From positions 3,900,001 through 3,932,000 of the forward strand of contig NC_009483.1 in NCBI RefSeq assembly GCF_000016745.1: DNA of 32,000 nt, written 5' to 3'. This document shows positions 1 to 32,000 of the stretch, piece after piece; position 1 is the first letter of the stretch, and each line of letters opens with the position of its first letter. Made by a program: the position numbers and the translations under genes. Below the pieces are notes generated by a model that did not search any database, was not told the DNA's origin, and saw only the letters and a program-made list of their open reading frames with translations. This DNA is from Geotalea uraniireducens Rf4. Its GTDB lineage: Bacteria > Desulfobacterota > Desulfuromonadia > Geobacterales > Geobacteraceae.

Positions 1-1
1 G

Positions 2-688
2 TCGCTGTCCGGCGGCGAGGTCTTCCTGTTGCATGACGACGGGGTCGCTCCGGACCAGGCTGCCGGTGACGGCATATTCGCCACTGCCTACACGCCGACC
101 CGCTCCTCCGAGGTCTTTTCCTTCTCATCGCCGGCCGGTAGCGAGACGATCGGCAACATTGCCCCCCTTGCCGTGACGACCTCCTCCCTGCCGGCCGCAA
201 CGGTGGGAAGCTTCTACAGCCGGACCCTGACGGCGAGCGGCGGGGTGGTGCCGTACACCTGGAACATCAGCAGCGGTGCTCTCCCCGCCGGACTATCCCT
301 GAACAGCGCGAGCGGGACAATTTCCGGCACACCGACGGCCTCCGGCAATTTCAGCTTCACCGTCCGGGTGACGGATAACAGGGGTGTCTCGGCAGTCAAG
401 ACGCTGTCGCTGACCGTTTCCATCGCCACGTTGACCATCAACACGACGAGCCTGCCGCGGGCCACTCACGGCGTGTACTATTCCGTAACCATGGCAGCGA
501 ACGGCGGCGTCAGGCCGTACACCTGGAGCATCAGCAGCGGCAGACTCCCGGCCGGACTCGCCCTCAACAGCTCAAGCGGGGTAATTTCCGGCACGCCGAC
601 AACCTCCGGCAGATCCAGCTTCACCGTCCGGGTAACAGATACGCGGCGGAAAACGGCAAGCAGAAATCTCTCGATCACCGTCAACTGA
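2..688 (+). CDS. C-terminal fragment of a surface/secreted protein with two tandem putative-Ig (He_PIG, dystroglycan/cadherin-like) repeats; the 5' end lies outside the window
   Basis: The frame is open from base 2, with no stop before the TTG at 29 used by the ORF track. The stop is at 686-688. Two ~85-aa repeats (nt 176-439 and 440-685) share TTSLPxAT..Y..T..A.GG..PYTW.ISSG.LPAGL.LNS.SG.ISGTPT.SG..FTVRVTD. Confidence 0.75.
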   Translation, partial: SLSGGEVFLLHDDGVAPDQAAGDGIFATAYTPTRSSEVFSFSSPAGSETIGNIAPLAVTTSSLPAATVGSFYSRTLTASGGVVPYTWNISSGALPAGLSLNSASGTISGTPTASGNFSFTVRVTDNRGVSAVKTLSLTVSIATLTINTTSLPRATHGVYYSVTMAANGGVRPYTWSISSGRLPAGLALNSSSGVISGTPTTSGRSSFTVRVTDTRRKTASRNLSITVN

Positions 689-710
689 TTTTCCACCACA
701 CAAAACGAAA

Positions 711-765
711 AGCCCCCTGCTTCGTTACCCATCTGGGGCGGAGAGGGGGCTTACAATTTTTCTTA
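711..765 (+). terminator. Possible terminator hairpin after the Ig-repeat gene
   Basis: AGCCCCCT (711-718) pairs with AGGGGGCT (744-751) and is followed by ACAATTTTTC. The loop is long (25 nt), so this is weak. Confidence 0.3.
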
Positions 766-856
766 CGACTTGGGTTGTTACATTATGTGAGCAAAATGTT
801 AAAGCAAGACCCCCCTGTGTCAGAATAGTTGTCGCCTCAGATGGGTTGTTTAGCCA

Positions 857-916
857 CGGTCTTTCGAGCTGAATTGCAACGAGCGTAGCGAGCTTGCGAT
901 TCAGCTCGAAAGACCG
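857..916 (+). repeat. Long hairpin inside the IS left end, upstream of orfA
   Basis: CGGTCTTTCGAGCTGAAT (857-874) is the perfect reverse complement of ATTCAGCTCGAAAGACCG (899-916). The stem extends inward with TGCAA/TTGCG to about 23 bp. Confidence 0.8.
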
Positions 917-976
917 GGACCGGCAAAAGCCGGCGACCCGTATTTTTTCAACATCTGGGGGCAGCAAGGATCTATA

Positions 977-1510
977 ATGACATACACACAAGGATTCAAA
1001 TCCAGCCTGGTTCGCAAGATGGCCTGCCCTAATGGCGTCTCGGCCTCAGCTCTATCCCGAGAAGTGGGAATTCCCCAACAATCACTCTCTCGCTGGCTTC
1101 GAGACGCAAATGTCGTGAATGAATCTGGTAACTCCCCAATTTCTGAAGCACCATGGAGAACAATGTCCCCAAAGCGCCCACAAGACAAGTCTGCCGAAGA
1201 AAAGCTCAAAATCGTCATCGAAGCCGAGACGGTTGCCGAAGATCAACTTGGCGCCTTCCTGCGTCGCAATGGAATTCATGAAGCACAGTTACGCGAGTGG
1301 CGCGCCATGATGCTTTCGGGGCTGCAAAAACCGTCTCGGCCTTCCTCAAAAACATCAGAGGAAACTCGCAAAATTCATGCACTGGAAAAAGAATTACTGC
1401 GCAAAGATAAAGCATTGGCCGAGGCCGCCGCGATTTTGATCCTCAAAAAAAAAGTCCAATCGATCTGGGGGGGCGAGGACGAGCCCACGGACAAGAGGAA
1501 CGGCAGATGA
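977..1510 (+). CDS. IS3-family transposase OrfA (HTH and coiled-coil part)
   Basis: 177-aa ORF with an N-terminal HTH-like segment (SALSREVGIPQQSLSRWLR) and a C-terminal heptad-rich region. It sits directly upstream of the DDE ORF and overlaps it, with orfB in the -1 frame. Confidence 0.85.
   Translation: MTYTQGFKSSLVRKMACPNGVSASALSREVGIPQQSLSRWLRDANVVNESGNSPISEAPWRTMSPKRPQDKSAEEKLKIVIEAETVAEDQLGAFLRRNGIHEAQLREWRAMMLSGLQKPSRPSSKTSEETRKIHALEKELLRKDKALAEAAAILILKKKVQSIWGGEDEPTDKRNGR
1445..1453 (+). other. Candidate programmed -1 ribosomal frameshift site (A9 run) giving an OrfAB fusion transposase
   Basis: CTC AAA AAA AAA GTC lies in the orfA frame. The orfB frame (-1) is open with no stop from 1444 to the orfB ATG at 1507. 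A-rich slippery runs in the orfA/orfB overlap are typical of the IS3 family. Confidence 0.6.
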
Positions 1511-2532
1511 TCGGGCAACTTATTGAAGAGGCAACCCATTCCGGAGCGAGACTTGAATCGGCCGTTGTCGCCATCGGGCTGAGCATTCGCACGTTCCAGC
1601 GTTGGAATCTCCAGGATGACGGAGCAGATCGGCGACATGGGCCAGTCGCAGAACCGGCGAACAAGCTGGCTCCGTCGGAGCGGCAGAACATCATCGATAT
1701 TGCAAACTCCCCGGCGTTTCGGGATATTTCGCCGAAACAGATCGTGCCGCAATTGGCCGATCAGGGAATATACGTGGCGTCGGAATCGAGTTTCTACCGG
1801 GTGCTCAAAGACGATGGGCTGATGACTCACCGGGAACCCTCCCGGCCCGCCACCAGCCGCAAGCCAAAAGAACATGTGGCTACCGGTCCTTGCCAGGTCT
1901 GGTCATGGGACATCACCTACTTGAAGAGCCCGATTCTTGGGCAGTTCTTTTATCTCTACATGATCATGGATGTCTGGAGCCGCAAGATCGTAGCGTCCAC
2001 GGTGTTTTTAAAAGAATCCAATGACTATAGCGCCAGGCTGTTTCTGAAAGCCTGTATCAGGCTCGGCATCAATCCGGAAGGCCTGATTCTTCACTCCGAC
2101 AACGGCGGCCCGATGAAAGGGGCGACCATGCTGGCTACTCTCCAGCGCCTGGGCGTAATTCCTTCCTTCAGCAGGCCACAGGTCAGTGACGACAACCCTT
2201 TCTCAGAAGCGCTGTTCCGAACCATGAAATATAGACCTGGTTATCCGAGTCGGCCTTTTTCAAGTCTGGCAGCGGCCCAGACTTGGGTTGATGGTTTCGT
2301 CGCTTGGTATAACACGGAGCATCTGCACAGCGGCATTCGCTTCGTCACCCCGGACGATCGCCACTTCGGCCGGGAGAAAGCCATCCTGTTAAACCGCCGG
2401 GAGATATACGAGAAGGCCCGGCAACAAAACCCAAACCGCTGGTCAAAAAACATCCGAAACTGGGAGCCAGTGGAAACAGTTTATCTTAACCCTGAACCAA
2501 CGGCGGAAGTCGAACTTCTTGACGCCGCATAA
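1507..2532 (+). CDS. IS3-family transposase OrfB (rve/DDE integrase core)
   Basis: Catalytic-triad context: WSWDITYLK, LHSDNGGPMK and SDDNPFSEALFRTMK. The C-terminal YNTEHLHSGI motif is typical of IS3 transposases. Confidence 0.9.
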   Translation: MIGQLIEEATHSGARLESAVVAIGLSIRTFQRWNLQDDGADRRHGPVAEPANKLAPSERQNIIDIANSPAFRDISPKQIVPQLADQGIYVASESSFYRVLKDDGLMTHREPSRPATSRKPKEHVATGPCQVWSWDITYLKSPILGQFFYLYMIMDVWSRKIVASTVFLKESNDYSARLFLKACIRLGINPEGLILHSDNGGPMKGATMLATLQRLGVIPSFSRPQVSDDNPFSEALFRTMKYRPGYPSRPFSSLAAAQTWVDGFVAWYNTEHLHSGIRFVTPDDRHFGREKAILLNRREIYEKARQQNPNRWSKNIRNWEPVETVYLNPEPTAEVELLDAA

Positions 2533-2637
2533 AAATTCAACAGAGGCGACAACTACCTTGACACCCGCCGAGACATGACTCACGCAACGACGCGACGGCG
2601 CAACGAAAGGCCTTTAAATAAATGATCTTAGATATTT

Positions 2638-3032
2638 GCCACAGAATCACAGAGACACAGAGACACAGAGATTTATTCAGCGTTGTCCGGTTTGGTTTTT
2701 GCTTACGTCCCGTAGGGACAGAATACTGGTAGCCGGGGAATTCATTCTCCGGTCATCCAGGCGAAATATCATCACGTCACGTACGTGACGTGGGGAAATA
2801 TAGCATCTCATCCGGGGGATGAATCCCCCGGCTACATTCGAACGCCCCTAATGGGGCTTAACAACCTTGATGCACAAACCAAACCGGACAACGCTGAGAT
2901 TTATTAATTCAATAAATACAGCGAGTTTCAGTTTCAAAGATATTTTTTGCATTTCACCTGTTTGGTGCTCGCCTTTTATCGGTTTTTCTCTGTGATTTCC
3001 TCCGTGTCTCTGTGTCTCTGTGTCTCTGTGGC
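2638..3032. repeat. CACAGAGACAC-type palindromic repeat element, copy A, interrupted by a MITE
   Basis: The ends are GCCACAGAATCACAGAGACACAGAGACACAGAG ... CTCCGTGTCTCTGTGTCTCTGTGTCTCTGTGGC. The interior (AATTCAATAAATACAGCGAGTTTCAGTTTCAAAGA...CACCTGTTTGGTG...TTTTTCTCTGTGATT) is collinear with 22838-22987. Removing the 219-bp MITE and one 9-bp duplication leaves 167 nt. Confidence 0.75.
2678..2896 (+). mobile_element. 219-bp MITE, copy 1 (nested in the palindromic element)
   Basis: Perfect 21-bp terminal inverted repeats CAGCGTTGTCCGGTTTGGTTT / AAACCAAACCGGACAACGCTG. A 9-bp direct duplication AGATTTATT flanks it (2669-2677 and 2897-2905). It is identical to 20821-21039 except at one base (T2748 versus C20891). 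Confidence 0.9.
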
Positions 3033-3159
3033 GGAAGTGCTGTTTTTAGGATGATTGGTTCGTGGTTTTAAACGTCGCGTCGTCGCTTAAAAGCGCCTAC
3101 TTTTGGTGCGTCGTTGCGTGAAATAAAATATTTTAGTTCTGGCTTGTCCGGCTTAGGAA

Positions 3160-3552
3160 CTAGAACCTGCGCACGATGAACTGTCCCCTGCTCAGCCTGC
3201 GCTGGAGCCAGAGGCCGAGCGCCTGCTTGATGAAGACGCGGGTGACGGGGATGAGGAAAAAGAGCCCGAGGAAGTCGGTGAAGAAGCCGGGGGTGAGAAG
3301 GAGTACCCCGCCGACAAGTACCAGGGCACCATCGAGCAGTTCCGCCGCCGGAAGGCGCCCCTGGCCAAGCTCCGCCTGGATGCGGCGCAGGATGTGGAAC
3401 CCCTGGTGGCGCACCAGCCAGGCGCCGGCAAGGCTGATGAAGAGAAGAACGGCCACCGTCGGTACTGCGCCGATGAGGGAACCGACCTTGATCAGCAGGT
3501 AGATCTCGATTACGGGGACAATGAGAAAGAGGATGAAAAGCCTGACGAACAT
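3160..3552 (-). CDS. fxsA: FxsA family inner-membrane protein
   Basis: 130 aa. The N-terminal IVPVIEIYLLIKVGSLIGA..T, the later LLLTPGFFTDFLGLFFLIP and a basic C-terminal tail fit the FxsA/UPF0716 pattern. Confidence 0.8.
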   Translation of the reverse strand: MFVRLFILFLIVPVIEIYLLIKVGSLIGAVPTVAVLLFISLAGAWLVRHQGFHILRRIQAELGQGRLPAAELLDGALVLVGGVLLLTPGFFTDFLGLFFLIPVTRVFIKQALGLWLQRRLSRGQFIVRRF

Positions 3553-3566
3553 GTCTTACCTCGCAA

Positions 3567-4109
3567 TCAATAACCGTTGACCACCACTTCCAGGTGCCCG
3601 TCGTTCGGGCAGAAAATCAAGCCGTGAATCGGCACGTCCTTGGGAATCAGCGGGCTTTCGCGGATAATGGAAACGACCCGGGCCACATTCTCCTCAGGGC
3701 AGGCAAAGGCGCCCATCCACTGCCCCAGGTCCGGCACCAGGGAATCGATGACCTGCGGATCGATGCCGCGCTCAATCATCTTCTGCTTCAGCTGCGGGCC
3801 GTCGATGGTCGACATGCCGCAGTCCCTGTGGCCGATGACGAACACCTCGTCCACCCCGAGCAGGAAGACGGCCGCCACCAGACTGCGCATCACCCCGCCG
3901 AAGGGGTCGATAATGGTGTTTCCGGCATTCTTGATCACCTTCGCCTCTCCGCGCCTGATCCCCATGGCCGGCTCCAGGAAGTCTACCAGCCTGGTATCCA
4001 TGCAGGTGAAAATGGCGAGCTGCTTCTGGGGGTTCTTCGGCAACGGAGGGAAGGCGTTCGGCTGGACAAATTTCTTGTTTGCGGCAAGGATCGAATCGAG
4101 AAGTTTCAT
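3567..4109 (-). CDS. Beta-class carbonic anhydrase
   Basis: Zinc-ligand motifs CMDTR and HRDCG are present. I start at the ATG at 4109 (MKLLDSIL, G-rich RBS upstream) because the longer ORF-track start at 4154 runs into the palindromic repeat at 4149-4355. Confidence 0.8.
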   Translation of the reverse strand: MKLLDSILAANKKFVQPNAFPPLPKNPQKQLAIFTCMDTRLVDFLEPAMGIRRGEAKVIKNAGNTIIDPFGGVMRSLVAAVFLLGVDEVFVIGHRDCGMSTIDGPQLKQKMIERGIDPQVIDSLVPDLGQWMGAFACPEENVARVVSIIRESPLIPKDVPIHGLIFCPNDGHLEVVVNGY

Positions 4110-4148
4110 TAATGCACCCCCAAAAGCGGTAAAATCGAAAACCTTTTT

Positions 4149-4355
4149 CACCACGGAGGGGAGGCACAGAGAAAGGCAAAACCAAATTCAAAACCTTTTG
4201 GAACGCAGAAAAATCGGAAAAGGAGGATAAAGGCGGATTAAACCGGAACCCCAAAATCTTAAGGTTTTAAAATCCGTTTTTTCCTCTTTTTCCGCCTTTT
4301 CTGCGTCCTATTGCTTTTTAAGGCTTTCTAAGGTTTTCTCCGTGTCTCCGTGGTG
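4149..4355. repeat. ~200-bp imperfect palindromic intergenic element with CACGGAG/CACAGAGA-type ends
   Basis: CACCACGGAGGGGAGGCACAGAGAA (4149-4173) pairs with TTCTCCGTGTCTCCGTGGTG (4336-4355). Internal arms also pair: GCAGAAAAATCGGAAAAGGAGGATAAAGGCGGA versus TCCGTTTTTTCCTCTTTTTCCGCCTTTTCTGC. Confidence 0.7.
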
Positions 4356-4419
4356 GATTCTGGTTTATTGCGGTGTCGTTGCTTATAAAGACATTGCCGC
4401 CGCTTGTCAACCGGATACT

Positions 4420-5475
4420 CTAACCCAGGCGCCGGAACGACGACGCCTTGATTGCCGCGAAGATTTGCGATCCTGCCACTATGCACAGATCATCTGCCGC
4501 CTGGACCACCACCTCGGCCACCAGGCGCCTGTTTCCGCAGGAAAGCTCCACGCCGATCTTGTTGCCGGCAGGGAAGGTGTTCGCCACGATACAGTCGAGC
4601 AGGTTCCTGGCGCTGATCGCCTCGGGGTGCTTCTTGAAAAGGATGATGTCCCGTGAAGAGAGCTCGAAGAGCGCCGTCGGCTGGTTGTTCCCGGCGGAGA
4701 CAAGCAATTCCGTATCGCCCCATTGATAGACGAACAGGCCTTCCATCCGGCGGATGGCTTCCAGTTCGAGCAGATTGATGTAACCGACCTGGCTTTGCCC
4801 CATGCGCGAGCGTGCCAGCTGGTCGGACGTGGTCTGCTCAACCATGCGGCCACCGGCGACGACCAGCACCTTCTCCACCATGAGCCGCATTTCCACGAGG
4901 GAATGGGAGATGAACAGGTATGGAATCCTGAACTGTTCGCTCACGCTCTTCAGGTACGGGATGATCTGGAACTTGAGGGTGTCGTCGAGGGCAGAGAGCG
5001 GTTCATCCATCAAGAGCAGCCGGGGATTGGCGAGGACCGCCCGCCCCAGCGCCACCCGCTGTTTTTCGCCGCCGGACAGGTTGTTGACCCCCCGCTCCAG
5101 GAGGGTGTCCAGCTTGAGCACGCTGACCAGGGCGGCAAAATCGATCGTCCGGTGTTCCGGTGCAGCGCGCCTGAAGCCGTAGAGCAGGTTCGACTTCACG
5201 CTGAGATGGGGGAACAGGCACGGCTGCTGAAAGACGATGGCGATCCGGCGTTTTTCCGGCGGGACCATGATCCCTTTCCGGCTGCTGAAGAGGCATTCGC
5301 CGTCGAGAAATATCTCTCCCCGGTCGGGCTGATGCAACCCCGCCAAAAGGCCAACCAAGGTTGACTTGCCGCTTCCCGACTCGCCGAAGATGCCGACCTG
5401 ATCGCCGGTCACGGTGAAATCGGCCGACAAAGTAAAACCGCCGATACTTTTTTGTGCGTTGATACGTATCTCCAT
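4420..5475 (-). CDS. modC: Molybdate ABC transporter ATP-binding protein with C-terminal TOBE/Mop domain
   Basis: Walker A GESGSGKST, signature LSGGEKQR, Walker B LLMDEP and a ~120-aa C-terminal TOBE-like tail. The start is taken at MEIRINAQ (ATG 5475), one base after the modB stop. The 79-aa N-terminal extension in the ORF track overlaps modB and is rejected. Confidence 0.85.
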   Translation of the reverse strand: MEIRINAQKSIGGFTLSADFTVTGDQVGIFGESGSGKSTLVGLLAGLHQPDRGEIFLDGECLFSSRKGIMVPPEKRRIAIVFQQPCLFPHLSVKSNLLYGFRRAAPEHRTIDFAALVSVLKLDTLLERGVNNLSGGEKQRVALGRAVLANPRLLLMDEPLSALDDTLKFQIIPYLKSVSEQFRIPYLFISHSLVEMRLMVEKVLVVAGGRMVEQTTSDQLARSRMGQSQVGYINLLELEAIRRMEGLFVYQWGDTELLVSAGNNQPTALFELSSRDIILFKKHPEAISARNLLDCIVANTFPAGNKIGVELSCGNRRLVAEVVVQAADDLCIVAGSQIFAAIKASSFRRLG

Positions 5476-5476
5476 A

Positions 5477-6160
5477 TCAGTCCCTCCCCCCCAGTTTCTT
5501 GCCGAGGAATTCGTGGAAAAGGAGAACCAGCACCGAGATGGCCACCGACACGATGCAGAGCGACATGGCCATGGATTCACCGGTCGGAGAGCCGGCGTAT
5601 TCGTATATGGCAAGGGGAATGGTCTGGGTAACGCCGGGGATATTTCCGGCAACGATGATCGTCGCGCCGAATTCACCGAGGCTGCGGGCGAACATAAGCG
5701 ACGAGCCGGCAATTATCCCCCGCAGGGAGAGCGGCAGGATGACGGTTATGAGGGTGTCGTACCAGCGTGCGCCAAGGGTCCGCGAGGCCTGAATGAGCTG
5801 ATGGTCGATGGTTTCCATGCCGATCCTGATCGACCTTACCAGAAGGGGGAAGCCGACAACGGCAGAGGCTATCACCGCCGCCTTCCAGGTGAAGATGAGT
5901 CTTATGCCGAACAGGTCGAGTAGCGGACCGAGCCAGCCGTTTTTCCCCAACAAGAGCAGCAGCAGGTAGCCGATTACCACTGGGGGAAGGGTCAGGGGGA
6001 GGTTGATGAAGACTTCGAGCAACACCTTCCCCCTGAATTTCAGGAAGGTGACCATATAGGCAAAGGCGAAACCGAACGGCAGCGACAGAGCCATCGCCGC
6101 AAGGGCGACTTTCAGCGACAATCTGACGGCATCATAATCGGCGGGGGTCAACGAAAGCAT
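5477..6160 (-). CDS. modB: Molybdate ABC transporter permease
   Basis: 227 aa and polytopic. It has a CysT/ModB-type EAA-loop region (ARSLGEFGATIIVAGNIPG) and sits between modA and modC. Confidence 0.85.
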   Translation of the reverse strand: MLSLTPADYDAVRLSLKVALAAMALSLPFGFAFAYMVTFLKFRGKVLLEVFINLPLTLPPVVIGYLLLLLLGKNGWLGPLLDLFGIRLIFTWKAAVIASAVVGFPLLVRSIRIGMETIDHQLIQASRTLGARWYDTLITVILPLSLRGIIAGSSLMFARSLGEFGATIIVAGNIPGVTQTIPLAIYEYAGSPTGESMAMSLCIVSVAISVLVLLFHEFLGKKLGGRD

Positions 6161-6171
6161 CTTTATCCCTT

Positions 6172-6352
6172 AGGAACTGTAAACAAATAACATGGGCATC
6201 TTGCATCTCATCTTCAGGTCATCTTTAGCCGATCTTCAATCGCCAAATCCTCAACGTAGCCGTGCTACGTCTGCGGTTTAGCTCAATCAGTTCGGCCAAA
6301 TCCGACCTAAATCTGAGCGCAATTTTGACCATGTTATCCATTTACAGCTCCT
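6172..6352. repeat. 181-bp inverted-repeat-bounded element in the modB-modA spacer
   Basis: AGGAACTGTAAACAAATAACATGG (6172-6195) pairs imperfectly (about 19/23) with CCATGTTATCCATTTACAGCTCCT (6329-6352). There is an internal hairpin ACGTAGC-CGT-GCTACGT. Confidence 0.6.
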
Positions 6353-6413
6353 TAATAAAGAAAGGACAGGCATCCGCCCGCCCTTTCCGATATCGTATAT
6401 CTTTACCAGATTA

Positions 6414-7163
6414 CTACTTCAATGTGAAGCCATACTTGCCGAGAACTGCTTTCGCATCGCCGCTCTCCAGATACCTGAAGAAAGCTTCGGCCTCTTTGTT
6501 CTTTGTCCCGGCAATGGTCAATGCCATGGGATATGTGACGCGCGGATAGAGGTTCTGCGGCACGGTGAAGAGGATTTTCGCCTGCCTCGCCTGCAGGGCA
6601 TCGGTCCGGTAGACAAAGGCGCCGTCAACCTCGCCACGTTCCGCATACATCAGGCATTCGCGCACATCCCTGGCCATGACCAGCTTCTTCGCCAACTGCT
6701 TGTCAATGCCGGCCTTTTTGAAGGCTTCCGCGGCATATTCTCCGGCGGGCACGCTCTTCGGACTGCCGATGGCGATTTTCTCCAGCTTGAGGAGGTCCTG
6801 CATGGTGGCGACCTTCTTCTCTTTGGAACCGGCGAAAACGAGCGTGTTGTAAGTGAAGACGCCGATGCCGGCACTATCAACAAGCTTCTTCTGTTTCAGA
6901 TAGTCCATCCACTCCAGATTGGCGGAGATGAAGATGTCCGCGGGCGCACCGTTCTCAATCTGCTTGGCAAGGCTGCCGGAGCCGCCATAGTTCTTCAGGA
7001 ACTTCACCCCGGGATGCTTCCCGGCAAAGCTGTCCGACAGCTCGTTGACCACATCCTTGAGACTTGCCGCAATCGACAGGTTGACATCGCCGGCAACGGC
7101 CTCCGATGTCATGCAAAGCAGAGCTGCAAGCACAAGCAGCAATTTCATCACAGGTTGTTTCAT
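6414..7163 (-). CDS. modA: Periplasmic molybdate-binding protein
   Basis: Signal peptide MKQPVMKLLLVLAALLCMTSEAVAG, followed by SIAASL..V..L...F, YGGSGSLAKQIENGAPADIFISAN typical of ModA. It lies upstream of modBC. Confidence 0.85.
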   Translation of the reverse strand: MKQPVMKLLLVLAALLCMTSEAVAGDVNLSIAASLKDVVNELSDSFAGKHPGVKFLKNYGGSGSLAKQIENGAPADIFISANLEWMDYLKQKKLVDSAGIGVFTYNTLVFAGSKEKKVATMQDLLKLEKIAIGSPKSVPAGEYAAEAFKKAGIDKQLAKKLVMARDVRECLMYAERGEVDGAFVYRTDALQARQAKILFTVPQNLYPRVTYPMALTIAGTKNKEAEAFFRYLESGDAKAVLGKYGFTLK

Positions 7164-7177
7164 GTCTTGGTCCTTTA

Positions 7178-7356
7178 CAGCACTGTCCGGTTAGATAAAT
7201 TGCATCGTAGCGTCTGGGCTTGAAACACTGCCTTGCACCCTCCCCCAGCCCCTCCCATCGAAGGGAGGGGTGTTTAAAATCCCCTCTCCCCTGGTGGGAG
7301 AGGGCCAGGGAGAGGGAGGGATGCGCAGGCCGCAAGAATCTAACCGGACATTGCTG
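7178..7356. mobile_element. 179-bp MITE-like element in the modA leader, with termini related to the 219-bp MITE
   Basis: The ends are CAGCACTGTCCGGTTAGAT (7178-7196) and ATCTAACCGGACATTGCTG (7338-7356). The flanks GGTCCTTTA and ACTCCTTTA match at 7/9 positions, consistent with a decayed 9-bp duplication. The core holds G/C-rich hairpins (CCCCTCCC..GGGAGGGG, CCCCTCTCCC..GGGAGAGGG). Confidence 0.7.
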
Positions 7357-7397
7357 ACTCCTTTATTAAGTTTCCAGGTTTAAAGCTTCCGTACAAG

Positions 7398-7421
7398 CGT
7401 TATAGTTTGCACATTATAACG
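7398..7421 (-). promoter_or_regulatory. ModE-type operator-like palindrome in the modA promoter region
   Basis: CGTTATA-N10-TATAACG is a perfect 7-bp inverted repeat. As I recall it, the E. coli modA operator reads CGTTATA-N10-CATAACG. On the minus strand the box contains TATAAT. It lies between the mop terminator and modA. Confidence 0.55.
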
Positions 7422-7426
7422 CATTA

Positions 7427-7457
7427 CAAAAAAGAAGGGCGGCAAGTCGCCGCCCCC
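7427..7457 (-). terminator. Rho-independent terminator of mop
   Basis: On the minus strand, GGGCGGC/GCCGCCC forms a 7-bp stem (7437-7443 with 7449-7455) followed by TTCTTTTTT. It starts 5 nt after the mop stop. Confidence 0.75.
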
Positions 7458-7461
7458 TGTT

Positions 7462-7887
7462 TCAGCTGACCCCGAGGATAACGCTCGATGCCTTGAAAAT
7501 GGCGCAGGCGTGTCCGCCCTGCTGGAGGCCGAGCGTCTTGGCGCTTTCATGGGTGATAACTGCGCTGACGGTATTGCCGGCGCCGATTTCCACGGCCACT
7601 TCGGTGCTGACCGGCCCTTCGACGATCTTTGCAATGGTGCCGCACATGATGTTGCGGGCACTGACCTTCGCGTCGTGCAAATCAGTGCCGATGATGATCG
7701 AGCTCGCCTTGATGATGGCGTAGGCTTCCTTGCCGGTTGCCAGGCCAAGACCGTCGACGCTGTCGTTGGTGATGATCGCCGTCACCGGCGTCCCCCCCTT
7801 GAGCGTAAGGCTTACCTCGGCGTTAACCGCCCCTTTTTTGATGCTTGAGATGGTCCCCAGAAATACATTGCGTGCGCTTACTTTCAT
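7462..7887 (-). CDS. mop: Molybdenum-pterin-binding protein (di-Mop/TOBE molbindin, no HTH)
   Basis: 141 aa made of two ~70-aa repeats, each starting K(V)SARN...G.I and ending IKASSVI.G. The start is at MKVSARN (ATG 7887), with AAGGAGGA 6 nt upstream. Confidence 0.85.
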   Translation of the reverse strand: MKVSARNVFLGTISSIKKGAVNAEVSLTLKGGTPVTAIITNDSVDGLGLATGKEAYAIIKASSIIIGTDLHDAKVSARNIMCGTIAKIVEGPVSTEVAVEIGAGNTVSAVITHESAKTLGLQQGGHACAIFKASSVILGVS

Positions 7888-7988
7888 GGAAATCCTCCTT
7901 AAAAAGTTGTTGAGATACCGCCACAGTAAAAAAGTATACACAACGGTTTTTTATAGTAAAGGAACGCACTGTGATGCCGGGACATGGA

Positions 7989-8009
7989 TATACAAGCTAT
8001 TACATAACG
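7989..8009 (-). promoter_or_regulatory. Second ModE-type box, upstream of mop
   Basis: TATAC-N7-TACATAACG fits the TATAT-N7-TAYAT pattern recalled for ModE sites. The right half, TACATAACG, equals the recalled E. coli half-site. It lies about 100 nt upstream of the mop start. Confidence 0.45.
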
Positions 8010-8255
8010 CGTGCCAGGGTTTCACTAATAATGGATAGCCCAATGAAACAGAGCTGCTAAGCAATTTTGCGCAGTTCGATATGTACTCAGGGGTATAACT
8101 CATGATTAATTTTCAAGCAGATGATTCGAAAAGCGACAGAAATAATTGTCGGCCATGGAATTTTGCCGTTGTTTTGCAGCCGTTTTCAACCCGATATCCG
8201 ACGGCTGACTTGTTGCATAAACCCTTTTGAACTACCGACTCAAAGGAGCATATTC

Positions 8256-8684
8256 ATGTCAAATGTGCATCATGGCAGCACCGTAACCGTCCAGTATATC
8301 GGGACGCTCGACAATGGACGGACGTTCGACAGCACCACGGAAGAAGCGCCCCTCGTCTTCACCATCGGCGCCAACCAGGTTTTTCCGGCACTGGAACAGG
8401 CGGTGCTATGCATGCGTATCGGCGAGACGAAGAATGTCGTCATCCCGGCAAGCGACGCCTTCGGCCCGCGCCTCAAGGAGAACATCATCAAGGTTGATCG
8501 GGAGCATTTTCCAGCCGGGAAAGAGATCAAGGAAGGGCAAAAGCTGAGCATCGAGTTTTCAGGCGGCAAGGCGCGGGTGATGCTCGTAACCGAGGTCACG
8601 GAAGCCGAGGTGACACTGGACGGCAATCATCCGCTGGCGGGGCTGGACCTGACCTTTGCCCTGCGGCTGGAAGGGGTCGAGTAA
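8256..8684 (+). CDS. FKBP-type peptidyl-prolyl isomerase, SlyD-like (with insert-in-flap region, no His-rich tail)
   Basis: V.V.Y.G.L.DG..FDS, the later LDGNHPLAG..L.F and an inserted ~60-aa segment fit the SlyD/FkpB pattern. The start is at ATG 8256, with AAAGGAG 8 nt upstream. Confidence 0.8.
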   Translation: MSNVHHGSTVTVQYIGTLDNGRTFDSTTEEAPLVFTIGANQVFPALEQAVLCMRIGETKNVVIPASDAFGPRLKENIIKVDREHFPAGKEIKEGQKLSIEFSGGKARVMLVTEVTEAEVTLDGNHPLAGLDLTFALRLEGVE

Positions 8685-8700
8685 GGCGGGTGAGGAGGGT

Positions 8701-8737
8701 AGGCATCCAGCCTGCCTTTGCCGCAGGCAAGATGCCT
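8701..8737. terminator. Hairpin between convergent genes (possible bidirectional terminator)
   Basis: AGGCATC..GATGCCT forms the outer stem and GCCTGC-CTTTGCC-GCAGGC the inner stem. There is no clear U-run. Confidence 0.35.
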
Positions 8738-8751
8738 GCGCTCCAAGAGTC

Positions 8752-9789
8752 TCAACATGACAGCAAATTGGTCGGCATCCGTCCGATCACTTCCCCGTTG
8801 CGCAGGGCGTTGCGCACCGCGCTCAAGCGGGCATCCATCTCCTCGAACACCGCCAGATTGGCCCGTTCCAGTTCGCTGGTGGTAATGATGGCGCTGATGC
8901 CGCCGTTTCTGAAAACCAGCCGCCGCTCACCGATCAGGGCCAGGATCGGGTCATGGGTCGCCATCAGCACGATCTTCCGTTTGTCCACCAGGGTACGGAC
9001 CGCCCGTTTCCGGTCGATGCCGGCGTTCTCTATCTCGTCGATGAGGACGATGGGGGAAGTGCTGAGGCAGGAGGTGTCGGCAATCATCAGCGCCCGTGAC
9101 TGGCCGCCGGAAAGGGACGTGACCGGTGTCTCCCGGGTGAATTTCTCGCCGGCCAGATCGTTGGCCAGATCGATGATGGTCCGCGTCACGCCGGCCACAT
9201 CCGCCACCATCCTGCTCTCGGCGTGCATGGTGACGAACTCCTCCACGGTCAGGTCCATGACGAAGTTCATGTTCTGCGAGAGCTGGGCCACCAGCTTCCG
9301 ATCGATGGCGAACCGGCGGCCCGGCTCCGGCGGAGCGCCGTTGATCAGGACGGTGCGGCCGGTTGGCGTATCCCCTTGGGCCAGCCATTCTATGTCCGCC
9401 AGAAAGCGGCTCTTGCCCGACCCGGTCGGACCGACGATGCAGATGACCTCCCCCGGCTTGACGGTGAGGGTGAACTCTTCCGGCCTGCCGTCCTTGTCAT
9501 GACCGCCGGTGATGGTTATGGATTCAATCAGCGCCCCGCTTGCGCCGGTCTTCATGTTTTCCAGCAGTTCCGTGAAGGCGCTGAAACGCTCCGCCAGACT
9601 CCCGCGTTCCAGCCCCAGGTCTTCCAAAAGCTCCCGGTCGAGGGAGGCGAAGTACTCTGCCGGACTCATCTCCGCCGGCGGCAGCCCCAGCCCGAGGGAG
9701 ATGAAGAACTCCGCCACGTATGGGTTCTGTTGCAACAACTCCTCCGTGGCCAGGAAGAGCAATGGATGACGATGAGCATTCTCGGGCAT
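8752..9789 (-). CDS. Soluble ABC-type ATPase with a ~110-aa N-terminal extension; no partner permease in the window
   Basis: Walker A GPTGSGKS, signature LSGGQSRAL, Walker B VLIDEIE and H-loop ATHD. It is the last gene of the three-gene operon. Confidence 0.75.
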   Translation of the reverse strand: MPENAHRHPLLFLATEELLQQNPYVAEFFISLGLGLPPAEMSPAEYFASLDRELLEDLGLERGSLAERFSAFTELLENMKTGASGALIESITITGGHDKDGRPEEFTLTVKPGEVICIVGPTGSGKSRFLADIEWLAQGDTPTGRTVLINGAPPEPGRRFAIDRKLVAQLSQNMNFVMDLTVEEFVTMHAESRMVADVAGVTRTIIDLANDLAGEKFTRETPVTSLSGGQSRALMIADTSCLSTSPIVLIDEIENAGIDRKRAVRTLVDKRKIVLMATHDPILALIGERRLVFRNGGISAIITTSELERANLAVFEEMDARLSAVRNALRNGEVIGRMPTNLLSC

Positions 9790-9797
9790 AAGTCTTC

Positions 9798-10481
9798 CTA
9801 GAAATCCATTTTTTTCACGTTCCCCATCTGGAAGTCGCTGCCGATCCGGCGCTGGCCGAGGCAGTAGGAACAGAGAGCCGCCGGCATGGAGAACCGCAGC
9901 AGATTCCCTTCCAGGTCAGCTGTCTCCGGCGCGCTTTGCAGCAGTCTTCCCAGTTCATGCCCCCCCTGGCCGGTCAGGCCGTTGACGTTGATGATGGTGG
10001 CATTGGTGTTGACCTGCCGCACCCGGTAGGCAAATACCTCGCGTTCCGCCTGGGAGACGATATCCCCCTTGGTGATGACCACCACATCGGCCATCTTCAG
10101 CATCGGGCCGATTTTTTTCGGGGTGTCGACCCCGCTCAGGTTGTCGATGACGCAGACCGCCAGCACCCCCTGGATGTGGGGAGCGCAGCGGTTGCAAAGG
10201 CCGGCGCTCTCGATGACCAGCAGGTCCAATTGCTGCTCTGTCCCCCACACCAGGCAGTCGCTCACATTGCTGACAAAGAAGTGGTCGGGGCAGAGATTGC
10301 CGGACAGGCCGGTCTTGACCGTCACCCCGTGTTTTTCATAGAGGGACTGGTCCTGGGTCGAAAGGGAATCGAACTTGACGACCCCGACCCCCAGGCCGTC
10401 GGCGGCCAGCGCCTCGACAGCCTTCAGGGTGACGGCGGTCTTCCCCGACGAAGGTGGCCCGGCAATGGTGACCAGCTTCAT
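9798..10481 (-). CDS. G3E-family P-loop GTPase (HypB/UreG/CobW-like metallochaperone)
   Basis: Walker A GPPSSGKT, a switch-region IESAGLCNRCAPH (compare HypB ENVGNLVCPA), the NKxD variant ITKGD, and extra Cys motifs (NLCPDHF, CSYC). Its ATG overlaps the upstream stop as ATGA. Confidence 0.75.
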   Translation of the reverse strand: MKLVTIAGPPSSGKTAVTLKAVEALAADGLGVGVVKFDSLSTQDQSLYEKHGVTVKTGLSGNLCPDHFFVSNVSDCLVWGTEQQLDLLVIESAGLCNRCAPHIQGVLAVCVIDNLSGVDTPKKIGPMLKMADVVVITKGDIVSQAEREVFAYRVRQVNTNATIINVNGLTGQGGHELGRLLQSAPETADLEGNLLRFSMPAALCSYCLGQRRIGSDFQMGNVKKMDF

Positions 10482-11695
10482 GCCGTCTTTCCATGAAATG
10501 CTTGCAGGAAGGTGGCGTTGGTCTCGGCGATCAGCGTCTTCAGGTCATGTTCCTTGACGTAATCCCAGCCGATCCATTTGAAGGTGGCGTTGTCCGGCAG
10601 ACGGTTGTCCACTGCCGGGTGCACGGCGGGGAAGAAAGCGCCGGCGCAGATGCGGGCCACCTCCGGGCCGGTAAGGAATGCGACCACATCCCGCAGCTCC
10701 TCCTGTTTCTCCGCTTTCACCAGCATGGTTACCGGGCTGACCAGGGCGCCGTCCTCCGGCCAGACGATGGTCACATGCTCGCGGTTCCTGATGTTGTTGG
10801 CAAAGAAGAGCGGCATGGCGCTGACCGCCGGGGTATCATCCCTGCCGCTGCCGGCCGCCTTGACCATCTGGGACGGATGCCAGCCGTAACGGACGTTCCG
10901 CCCCAGCCTCTCCAGCCCGGTGGAACCGAATTCCTTGTAAATAGTCATGAGCAGGGTTTCGCAGAACGTGCCATCCTTGTTCCCCCTGATGGCAAGGCAA
11001 TCGACATACTCAGGCCCCAGCAGGTCGGCCCAACTCCGGGGCACAGGCCGGTTGCCCATTCGGGCATGGTCCACCACCAGCACCAGGAGGTTCATGGCCA
11101 GCATGGTGTAATGCCCCTCAGGATCGGTCACGCCGAGAGGGGCAAGGTGAGAGTCGCCGGCATAATCGTTGACGCTCCTGAATTGGCCGCTCTTGATGAA
11201 CCTCTCGACAAAAGGACGATGGAAAAAGCTGTTGAAACCTGGTGTGATGATGATATCCGGCATCTCGTCCAGCTGCTCGAAATGATCCGCATAATCGGCG
11301 TAATCAATCTGGTTGTTGGCGTTCCCTTCGATGCAGAAGGTAAGCGTTGCGCGCCGCTCTTCGGATAATCCGGCCACGAATGCCGTGAATGCCTCTTCCA
11401 GGGGAACCTTGAGCGGGCAGGGAAGCAAAGCGAAGAGGTTGAGGTTGGGCGAAGTGAGCGTGTGTTCCCGAAGACGCCCATCTTCAGCCATGGTCTCTTC
11501 GAGGAGGCGGCAGAAGAGCTCGGGGTTGATGTCATGCGACTTGAGGAGGGTGCGGAGCTTCAGCAGCGGGCCAAAGATCTCCGCGGTCTCCGGATCGGCG
11601 AACATCCCCAGGCCTTGGGCAGCCAGGACCTTGAGAGCTGTCGGATGGCGTTTGATCAATTCGGCAATTGTCAGGTCGAGCAGACTTTCTGTCAT
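10478..11695 (-). CDS. Cytoplasmic protein: DUF1858-like N-domain fused to a periplasmic-binding-protein-like (Fe3+/anion SBP-type) domain, no signal peptide
   Basis: The N-terminal TIAELIKRHPTALKVLAAQGLGMF resembles DUF1858/ScdA_N but lacks its Cys pair. The remaining ~330 aa look like a type-II SBP fold. The start is taken at MTESLL (ATG 11695). Confidence 0.6.
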   Translation of the reverse strand: MTESLLDLTIAELIKRHPTALKVLAAQGLGMFADPETAEIFGPLLKLRTLLKSHDINPELFCRLLEETMAEDGRLREHTLTSPNLNLFALLPCPLKVPLEEAFTAFVAGLSEERRATLTFCIEGNANNQIDYADYADHFEQLDEMPDIIITPGFNSFFHRPFVERFIKSGQFRSVNDYAGDSHLAPLGVTDPEGHYTMLAMNLLVLVVDHARMGNRPVPRSWADLLGPEYVDCLAIRGNKDGTFCETLLMTIYKEFGSTGLERLGRNVRYGWHPSQMVKAAGSGRDDTPAVSAMPLFFANNIRNREHVTIVWPEDGALVSPVTMLVKAEKQEELRDVVAFLTGPEVARICAGAFFPAVHPAVDNRLPDNATFKWIGWDYVKEHDLKTLIAETNATFLQAFHGKTA

Positions 11696-11883
11696 GATAT
11701 TCCCGTTTGGAAACTGAATAGAGCAACTCCTTGCACTGGCATGCAGCATCCGTTCCACACGGGCTGTAAAACCGGCAATGCACGCCGTTACGCTTTGTGC
11801 ATGACGGACGTTGTCGTTATCGTTGCCCCGGGTAGCCCTTTGTTGACGAAATATTAAGCACTTTCTGCAAATCCATACCGTTG

Positions 11884-13173
11884 TCAGAATACCATCTGCG
11901 CCTGGAAGCGGACCTGCCGGTCATCGGTAGCATTCGGACCGTTATTGAAGGAGATCCCCTTCTGCTTGTGGATATTGGTGTAATCGGCAACGAGTTTCAG
12001 GTTATGATCGTTTATATACCAGGAAATAGCACCGGTGGTTTCAATCCAGTGATCGTCGGCAACATCGCGGTTCGGATCCAGATAGGCATACCTGGCGGCA
12101 AACTCAAGCTTTTTCGGAATCACGAAGTAGCCTGCCTGGGTGTAAAACCCTTGGGCGCGTAACGTGTTTTTTGTTGTCTGTCCGTCGGCCTGGCCGATGA
12201 AATACTCACCCTGGGCTGAACATCCGAGCCACTTGAAGACCGCATCAATCCCGGCCGTATTGAAATCGATTGCTTCGCCGGTGGAGATTCTCCTGGCTGC
12301 GGACAGGAGCGGGTTGCCGATCCCATACCACCCCTTGCTCCCGAAAAAATTAAGGTTGTTGGTTTCCGAGCCGTTGACAGTGTCCCGGAAAAAGTCGGCG
12401 CCAAGGGAAACGAGCGGTTTCCGGCTATACTCGACGTCGGACTCGGAGTACTTCACATCGCCGAATGGATTGACGGTGAGCCTGGCAGCGAAGGCGTTGT
12501 CGGAGGTTGTCCGGAAAGTATTCTGGCCCAGACCGCCATACCCCGCGACGTTGTAGTTGACGAGTCCGCCGGCAATTTTACCGTGGATCATCAGACCGGT
12601 GTCATACCCCGGAACGAATGCGATCGTCACCACCGACAGGTCCACGAACTGGAGCGCAGTGGAAGATGTGATGAACTGCCTGCCGAACTGGACCTTGTCC
12701 TGGCCGAAACGGAGCTGGGCCTCGTCAAGCAGACGGTAGTTCATCCAGGTCTCCTCCAAAAGGCCGGTGGTCGTTGGCGGGTTTTGGCTATTGGCGAAAT
12801 TCAGCACCAACTTGAAGGCAAGGTCCCTGGTGAAGGCATAGCCGTTGAAGAACAGCTTGATACGGCGCAGCTCGAACCTGCTCGAGTCCTGCGCCTTATT
12901 TGCGGTGGTGTTGTTGGCATTATCGAGATCCATGAAGGCATAGCGGATTTGAAAACTTGAGCCGATCGCCGTTCTGAATTTCTCATCGGGAGAGGTGAAG
13001 ACGAACCCCTCTCCCAGCTTGTAATCGAGCGACTTGCTCCTGGTTACCGCCTTGTAGTCTTCCTCGGTGATGACCCCCTTCTCTTTCAGAACATCTTCCA
13101 GGGTTTTGGCAAAACTCACCTGGCTGCCGAGTATCGCCGCTACTATCCCGATCGTTGTCATGGTCTTTTTCAT
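11884..13173 (-). CDS. Outer-membrane anion-selective porin (OprO/OprP-like)
   Basis: Signal peptide MKKTMTTIGIVAAILGSQVSFA, alternating beta-strand pattern, terminal ...RFQAQMVF. The N-terminal LEDVLKEKGVITEEDY segment is common in this porin family. Confidence 0.75.
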   Translation of the reverse strand: MKKTMTTIGIVAAILGSQVSFAKTLEDVLKEKGVITEEDYKAVTRSKSLDYKLGEGFVFTSPDEKFRTAIGSSFQIRYAFMDLDNANNTTANKAQDSSRFELRRIKLFFNGYAFTRDLAFKLVLNFANSQNPPTTTGLLEETWMNYRLLDEAQLRFGQDKVQFGRQFITSSTALQFVDLSVVTIAFVPGYDTGLMIHGKIAGGLVNYNVAGYGGLGQNTFRTTSDNAFAARLTVNPFGDVKYSESDVEYSRKPLVSLGADFFRDTVNGSETNNLNFFGSKGWYGIGNPLLSAARRISTGEAIDFNTAGIDAVFKWLGCSAQGEYFIGQADGQTTKNTLRAQGFYTQAGYFVIPKKLEFAARYAYLDPNRDVADDHWIETTGAISWYINDHNLKLVADYTNIHKQKGISFNNGPNATDDRQVRFQAQMVF

Positions 13174-13246
13174 TCCCCCCCCTTGAATCATAAACACCAG
13201 ATCATTATCAATTTACAACCATAAGCAAGGATTTGCCCTGACGGTT

Positions 13247-13255
13247 TGATATACT
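13247..13255 (+). promoter_or_regulatory. Possible extended -10 promoter element for the 783-aa gene
   Basis: TGaTATACT lies 64 nt upstream of ATG 13319. No good -35 element is present. Confidence 0.3.
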
Positions 13256-13318
13256 GTGAATTGAATCCAACTGCGCACTTTTTACTATTGCAGTTTAACA
13301 GGACTTCAATTTACCGCC

Positions 13319-15670
13319 ATGAACAAAGACCCGAAAATCACCGTGGTCATCTTTCTCTGCTCAAGCGCGAGCCTCGCCTTCGAAGTGCTCCTGTCGCGAA
13401 TCTTCTCCGTATCGCTCTGGTATCACTTCGCTTACATGATCATCAGCATCGCCATGCTCGGCTTTGCCGCCAGCGGCGTACTCCTCTCCCTCCTGCCACA
13501 GCTGAAAAACATCGACAACCTCCCCCGCTATGCACTTTGCCTCGGCATCGCCATTCCCATCGGCTACCTGCTGGCCAACCAGGTCCCTTTCGACCCGGTG
13601 CGTCTTGCCTGGCAGAAGAGCGAACTCTTCCACGTGGGGCTCTATTATCTAGTGCTGGCAGTACCGTTCTTCTTTGCCGGACTGGTTGTCGCCACCTCGT
13701 TCGCCGTGGCCAGCGACCAAGCCGGACGTATCTACGGGGCAGACCTGCTCGGAGCCGGCTTCGGATCATTGGGGGTGCTGCTCCTCATGGAGGCCATGGC
13801 GCCTGAACGGGGGGTCTTTCTCATCGCTTCGCCGGCGCTGGCCGCAGCCTTGATCAATCGCGGAAGAATGCTGCGAATCGCGGCGCTCCTGGCAATTCTG
13901 GCCAATCTCGCCCTGTTCCGTTTCCAGCCGGGATTCACGCAATTGCGCATTTCACCTTACAAAGGGCTGAGCTCAGCGTTGCGCTATCCCGGCGCTGAAC
14001 ACCTCCGCACCTATTCCTCCCCCTTTTCCCGCATCGACACCTTCTTAAGCCCTGCCGTCCGCTACGCGCCGGGGCTGAGCCTCCGCTACCAGGAACAGCT
14101 CCCGAAACAGATCGGCATTGCCGTGGACGGCGGGGAAATCAGCGCCGTGACGGGAGACGCGGGGCGCAAGGCCCTTACTTTCCTCGAATACCTCCCTTCA
14201 GCCCTCCCCTACGCCTTGGGAAAGAGGGATGATGTGCTGGTGCTCGATCCGGGAGGAGGCTTGCAGATATTGCTGGCGCGCCATTACGGGGCCGGGAGAA
14301 TATCCGCGGTTGAGGCGAACCCCGACCTGATACGCATCATCCATGACGATTTCCACGGCTTTTCCGGCGGCATTTACGACGACAGGACCTGGAGCGGCCT
14401 CGGCAGATCGTGGCTCATGGGGAGGAGCGATCGCTTTGACCTCATCGACATCTCCCTCCAGGGCGCCGAGCCGTCCGGCGGATTCGCCATCAGCGAGGAC
14501 TACCGTTTCACCGTCGAGGCTTTTCGGGAATACCTGGCGCACCTGAAGGACAACGGCGTTCTCTGCTTCAACCTCTTCATCCTCCCCCCGCCCCGCATCG
14601 AGCTGCGCATCGTCAGCACCGCGGTGAGCGCCCTGGAAGACATGGGAATCAGTGACGCAGCCGGCCGCATCGCGGCGGTGCGAAGCTGGGGCAGCGTCAC
14701 CATCCTGGTGAAAAAATCCCCTCTCACCCCGGCCGAACTGGCAACGCTTCGCCGGTTCGCCGGAGAGCGCTGGTTCGACCCGGTCTATTATCCCGGGGTA
14801 AAACCGGATGAGACCAATCGCTTCGTCAAGACGGCGGGCACCGACTACGCCGGCGCGTTTGCCGCCATCCTTTCCCCGACCGAACGGGACAGTTTCACGG
14901 AAAGGTATCTCTTCGATATCCGGCCGGCACATGACGAGGCGCCTTTTTTCCACCATTTTCTCAAGCTGGACAAAATCAGGGACATTTATCGGACCATGGG
15001 CAAGAAATGGCAATTTTTCCTCGAAGAGGGATATATCCTGCCGGCAGTGTTCATCCAGGTGCTGCTCTTGAGCCTGCTGCTCCTGCTCATGCCGACCCTT
15101 GCCGGGAGAAAACAAGAATATGCGACGGGCAAAAATCTCCTCCCCTGTTTTGCCCTCCTTGGTCTCGGTTTCATGTTCGTCGAGGTGTCGTTGATCCAGA
15201 AACTCATCCTCCCACTGGAAAACCCGTCATACGCGGTAGCCGCGGTCCTCGCCTCCCTCCTCATCAGTTCCGGCTGCGGCAGCCTCCTCAGCCACCGCCA
15301 CGCCGGACTGCGACGACCGGCGACATTGGCAGTCATCGCACTTTTGACCGTCGTCTACGCCCTGCTGCTGCCTCCTGTCACCAATGCGATCGCGCCGCTC
15401 ATGCTTCCGTCCAAAATCATCACGCTCTTCCTTCTCATCGCCCCCCTCGGCCTCTTGATGGGAATCCCCTTTCCCACCGCCCTCTCCCTCCTCGGCGAGC
15501 GGAATCCGCAGCTCATTCCCTGGGCCTGGGCGATCAACGGCTGCTTTTCGGTCCTGGCGCCGATCCTGGCCGTAATCCTGGCCATGGCGACAGGCTTCAA
15601 AGGGGTGCTGCTCCTGGCCGCAGGAGCCTATTTTCTCGCGTATCTAAATTTGAAGCAAGAACGAGGATAA
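13319..15670 (+). CDS. Polytopic membrane protein with central spermidine-synthase-like (SAM-MTase fold) domain
   Basis: It has about 7 N-terminal and 5-6 C-terminal TM helices. The central soluble domain carries VLVLDPGGGLQILLA (GxGxG) and DLIDISL, an architecture typical of spermine/spermidine synthase-like membrane proteins. Confidence 0.7.
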   Translation: MNKDPKITVVIFLCSSASLAFEVLLSRIFSVSLWYHFAYMIISIAMLGFAASGVLLSLLPQLKNIDNLPRYALCLGIAIPIGYLLANQVPFDPVRLAWQKSELFHVGLYYLVLAVPFFFAGLVVATSFAVASDQAGRIYGADLLGAGFGSLGVLLLMEAMAPERGVFLIASPALAAALINRGRMLRIAALLAILANLALFRFQPGFTQLRISPYKGLSSALRYPGAEHLRTYSSPFSRIDTFLSPAVRYAPGLSLRYQEQLPKQIGIAVDGGEISAVTGDAGRKALTFLEYLPSALPYALGKRDDVLVLDPGGGLQILLARHYGAGRISAVEANPDLIRIIHDDFHGFSGGIYDDRTWSGLGRSWLMGRSDRFDLIDISLQGAEPSGGFAISEDYRFTVEAFREYLAHLKDNGVLCFNLFILPPPRIELRIVSTAVSALEDMGISDAAGRIAAVRSWGSVTILVKKSPLTPAELATLRRFAGERWFDPVYYPGVKPDETNRFVKTAGTDYAGAFAAILSPTERDSFTERYLFDIRPAHDEAPFFHHFLKLDKIRDIYRTMGKKWQFFLEEGYILPAVFIQVLLLSLLLLLMPTLAGRKQEYATGKNLLPCFALLGLGFMFVEVSLIQKLILPLENPSYAVAAVLASLLISSGCGSLLSHRHAGLRRPATLAVIALLTVVYALLLPPVTNAIAPLMLPSKIITLFLLIAPLGLLMGIPFPTALSLLGERNPQLIPWAWAINGCFSVLAPILAVILAMATGFKGVLLLAAGAYFLAYLNLKQERG

Positions 15671-15737
15671 AGGAACGAGGTTCGAGGTTCGAGGTTCGAG
15701 GTTCGAGGTTCGGGCCTTTATCCTTTATCCTCGTTCC
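15659..15737. repeat. Hairpin element carrying a (CGAGGTT)x5 heptanucleotide tandem repeat
   Basis: GAACGAGGATAAAGGA (15659-15674) pairs with TCCTTTATCCTCGTTC (15721-15736). The loop holds five exact CGAGGTT units (15676-15710). It spans the stop of the 783-aa gene and ends 6 nt before the pcm stop. Confidence 0.8.
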
Positions 15738-15742
15738 TGTCC

Positions 15743-16453
15743 CTATCTTTTCTGCGCCTCGCCGGTCATCGGTACAAAGGCCACCGCCCCCATCTGCTCA
15801 ACGGCCAGATCGCCCCCCTTCTTTTTGGTCACCAGGGTAAGGGTCTGGTAAAAAAGCGTGCTCCCCAGGGGGAGTATCAACCGCCCCCCCTCCTTGAGCT
15901 GCTTGAGCAAGGGAGGTGGAATATGGTTTACCGATGCGGTGATGATAACGGCATCGAAGGGGGCGTACTCCGGCCACCCCAGGTAACCGTCGCCATATTT
16001 CACGGCAACGTTTTTGTAGCCGAGCTCCTTGAGCCGCTTGTCAGCCGTTTCCGCAAGGTCTTTACGGATCTCAATGGAATAGACATCTTTCACCATCTCA
16101 GCCAGCACCGCGGCTTGGTAGCCGGAACCGGTGCCGATCTCCAGTACCCGGTCGCCCGGCTTGAGACGAAGCGCCTCGGTCATCAGGGCCACCACGTAAG
16201 GCTGAGAGATGGTCTGCCCTTCGCCTATCGGCAGAGGGGTGTCCGCATAAGCCTGCCGGCGCAGACGCTCACCGACGAAGAGGTGACGCGGTATTTTGGC
16301 CATTGCATCCAGTACCCTGCCATCCTTTATCCCGCGCCCCCGAATATCGTCGCGCACCATTTCCTGCCGCTTTTGCAGGTAAGGGTCCGTCGCAGACGAC
16401 AGGACGGATGCGGTTGTCAGCAACAGTGCAAAGGCAAGGATGATGACTCTCAT
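15743..16453 (-). CDS. pcm: Protein-L-isoaspartate O-methyltransferase with N-terminal signal-like peptide
   Basis: [25 protein letters not shown] and DAIIVTA-like FDAVIITAS motifs are present. The start is at [12 protein letters not shown] (ATG 16453, GGGAGA RBS). Confidence 0.85.
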
Positions 16454-16530
16454 GCTCGCTCTCCCTTCAACTGGCGAATCCATTTTAATTCGCTATAGTT
16501 GTGATACGTGCTTGATTGTGAACTCGTCTT

Positions 16531-16644
16531 ATTACTCCGGCAATTAAACATCACAATCCTGATGTAGGGGCACGGCGCGCCGTGCCCCGATTGGGCGAGG
16601 CAAGCCTGGCCCCTACCGTTCACATGTTTAATTGCCGCAGTAAT
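16531..16644. repeat. 114-bp inverted-repeat-bounded element with a 22-bp perfect GC palindrome
   Basis: ATTACTCCGGCAATTAAACATC pairs with ATGTTTAATTGCCGCAGTAAT. The core is GGGGCACGGCGCGCCGTGCCCC, flanked by GTAGGGG..CCCCTAC. Confidence 0.7.
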
Positions 16645-16696
16645 AATCATTATAATACATCTGCCGCAATCCGCATGCGGCACGGAGGTGACGATA

Positions 16697-17410
16697 ATGG
16701 CGGGAATGGTTGAGGAGCTGTTCCGGACTCTCGGCGGGAAATATTCGCGGGACCTGGGGATCGATCTTTCCGGCGGTGAATCAGGGGAGCTCTGCAAGTG
16801 GTTCCTCGCCGCCAAACTCTTCGGCGCCCGGATCGGTACCGCCATTGCCATCAGGACATACCGGGAATTCGAACGGCGCGGCGTCATCTCGCCGGCACGG
16901 ATACTTGAGACCGGCTGGGACGGTCTTGTTGAGATCCTGGACAAGGGAGGGTATGTCCGCTACGACTTCTCCACGGCGACGAAACTTCTGGCGATCATGA
17001 ACGACCTTCAGGCCAGTTTTGGCGGCGATCTCAACCGGCTCCACGCAGAGGCCGCCGATGAAGACGACCTGGAAAACCTTCTCAAAAGTTTGGGGAAAGG
17101 GATCGGCGATGTGACGGTGAATATTTTCCTGCGGGAGTTGCGCACGGTCTGGAAGAAGGCAAGGCCGAAGATTGCCGGCCCGGCCCTGCTGGCCGCCGGT
17201 AGGCTGGCTCTCGTCAAGCCGGGAGAAGAGCCGTTATTGAAACTGAAGCAGGTATGGTCGCAGGAGACGGTCCCCGGCAGGGATTTTTGCGATTTCGAGG
17301 CGGCACTGGTAAAACTGGGGAAGGATTACTGCCGCAAGCTCAGATGCGGTGCTTGCCCATTGGGGGGGAGGTGTGCATGTCAACGACTGAGACCCGTCAC
17401 AATGGTATGA
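16697..17410 (+). CDS. Endonuclease III-related HhH protein with C-terminal Cys cluster
   Basis: An HhH-like LKSLGKGIGDVTVNIFLRELR and a C-terminal CRKLRCGACPLGGRC (C-x5-C-x2-C-x5-C) are present. The start is at ATG 16697, with GGAGGTG 6 nt upstream. Confidence 0.55.
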   Translation: MAGMVEELFRTLGGKYSRDLGIDLSGGESGELCKWFLAAKLFGARIGTAIAIRTYREFERRGVISPARILETGWDGLVEILDKGGYVRYDFSTATKLLAIMNDLQASFGGDLNRLHAEAADEDDLENLLKSLGKGIGDVTVNIFLRELRTVWKKARPKIAGPALLAAGRLALVKPGEEPLLKLKQVWSQETVPGRDFCDFEAALVKLGKDYCRKLRCGACPLGGRCACQRLRPVTMV

Positions 17411-18410
17411 TGCCGGAACGCAGTCCCAGCACCTTGGCCGCCAACTCGCCTCTGCGTCTTATTCCAGCCTTTTCGAACATAACATGAAGATGGTCTTTGA
17501 CTGTCTGCTCACTGATAAAAAGCAGGTCCGCAATCTCCCGGTTGGAATAGCCCTGAATGACAAGTACCGCGATCTCTTTTTCCCGCCTGCTCAGTTTGAA
17601 AGCATCAAGTTTTGGATGCAGCCGGTGTTCAGCCGGGTAGCGTTCCAGAAGGATGAGTCTGCCTCTCCGGTTTCTGCCTAGTGGTACAGTCCTGACGCGG
17701 TAGGTGCCCAATCTGCTTTTAAAAAAGGCCGGGGCTGAGCCGATGCCCGGCTCGGGGATCCGCTCCATCGGCATCCCCTTCAGTGCCAGCTTCGCCGCAT
17801 CATTCATGTAAATCGGCCTTCCGTCCTCCCCTGTGGTTATCACGCCGTTCGGCTCTTTGCTCAGCTCAATGCCCTGCATTAAAAAAAGGCTGCGGATAGC
17901 CCTGGCCATGTGCGGGAGAAGGATATTTATGATCTCCTTGTCGCGATCGCTGAAGTCACCCTCCTGCTTCTGGCGGTGGAAGCCCGCAGTCCCGACCATA
18001 TCACCCTGGGAGACGAGTGAGACTGCGAGGACATAGAATACGGAAGCTAGCGGCAGGAGGAAATCGCAGGCAAACTCGCTCCGAATCAGGCTCCGCTCCA
18101 GCACAAGGTCGGTGTTTCGCGCTACCCTGTTTGCGTTTTTATACCACTCGCAGGTAATGAAGGGGTCGAGTGTTACGTAGTGGTCGAGATAGAGGACCAT
18201 TGCCCCTTCGGAATTATTGAAAACCTCATAGCCGTTGAAGTAGTACTCCCCGGTTTTGGGGTCGGTTGGGGCAAAAATGGCACTATAGATGCCGATAAAT
18301 TTCTGTAATTTTTCGCAGACTGCCCGAAACATGGCACTTCTGTCCGGGACCGAATAGATGATATCGATGATTTCAAGTATCTTCCTGTAGTCCCTTGCGG
18401 AAATGGCCAT
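17397..18410 (-). CDS. LuxR-family transcriptional regulator (N-terminal GAF/PAS-like sensor region, C-terminal HTH)
   Basis: The C-terminal LSRREKEIAVLVIQGYSNREIADLLFISEQTVKDHLHVMFEK is a classic LuxR/GerE HTH. The start is taken at ATG 18410 (MAISARDY). The 3' end overlaps the convergent gene by 14 nt. Confidence 0.8.
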   Translation of the reverse strand: MAISARDYRKILEIIDIIYSVPDRSAMFRAVCEKLQKFIGIYSAIFAPTDPKTGEYYFNGYEVFNNSEGAMVLYLDHYVTLDPFITCEWYKNANRVARNTDLVLERSLIRSEFACDFLLPLASVFYVLAVSLVSQGDMVGTAGFHRQKQEGDFSDRDKEIINILLPHMARAIRSLFLMQGIELSKEPNGVITTGEDGRPIYMNDAAKLALKGMPMERIPEPGIGSAPAFFKSRLGTYRVRTVPLGRNRRGRLILLERYPAEHRLHPKLDAFKLSRREKEIAVLVIQGYSNREIADLLFISEQTVKDHLHVMFEKAGIRRRGELAAKVLGLRSGIIPL

Positions 18411-18541
18411 AATCAAAATCCTACTTTCGTCGGGTATATTTTATGAGACTTTCATAGTATCTTTACGCAAAAGTTCTCATTAAACCCTTTCGTCAAAGAT
18501 AGCAAAGAATGGCATATAAGCAAATGCTGAAAATTTTTAGG

Positions 18542-18581
18542 CCCTTTCCGGGCAGAAACTATTGGTTTCTGATTCGGAAAG
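18542..18581. promoter_or_regulatory. Candidate operator: imperfect palindrome containing repeat copy 1
   Basis: CTTTCCG-GG-CAGAAAC tattg GTTTCTG-ATT-CGGAAAG (18544-18581) lies in the LuxR/lipoprotein divergent intergenic region. Confidence 0.4.
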
Positions 18582-18687
18582 CGGAGATTTTTTGTCATGG
18601 CAAGGAAATCAAGGGGTTGCGCGGAGGCGTACATCGGTACGCCGCACAAGCAAGCCCGCAGATTGACACAGCCAGGGCAAAAAAGCA

Positions 18688-18705
18688 CCCTTTCCGGACA
18701 GAAAC
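18688..18705. promoter_or_regulatory. Repeat copy 2 of the CCCTTTCCGGNCAGAAAC motif
   Basis: CCCTTTCCGGACAGAAAC matches CCCTTTCCGGGCAGAAAC (18542-18559) at 17/18 positions. It lies about 50 nt upstream of the lipoprotein ATG. Confidence 0.4.
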
Positions 18706-18756
18706 AAACTACAGTTGCCCTGATATAGAGGGCGCAAAGAAACAAAAGGAGAAATT

Positions 18757-20544
18757 ATGAAACAGCAACTTTGGAAGATGCTCCTTCTCACCTCGTTCAT
18801 CCTGAGCGCCCTGGGGATTTCGGGATGTGGCGGCGGAGGGAGTACGGCAACGACATCGGGAACCGCAATAACAGTAAGCGGTACCGCACTGGCAGGGGCG
18901 CCCCTTTTCGGGAACGCCTGGATCAAGGATGCGAACGGCAAGAAAAAGGGGCCGGTTGCCATCGACAAAAATGGAAATTTCGCCTTCACCAACATGACCG
19001 GCATGCAGGCCCCCTTCATCCTCCAGGCCGACGGCACCGCCGGCACCAACAGCTACCGCCTCTGTTCCATGGCCACCGGCGGCGGAACCGCCAATATCAA
19101 CCCCATGACCAACCTTGCCGTCGCCGCGGTGACCGGCAAAGACCCGGCTGCGGTCTTCACCGACCCGACGGCCAACAACATCAAGAACTCCATCAACGAC
19201 ACGGCCGTGGCAGCCGCCATCGCACAGATCAAGGCGATGCTCAAGCCGATCCTCGATGCGTACAACGCCTCTGCCGTCGACCCGCTGAAGGGTAACGTAG
19301 CAGCCACCAACTCCGGGTTGGACGGCGTCTTCGACGTGGTGAAGATCAACGTCACTCCCGACAACACCGGTGCGGCGCAGGTATCCGTCAGCAACAACCT
19401 TACCAACTCGACCATATTGCAGACGCAAACGGTCTCCACGGCGGTCGCCAACACCACACAGACGGCGGCGACAATCACAACCCAGACGACCGGCTTGTCC
19501 ACCGACGCCGCCAACCTGCAGGCAATTACCGCGCAACTTCAATTGCTGGCAACCGAGCTGGGCAAGACCACCCCGAACCTCGACCCCTTCTTTGCCACCA
19601 ATTTCGGGATCAACAGCGGGCTCGACCGGGCCCAATCCATCCTGCAATTGGCCCCCCCGGGGAAAATCACCGGCATCTCCCCGATCAGCGTCGTGCAGAA
19701 AACCGCAAACGGCGCGAGCTTTGACTACGAAGTCTCCTTCCTGGCTTACTTCGCCGACGGCTCAAACGGCGCCCCCGATGACAACTTCATCTTCACCAAT
19801 GAAGGCGGCGCCTGGAGGCTGAAAGGGAATAACTATAAATCCTACGTCAGGATTCAACCGCAAGCCTACAGATGGATCGATGCGGTCGGCACGACGACCG
19901 TCAAGACCGGTCTCGACGTCGAAGCCGAAGACCCGGGCGTGATCGGCATCGCCACCATTACGATTACCGGCCCCGGTCTCCCCGCCGCCGGACTCACCAT
20001 GACATCGGTCGGTGTGGGTGTCACCTATTTCAATATCATCCAGGCTCAACAGGACCCCACCCTGAACACGCTGACCAACCAATGGAATTTCCTCCCGCTG
20101 AGTGATGCGACGATCACTGGTACCTTTGCCGCCACGGCTGCGCCGTTCACCTACACCTTTACGGTCAAGGATGCGAACGGCGCCACCATCGAGACCAGGA
20201 CAAAGAAGCTCGCAGTGGGACCGCTCCTCTCTGCCACACTTGACGCCACCTACTTCCCGACCATCAGTGGCCTGGCTTCCCAAGCCATGTCCCTCTTGAC
20301 CGGCAAGAGCTCGATTTCCTTCTTCTTTGCCAAGCCGACCGCCTACACGGTCCAGGAGCAGCGAGCCAATCTCAGTTTCTGGAACGAGACCAGCAACGGA
20401 TATTACGATACCGAGCCTCTCCTTACCGACACCCAGGCCACCATCACAGGCGGTATCCCCTCGACGCTCCAGGGGGCATGGCTCAGCATGGGAGCAAGGG
20501 ATGGCAGCGGCCGGAGATTTGATGCCGTCTTGATTTTCAAGTAG
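18757..20544 (+). CDS. Large lipoprotein of unknown function
   Basis: Lipobox LSALGISGC followed by a GGGGS linker. The protein is Thr/Ala/Asn-rich and beta-rich. RBS AAAGGAGAAA sits upstream, and a strong terminator follows. Confidence 0.7.
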   Translation: MKQQLWKMLLLTSFILSALGISGCGGGGSTATTSGTAITVSGTALAGAPLFGNAWIKDANGKKKGPVAIDKNGNFAFTNMTGMQAPFILQADGTAGTNSYRLCSMATGGGTANINPMTNLAVAAVTGKDPAAVFTDPTANNIKNSINDTAVAAAIAQIKAMLKPILDAYNASAVDPLKGNVAATNSGLDGVFDVVKINVTPDNTGAAQVSVSNNLTNSTILQTQTVSTAVANTTQTAATITTQTTGLSTDAANLQAITAQLQLLATELGKTTPNLDPFFATNFGINSGLDRAQSILQLAPPGKITGISPISVVQKTANGASFDYEVSFLAYFADGSNGAPDDNFIFTNEGGAWRLKGNNYKSYVRIQPQAYRWIDAVGTTTVKTGLDVEAEDPGVIGIATITITGPGLPAAGLTMTSVGVGVTYFNIIQAQQDPTLNTLTNQWNFLPLSDATITGTFAATAAPFTYTFTVKDANGATIETRTKKLAVGPLLSATLDATYFPTISGLASQAMSLLTGKSSISFFFAKPTAYTVQEQRANLSFWNETSNGYYDTEPLLTDTQATITGGIPSTLQGAWLSMGARDGSGRRFDAVLIFK

Positions 20545-20569
20545 GACACCAGTAAGCAGATGCAATTTC

Positions 20570-20602
20570 GCCCCGCCGGCACTTTCGGCGGGGCTTTTTT
20601 TT
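20570..20602 (+). terminator. Rho-independent terminator of the lipoprotein gene
   Basis: GCCCCGCCG (20570-20578) pairs with CGGCGGGGC (20586-20594) and is followed by T8. Confidence 0.85.
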
Positions 20603-20820
20603 GCCATGGACAAGCGACATGCAGCGGGTGAAGGAAGGTGTCTATACCGCTGAAATTTTGTTTTGAAGTAACTATTCCGGGAGCGTAGGTTTCCCAGCCT
20701 GCGTTTCAAGCGGGTTTATCGCTTGAACATGTGTTCAGTTCAAGCTTATCAGGCTGATGAAACTTCGCCTGAAGACAGGCAGGATGCCCATCCTCCGACG
20801 TCAAAACATATATGCTAAAT

Positions 20821-21039
20821 CAGCGTTGTCCGGTTTGGTTTTTGCTTACGTCCCGTAGGGACAGAATACTGGTAGCCGGGGAATTCATTCCCCGGTCATC
20901 CAGGCGAAATATCATCACGTCACGTACGTGACGTGGGGAAATATAGCATCTCATCCGGGGGATGAATCCCCCGGCTACATTCGAACGCCCCTAATGGGGC
21001 TTAACAACCTTGATGCACAAACCAAACCGGACAACGCTG
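20821..21039 (+). mobile_element. 219-bp MITE, copy 2
   Basis: It has the same 21-bp TIRs as copy 1. A 9-bp direct duplication ATGCTAAAT flanks it (20812-20820 and 21040-21048). It is in the same orientation and matches copy 1 at 218/219 positions. Confidence 0.9.
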
Positions 21040-21180
21040 ATGCTAAATAGTTACGATTTTGAAATGCTTCGGATACGTGAGGGAAGGCAAGGATGTTCGT
21101 AATGGGGGAAACCCGGGATACGCGCAATGGTATCCCGGTCAATATAACAGCGGTCTTACCGGATGCGAACCGATGCAAGT

Positions 21181-22557
21181 TTACTTCTTCAGATCGATCC
21201 CGTAGCTCTTGATCTTTCTGTGCAGGTTACTCCGCTCAAGCTCGATGGACTCTGCTGTTTTGCTGATGTTCCAGTCATGTTCCTCAAGCTTCTGGATGAT
21301 GAATTCCTTTTCGAACTCTTCCCTCGCCTCGCGCAACGAGCTCAGCTCCAGGGCACTTCCCGGCTTTGAGCCCCCCATCTCCCGAGTTGCCTCGCCGGCG
21401 CCGATATAATCGGGTATCTGGTTGACGGTTATGGTCCTGCCCGGGGTCATAATCACGAGACGCTCGATGATGTTTTTCAGCTCCCGCACGTTACCCGGCC
21501 AGTCGTAGCGCTTCATGAGCTCAACCGCCTCAGGCATGAACATCTTCCGCTCCCGCCCTTCCCGCTGACAAAACGTATCGAGGAAGTGCTCGATGAGGAG
21601 GGGTATGTCGTCGGACCTTTCCCTGAGCGACGGGACCTTGAAAGGGACGACATTCAAACGGTAGAACAGGTCTTCGCGGAAGTTGCCGGCCTTGATTTCA
21701 TCCTCCAGCACCTTGTTGGTGGCGGCTACTACGCGCACATCCACCTCAACGGTCTTTGTCCCCCCGACCCTCTCGAATTTGCGCTCCTGGAGAATGCGCA
21801 GCACCTTGGCCTGGGTCTTGAGCGACATGTCGCCAATCTCGTCGAGAAAGATGGTGCCGCCGTCGGCCAGATCGAACTTCCCCTTCTTCTGGGCAACCGC
21901 ACCGGTAAATGCGCCCCGTTCATGGCCGAACAGCTCGGATTCGATCAGCTCTTCCGGAATGGCGGCGCAGTTTATCTCGATGAACGGCTTGTCGCGCCGC
22001 TGGCTGTCGTAATGAATGGAACGGGCCACCAGCTCCTTGCCGGTGCCGTTTTCGCCGGTGATGAGCACCGAAGCGTTGGTGGGGGCGACCAGTTTTATAT
22101 GTTCAGCCAACTGCTTCATCAGCGGCGAAGCGCCGATCATTTCATGGTCCCTGAGGACAATGCTGCGCAGCGAATCGTTCTCTTCCTTGAGGCGGCTCAT
22201 GCCGATGGCGTTATTCACCGACAAGAGGACCTTTTCCAAAGAAAGCGGCTTTTCGACGAAATCGTAAGCGCCCATTTTGGTCGACTTCACGGCGGTTTCA
22301 ATGGTGCCGTGGCCGGACATCATGATCACGGTCAGAACCGGATACAACTCCTTCAGTTTTTGCAGGGTTTCCATGCCGTCCATGCGCGGCATCCAGATAT
22401 CGAGGAGCACCAGCGCCGGCATCTCCTGCTGGACCACGGACAGCGCCTCGACGCCGTCAACGGCAAAAAGGGTCCTGTAGCCCTCGTCTTCCAGTATCCC
22501 CGCCAGGGAGGTGCGGATGCTCTCTTCGTCGTCAACCACCAGTATCGTTGCGCTCAT
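21181..22557 (-). CDS. Sigma-54-dependent response regulator (NtrC family: REC, AAA+, Fis-type HTH)
   Basis: REC domain (ILVVDDE..., DIWMP), Walker A GENGTGKE, the GAFTGA sigma-54 contact loop (ERGAFTGAV) and a C-terminal HTH NISKTAESIELERSNLHRKIK. Confidence 0.9.
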   Translation of the reverse strand: MSATILVVDDEESIRTSLAGILEDEGYRTLFAVDGVEALSVVQQEMPALVLLDIWMPRMDGMETLQKLKELYPVLTVIMMSGHGTIETAVKSTKMGAYDFVEKPLSLEKVLLSVNNAIGMSRLKEENDSLRSIVLRDHEMIGASPLMKQLAEHIKLVAPTNASVLITGENGTGKELVARSIHYDSQRRDKPFIEINCAAIPEELIESELFGHERGAFTGAVAQKKGKFDLADGGTIFLDEIGDMSLKTQAKVLRILQERKFERVGGTKTVEVDVRVVAATNKVLEDEIKAGNFREDLFYRLNVVPFKVPSLRERSDDIPLLIEHFLDTFCQREGRERKMFMPEAVELMKRYDWPGNVRELKNIIERLVIMTPGRTITVNQIPDYIGAGEATREMGGSKPGSALELSSLREAREEFEKEFIIQKLEEHDWNISKTAESIELERSNLHRKIKSYGIDLKK

Positions 22558-22837
22558 GTGCTTTTTCCGTCATCCGTCATGTGATATTTGAAAAGGACGG
22601 GCAAAAGCCCGCCATCGGCCGCACTGCCAGCCTCATTCCGCAGAGAGTATACATGTAAAACATCACCATTTTCCAGTAAAAACTGGCTCCCCCCACCGGG
22701 CAATGGTTCAAATGGGGATGTCACCTTTTCTCCGCTGCATCTCCCACCATCAGGGTTTTAATCACACAGTTGACACCGGGGCTGGACTGGGCACAAATAA
22801 ATGTTAATGTTAATTAATTATCATAGGAAAAGCATTT

Positions 22838-22987
22838 GCCACAGGGGCACAGAGACACGGAGATTTACTAATTCAATAAATACAGCCAGTTTCAGTTTTA
22901 AAGACATTTTTTTATTTCACCTGTTTGGTGATCGTCATTTATCAGTTTTTCTCTGTGATTCCCTCCGCGTCTCTGTGTCTCTGTGGC
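22838..22987. repeat. CACAGAGACAC-type palindromic repeat element, copy B (uninterrupted)
   Basis: GCCACAGGGGCACAGAGACACGGAG ... CTCCGCGTCTCTGTGTCTCTGTGGC. The interior is collinear with copy A (2638-3032). It sits between the NtrC-type gene and the AEC transporter gene. Confidence 0.75.
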
Positions 22988-23073
22988 GGAAGTGCCGTTT
23001 TTAGGATTATGCTTTTTGATGTTGGAGACCTGGGGTCATGCCTTTCCTGATGATATGAAGGGGGAGCTGTTGT

Positions 23074-24039
23074 ATGATGAATGCCACGGTAAACATACGG
23101 GTTATCGAGACTGTAGCGGCGTTTGCCACCGTCGTTGCCCTCTGCGTTCTGCTGAAGAACAAGGGCATCGTGAAGGAGGAGCACGAGGCCATCTTTGCGC
23201 GGCTTCTGACACAGGCCGCCCTCCCGGCAGTCATCTTCTCCCAGTTGGCCACCCACCCCGTAGAACCCTCTCAGCTCCTCATGGTCATAACGATCATCGT
23301 TGCGGCGCTTGTCTCCATGGTGGTTTCATGGGGCCTGGGTAAGACCCTGCGTATCGACCGCCCCCAACTCGGCGCATTGATGCTTACTTCGTCCTTCGGT
23401 TCCTCCGCTCTGCTGGGGTATCCCGTGATCCAGTACGTCTTTCCGGACAATCCGCAAGCCTTGGCGGACGCCGTCTTTATGAGTGAGGTGGGCGTGGGCT
23501 TGCCAATCTTCATCCTGGGGCCCCTGATCGGTATGTACTTCGGAGAGGCCATGGAGGATGGCCCATCACGACAGAAGGCCCTGTCCGACTATTTCCGCTC
23601 CCCCATATTCGCGGCCGTCATAGCAGGCATCGTTGCCTCGCAATTCCCCGAACTTCGGCAATTCCCCTGGCTCGCCCCTTTCTGGGAGGCCCTTCACATG
23701 ATTGAAGGCTCTCTGGCGACCTTGGCCTGCATGGTCTTGGCTCTTCAACTGAAGTTCTCTTCCCTGCGCGGAACGTTCTGGGCTCTCCTGCTCGGATCAG
23801 CGCTGATACAAATGGTTCTGCAGCCGTGGGTAGCCCACATGCAGGCGGGATGGTACCACCTTTCCGTGGTGCAGACCCAGGTGACGGTCCTCATAACGAC
23901 CATGCCGGCGGCCGTTCTCGGACCCGTGTTTGCTTCCCGTTACCGGTGCGCCGGTAATACGGCCTCTGCCCTGGTCATGTCGCATATCCTGCTGAGTATG
24001 GCCATTATTCCCCTGTCTTTCGCCATCTTGAACAGATAG
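23074..24039 (+). CDS. AEC (auxin efflux carrier) family membrane transporter
   Basis: 321 aa with about 10 TM segments in two halves separated by a hydrophilic loop (EAMEDGPSRQKALSDYF). RBS GAAGGGGGAG lies upstream. Confidence 0.65.
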   Translation: MMNATVNIRVIETVAAFATVVALCVLLKNKGIVKEEHEAIFARLLTQAALPAVIFSQLATHPVEPSQLLMVITIIVAALVSMVVSWGLGKTLRIDRPQLGALMLTSSFGSSALLGYPVIQYVFPDNPQALADAVFMSEVGVGLPIFILGPLIGMYFGEAMEDGPSRQKALSDYFRSPIFAAVIAGIVASQFPELRQFPWLAPFWEALHMIEGSLATLACMVLALQLKFSSLRGTFWALLLGSALIQMVLQPWVAHMQAGWYHLSVVQTQVTVLITTMPAAVLGPVFASRYRCAGNTASALVMSHILLSMAIIPLSFAILNR

Positions 24040-24096
24040 TCGGCCCCTGCTCCCGCGGCGCATCGAACATACGTGTTATTACCAATTCCCGTTCTG

Positions 24097-24594
24097 TCAT
24101 TTGGTTTCTCCTTTGTCAAACCGCGTTAAAACGACAAAGACAATATAGTGCGTCACCAGCAGGGCCGGCACCCAAAACGCCGGTATCCAGTAGGATGCGC
24201 CCATGTAAACAGGTGCCTTGTAGATTGTAGCCAGCGTGATCGCCATGATCAGATCGAGCGTTCCGACAACGTTGAAAATCCAGACCATGGGTCGGGCAAC
24301 AGGACGGTTTTTCAACACCACCGGAATTGCCGTAAAAGCAAGCAGGGCGGCAATGAAATCGCCAATCGCCGCGGGATAGGCAAACTGCGGGGGCATGCCG
24401 GGATAGACCGCCCCCCGGGTAAGAAACATCAGGCCAAGGTGCCGCAGTGAATGCAAGAGGAGTATCGGAATGAGGATGGTCTGAGGTTTAAATTCCTGGA
24501 TCTTCGGCAGCAGATAGATCCTGGCAGTGACGTAAAAGATCAGGGTAGTGAGGATGAGATTGGCTGAGAGAATCCTGTCGAGGAGAGGTTGCAT
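24097..24594 (-). CDS. Small integral membrane protein, unknown function (about 5 TM)
   Basis: 165-aa hydrophobic ORF with coherent coding appearance. I recognise no family. Confidence 0.5.
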   Translation of the reverse strand: MQPLLDRILSANLILTTLIFYVTARIYLLPKIQEFKPQTILIPILLLHSLRHLGLMFLTRGAVYPGMPPQFAYPAAIGDFIAALLAFTAIPVVLKNRPVARPMVWIFNVVGTLDLIMAITLATIYKAPVYMGASYWIPAFWVPALLVTHYIVFVVLTRFDKGETK

Positions 24595-24694
24595 TTTGGT
24601 TCCTCCTTTCCGTTATGGAGTTATCTTTTGCATGGTATTTCTCCTCTCATAAGGGATTATCAGGTTGACGATGGCGCCGGTCGCTGGACACCGC

Positions 24695-25096
24695 TCAGCC
24701 GTGAGTCTTTCGCCGGTTTCTAAGGGCATCGACGCTCCAGATCCCGCCCCCCTGCGTGGAGATGAACAGAAAAACGAAGCAGTAAAGCACCGCAAGTTCT
24801 CCCATGTTCTGGATCGGCAGCAGGGCCTTGGTCCCGTGCACCATCCAATACGCGACGGCCATTTGACCGCTTGTAATGAAGGCCGTCCAGCGGGTGAATA
24901 ACCCGATCATGACCAGGATGCCTCCAATCAACTCGATCGGACCGGCAACGTAGGTAATGAACGGGGGTACTGCTCCCGGCATTGCGCTCGGAATACCGAA
25001 CAGCTTCTGGGCGCCGTGCCAAAGAAAGAGAAATCCGACGATGATCCGCATCAGCGCGTAACACTGGGAATTGTATATCGACATGAATGGCTTCAT
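24695..25096 (-). CDS. DoxX family membrane protein
   Basis: LMRIIVGFLFLWHGAQKLFG..., 4 TM, 133 aa. This fits the DoxX pattern. Confidence 0.75.
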   Translation of the reverse strand: MKPFMSIYNSQCYALMRIIVGFLFLWHGAQKLFGIPSAMPGAVPPFITYVAGPIELIGGILVMIGLFTRWTAFITSGQMAVAYWMVHGTKALLPIQNMGELAVLYCFVFLFISTQGGGIWSVDALRNRRKTHG

Positions 25097-25353
25097 TTAA
25101 CACCTCCCGTTGCGTTGTTTGAACAGGAATCTTCTGCAACATCTGCTCTCGCATTCTTATAAGACTATTTTAGTCTCAAAGCAGGGAAATGCAATATACA
25201 GCGTCAGAGTTCGCCACATTCGCTGAGAAACTACGGCGCAAAAAAGAACGGCGCGCGGAAATTCCGCAACGCCGGTTTATGTGGGCTGCCAAGCATCCTG
25301 ACAGCCGGATAGTCGAAGAGATTCCCCCTGAAAGGGACCCCGTGGCAGCAGGA

Positions 25354-25953
25354 TTAATCCAGGTTTGGCAGGTTTTCGAGGATAGTACGGGTAATTATCT
25401 GTTTGTGTGAATAGAAGGAGGAAGAATCAGGCGCTATCAGACCTACCACGTAGTACTCCGCATCAATCGGAGGGGTAATGAAGCCGACAACCCGACATTT
25501 ATCGAAATCCAGATCGAGCCATAAAAGTTTACCTGCATCAGGGGCAACCCTTTCCAGTTGTTCCACCGAACAGATCAGCTCGGCGCCGGTACCTTCGAAG
25601 CCATGCCCGGGGATTCTCCCCCTGCTGGCGATGATAAATCCCTGCGAATCAGCTACGAACACGGCTTCGGCTCGTGTCAGGCTCATGCACCAGGCAATGC
25701 ACTCTTCCCAGCTGGGAAATTGCTGCTGGTGAGCCTCGCCCGTCGTCGCCAGGACTTCCGGCGGGGAACCAACGGGAACGGCCGGTGGCCGCGAAGCCAT
25801 GCGGGAGGGGAACTCCTTCGACAACCGCAGGTATTGCGGCGACGCATCCGGGATCGGATTCTCCCGGGTGGCGCCCGCGGCTGCTGGAAACAGGGAACTT
25901 AGGATCTGCTGCGCCTGTTTCAGATCATATGAGTTCGCGCTGCGGTCTTTCAT
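25354..25953 (-). CDS. Roadblock/LC7 (MglB-like) domain protein with Pro-rich N-terminal extension
   Basis: The C-terminal ~110 aa (AEAVFVADSQGFIIASRG...GTGAELICSVEQLERV...DFDKCRVVGFI...YYVVGLIAPDSS) fit the alpha-beta-alpha Roadblock pattern. Its start overlaps the ParA-like gene end by 29 nt. Confidence 0.6.
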   Translation of the reverse strand: MKDRSANSYDLKQAQQILSSLFPAAAGATRENPIPDASPQYLRLSKEFPSRMASRPPAVPVGSPPEVLATTGEAHQQQFPSWEECIAWCMSLTRAEAVFVADSQGFIIASRGRIPGHGFEGTGAELICSVEQLERVAPDAGKLLWLDLDFDKCRVVGFITPPIDAEYYVVGLIAPDSSSFYSHKQIITRTILENLPNLD

Positions 25954-26740
25954 CTGTTTCTCCTGTCACACCACCCAGACCCTGGATGATGTCTTTGATC
26001 TCGGTTACCAGCAACTCGAACCTGACGGCTTCCGGAGGGTATTTCCCCGGCAGGAAGGCTACGGGTAAGCCCTTCTCGCTGGCGACACCGAAGACGTCCG
26101 CTCGCGGAATGTAAGTTTCCAGAACCCCGCGCAAAGATCCCCAAACCGTATTCATGATGTTGAATGATACGTCCTTATTCAACTGAACCATGGTAGCCAG
26201 GATGCCCAACAACTCCAGATTCGGGTTCTCGTTCGCCTTTACGTGCATCAGTACCCGCAAGGTTTGCGAGATTGACCGCAGGGCCAGGGATTCCGCCTGT
26301 AGCGGGAGGAGGACGAAGTTGCTGACGGACAAGGCCGCCCTGGTGATCAGCCCCAAACCTGAGGGGGTGTCGATAATGATGTAGCGGAATTTTTTCTCCA
26401 CGGAGGCGATTACCTCGCTCAGTGTTGACGATGAATGGAGCAGGTCTTCATAGATGCCCACATCGAGCGGATCCAGACGCCCCCGCGGCAAGAGCGAAAG
26501 AGTCGGGAGTTTTGTCGGCATGACGACTTCGTCGATTGGCAGTTTATCCATCATGCATTCGGCAAGGCCCCTCCATTCGGTATCGCTCTGCCCAAGAGAA
26601 AAACCGATCGCACCGAGAGGGTCAACATCAATTAACAGGGTGTTATCCCCGCCTTCCGCCAATGCTACGGCGAGGTTCAACGCTACCGTGGTTTTGCCGG
26701 CTCCCCCCTTTGAACTGACAATGGAAAGAATATTTGCCAT
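25925..26740 (-). CDS. ParA/MinD-family P-loop ATPase
   Basis: Deviant Walker A SSKGGAGKTT, Walker A' LLIDVDPLG and Walker B IIIDTPSG. 271 aa. Confidence 0.85.
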   Translation of the reverse strand: MANILSIVSSKGGAGKTTVALNLAVALAEGGDNTLLIDVDPLGAIGFSLGQSDTEWRGLAECMMDKLPIDEVVMPTKLPTLSLLPRGRLDPLDVGIYEDLLHSSSTLSEVIASVEKKFRYIIIDTPSGLGLITRAALSVSNFVLLPLQAESLALRSISQTLRVLMHVKANENPNLELLGILATMVQLNKDVSFNIMNTVWGSLRGVLETYIPRADVFGVASEKGLPVAFLPGKYPPEAVRFELLVTEIKDIIQGLGGVTGETDERPQRELI

Positions 26741-26785
26741 ATCGTTTTCTCCGATCTCGTTATCCTGTAAATACAGTTCATCCGC

Positions 26786-27367
26786 TTATTTTCTGGTCAC
26801 GACAAATTCGCCGTGCGGATCGCCGGCCTCGATCCCTTTGGTCTGATGGCAGACAAAGGTATTCATCCCGTCGGGATACGGGTCGGCATACGTCAAGTCG
26901 AAGAATGCCTGACATAGACCTCGGAGCATGTATGCGCGCAATCCTTCTCCGCCGCTGTCGGCCTCATAATAATCATTGGCGCGGATGACCATCCGCTCAC
27001 CCTCTTTGAGCTGCACAATTCCCGATTTAGCCCATCCCCAGGCGGTGAAGGCCGCAAACGCTCCCCGCAGAATATCCTTCTCCCCTTCCGTTACCATCGG
27101 AAGGACCACATCGTTAAAGACATCGGACGTTATGATGCCGCATCCGGTATGGTATCCGCATTCGTAGGCCGCCCTGACAAGTCCGTCCGCAACCTTTGAT
27201 TTTTTATCAGGCGGCGCCGCAGCCATGATCCTTTCGGAGAATGTATTTAACAAGGAGGCGGGAAGCAGGTTTACCAGAACATCATATTCCGGTATCAATC
27301 CGTTTTCATCTCCCTGAATATTGATTTTGGCAAGGGACTTTACGACAGTATCGCGCATGACGGTCAT
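26786..27367 (-). CDS. V4R (4-vinyl reductase-like) small-molecule-binding domain protein, paralogue 1
   Basis: The C-terminal GWAKSGIVQLKEGERMVIRANDYYEA...LRGLCQAFFDL...FVCHQTKGIEAGDPHGEFVV follows the COG1719 hydrocarbon-binding-protein pattern. Confidence 0.6.
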   Translation of the reverse strand: MTVMRDTVVKSLAKINIQGDENGLIPEYDVLVNLLPASLLNTFSERIMAAAPPDKKSKVADGLVRAAYECGYHTGCGIITSDVFNDVVLPMVTEGEKDILRGAFAAFTAWGWAKSGIVQLKEGERMVIRANDYYEADSGGEGLRAYMLRGLCQAFFDLTYADPYPDGMNTFVCHQTKGIEAGDPHGEFVVTRK

Positions 27368-27385
27368 TGCATTGCTCCTTCTGTT

Positions 27386-27901
27386 TCAAGATAACGTAAC
27401 GATAAATGTACCTTCAGTTCCATTGACGGCCATACTTTCCGCTTCGGTTACCCTATAGCTTTTTGCCGGTTTATCGAACGCAACCGCGAACATGGCGGCA
27501 ATGTAACCACAGGTGAAGTGATTTACCGGTTTGGTATGGTGGCCCCATTTTTTTATCCAGCCTTCATCGATATGCGACCGTATCAGACACACCTCGCCAC
27601 CGCTCTCGGTGCCGGCCACTTTCATTTTCCCCAGGCCGTAGACGGAATAATACTCCCTCCCGACGTTGCATCTTTGCAGTGGAGAAGTCTGCCCGTTCTT
27701 CTGTACGTAGTCATTCAAAACCGCCCACATGCTCTCTTCCACGACATCCTTGAGCAACTGGGGCCCCCCGATGTCGCTCAACTCTTCTGCCAGTTTCGTA
27801 ATCAACGCCAGATAGTGATGGGAATGCATCACCACCGCATGCCCGTTTAAATAGTGGCGGAAGGTTTCATTATCTAAACTAAAGTCCAATTTCAGTGACA
27901 T
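27386..27901 (-). CDS. V4R domain protein, paralogue 2
   Basis: GLGKMKVAGTESGGEVCLIRSHIDE...KPVNHFTCGYIAAMFAVAF...VTEAESMAVNGTEGTFIV matches the V4R pattern GLGK.E...G...V..S.E....KPVCHF..GY..G.....V.E..C...G...C.F.V. The start is at MSLKLD (ATG 27901). Confidence 0.65.
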   Translation of the reverse strand: MSLKLDFSLDNETFRHYLNGHAVVMHSHHYLALITKLAEELSDIGGPQLLKDVVEESMWAVLNDYVQKNGQTSPLQRCNVGREYYSVYGLGKMKVAGTESGGEVCLIRSHIDEGWIKKWGHHTKPVNHFTCGYIAAMFAVAFDKPAKSYRVTEAESMAVNGTEGTFIVTLS

Positions 27902-27991
27902 TAACCGCGACCCCCTAGCCCTGATAAACACGATAAGTGCGTTAACGAAGTTATTTCCTGCAAAAAAACGCAGAAAATATCTTCTAACTTA

Positions 27992-28789
27992 CTAAAATAA
28001 TAGGACAAGCTCTTCAAAATACTTTTTGGTTTTGTGCCTGATGATGCCGAGTTTCGATGCGTCAGGGGCAATAACTGCCGCAATGGCGTCACCGACAGGC
28101 CTGCACATGATTACCGCCTTCCCGTATTCGATAAACATGTCCTGAAAAAGGTTTACCTTTAACTCACTCCCCATTTCCTCTGTAGCGTTAATCGCATGGG
28201 CCAGGGATGCTCCCAGTTCATCTATGTTAACCCTGCTGCTGTTGCCGGCGGACTCAATAACGAATCCGTCCCTCCCGATCACTACAACCGCGTCTATTCC
28301 CGGAATCATCAATAAATCATTCAACACCGTAGTTGAATCACGTTGATTTGTTTCCATTTCAGTGCTCCTTTCTCCTGGTTTGACATCGATAGTTGTGTTT
28401 GTTTTTGCATTATTTTCAACATTCGTGATTCGCTGATCGTGCAATACAGCAGCCTCGATGATGGCATGCTGTACCGAAAGGCCGATGTTTTTTTCAAATG
28501 CAGTAACATCCGGATTAAATTGAAACTCACCGTGATCCCAGTTCAAAATATCGGCAAGGCCCTCCAGTCCCGAATAAGTATCCGTGGTGACGTTAACGAG
28601 CGCTCCGGCCAGAAAAAAGATCTTGCCCTCGACCCCTTCAGGATGCTTGGTCAAATGGATCATTCCGCTCTTGTAGCTTGCGGCCAGAAACTGGACAAGG
28701 TCCGTAATGTTCGTCAGGGAAAGGCTTCCCTTCAAAAAAGGATTAATGTCGGTAATACGTAAGCGTTCTGAACCGTTAGACATGGGCAT
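27992..28789 (-). CDS. PATAN/DUF4388 N-domain fused to a Roadblock/LC7 C-domain
   Basis: The N-terminal LKGSLSLTNITDLVQFLAASYKSGMIHLT...GKIFFLAGALVNV...GLEGLADILNWDHGEFQF is the DUF4388 signature. The C-terminal GIDAVVVIGRDGFVIESAG...LGASLAHAINATEEMG...IEYGKAVIMCRPVGDAIAAVIAPDASKLG is the Roadblock pattern. Confidence 0.7.
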   Translation of the reverse strand: MPMSNGSERLRITDINPFLKGSLSLTNITDLVQFLAASYKSGMIHLTKHPEGVEGKIFFLAGALVNVTTDTYSGLEGLADILNWDHGEFQFNPDVTAFEKNIGLSVQHAIIEAAVLHDQRITNVENNAKTNTTIDVKPGERSTEMETNQRDSTTVLNDLLMIPGIDAVVVIGRDGFVIESAGNSSRVNIDELGASLAHAINATEEMGSELKVNLFQDMFIEYGKAVIMCRPVGDAIAAVIAPDASKLGIIRHKTKKYFEELVLLF

Positions 28790-28831
28790 CCTCCATGGTC
28801 TGTTTATGTCATTGAACGATCATTGCATTTC

Positions 28832-30226
28832 TTACCTGAAAACAAGCATTGTGGCTGTCTGGTTTATATGACCGATGTATTGCTCTCCGTATGTACTGAA
28901 TCCAATAGTTGGGATACGAGAGAACAGTTCTCCATACTCCCTGGTCAAATTCTTCTGTTTCAGTTCCAGCGTCCTCAGGATGCAATTGAAATTGATAATG
29001 CCGTAGATTCTTCCGGACTCTTCCCTGGACTGGTTGATTGCATTGCGGGTATCCTCGATGATGTCGGCAGATTCGAGCAGGGACAGTTCCATCCCTTCCC
29101 GAACGCCACAATAAAATGCCATGGTGCCGTTATCTTTAATCTGCTGAGGACTCCTGACATAGGGCTCATCGTCTATCAACAGACCTACCGGATTGTGCAT
29201 GAAGTGATTCGAAGCATCCGCGACCGAGGTATTAACCGCTTCGGCATAAGCCGCTGCCGCGGGTTTGCCGTTAAATTCCATGACCACCCGACTCGCTTCA
29301 TCGGCCTTTGTGACCTCAAGACATTTGCCCAGATCACGGAAACTCTGGGTCTTGACAAAGGTAAAATCCGTCCCGGGCTTGAGTAACGCCAGTATTGCCG
29401 CGTTGGTGTAAGTTTTCCCGTTTGCATACAGATGGGTGGAGTTGAACTTCAAATCATCGCCGGCAGACCCGCCTATGAAAACGACATTTGTCAGATCGCC
29501 GATGGTTTCGATCAAGCCCTCCTCGGCGCCGCTTAATCCATCAACCAGCATGATTCCCACATACTCCCGCGACGCCATATCGGCAACAGATTCCCCGAAG
29601 TGGCCGGCAAAAGAATCAAAGGCCTTTTTCACTCCCGCTTGATCCTTTAGATCTTCAATAATCTCGATTTTTGCGTCCAAAAGAGAATCGTCATTGAACC
29701 CCATGACGACAACAGAGTCGTCCAGCATCCTGCCGCTCACAATCTCGCCGGCGGTCGAACAGCCGAAAACCAAAGCAGACGGGAAGGCCTCCTGCATTTT
29801 TCGACTGATTTCGTCAGGGGCAAATCTTGAAGATGCGAAGAACAGCAGAAGCTTCGTGTCGAAAAGAACCAGTTGGTCGCCGATATCTTTAGTAATTTCA
29901 TCAATAGTGTTTTTCGTTGAATGTGCTGTAATAATATCCATTCCATGGATCTTTTTTGCCGGATTGCCCATGGTTGACGTATCATTGCCGTCGCAATGCG
30001 CGCCGATTTCAGGAGATGAGGCTTCCCGGCAGAGATAACCGAGTTCCATCGACATGCCTTCAAGTTGCTGCAACACAGCCGGGTCATCGTCGGATTGAGA
30101 TGTGAACTTGCTTGGGTTAATGCCTTTAAGAATCATTTTAGTTTTGATGATTTTCTCCAGCATTGGGTTGCCGGCAGCCCTCTGCCTGAGAACAAAATCG
30201 ATCATCTCTCTAATTTTGCCCGCCAT
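28832..30226 (-). CDS. FIST (FIST_N and FIST_C) sensory-domain protein with ~90-aa N-terminal extension
   Basis: FASSRF..., ALVFGCSTAGEI, VFIGGSAGD and the C-terminal IGFSTYGEQY.GHINQTATMLVF are FIST hallmarks. No output domain is recognisable. Confidence 0.75.
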   Translation of the reverse strand: MAGKIREMIDFVLRQRAAGNPMLEKIIKTKMILKGINPSKFTSQSDDDPAVLQQLEGMSMELGYLCREASSPEIGAHCDGNDTSTMGNPAKKIHGMDIITAHSTKNTIDEITKDIGDQLVLFDTKLLLFFASSRFAPDEISRKMQEAFPSALVFGCSTAGEIVSGRMLDDSVVVMGFNDDSLLDAKIEIIEDLKDQAGVKKAFDSFAGHFGESVADMASREYVGIMLVDGLSGAEEGLIETIGDLTNVVFIGGSAGDDLKFNSTHLYANGKTYTNAAILALLKPGTDFTFVKTQSFRDLGKCLEVTKADEASRVVMEFNGKPAAAAYAEAVNTSVADASNHFMHNPVGLLIDDEPYVRSPQQIKDNGTMAFYCGVREGMELSLLESADIIEDTRNAINQSREESGRIYGIINFNCILRTLELKQKNLTREYGELFSRIPTIGFSTYGEQYIGHINQTATMLVFR

Positions 30227-30387
30227 AATTTCCCCTCTTTAATTCATGTCGTTAAACACAAAAATTTTCATCACCAATCAATGAAATCCATGAAAATCAA
30301 ACTTCATTCGCTAATATCGATGCATGCGCAAAATCTTTTCTGTTAGCAATTTCAGTCTGGTGCGCCGACCGCTTTCAGAATATTTAT

Positions 30388-30403
30388 TGCAACTTGAATA
30401 CCA
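30388..30403 (-). promoter_or_regulatory. Candidate sigma-54 (-24/-12) promoter of the FIST operon
   Basis: The minus strand reads TGGTAT-TCAAG-TTGCA, with exact GG-N10-GC spacing against the consensus TGGCAC-N5-TTGCW. It lies about 160 nt upstream of ATG 30226 in an AT-rich region. Confidence 0.4.
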
Positions 30404-30497
30404 TAAATAAAACAATGTTTTTAAAGATAAGGCCGCGCCAATAAAACTCCCTGCGGAATTGTAACTGCACGTAAAATCGGATTTTTTAAACAAATAA

Positions 30498-30536
30498 TGC
30501 ACCAGCGCACAAAATCGAAAGAGCGCAACAGGTGCA
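30498..30536. promoter_or_regulatory. Inverted repeat positioned like an enhancer (UAS) for a bacterial enhancer-binding protein
   Basis: TGCACCAGCGC...GCGCaacaGGTGCA lies about 100-140 nt upstream of the candidate -24/-12 element, with an AT-rich tract between them. Confidence 0.3.
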
Positions 30537-30614
30537 GAGAAAGGCTACAACGCGGAGATTGTCCCCACCGCACCTTGTGGATTTTGCGTAAGGTGAAGCA
30601 TGGAATAAGGGCAA

Positions 30615-30656
30615 AAGAAAAACCGCCGTCCCCTTGCGGGAGCGGCGGTTTTTTAG
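30615..30656. terminator. Bidirectional rho-independent terminator
   Basis: CCGCCGTCCC / GGGAGCGGCGG form a stem of about 10 bp with one bulge. It is flanked by AAAAGAAAAA on the left and TTTTTT on the right, directly after the stop of the 114-aa minus-strand gene. Confidence 0.75.
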
Positions 30657-30658
30657 CA

Positions 30659-31003
30659 TCAGGGGAGGACCAGATACCATTGTCCTCCATCTCGAACGAG
30701 ACGTCGCATGATGGTCCAGTCAGTCCGCGGCTGCTCCATGACAAAATCCCACTGTAGCTGATGCGTCGGCTGAACGGGGCAATTTCCTGTCGGAAAATCG
30801 GTTGGCAACCTGGTTACTTTCGTGCGATAGGTGCTCGGAACGGTTCGTTTCAGTTCATTTTTCAACCAGAAATTGAACGCTGGATTGTTTACGTTGCGCA
30901 CTGCAAGACAATCGGGATGGACCAAGCGTTCCAGGGCGCTCGGGTCCCCAGTTTCTGACCAGAAGCACCAATCTTGCGCCGAAGGTCCGCTATTGAGCAC
31001 CAT
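30659..31003 (-). CDS. Hypothetical protein (114 aa; possibly NTF2/SnoaL-like fold)
   Basis: The start is taken at the ATG at 31003 (MVLNSGPSAQDW...), which overlaps the end of the upstream reading frame by 14 nt. The ending ...RLVRDGGQWYLVLP is reminiscent of NTF2-like proteins. The functional call is weak. Confidence 0.5.
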   Translation of the reverse strand: MVLNSGPSAQDWCFWSETGDPSALERLVHPDCLAVRNVNNPAFNFWLKNELKRTVPSTYRTKVTRLPTDFPTGNCPVQPTHQLQWDFVMEQPRTDWTIMRRLVRDGGQWYLVLP

Positions 31004-31459
31004 TTCCCTTTTGCTGCATGTCGCAGATCGGTGCGAACTGCTCAAGGTCGATCACCTCGGCTGGTCGTGAACTGCGTGCAAATGCCGGATCCGCGTCGGC
31101 AGGGTCGGCGTCTGACGCCTTCAGAAACGCCACCAGCATCTGATGCCGGGCGGGAAATTCCTCGATCTTGGCGATATAACGGTATCCGCACGAGCCTGAG
31201 CCATCGTGCGCAGGCTGCAGAGCAGAAAAAACGATGATCCTACCGACGAGCCGATCCTGTTGATCTTGATGTCAACCACCGAAGAGGCGGGACGGCGCTC
31301 GACTTCCTGCAGAATGATATCCATGCCTGTACCGCCCGGCTTTAATGATGTGGCACGGAACAGTTCCCCGTGAGCCGGCGAGGTGAAAAGGAGCAAGGCA
31401 GCGGAGTACAGGGCTGTGACACTGTTTATTCGTACGTGCGAGTTGAGATTATCTTTCAT
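30990..31459 (-). pseudogene. Secreted-protein gene disrupted by a 1-nt frame change at a T6 run (or a sequencing error, or recoding)
   Basis: The 5' part (from ATG 31459) encodes a signal peptide (VTALYSAALLLFTSPAHG) and good coding sequence up to the T6 run (plus-strand A6 at 31226-31231). After the run, the -1 frame reads SALQPAHDGSGSCGYRYIAKIEEFPARHQMLVAFLKASDADPADADPAFARSSRPAEVIDLEQFAPICDMQQKGNGAQ*, with GC3-rich codons down to TAG 30990-30992. The original frame turns to rare codons (AGA, AGG, ATA) and stops at 31121. Confidence 0.5.
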
Positions 31460-31593
31460 CTGTTAAACTCCATTTTCATCGCATGGATTATGCAGAGGTT
31501 TGTTTCCTGCTCTTGAATCTGTTGTACAACACCGGAATCAGCGCAAACACCGTAGTATTCCTTGACCTGCTCTGTAATAACTTTTTGAGTCAC
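31456..31593 (-). CDS. Small ORF (45 aa), translationally coupled to the downstream gene
   Basis: GTG 31593 is preceded by GGGAGGA at 7-nt spacing. It encodes MTQKVITEQVKEYYGVCADSGVVQQIQEQETNLCIIHAMKMEFNR. Its TGA overlaps the next ATG (ATGA at 31456-31459). It falls below the ORF-track length cutoff. Confidence 0.35.
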   Translation of the reverse strand: MTQKVITEQVKEYYGVCADSGVVQQIQEQETNLCIIHAMKMEFNR

Positions 31594-31719
31594 TTGACTT
31601 TCCTCCCTATGTGTATTTCAGCGTACATTTTTTGAGTCATTGGTATTCCAGTCGTAATCCAGATAGTCGAGCCGCAATCCTCTATTCACGTTGCAGAGTG
31701 TAACGCTTCTGTTCATCGA

Positions 31720-32000
31720 TCACTTTGATGGGAGGGTGAGCGCGAACTTCTTTCCGAGGAGGAGCCAGCAACTCATATCTTCCTCCCTTTTCCAGCCACC
31801 TTCTTCCACCATAAGCCACCCCTTCATCGGCTTCCCGGTGATGTCCATGGGCCTGACGTGCTTCTCCTTCAGCTTTTCCCCGGCCGCATCGGGGCCGCAC
31901 CTTACGATGAGGTAGTCCCTGTAGATCCCGAAGCACATATTGCCATTGAGCAGATAACATATCCCGCCGAACATCCTCTTCTTCTCGACGTTTTCCCACT
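31720..32000 (-). CDS. TfoX N-terminal-domain protein, partial (start outside the window)
   Basis: ...VEKKRMFGGICYLLNGNMCFGIYRDYLIVRCGP...HVRPMDITGKPMKGWLMV matches the TfoX_N pattern (KKMFGG...NGNM..G......L.VR....). The frame stays open to base 32000. Confidence 0.7.
   Translation of the reverse strand, partial: WENVEKKRMFGGICYLLNGNMCFGIYRDYLIVRCGPDAAGEKLKEKHVRPMDITGKPMKGWLMVEEGGWKREEDMSCWLLLGKKFALTLPSK

Follow-up and report, generated by a model that had tools for sequence, protein, structure and literature searches.

A cytoplasmic binding-protein, GTPase and ABC ATPase trio beside molybdate genes in Geotalea uraniireducens: a possible molybdenum relay

What could a binding-protein-fold protein, a G3E-family GTPase and a soluble ABC ATPase do together in the cytoplasm? 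Their genes lie end to end on the minus strand of the 32,000-nt stretch of the Geotalea uraniireducens Rf4 genome analysed here (the window): the binding-protein-fold (SBP-like) gene at 10478..11695 (405 aa), the GTPase gene at 9798..10481 (227 aa) and the ABC ATPase gene at 8752..9789 (345 aa). The stop of the first and the start of the second share the ATGA at 10478-10481, and the GTPase stop is followed, after an 8-nt gap (GAAGACTT), by the start codon of the ABC gene (ATG, 9789). The trio is flanked by a porin gene upstream and by a convergent FKBP gene and mop-modABC downstream. An original prediction had described the reading frames, the overlap and the gap, all borne out by the ORF list and the sequence, and Pfam agrees with the composition it gave the trio and with the porin (Porin_O_P) and mop (two TOBE domains) that it placed on either side. 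We found no publication describing the trio.

The three proteins and their conservation

The SBP-like protein matches DUF1858 (residues 28-82 of the long ORF, 36.8 bits) and SBP_bac_6 (296 bits) in Pfam. Its start is probably MTESLL at 11695 rather than the GTG at 11758, because all homologues begin there. As predicted, the N-terminus is a helical DUF1858 domain and not a signal peptide, and this domain lacks the CxxC pair, its sole cysteine (Cys 62) not being conserved. The AF2 model (pLDDT 89.7, pTM 0.87) has a class-II periplasmic-binding-protein fold behind the helical N-domain, and the top Foldseek matches are PhnS/FutA/FbpA/AfuA/P5PA-type binding proteins (TM 0.6-0.68, 12-16% identity, E 1e-13 to 1e-10). 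The ligands of these closest structural relatives are tetrahedral oxyanion groups, or Fe3+ together with a synergistic anion, which we count as support for the molybdenum reading given below. Residues C93, H273, W312, K327, W374 and W377 are invariant in the family alignment, C245 is kept in 38 of 43 sequences, and identity across phyla is 34-70%. No member inspected, in the long or the short (DUF1858-less) form, carries a signal peptide, so that the protein cannot reach the periplasm and the sequences identify it as cytoplasmic. Fusions to cytoplasmic domains (NifO-like in P0007, SAM methyltransferase in P0156) count, together with the absent signal peptides, for a permease-less cytoplasmic module.

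The GTPase carries the Pfam cobW/HypB/UreG domain (48 bits), and its AF2 model (pLDDT 88.3) is closest to HypB (2hf8) and UreG (4hi0/5xkt), with TM of 0.64-0.74. The Cys-rich switch motifs foreseen from the sequence are real: GxxxxGK, CPDH (64-67), ESAGLCNRC (91-99), C110, TKGD (137-140) and CSYC (204-207) are invariant in 26 sequences, with six invariant cysteines across CPDH, ESAGLCNRC, C110 and CSYC. CPDH occupies the metal-site position of UreG and HypB, and two further CxxC motifs are present. Identity across phyla is 52-89%. The protein lacks the GCxCC motif and the CobW_C domain. We rejected its assignment to the HypB or UreG clade, which had been named as the outcome that would count against the original prediction, since its scores are far under both NCBIfam cut-offs (hypB, 54.6 bits against 121.2; ureG, 28.1 against 204.2) and no hydrogenase or urease genes lie next to the trio. 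A separate HypB-like gene is present in the same genome.

In the ABC ATPase, Pfam places ABC_tran at 106-252, leaving about 95-100 extra N-terminal residues, in line with the extra N-domain proposed for it. This extension resembles the first helices of the SBP-like DUF1858 domain (hhalign probability 89.8%, E 1.8e-6, 28 columns). Across 24 sequences there is no variation in the Walker A, Q-loop, LSGGQ, Walker B D-E or H-loop, so that the catalytic motifs are all intact, and the nearest solved NBDs are MJ0796, BceA, ModC and MacB. The protein has no membrane domain, and the sole permease near the trio is modB, already served by its own ModA and ModC, as expected from the claim that no membrane component is present. 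Together these data support a soluble, membrane-free module that is not a transporter.

The same three genes occur in the same order in 9/9 relatives' loci and, more widely, at roughly 73 of 79 loci from several phyla, including Desulfuromonadia, Desulfobacterales, Bacillota, Bacteroidales, Deferribacterales, a Planctomycete and a Vibrio MAG. Because the order repeats in this way, the arrangement is far beyond chance. The original prediction was thus right to expect synteny; it also survives the search for a cognate permease, none being consistently adjacent and the importers next to 15/79 loci each having their own binding protein and ATPase. The trio is not required for nitrogenase, since 37/41 Geobacterales genomes fix N2 and just 11/41 have it. 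The SBP-like gene occurs without the GTPase or ABC gene at L047, L055 and L068, lying at L047 between a sigma-54 activator and anfHDGK-anfO.

Neighbouring genes and DNA elements

Molybdate genes (modABC, ModE, Mop or ModD) lie within 8 kb of the trio at 21 of the 79 loci. These represent four or more distinct clades and arrangements, with the molybdate genes downstream of the trio in Geobacterales, upstream of it in Geopsychrobacteraceae, in the order modABC-anfO-GTPase-ABC-SBP at L049 and divergent from the trio at L057. In the window, all on the minus strand, modA (6414-7163), modB (5477-6160) and modC (4420-5475) encode a molybdate ABC importer whose orthologues (56-77% identity) follow the trio at L037, L038, L040, L044 and L045, and mop (7462..7887) encodes a di-Mop (TOBE) molybdate-binding protein (TIGR00638, 148.7 bits). 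The mop product is 71% identical to residues 120-269 of the full-length ModE from L044, which marks it as a ModE minus the DNA-binding domain; no full-length ModE was found elsewhere in the genome. A perfect ModE-type palindrome, CGTTATA-N10-TATAACG, lies upstream of modA (7398..7421); the 5.1-Mb genome contains no second perfect copy, and none lies upstream of the trio or porin. The porin gene (11884..13173, minus strand; Porin_O_P, 103.8 bits) is directly upstream of the trio on the same strand and encodes an OprO/OprP-type anion porin with a signal peptide; its orthologues adjoin ModE/mop at L029, L030 and L042 and lie between modA and modB at L032.

Nitrogenase genes (NifH/D, NifB, NifO-like, AnfO, CowN) are near the trio at 15 loci: NifH/NifD directly follow trio and modABC at L044, NifB is directly upstream at L067 and L070, a TIGR01616 NifO-like protein adjoins the trio at L033, L034, L046 and L078, AnfO is present at L049 and CowN at four loci. 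All 30 trio-bearing genomes tested, from six phyla, have nifD or nifH over the curated cut-off, and among Bacteroidales nifD is found in 7/9 trio genomes against a background of 9/121. Both nifH and nifD are missing from two Bacteroidales genomes whose trio is strong, and one of these has hcp directly upstream of the trio. Of the associations proposed for checking, then, mod recurs at 21 loci, nif/anf at 15 and hcp at one, with no recurrent hydrogenase. NifO has been linked to Mo allocation in Azotobacter (PMC5249018), and in G. sulfurreducens N2 fixation is accompanied by induction of the mod operon (PMC2995071). Other neighbours are AOR (4 loci) and, at 15/79 loci, FecCD/BtuC-type type-II ABC importers with TonB receptors; these are not clearly MolA-like, for with the Sporomusa and Bacteroidales copies iron-complex binding proteins give comparable or higher scores. 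The neighbours of a distant GTPase-ABC paralogue pair are a NifS-like desulfurase and a PF04060 Fe-S domain protein, a setting that suggests sulfur or Fe-S chemistry.

The convergent gene (8256..8684, plus strand, 142 aa; Pfam FKBP_C) encodes a SlyD/SlpA-like FKBP peptidyl-prolyl isomerase, which the original prediction had brought in as a SlyD-type partner of the GTPase. Such a gene does lie near the trio at six Geobacterales loci and one Bacteroidales locus (homologues include L027, L032, L042, L045 and L046), but the protein scores under the SlyD cut-off (PRK10737, 44.1 bits against 174) and that of PRK15095 (60.1 against 125), it lacks a His/Cys metal-binding tail, and at L032, L042, L045 and L046 the gene adjoins cowN, a nitrogenase-protection gene, and pairs with it rather than with the trio. 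A role as accessory of the trio is possible. The FKBP gene and the ABC gene converge on a spacer of 67 nt, in which an inverted repeat read from the sequence (GGCATCCAGCCTGCCTTTGCCGCAGGCAAGATGCC, 8694..8730) is probably a two-way terminator; the terminator scan gave it no score. A sigma-54-like -24/-12 element (TGGAACGGATGCTGCA, 11742..11757, minus strand, 2 mismatches), 47 nt upstream of the SBP-like ATG, is a weak promoter candidate: such matches occur across the window at the chance rate, and it is not conserved upstream of the trio in Geobacterales relatives.

A molybdenum relay weighed against other roles

We give a probability of roughly one half to the reading that the trio is a cytoplasmic NTP-driven relay that supplies cofactor assembly, above all that of FeMo-co, with imported molybdate or possibly tungstate. 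The cytoplasmic NTP-driven metal or oxyanion machine originally proposed stands, and gene context sharpens it toward Mo/W and nitrogenase because the commonest neighbours are genes for molybdate uptake and regulation and for the nitrogenase cofactor. Molybdate, perhaps tungstate too, would enter through the OprP-type porin and ModABC and be captured in the cleft of the binding protein, whose invariant Cys and His are judged to lie at classical ligand positions. The ABC ATPase would dock on this soluble protein in place of a permease, perhaps through the related DUF1858-like N-domains, and ATP hydrolysis would open the cleft or release the cargo. A dimer of the Cys-rich GTPase would then take the metal, which might be in a thiolated or Mo-Fe-S form, and deliver it to cofactor assembly on GTP hydrolysis. 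The chief target in this clade would be FeMo-co (NifB or NifEN-NifH step), and Mo/W-pterin enzymes such as AOR may be served too. Intact across anaerobic phyla and usually beside mod or nif genes, the trio is a candidate route for Mo, or a related metal centre, to enzymes; if so, it would be an undescribed way for anaerobes to hand over such metals. Several points weaken the molybdenum reading. Free molybdate is not usually bound by Cys and His, which suit a metal ion or cluster equally; 35/79 loci have none of the labelled neighbours; the trio is present in the two Bacteroidales genomes without nifH and nifD, and in just 11 of the 41 Geobacterales genomes, nearly all of which fix N2; neither a ModE box nor a Moco riboswitch nor a conserved sigma-54 site precedes it; the type-II importer is not clearly MolA-like; and the GTPase-ABC paralogues have an Fe-S/sulfur context.

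The main rival, possible if doubtful, is that the trio assembles, carries or repairs a complex Fe-S centre (NifB-co/FeMo-co precursors, the Hcp hybrid cluster) and not Mo as such; a bridging Fe-S cluster might then sit in the GTPase dimer, with iron or a cluster fragment as the cargo of the binding protein. The six GTPase cysteines with their two CxxC motifs, the Cys and His of the cleft, a fold closest to ferric-binding proteins, the NifS-like and PF04060 neighbours of the paralogues and the NifB and NifX-like neighbours of the trio would all fit, as would the hcp gene directly upstream at L107 and the description of DUF1858 as an Hcp-associated redox domain. However, the commonest specific neighbours are Mo-specific (modABC, ModE, Mop, ModD) and not feo, fur, suf or isc, hcp adjacency is limited to 1/84 loci, whose basal branch is not part of the 72-row clade containing the window, and the window's genome has its two hcp genes far away from the trio.

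A nickel or cobalt/corrinoid chaperone system like HypA/HypB/SlyD, UreG, CobW or MeaB is improbable. HypB and UreG are the nearest GTPase relatives in sequence and fold, and CPDH resembles the CPH Ni site of UreG; yet the GTPase lacks GCxCC and CobW_C, none of the genes for hydrogenase, urease, CODH, nik/cbi or B12 enzymes is a recurrent neighbour of the trio, and this genome has its separate HypB-like gene. The adjoining FKBP gene and the cobalamin riboswitches near the trio at L054 and L056 would also fit, but the FKBP is tail-less and the riboswitches precede downstream genes and not the trio. The FecCD/BtuC-type importers and TonB receptors at 15 loci, and a small Cys-rich protein, weakly similar to the zinc ribbon of HypA, after the ABC gene at L099, L107 and L108, speak for such a system.

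Still less probable is a cytoplasmic sensor or switch, for Mo or another signal, governing nitrogenase-type choice or metal allocation instead of delivery. The lone SBP-like genes at L047, beside anfHDGK-anfO, and at L055 and L068 would suit it, but none of the three proteins has a DNA-binding or signalling output domain in Pfam, and G3E GTPases with such metal motifs are known delivery factors. The NifO/AnfO neighbours, linked to cofactor fidelity or allocation (PMC5249018), also favour it.

Least credible, and very improbable, are leftover or accessory parts of an ordinary importer with ModB or a distant permease: SBP_bac_6 and ABC_tran are transporter-type domains and complete importers often adjoin the trio, but these are already equipped, the binding protein is not exported, the GTPase is an obligate partner, and 49/79 loci, having neither mod operon nor type-II importer within 8 kb, offer no permease of those systems.

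Comparison with known systems

HypA/HypB/SlyD insert Ni into [NiFe]-hydrogenase, and UreG/UreE/F/D serve urease. The trio shares with them the GTPase fold (TM 0.64-0.74), a CPDH at the position of the UreG CPH and HypB CH metal sites, a switch II Cys, an FKBP gene at some loci and a small Zn-ribbon-like protein at some relatives' loci. It differs in scores far under the HypB and UreG cut-offs, in two extra invariant CxxC motifs, in a mod/nif and not hyp/ure context, and in its obligate partners, a soluble ABC ATPase and a binding-protein-fold protein, which to our knowledge occur in no Hyp or Ure system.

NifQ and NifO donate and allocate Mo for FeMo-co in Proteobacteria. NifQ was not detected in 41 Geobacterales genomes, in a search run without a positive control, which suggests that the Mo donor is missing there, and in NifQ-less anaerobes the role of the trio would be analogous to that of NifQ/NifO. 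Like them it is Cys-rich and associated with nif genes and Mo supply, and the TIGR01616 NifO-like protein adjoins, or is fused to, relatives' binding protein. Unlike NifQ, to which it has no sequence relationship, it is NTP-driven with three subunits, and it is also found in a few nitrogenase-less genomes.

SufC (of SufBC2D) and MCR component A2 are soluble ABC ATPases of metallocentre assembly and, like the trio ATPase, motif-intact without a membrane domain. The trio ATPase is closest to MJ0796/LolD-, BceA-, MacB- and ModC-type NBDs and not to SufC, has a unique DUF1858-like N-domain and likely partners a binding-protein fold instead of SufB/D. With ModABC and MolBC-A the trio shares a class-II binding-protein fold and an ABC ATPase; it adjoins importers of this type, with which it may have the oxyanion in common, whereas it has no permease, its binding protein is cytoplasmic with a DUF1858 N-domain, and its cleft residues are Cys/His/Trp/Lys where ModA uses Ser and backbone and WtpA carboxylate sets. 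Finally, FbpA, FutA, AfuA, PhnS and P5PA are the best fold matches and share Pfam SBP_bac_6 membership, whereas the trio protein is 12-16% identical, non-exported and extended by an N-domain; the invariant residues of its family are Cys, His, Trp and Lys, the Fe3+ ligand set of the known proteins being Tyr/Tyr/His/Glu.

Gene layout and protein families of the trio

Three adjacent minus-strand genes of the window (G000:C1:3900001-3932000, part of a complete 5.14-Mb Geobacterales genome) form a conserved cytoplasmic unit that lacks a permease and whose central member is a G3E metallochaperone-type GTPase. They encode a 405-aa binding-protein-fold protein (10478-11695; DUF1858 and SBP_bac_6 by Pfam), a 227-aa GTPase (9798-10481; cobW/HypB/UreG domain) and a 345-aa ABC ATPase (8752-9789; ABC_tran from residue 106 only). 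The original prediction described an ATGA overlap between the binding-protein and GTPase genes and an 8-nt gap before the ABC ATPase gene, and the sequence contains both. The minus strand also carries a Porin_O_P porin gene (11884-13173), a member of PF07396 (OprO/OprP; 103.8 bits vs 20.9) with a signal-like N-terminus, MKKTMTTIGIVAAILGSQVSFA. On the other side, a 142-aa FKBP gene (8256-8684) converges with the ABC ATPase gene across a 67-nt spacer containing an inverted repeat, and beyond it lie mop (7462-7887), modA, modB and modC. Divergent from the porin gene, 13319-15670 (+) encodes a polytopic membrane protein of 783 aa with a methyltransferase/spermidine-synthase-like central stretch; it has no Pfam or NCBIfam match and is not kept beside the trio among relatives.

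The binding protein is a member of SBP_bac_6 (PF13343; 296.1 bits, gathering score 24.6), and its first 80 residues are a helical DUF1858 domain without the CxxC pair typical of DUF1858. It has no signal peptide, its N-terminus consisting of DUF1858 helices and not of an export signal. The family comes in two forms, of ~400 aa with DUF1858 and ~330 aa without, and the signal peptide is missing from both; the short homologues start at the first beta-strand. An AF2 model built from 43 homologues (pLDDT 89.7, pTM 0.87) has a two-lobe fold that Foldseek places with class-II periplasmic binding proteins of the PhnS/FutA/FbpA/AfuA/P5PA group (E 1e-13 to 1e-10, TM 0.6-0.68, identity 12-16%). Proteins of this type bind a tetrahedral oxyanion group, or Fe3+ plus a synergistic anion. 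The family of ModA, WtpA and TupA (PF13531, SBP_bac_11) scores 19.6 bits, below its gathering score of 25, and all three are missing from the top 50 fold matches. C93, H273, W312, K327, W374 and W377 are invariant in 43/43 sequences, and C245 is present in 38/43. In the secondary structure of the model C93 comes just after the first beta-strand and H273 just after a second-lobe strand, which we take to be the usual ligand positions of the class-II fold; judged by secondary-structure position only, both residues would sit at the cleft. One homologue (P0156) carries a class-I SAM methyltransferase as an N-terminal fusion, and this methyltransferase recurs as a separate neighbour (cluster c11) in the Sporomusa and Syntrophomonas loci L058, L063 and L083.

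The GTPase belongs to the G3E P-loop GTPases (PF02492; 48.3 bits, cut-off 20.7), and its best Foldseek matches are HypB and UreG (TM 0.64-0.74). Across 26 sequences from six phyla the Walker A GPPSSGKT, CPDH (64-67), ESAGLCNRC (91-99), C110, TKGD and a C-terminal CSYC are invariant; counted over CPDH, ESAGLCNRC, C110 and CSYC, each protein has six invariant cysteines. The characterised subfamilies were rejected in turn: HypB (TIGR00073, 54.6 bits vs 121.2; PRK10463, 18.7 vs 385), of which the genome has a separate homologue at 2.26 Mb; UreG (TIGR00101, 28.1 bits vs 204.2), ure genes not being nearby; and CobW/COG0523, as the 227 aa contain PF02492 only, without CobW_C, and have CPDH/CNRC instead of GCxCC. 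The ZigA profile reached 17.7 against a cut-off of 600.

The third protein is an ABC ATPase (PF00005, 57.9 bits) in which Walker A/B, Q-loop, LSGGQ signature and H-loop are invariant in 24 sequences, the same set having no invariant cysteine. Its N-terminal 95 residues match no Pfam family, and profile comparison matches its first 28 columns to the beginning of the DUF1858 domain in the binding protein (probability 89.8%, E 1.8e-6).

Distribution and genomic neighbours

At 50% identity the binding-protein family comprises 493 clusters with E up to 1e-3 and 190 with E <1e-30. Within the window's order its distribution is patchy: a binding-protein match occurs in 11/41 relatives and is strong in eight genomes, from which nine loci were fetched, all nine holding the three genes, and the trio is present in none of the five other genomes of the genus. 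The trio (8752-11695) has a G+C content of 59-63% against a genome mean of 54.2%; this composition and the absence from five congeners would fit acquisition by transfer inside the order, with the caveat that the adjacent mod genes also reach 56-60%.

Scanning one genome of each species with a degenerate pattern gave 79 loci, distributed over Geobacterales/Desulfuromonadales, Desulfobacterales, Bacillota (Sporomusa, Clostridia, Syntrophomonas, Niallia/Bacillus), Bacteroidales, Deferribacterales, a Thermoguttaceae MAG and a Vibrio MAG. In about 73 of them the trio genes lie side by side. The trio is incomplete at contig ends in L048, L085 and L104, and the binding-protein gene occurs without the GTPase and ABC genes in L047, L055 and L068; L049, L052 and the extra copies of L051 and L083 are arranged as GTPase-ABC-SBP. 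Conservation is highest for the GTPase (52-89% identity across phyla; binding protein, 34-70%). Public databases give these proteins generic names only, such as ABC transporter substrate-binding protein, GTP-binding protein and Ni2+-binding GTPase. In the GTPase tree the window belongs to a Geobacterales clade of 15 rows (support 99), most of them mod- and/or nif-linked.

ORFs were called in all loci and clustered, and the recurrent clusters were named. This survey places the trio amid genes for Mo uptake and the nitrogenase cofactor, and few other themes come up repeatedly. Genes of the mod group (modA/B/C, full-length ModE or Mop, ModD) accompany it in 21/79 loci, the window being additional, and in at least four clades or arrangements: following the trio in Geobacterales, preceding it on the same strand in Geopsychrobacteraceae, divergent in L057, and in a Bacillota MAG (L049:663-9179) on one strand as class-III binding protein, modA, modB, modC, AnfO-family protein (135.6 bits, above cut-off), GTPase, ABC ATPase and SBP-like protein. 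The OprP-type porin gene travels with the mod genes, and its position between modA and modB in L032:12413-15368 suggests that in Geobacterales this porin is a dedicated outer-membrane molybdate channel.

Nitrogenase genes form a second theme, in 15 of the 79 loci. NifH-NifD directly follow the trio, ModE and modABC in L044, and L045 has NifH. NifB is the immediate upstream neighbour in L067 and L070 and also occurs near the trio in L029 and L069; it scores 323.7 bits, slightly below cut-off because it has no NifX tail. A NifX-like gene lies upstream in L035. A nitrogenase-associated NifO-like protein (TIGR01616) is above cut-off in L033, L034, L046 and L078, and in P0007 a NifO-like domain is fused to the binding protein. 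Besides L049, AnfO is above cut-off in L047 (173.8 bits), where a lone binding-protein homologue (63% identity) has a sigma-54 response-regulator activator on one side and anfH-anfD-anfG-anfK-anfO on the other (L047:4101-12869; AnfD, 1069 bits); this protein may be a Mo-status sensor for the Fe-only nitrogenase.

Four Geobacterales relatives (L032, e.g. L032:3869-4605, L042, L045 and L046) carry cowN (NF033689, 124 bits), counted here with the nitrogenase genes, immediately beside the SlyD-like FKBP gene on the same strand, and because of this adjacency the FKBP may serve nitrogenase rather than the trio. NifM is itself a PPIase. The window's FKBP belongs to FKBP_C (61.1 bits). It is not SlyD (PRK10737, 44.1 bits vs 174) and has no C-terminal His/Cys-rich tail, its 142 aa stopping straight after the FKBP/IF domains. 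The G. uraniireducens genome contains neither cowN nor homologues of NifO-like proteins, AnfO or the type-II importer.

That importer, a type-II ABC system with class-III binding protein, FecCD permease and its own ATPase, recurs in 15 loci, in Sporomusa and Bacteroidales often alongside a TonB-dependent receptor. It does not decide between molybdenum and Fe-S cargo: the L071 binding protein is nearer MolA (9e-17 vs 4e-9 for BtuF), and for the Sporomusa and Bacteroidales copies a MolA-like assignment is not supported, iron-complex binding proteins scoring equally well or better. An AOR-type oxidoreductase with a MoaD-like protein occurs in four loci, in two of which (L033, L034) the AOR, the NifO-like gene and the trio seem to form one operon. 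A single Bacteroidales locus, L107, has hcp directly upstream (Prismane, 611 bits), and in the GTPase tree the hcp-linked locus branches outside a 72-row crown clade. None of the mod, nitrogenase, type-II importer, AOR or hcp themes is found in 35/79 loci. In Deferribacterales and Bacteroidales the ABC ATPase gene is followed by one for a conserved protein of 81-82 aa that has CxxC...CxxC...C-H motifs (L099, L107:7403-7651, L108:7480-7725); the similarity of this protein to the HypA zinc ribbon is weak (E 0.003, below cut-off).

Nitrogenase and molybdenum regulation in the host genomes

Among 30 trio-bearing genomes drawn from the 79 loci, nifD was above the NCBIfam cut-off in 27 and nifH in the remaining three. 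Because these genomes had been ranked by similarity to a diazotroph's protein, we sampled as background 121 genomes spread evenly over the order to which one Bacteroidales carrier belongs; among them nifD occurred in nine, a strong GTPase match in four and both in two (Fisher p = 0.027). All nine distinct Bacteroidales carriers seen were then considered: seven have nifD against the background of 7% (binomial p about 4e-7, a statistic not corrected for phylogeny). Two carriers, G162 and G166, have the trio and neither nifH nor nifD, which rules out nitrogenase as an absolute correlate, and in Geobacterales nifD is present in 37/41 genomes versus 11/41 for the trio, counted by binding-protein match. 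The trio is thus strongly enriched in diazotrophs, yet neither required for nitrogenase nor limited to it. A physical linkage of trio and nifD in Geomesophilobacter was discarded, the two lying on different contigs. NifQ (PF04891) had no match in the 41 Geobacterales genomes, whether or not they carry the trio, so that its absence does not distinguish carriers from non-carriers; the control genomes likewise gave none, which leaves the sensitivity of this search unproven. The trio proteins themselves have zero matches, so any analogy with NifQ is one of function only.

In G. uraniireducens nifD (1.386 Mb) and NifB (1.424 Mb) are both far from the window, and the two hcp genes are also located away from it. 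One of the genome's four AOR paralogues (G000:C1:1408701-1410422) lies between nifD and NifB. The window's mop, read as the long ORF 7462-7941, is a truncated ModE that has lost its DNA-binding half: it is 71% identical to residues 120-269 of a full-length ModE, and the upstream part of the long ORF, FLRRISMKVSARN, corresponds to the linker of ModE. Full-length ModE is absent from the genome, which has a single perfect ModE-type palindrome, at window 7398-7421 before modA; no ModE box precedes the trio or the porin gene. This state agrees with the description of G. metallireducens as having a vestigial ModE regulon (PMC2700814). Rfam has zero matches in the window, and a sigma-54-like element at 11742-11757, 47 nt before the start codon, is of a kind expected at chance frequency and is not conserved. 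Cobalamin riboswitches, the sole riboswitches in nine Bacillota loci, lie downstream of the trio and are therefore uninformative on its ligand. None of the elements we looked for connects the promoter of the trio itself with Mo or N status.

Cargo of the trio and relation to known systems

We favour the view that the trio is a soluble metallocentre chaperone and not a transporter, with a probability of roughly 85%, which keeps the core of the original prediction of a permease-free machine for metal or oxyanion handling. For the window's clade we give about even odds that the metal is molybdenum or tungsten. The binding protein would capture newly imported molybdate (or tungstate), the ABC ATPase would work on this soluble protein in place of a permease, and the Cys-rich GTPase would hand the metal on, perhaps thiolated or as a Mo-Fe-S species, to FeMo-co assembly and perhaps to Mo/W-pterin enzymes too. 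Previous work connects NifO with the way Mo is shared out between nitrogenase and nitrate reductase (PMC5249018) and shows that the G. sulfurreducens mod operon is induced during N2 fixation (PMC2995071).

The main alternative is that the trio handles an Fe-S or other complex cluster. The six cysteines of the GTPase, the predicted Cys/His pair in the cleft, the ferric-binding-protein-like fold and the hcp neighbour argue for it, as do distant paralogous GTPase-ABC pairs that lie beside a NifS-like desulfurase and a PF04060 Fe-S domain protein; against it, the most frequent specific neighbours of the trio are genes of the mod group. These Bacteroidales cassettes (L109-L111, e.g. L110:7652-11002) consist of a 267-aa ABC ATPase without N-domain and a G3E GTPase ~42% identical to that of the trio, partnered by the NifS-like class-V aminotransferase and the PF04060 protein; in L109 a PHO4/PiT permease follows. 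A nickel or cobalt chaperone is less likely; HypB and UreG are the nearest folds of the GTPase, and hyp or hydrogenase genes occur neither in the window nor among the recurrent neighbours of the 79 loci. The closest solved structures to the ABC ATPase are ordinary transporter NBDs (MJ0796, BceA, ModC, MacB). Less likely, too, is an ordinary ABC importer: the exported binding protein expected of an importer is missing from the trio, the only permease in the window is modB of the complete modABC, and no permease is consistently adjacent among the 79 loci. A sensor function, conceivable for the lone L047 protein, is likewise less likely for the trio.

A stronger version of the molybdenum reading, which we regard as improbable when all its parts are taken jointly, is a membrane-less cofactor machine built on ABC-importer logic. 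The ABC ATPase would dock on the cargo-holding binding protein through their shared DUF1858-like N-domains and force the bound molybdate out; the GTPase would convert or hold it as a thiolated Mo (or Mo-Fe-S) unit, proofread Mo versus W and donate the unit to NifEN/NifH. The trio would then be the equivalent of NifQ, in function, that has long been sought in anaerobic diazotrophs lacking NifQ, and sister versions would serve other complex centres, e.g. Hcp.

To our knowledge, the route of Mo from importer to FeMo-co is known in NifQ-bearing Proteobacteria only. NifQ is missing from most anaerobic diazotrophs, and we know of no settled answer to how tungsten is excluded from nitrogenase while tungsten enzymes are still fed. 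The trio, conserved, NTP-driven and linked to mod and nif genes, is a concrete candidate for the step between importer and FeMo-co, and its confirmation would bear on moving nitrogen fixation into new hosts. It would also provide the first case of an ABC ATPase acting on a soluble binding-protein-fold partner and extend the G3E metallochaperones by a new branch. Were the cargo an Fe-S fragment instead of Mo, the architecture would still be undescribed and widespread; a full-text literature search found no paper describing the module. The trio belongs to a known kind of system, the NTPase metallochaperones, and its combination of a G3E GTPase, a soluble ABC ATPase and a cytoplasmic binding-protein fold falls outside the variants described for them.

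Follow-up and report, generated by a model that had tools for sequence, protein, structure and literature searches.

The window analyzed here, a 32-kb stretch of Geotalea uraniireducens DNA, contains six open reading frames, g1 to g6, all on the minus strand (Table 1). Their coordinates reproduce the layout given in the first-pass annotation, with gaps of 42, 90, 18, and 45 nt followed by a 29-nt overlap between g5 and g6, and public gene calls on metagenome contigs with identical proteins list the same six genes (464, 263, 171, 193, 271, and 199 aa). For g3, the 171 aa are counted from an ATG; the mechanical ORF list uses a GTG at 27931. That annotation was also right that none of the six genes encodes a kinase, a DNA-binding domain or an enzymatic output, and that no small GTPase is found in the window. 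Because the 32-kb window is devoid of ParB, Min, flagellar, and chemotaxis genes, the ATPase g5 is not part of a neighboring partition, Min or flagellar system. No defense context was found around the operon.

Table 1. Coordinates of the operon genes and associated features in the window.
Feature	Position	Strand	Description
g1	28832-30226	(-)	464 aa; small63 + linker + FIST_N + FIST_C
small63 module	30041..30226	(-)	N-terminal 62 aa of g1; fused to FIST here
g2	27992-28789	(-)	265 aa; PATAN/DUF4388 + Roadblock/LC7
g2-g3 spacer	27902..27991	(-)	90 nt here vs about 13-28 nt in relatives
g3	27386-27901	(-)	171 aa from ATG; V4R-fold protein 'a'
g4	26786-27367	(-)	193 aa; V4R-fold protein 'b'
g5	25925-26740	(-)	271 aa; ParA/MinD-family ATPase
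g6	25354-25953	(-)	199 aa; N-terminal peptide + Pro-rich linker + Roadblock-like domain
Sigma-54-type -24/-12 element TGGTATTCAAGTTGCA	30388..30403	(-)	Candidate operon promoter, 162 nt upstream of g1 ATG

The domains originally read from motifs pass Pfam cut-offs in g1 (FIST), g2 (PATAN and Roadblock), and g5 (ParA/MinD), while g3, g4, and g6 have no match in Pfam or NCBIfam. Deeper methods were therefore needed for these three (AlphaFold/Foldseek models, profile-profile alignment, and naturally fused proteins with matches to Pfam V4R), and their assignments hold at the fold or profile level. The g1 protein contains FIST_N (aa 125-321; Pfam FIST/FIST_N, 9.1e-43) and FIST_C (aa 323-450; 4e-25) and is probably a NosP-like stand-alone FIST sensor that lacks an output domain. 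It spans the NCBIfam NosP model end to end, but with 272 bits it does not reach the equivalog cut-off of 450 bits, and it differs further from the NosP-NahK/NosK systems of nitric oxide signaling in that the operon has no kinase or c-di-GMP enzyme and in its additional N-terminal small63 module. This module belongs to no Pfam or NCBIfam family. Most relatives encode it as a gene of its own: 26 Desulfuromonadia loci have a 63-aa ORF (MAGKIRQMID...DDP...LK and stop) whose end lies ∼30 nt ahead of a FIST gene of 368 aa, and in Syntrophotalea acetylenivorans (L083) it is annotated as a gene by NCBI. It shows a weak likeness (hhalign P 0.0024, probability 12 %) to c26, a protein encoded ahead of g3 in other phyla. 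In g2, the PATAN/DUF4388 domain (aa 20-119; Pfam DUF4388, 64.2 bits, 1.5e-17) and the Roadblock/LC7 domain (aa 154-241; Pfam Robl_LC7, 45.2 bits, 8e-12) both score above cut-off, and in every type A and type B locus the gene is found immediately upstream of g3.

The V4R pair, g3 and g4, required structural evidence. The AlphaFold2 model of g3 (pLDDT 92) is best matched by the phenol-sensor domains of PoxR/MopR/DmpR (TM 0.78 over 172 residues, E 2.5e-8), and then by the V4R protein MJ1460 and Bet3/TRAPPC3, which supports the assignment of g3 as a predicted XylR_N+V4R-like sensor fold and the first half of a conserved pair. The PoxR/MopR/DmpR domains are dimeric sensors of small molecules (phenol) located at the N-termini of sigma-54 activators, whereas g3 and g4 stand alone, have the canonical V4R Cys/Zn motif replaced, and presumably pair with each other instead of forming homodimers. 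The model of g4 is poor (pLDDT 57.6), and all 50 of its top 50 Foldseek matches belong to the V4R/Bet3/H-NOX/BcsD/YslB fold group, which is also matched by g3. The two proteins had been called paralogous, which is weakly visible by direct comparison (BLASTP E 1.5; hhalign E 4e-4, probability 35 %). The g4 profile retrieves proteins of other organisms in which g3 and g4 are fused in tandem. One of them, P0243, matches g3 at 2e-30 and g4 at 1e-59, and in more distant fusions either half reaches Pfam V4R. The two genes are side by side in 80 of 80 loci from more than 10 phyla. They encode two divergent proteins of the V4R fold, and as a pair they form the deep core of the cluster. Residues H26, H28, H29, S109, H110, D112, E113, W115, K118, N127, and E153 of g3 are invariant across the 80 loci, and g4, whose gene is the best conserved in the cluster, retains ECGYHTG, AWGWA, DYY, C173, Q175, E180, D183, and E187. 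In source annotations, g3 homologs are labeled '4-vinyl reductase'.

The ATPase g5 (Pfam AAA_31, 5.8e-32, together with CbiA and BcsQ) reaches no NCBIfam equivalog cut-off, and its closest solved relative is ParA of M. xanthus (8RAY, 6.5e-31), with Soj at 1e-22. The nucleotide motifs read from its sequence are intact (deviant Walker A SKGGAGKT, DVDP, and IIDTPSG), and the protein is an orphan ParA/Soj-like member of the ParA/MinD family. It has one non-conserved Cys and no CxC/CxxC motif. Its overlapping partner, g6, has three parts, a conserved N-terminal peptide (aa 1-22; MKDRSxNSYDLKQAQQIL), a variable Pro-rich linker, and a Roadblock-like domain (aa 83-176). The Roadblock assignment draws mainly on a single profile-profile match, that of the g6 family to the Roadblock domain of g2 (hhalign probability 89 %, E 2.5e-6); the values against a second, thin reference alignment and Pfam LAMTOR5 were E 0.11 and 0.2, respectively, and sequence profiles found nothing in the PDB. 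A homolog, P0508 (51 % identical), carries the UniRef name 'Roadblock/LAMTOR2 domain-containing'. A short conserved N-terminal peptide, a disordered linker, and a dimerization domain form a pattern typical of ParA partner proteins, which g6 shares.

The cluster, usually of eight genes, is kept in the same order in 42 Desulfuromonadia species representatives, with tight spacing and protein identities of 55-90 %, and is found in full in the isolate S. acetylenivorans. ParA and g6 are present in 33 of the 34 Desulfuromonadia loci whose contigs reach far enough. The arrangement is therefore not due to chance, and the initial grouping of these genes in one module is borne out. The ancestral Desulfuromonadia operon has eight genes, relative to which G. 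uraniireducens has the 63-aa gene fused to FIST and has lost a second PATAN/Roadblock gene. Neither this ancestral form, nor the fusion and loss, nor the V4R pair as a much older unit had been recognized in the first-pass annotation.

Outside the Desulfuromonadia, the V4R pair is accompanied by a cysteine desulfurase of the TIGR01977 family (X381; 389.8 bits vs a cut-off of 377), which retains the PLP lysine and the GLHCAP cysteine, and by two small proteins. X381 and Z99, which has a single invariant Cys, border the pair in 34-36 of the 38 loci from outside the Desulfuromonadia, and in L049 and L088-L090 they lie between the pair and ParA-g6. Since 27 of the 80 loci have the pair with the desulfurase and two small proteins and no NTPase, Roadblock or sensor gene, its primary function may not be signaling. 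The proposal that ligand sensors replace the kinase is likewise not established, because the pair mostly travels with the desulfurase and two small proteins, and in most phyla without Roadblock, ParA or FIST. Among the 42 Desulfuromonadia loci, none has a desulfurase within 8 kb, and the window has none either.

Several Myxococcota loci have a Roadblock-V4R-V4R arrangement with no adjacent NTPase. In a lineage of Chloroflexi (L048 and L085-L087), the PATAN-Roadblock/V4R/V4R core is flanked by MglA (4.9e-63 to PDB MglA 6HJH) and Roadblock proteins of the REC-Roadblock-like and TPR-Roadblock kinds, while in Acidobacteriota, Myxococcota, and Desulfuromonadia the core is flanked by ParA and its Roadblock partner g6 (L049, L051, L088-L090, and all Desulfuromonadia). 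The two flanks never occur together among the loci examined. This alternation of MglA and ParA+g6 beside the same core lends comparative support to the idea that a ParA-type ATPase replaces the GTPase; the conservon-like switch in which that idea was first cast remains an analogy, and the original interpretation as a whole is partly supported.

Known systems share parts of this composition. As in the MglA/MglB polarity switch of Myxococcus and Thermus, Roadblock proteins are encoded with an NTPase and PATAN domains are associated, PATAN genes being linked to MglA/MglB neighborhoods (PMC4316618), and the Chloroflexi-lineage clusters contain a true MglA. Unlike MglA, g5 is a SIMIBI-class ATPase, and the operon has FIST and a V4R pair (proposed heterodimer), both unknown in Mgl systems. 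The Streptomyces conservon is also an operon of sensor, Roadblock protein, and NTPase, with a putative heterocomplex (PMC4316618), but the histidine-kinase-like CvnA, the DUF742 protein CvnC, and the GTPase CvnD have no counterpart here, so the resemblance is only an analogy of logic. Bet3/TRAPPC3 structures are among the matches of both g3 and g4, and the eukaryotic/Asgard TRAPP core and Ragulator likewise combine Bet3/V4R-fold heterodimers with longin/Roadblock-fold subunits acting on an NTPase, a fold relationship discussed in PMC10933270; this likeness is at the fold level only (TM 0.4-0.58, ∼10 % identity), and the NTPase of the operon is an ATPase.

The operon is tentatively read as encoding a sensory complex of the cytoplasm that has a ParA-type ATPase at its center in place of a small GTPase, and we infer its function, ligand, and output as follows. 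By analogy with the PoxR/MopR sensor dimer or Bet3-Trs33, g3 and g4 would form a heterodimer whose cluster of invariant His/Cys/Asp/Glu residues would bind a small ligand or a cofactor, which might derive from sulfur. Dimeric platforms would be provided by the Roadblock domains in g2, in g6, and, among relatives, in the extra protein Y304; they would couple the ligand state of the sensors to the ATP-dependent dimerization and hydrolysis cycle of g5, with the N-terminal peptide of g6 as a putative activator of the ATPase. To our knowledge, Roadblock/longin platforms have so far been documented for GTPases and not for ParA/MinD ATPases, and a literature search for one serving the latter found none. 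Single-domain FIST/NosP proteins regulate partners from their own operons (PMC12570481), and g1 could similarly be an accessory sensor, in the way that NosP serves its kinase. The output would be the nucleotide state of ParA, which would set the location of the complex or the partner engaged, rather than phosphorylation or transcription. As first proposed, no characterized system of this composition was found in the searchable literature, and the operon, with its ParA-type ATPase at a position taken in related bacteria by a small Ras-like GTPase, may represent a new kind of nucleotide-switch module.

A role of the ATPase in positioning cargo, or in maturing a cofactor, accounts for the data about as well as a switching role does. 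In the former, which is somewhat doubtful, g5 would be an ordinary nucleoid-patterning ParA/MinD ATPase, g6 its adaptor with an activating peptide, and the FIST/PATAN-Roadblock/V4R assembly the cargo to be distributed or localized in the cell, in a system that might resemble McdA-McdB of carboxysomes or ParC/PpfA of chemoreceptor arrays. The relationship of g5 to chromosomal ParA/Soj, its deviant Walker A motif, the partner-like organization of g6, and the g5/g6 overlap all favor this; they are shared with positioning pairs such as ParA-ParB, PomZ-PomXY, and the two just named. ParA/MinD genes also usually adjoin those for their cargo and adaptor; the literature search listed two reviews, PMC11407121 and PMC10241942. 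Against it, the equivalent neighborhood in the Chloroflexi lineage is taken by MglA, which does not belong to the positioning ATPases, ParB, parS, and known cargo are all missing, and the folded domain of g6 is Roadblock-like. The literature search found no ParA/MinD adaptor with such a domain, and we know of none.

A less probable role for the V4R pair is that of scaffold or carrier for a cofactor that contains sulfur and is produced with the help of X381 and the Cys-bearing Z99. In that case g5 would act like CooC, Mrp/NBP35, and NifH-like proteins, maturation ATPases of its superfamily, and the Roadblock proteins would serve in assembly. BchJ-type V4R proteins act as carriers, and the TIGR01977 match of X381, its PLP lysine and GLHCAP cysteine, the position of X381 and Z99 beside the pair, and the invariant His/Cys/Asp/Glu residues of g3 and g4 point the same way. 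However, the desulfurase is absent from the Desulfuromonadia loci, g5 lacks conserved Cys motifs, the FIST, PATAN, REC, and MglA neighbors are regulatory rather than biosynthetic, and the literature search found no paper linking V4R with desulfurases. [quoted passage not shown] PATAN-domain regulators are reported to bind the T4P motor in Synechocystis (bioRxiv 10.1101/2021.06.11.447907), MglA/MglB genes neighbor PATAN genes, and the G. sulfurreducens protein GSU2641, which has a PATAN domain like g2, is annotated 'GTPase-activating protein, putative', but this argues from the PATAN family alone, and pilus, Frz, and chemotaxis genes are neither present in the window nor conserved in related loci. 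That the six genes are neighbors by chance and do not work together is highly improbable given the order and spacing kept in 42 species, the g5/g6 overlap, and the small63-FIST and g3-g4 fusions. The g2-g3 spacer, which matches no Rfam family, could nevertheless split transcription units in G. uraniireducens: its predicted fold has a 15-bp hairpin and a second hairpin over the Shine-Dalgarno/AUG of g3 (MFE -26.6 kcal/mol, z -3.3; 0 of 200 shuffles fold as well).

The candidate sigma-54-type promoter upstream of g1 is the single match to TGGYAYN5TTGCW in the whole window (0.11 expected). Its TGGCAT-N5-TTGCA form is not conserved in more distant Geobacteraceae and is kept in the six closest relatives (L001-L004, L008, and L042). 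For the upstream gene, a hairpin with a T-run can be read at about 30610-30650.

The six minus-strand genes g1 to g6, which encode a FIST protein, a PATAN-Roadblock protein, two V4R-type proteins, a ParA/MinD-type ATPase and a Roadblock-like protein, form a real, conserved and uncharacterized module, the core of which is broader and older than the first-pass annotation had recognized. The gene positions, the common strand and the junctions given in that annotation were confirmed from the ORF coordinates (see table), from which junctions of 42, 90, 18, and 45 nt and a final 29-nt overlap were computed in the order g1 to g6. The 90-nt junction follows from the ATG taken as the g3 start, which is supported by an equivalent Met that begins all homologs and by public gene calls of 171 aa. 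The operon is bounded upstream by 400 nt of intergenic sequence in which the preceding gene has its hairpin/T-run and downstream by a 257-nt gap, beyond which lie DoxX and membrane-protein genes that have no tblastn match in any related locus and are therefore not part of the unit.

Features of the six-gene operon and of related MglA-bearing loci (prefix L denotes loci retrieved from genome and metagenome scans)
Feature	Position	Strand	Remarks
g1, FIST	28832-30226	(-)	ORF
g2, PATAN-Roadblock	27992-28789	(-)	ORF
g3, V4R 'a'	27386-27901	(-)	ORF, start taken as ATG at 27901
g4, V4R 'b'	26786-27367	(-)	ORF
g5, ParA/MinD ATPase	25925-26740	(-)	ORF
g6, Roadblock-like	25354-25953	(-)	ORF
sigma-54-type -24/-12 element TGGTATTCAAGTTGCA	30388-30403	(-)	162 nt 5' of g1; sole match in the window, 0.11 expected
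g2-g3 spacer	27902-27991	(-)	90 nt vs ~13-28 nt in relatives
MglA-bearing core without ParA, Chloroflexi (Anaerolineae)	L048:4484-10626; L085:2462-8700; L087:871-6780		

The conservation of this unit was examined by a scan with a g3 alignment of one genome per GTDB species, which gave relatives in 168 species. From tblastn and from family HMMs built on the 80 loci that were retrieved, three architectures were recognized. Type A (42 loci, all Desulfuromonadia) has the order small63 (a 63-aa gene), FIST, PATAN-Roadblock, g3, g4, in many cases Y304 (a second PATAN/Roadblock-like gene), ParA, and g6; among the 34 loci on contigs reaching at least 3 kb past g4, ParA and g6 are present in 33 and Y304 in 26. 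Type B (11 loci from Myxococcota, Holophagae, Thermoanaerobaculia and Anaerolineae) consists of a Roadblock gene with or without PATAN, g3, g4, X381 (a cysteine desulfurase), and the small protein Z99, and in L049, L051, and L044, the last at a contig end, ParA and g6 come next after Z99. Type C (27 loci from Planctomycetota, Verrucomicrobiota, Spirochaetota, Acidobacteriota, Elusimicrobiota, Armatimonadota, Latescibacterota, Firmicutes and others) comprises X381, Z99, a further small protein termed c26, g3, and g4, without Roadblock, ParA, or FIST. The unit, for which the first-pass annotation suggested a survey of gene order, is kept in 42 Desulfuromonadia loci, and its exact form in the window reflects one fusion and one loss. 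The cluster of the isolate Syntrophotalea acetylenivorans (L083), for example, has eight genes with products of 63, 368, 258, 171, 193, 293, 271, and 197 aa, and the six-gene operon is derived from such an eight-gene operon, given that small63 has been fused to FIST and Y304 lost.

The fusion is evident in g1, in which residues 1-62 (window 30041-30226) correspond in 26 type A loci (among L008-L037 and L069) to a gene of its own, 63 aa long and strongly conserved, that ends ~30 nt before the FIST gene (368 aa), and in the window the two parts are joined by a ~35-aa linker. This small gene, which is also called by NCBI in S. acetylenivorans (L083:4820-5011), belongs to no known family. The likeness of c26 to small63 is weak by statistics (hhalign P 0.0024, probability 12 %), and the two share their length, their position, and a K-x-G-x-P...(D/S)PD(D/S)P pattern, so that homology between c26 and the N-terminus of g1 is no more than suggestive. 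The remainder of g1 matches both Pfam FIST_N (PF08495, 146.8 bits) and FIST_C (PF10442, 88.9 bits), and g1 aligns end to end with the NCBIfam equivalog of NosP (NF041558) at 272 bits, below the 450-bit cut-off; no solved relative was found by a search of PDB sequences. Proteins of the NosP type act as regulators of partners from the same operon (PMC12570481).

The products of g3 and g4 are divergent V4R-fold proteins, as judged from model superpositions, fold-group matches, and tandem fusions that reach Pfam V4R. The earlier V4R calls are thus upheld at the level of fold and profile, but the curated V4R model (PF02830) is unmatched, as neither protein has a Pfam match even at E ≤ 1 or an NCBIfam family, and the canonical V4R Cys motif is replaced in both. 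Single-sequence and profile searches of PDB sequences with g3, g4, and g6 gave only noise. The AlphaFold2 model of g3 (pLDDT 92) superposes on the phenol-sensor domains of PoxR, MopR, and DmpR (TM 0.78) and next on the V4R protein MJ1460 and on Bet3/TRAPPC3, and some databases already name g3 homologs '4-vinyl reductase.' The g4 model is of low confidence (pLDDT 57.6), yet each of its 50 best Foldseek matches falls in the V4R/Bet3/H-NOX/BcsD/YslB fold group, which was also matched by g3. Decisive for g4 was a search of 1.84 billion representatives with its profile, which found only 233 clusters, many of which are proteins of 390-425 aa; these include single-chain fusions of g3-like and g4-like sequences (P0243, P0244, P0283, P0288, and P0364, where P denotes homologs from profile searches), of which P0243 matches g3 at 2e-30 and g4 at 1e-59. 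In more distant fusions, which keep the canonical cysteine motif in both halves, Pfam V4R is matched by the N-terminal half at 3.5e-18 (P0283) and 2e-16 (P0364) and by the C-terminal half at 8.7e-5 (P0288) and 3e-7 (P0390), so that the halves pass or approach the model, with the link to g4 being transitive via its profile. Description of g3 and g4 as paralogs is correct only at superfamily depth; their direct BLASTP comparison is not significant and only the C-terminal halves of the two families are linked, weakly, by hhalign (E 4e-4). Residues H26, H28, H29, H110, D112, E113, W115, and K118 of g3 and ECGYHTG, DYY, C173, Q175, E180, D183, and E187 of g4 are invariant in 80/80 loci, and the biochemical function of the pair should therefore be the same in Geobacter as elsewhere.

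Outside the Desulfuromonadia the pair is tied to a desulfurase. X381 passes the cut-off of TIGR01977, 'cysteine desulfurase family protein' (389.8 vs 377 bits), its next best match is the selenocysteine lyase SclA, and it retains the PLP lysine and the GLHCAP cysteine. A single invariant Cys and the motif FPRPxFR mark Z99 (~95 aa), while c26 (~63 aa) belongs to no family, and the possibility that either is a hidden Roadblock or V4R domain was ruled out by hhalign (E 0.11-0.87). The five-gene cassette of desulfurase, Z99, c26, and V4R pair occurs in at least 10 phyla (L053-L080, e.g., L063:6299-9130; and L096-L100); no description of it was found, nor was any link between V4R and a desulfurase found in the open-access literature.

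In g2, residues 20-119 are a PATAN/DUF4388 domain (PF14332, 64.2 bits against a gathering cut-off of 25) and residues 154-241 a Robl_LC7 domain (PF03259, 45.2 against 23). Y304 (~300 aa) resembles g2 in both parts (DUF4388 E 0.0028; hhalign to the g2 Roadblock domain E 1e-4), and its gene lies between g4 and g5 in most Desulfuromonadia relatives (e.g., L002:4879-5808 and L083:8317-9198), being missing from L005, L006, L031, L033, L035, L038, L039, and L041 and from the window, where the interval is 26741-26785 (45 nt). At L062:6460-7773 and L071:5055-6326 (Aminicenantes/Acidobacteria), a gene for a REC, PATAN, and Roadblock-like protein is directly 5' of c26-g3-g4-X381-Z99, preceded in both loci by an NtrC-type activator gene, and the PATAN link therefore reaches past the 'delta' lineages. 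A PATAN protein of G. sulfurreducens, GSU2641, adjoins extABCD (GSU2642-45); no functional discussion of GSU2641 was found in the literature.

The ATPase g5 matches ParA/MinD-type models (Pfam AAA_31 at 111.5 bits, CbiA at 57.2 bits, and BcsQ), its translation has an intact deviant Walker A motif (SKGGAGKT), DVDP, and IIDTPSG, and its best solved relative is the chromosomal ParA of M. xanthus (8RAY, 6.5e-31). It reaches no NCBIfam equivalog cut-off, the best two being BcsQ (84.6 vs 157.9 bits) and ParA_partition (77.5 vs 180 bits). Membership of the partition ParA, MinD, BcsQ, FlhG, and Mrp/ApbC subfamilies was rejected, as the scores fall below the cut-offs and cognate partners are absent from the window, and a role as the ATPase of a neighboring partition, Min, or flagellar system was ruled out since the window has no such genes.

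Residues 83-176 of g6 are probably a Roadblock domain judging from their hhalign match (probability 89 %, E 2.5e-6) to the Roadblock domain of the g2 family, which Pfam verifies; a second, thin Roadblock reference alignment gives E 0.11 and Pfam LAMTOR5 E 0.2, and a homolog with 51 % identity (P0508) is named 'Roadblock/LAMTOR2 domain-containing' in UniRef. The first-pass call of a second Roadblock protein with a Pro-rich N-terminus is thus backed by hhalign and by this name, but not by any curated model, since g6 has no Pfam or NCBIfam family, nor by profile searches of the PDB, which find nothing. The g6 family has 213 members, all 'hypothetical' save for the one UniRef name, and occurs in this context only. 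In its conservation pattern a peptide that is invariant at the N-terminus (MKDRSxNSYDLKQAQQIL) is followed by a Pro-rich linker that varies and by a C-terminal domain that is conserved. Stimulators of ParA-type ATPases that act by an N-terminal peptide, such as ParB, McdB, and PomX, share a layout of this kind; this layout and the 29-nt overlap both suggest that the cognate partner of g5 is g6. The nucleotides 25925-25953 encode both the C-terminal tail of g5, which is conserved (GG.tG..deRpQReLi), and the likewise conserved beginning of g6, and dual coding may be the cause of the conservation of both ends. The sole type A locus in which ParA is detectable in its first 35 residues only and g6 is missing (L032:10083-10187) may represent a pseudogene or an assembly problem.

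The absence of a small GTPase, as first annotated, is borne out for the window by the MglA search. With an MglA sequence as the query, no MglA-like sequence was found in the window or in the 42 Desulfuromonadia loci, and the query is considered valid because its one match (L048) and the L087 homolog match MglA in the PDB at 4.9e-63, the value for the L087 GTPase against M. xanthus MglA structures. The match is from Anaerolineae and is the only one in the 80 loci, and its genes are tightly packed in the order REC-Roadblock-like, MglA, TPR-Roadblock, PATAN-Roadblock, g3, g4, X381, and Z99. When metagenomes were scanned with the g3 protein of L048, two further groups of loci were recovered. L085, L086, and L087 have the MglA arrangement of L048, and in loci of this type Pfam identifies Robl_LC7 in the TPR (zinc-ribbon) protein (1.7e-12) and DUF4388 plus Robl_LC7 in the g2 homolog. 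L088, L089, and L090 have PATAN-Roadblock, g3, g4, X381, Z99, ParA, and g6 without MglA. Among the loci examined, MglA with its Roadblock partners and ParA with g6 never occur together at one core. This alternation, seen in the gene neighborhoods of a handful of lineages, is the strongest evidence here for the idea that ParA has replaced the GTPase, and to that extent it supports the first-pass proposal.

Comparison with known systems places the cluster outside the Mgl, conservon, partition, Min, BcsQ, and NosP-kinase systems because their defining components are absent or scores are below the cut-offs. It differs from the conservon (CvnABCD) in that the kinase-like sensor CvnA, CvnC (DUF742), and the GTPase CvnD were not found in Pfam scans of the six proteins, and from the MglA/MglB module in that the operon lacks the small GTPase. 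In its workings it comes closest to the Roadblock/PATAN modules that regulate NTPases, with the NTPase itself exchanged. Open-access papers and bioRxiv preprints yielded no description of V4R with Roadblock/PATAN, of a ParA-like protein with Roadblock, or of the whole architecture, in agreement with the earlier statement that no characterized system of such composition was known.

The first-pass annotation proposed a conservon-like switch in which a ParA-type ATPase takes the place of the GTPase and ligand sensors that of the kinase, and this is partly supported by the gene-level facts and the MglA/ParA alternation, while we infer each protein-level step. In this picture g3 and g4 would form a heterodimeric V4R sensor of a ligand or cofactor and g1 would be an auxiliary NosP-like sensor, the Roadblock-domain proteins g2 and g6 would form platforms by which these inputs reach the ATP cycle of g5, with the N-terminal peptide of g6 as activator, and the output would be the nucleotide state of ParA and hence its localization or partner binding. 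As a whole, this picture is put forward tentatively, as the most likely of those considered but somewhat short of an even chance.

From bacteria to humans, Roadblock/longin platforms are known to regulate small GTPases, and the ParA/MinD ATPases are known as spatial organizers. Plain cargo positioning by g5 and g6 seems rather unlikely. Cofactor or metallocluster maturation centered on the V4R pair and the desulfurase is an unlikely explanation to which we assign a low probability; homologs of X381, Z99, and c26 were found neither in the window nor within 8 kb of any type A locus. A regulator of pilus or motility polarity is distinctly improbable. No ParB, Min, flagellar, or chemotaxis genes were found in the window. 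Coincidence is hardly credible. In 80/80 loci g3 and g4 are neighbors in unchanged order.

The cluster also has a fold-level parallel in TRAPP, where Bet3-fold heterodimers and longin/Roadblock subunits act on an NTPase (PMC10933270), a parallel that is intriguing and unproven. An improbable extension is that the cluster is a bacterial counterpart of TRAPP/Ragulator, in which the V4R heterodimer and the Roadblock subunits would be one NTPase platform, wired to MglA in one lineage and rewired to ParA/MinD in Desulfuromonadia, Acidobacteriota, and Myxococcota, with the V4R pair having a sulfur-derived cofactor made by the desulfurase. If true, this extension would make a SIMIBI ATPase for the first time a target of Roadblock-type regulation and would put the partnership of V4R with Roadblock/longin before eukaryotes. 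The occurrence of V4R/Bet3-fold and Roadblock-fold proteins beside bacterial MglA is relevant to how TRAPP-like GTPase regulators arose, and a probable Roadblock partner translationally coupled to ParA where orthologous clusters have MglA suggests that the switch types are interchangeable modules. The analysis also exposes a widespread unnamed V4R hetero-pair (168 species representatives, more than 10 phyla) tied to two small proteins and a cysteine desulfurase. With isolates at hand, G. uraniireducens Rf4 and S. acetylenivorans, the operon is a tractable system for the question of whether ATPases can be regulated by Roadblock proteins.

Conservation of the sigma-54-type element upstream of g1, in the form TGGCAT-N5-TTGCA, is confined to the six closest relatives. 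An NtrC-type sigma-54 activator is encoded at 21181-22557, 3 kb 3' of the operon, and similar activators (only 35-44 % identity to it) adjoin the cluster in L031, L049, L060, L062, and L071. In the long spacer between g2 and g3, a stable 15-bp hairpin is predicted together with a second one over the Shine-Dalgarno/AUG of g3 (MFE -26.6, z -3.3), which may be a species-specific element for intra-operon control or processing; no Rfam family was found in the operon region, this spacer included. An anti-phage defense reading was ruled out by PADLOC, which gave just two marginal matches at E 0.001-0.01. Elsewhere in the window, genes for transporters, a transposase, the NtrC-type regulator, and others are present, and the rve-family integrase/transposase gene (1507-2532) is at the far end of the window and unrelated to the operon.
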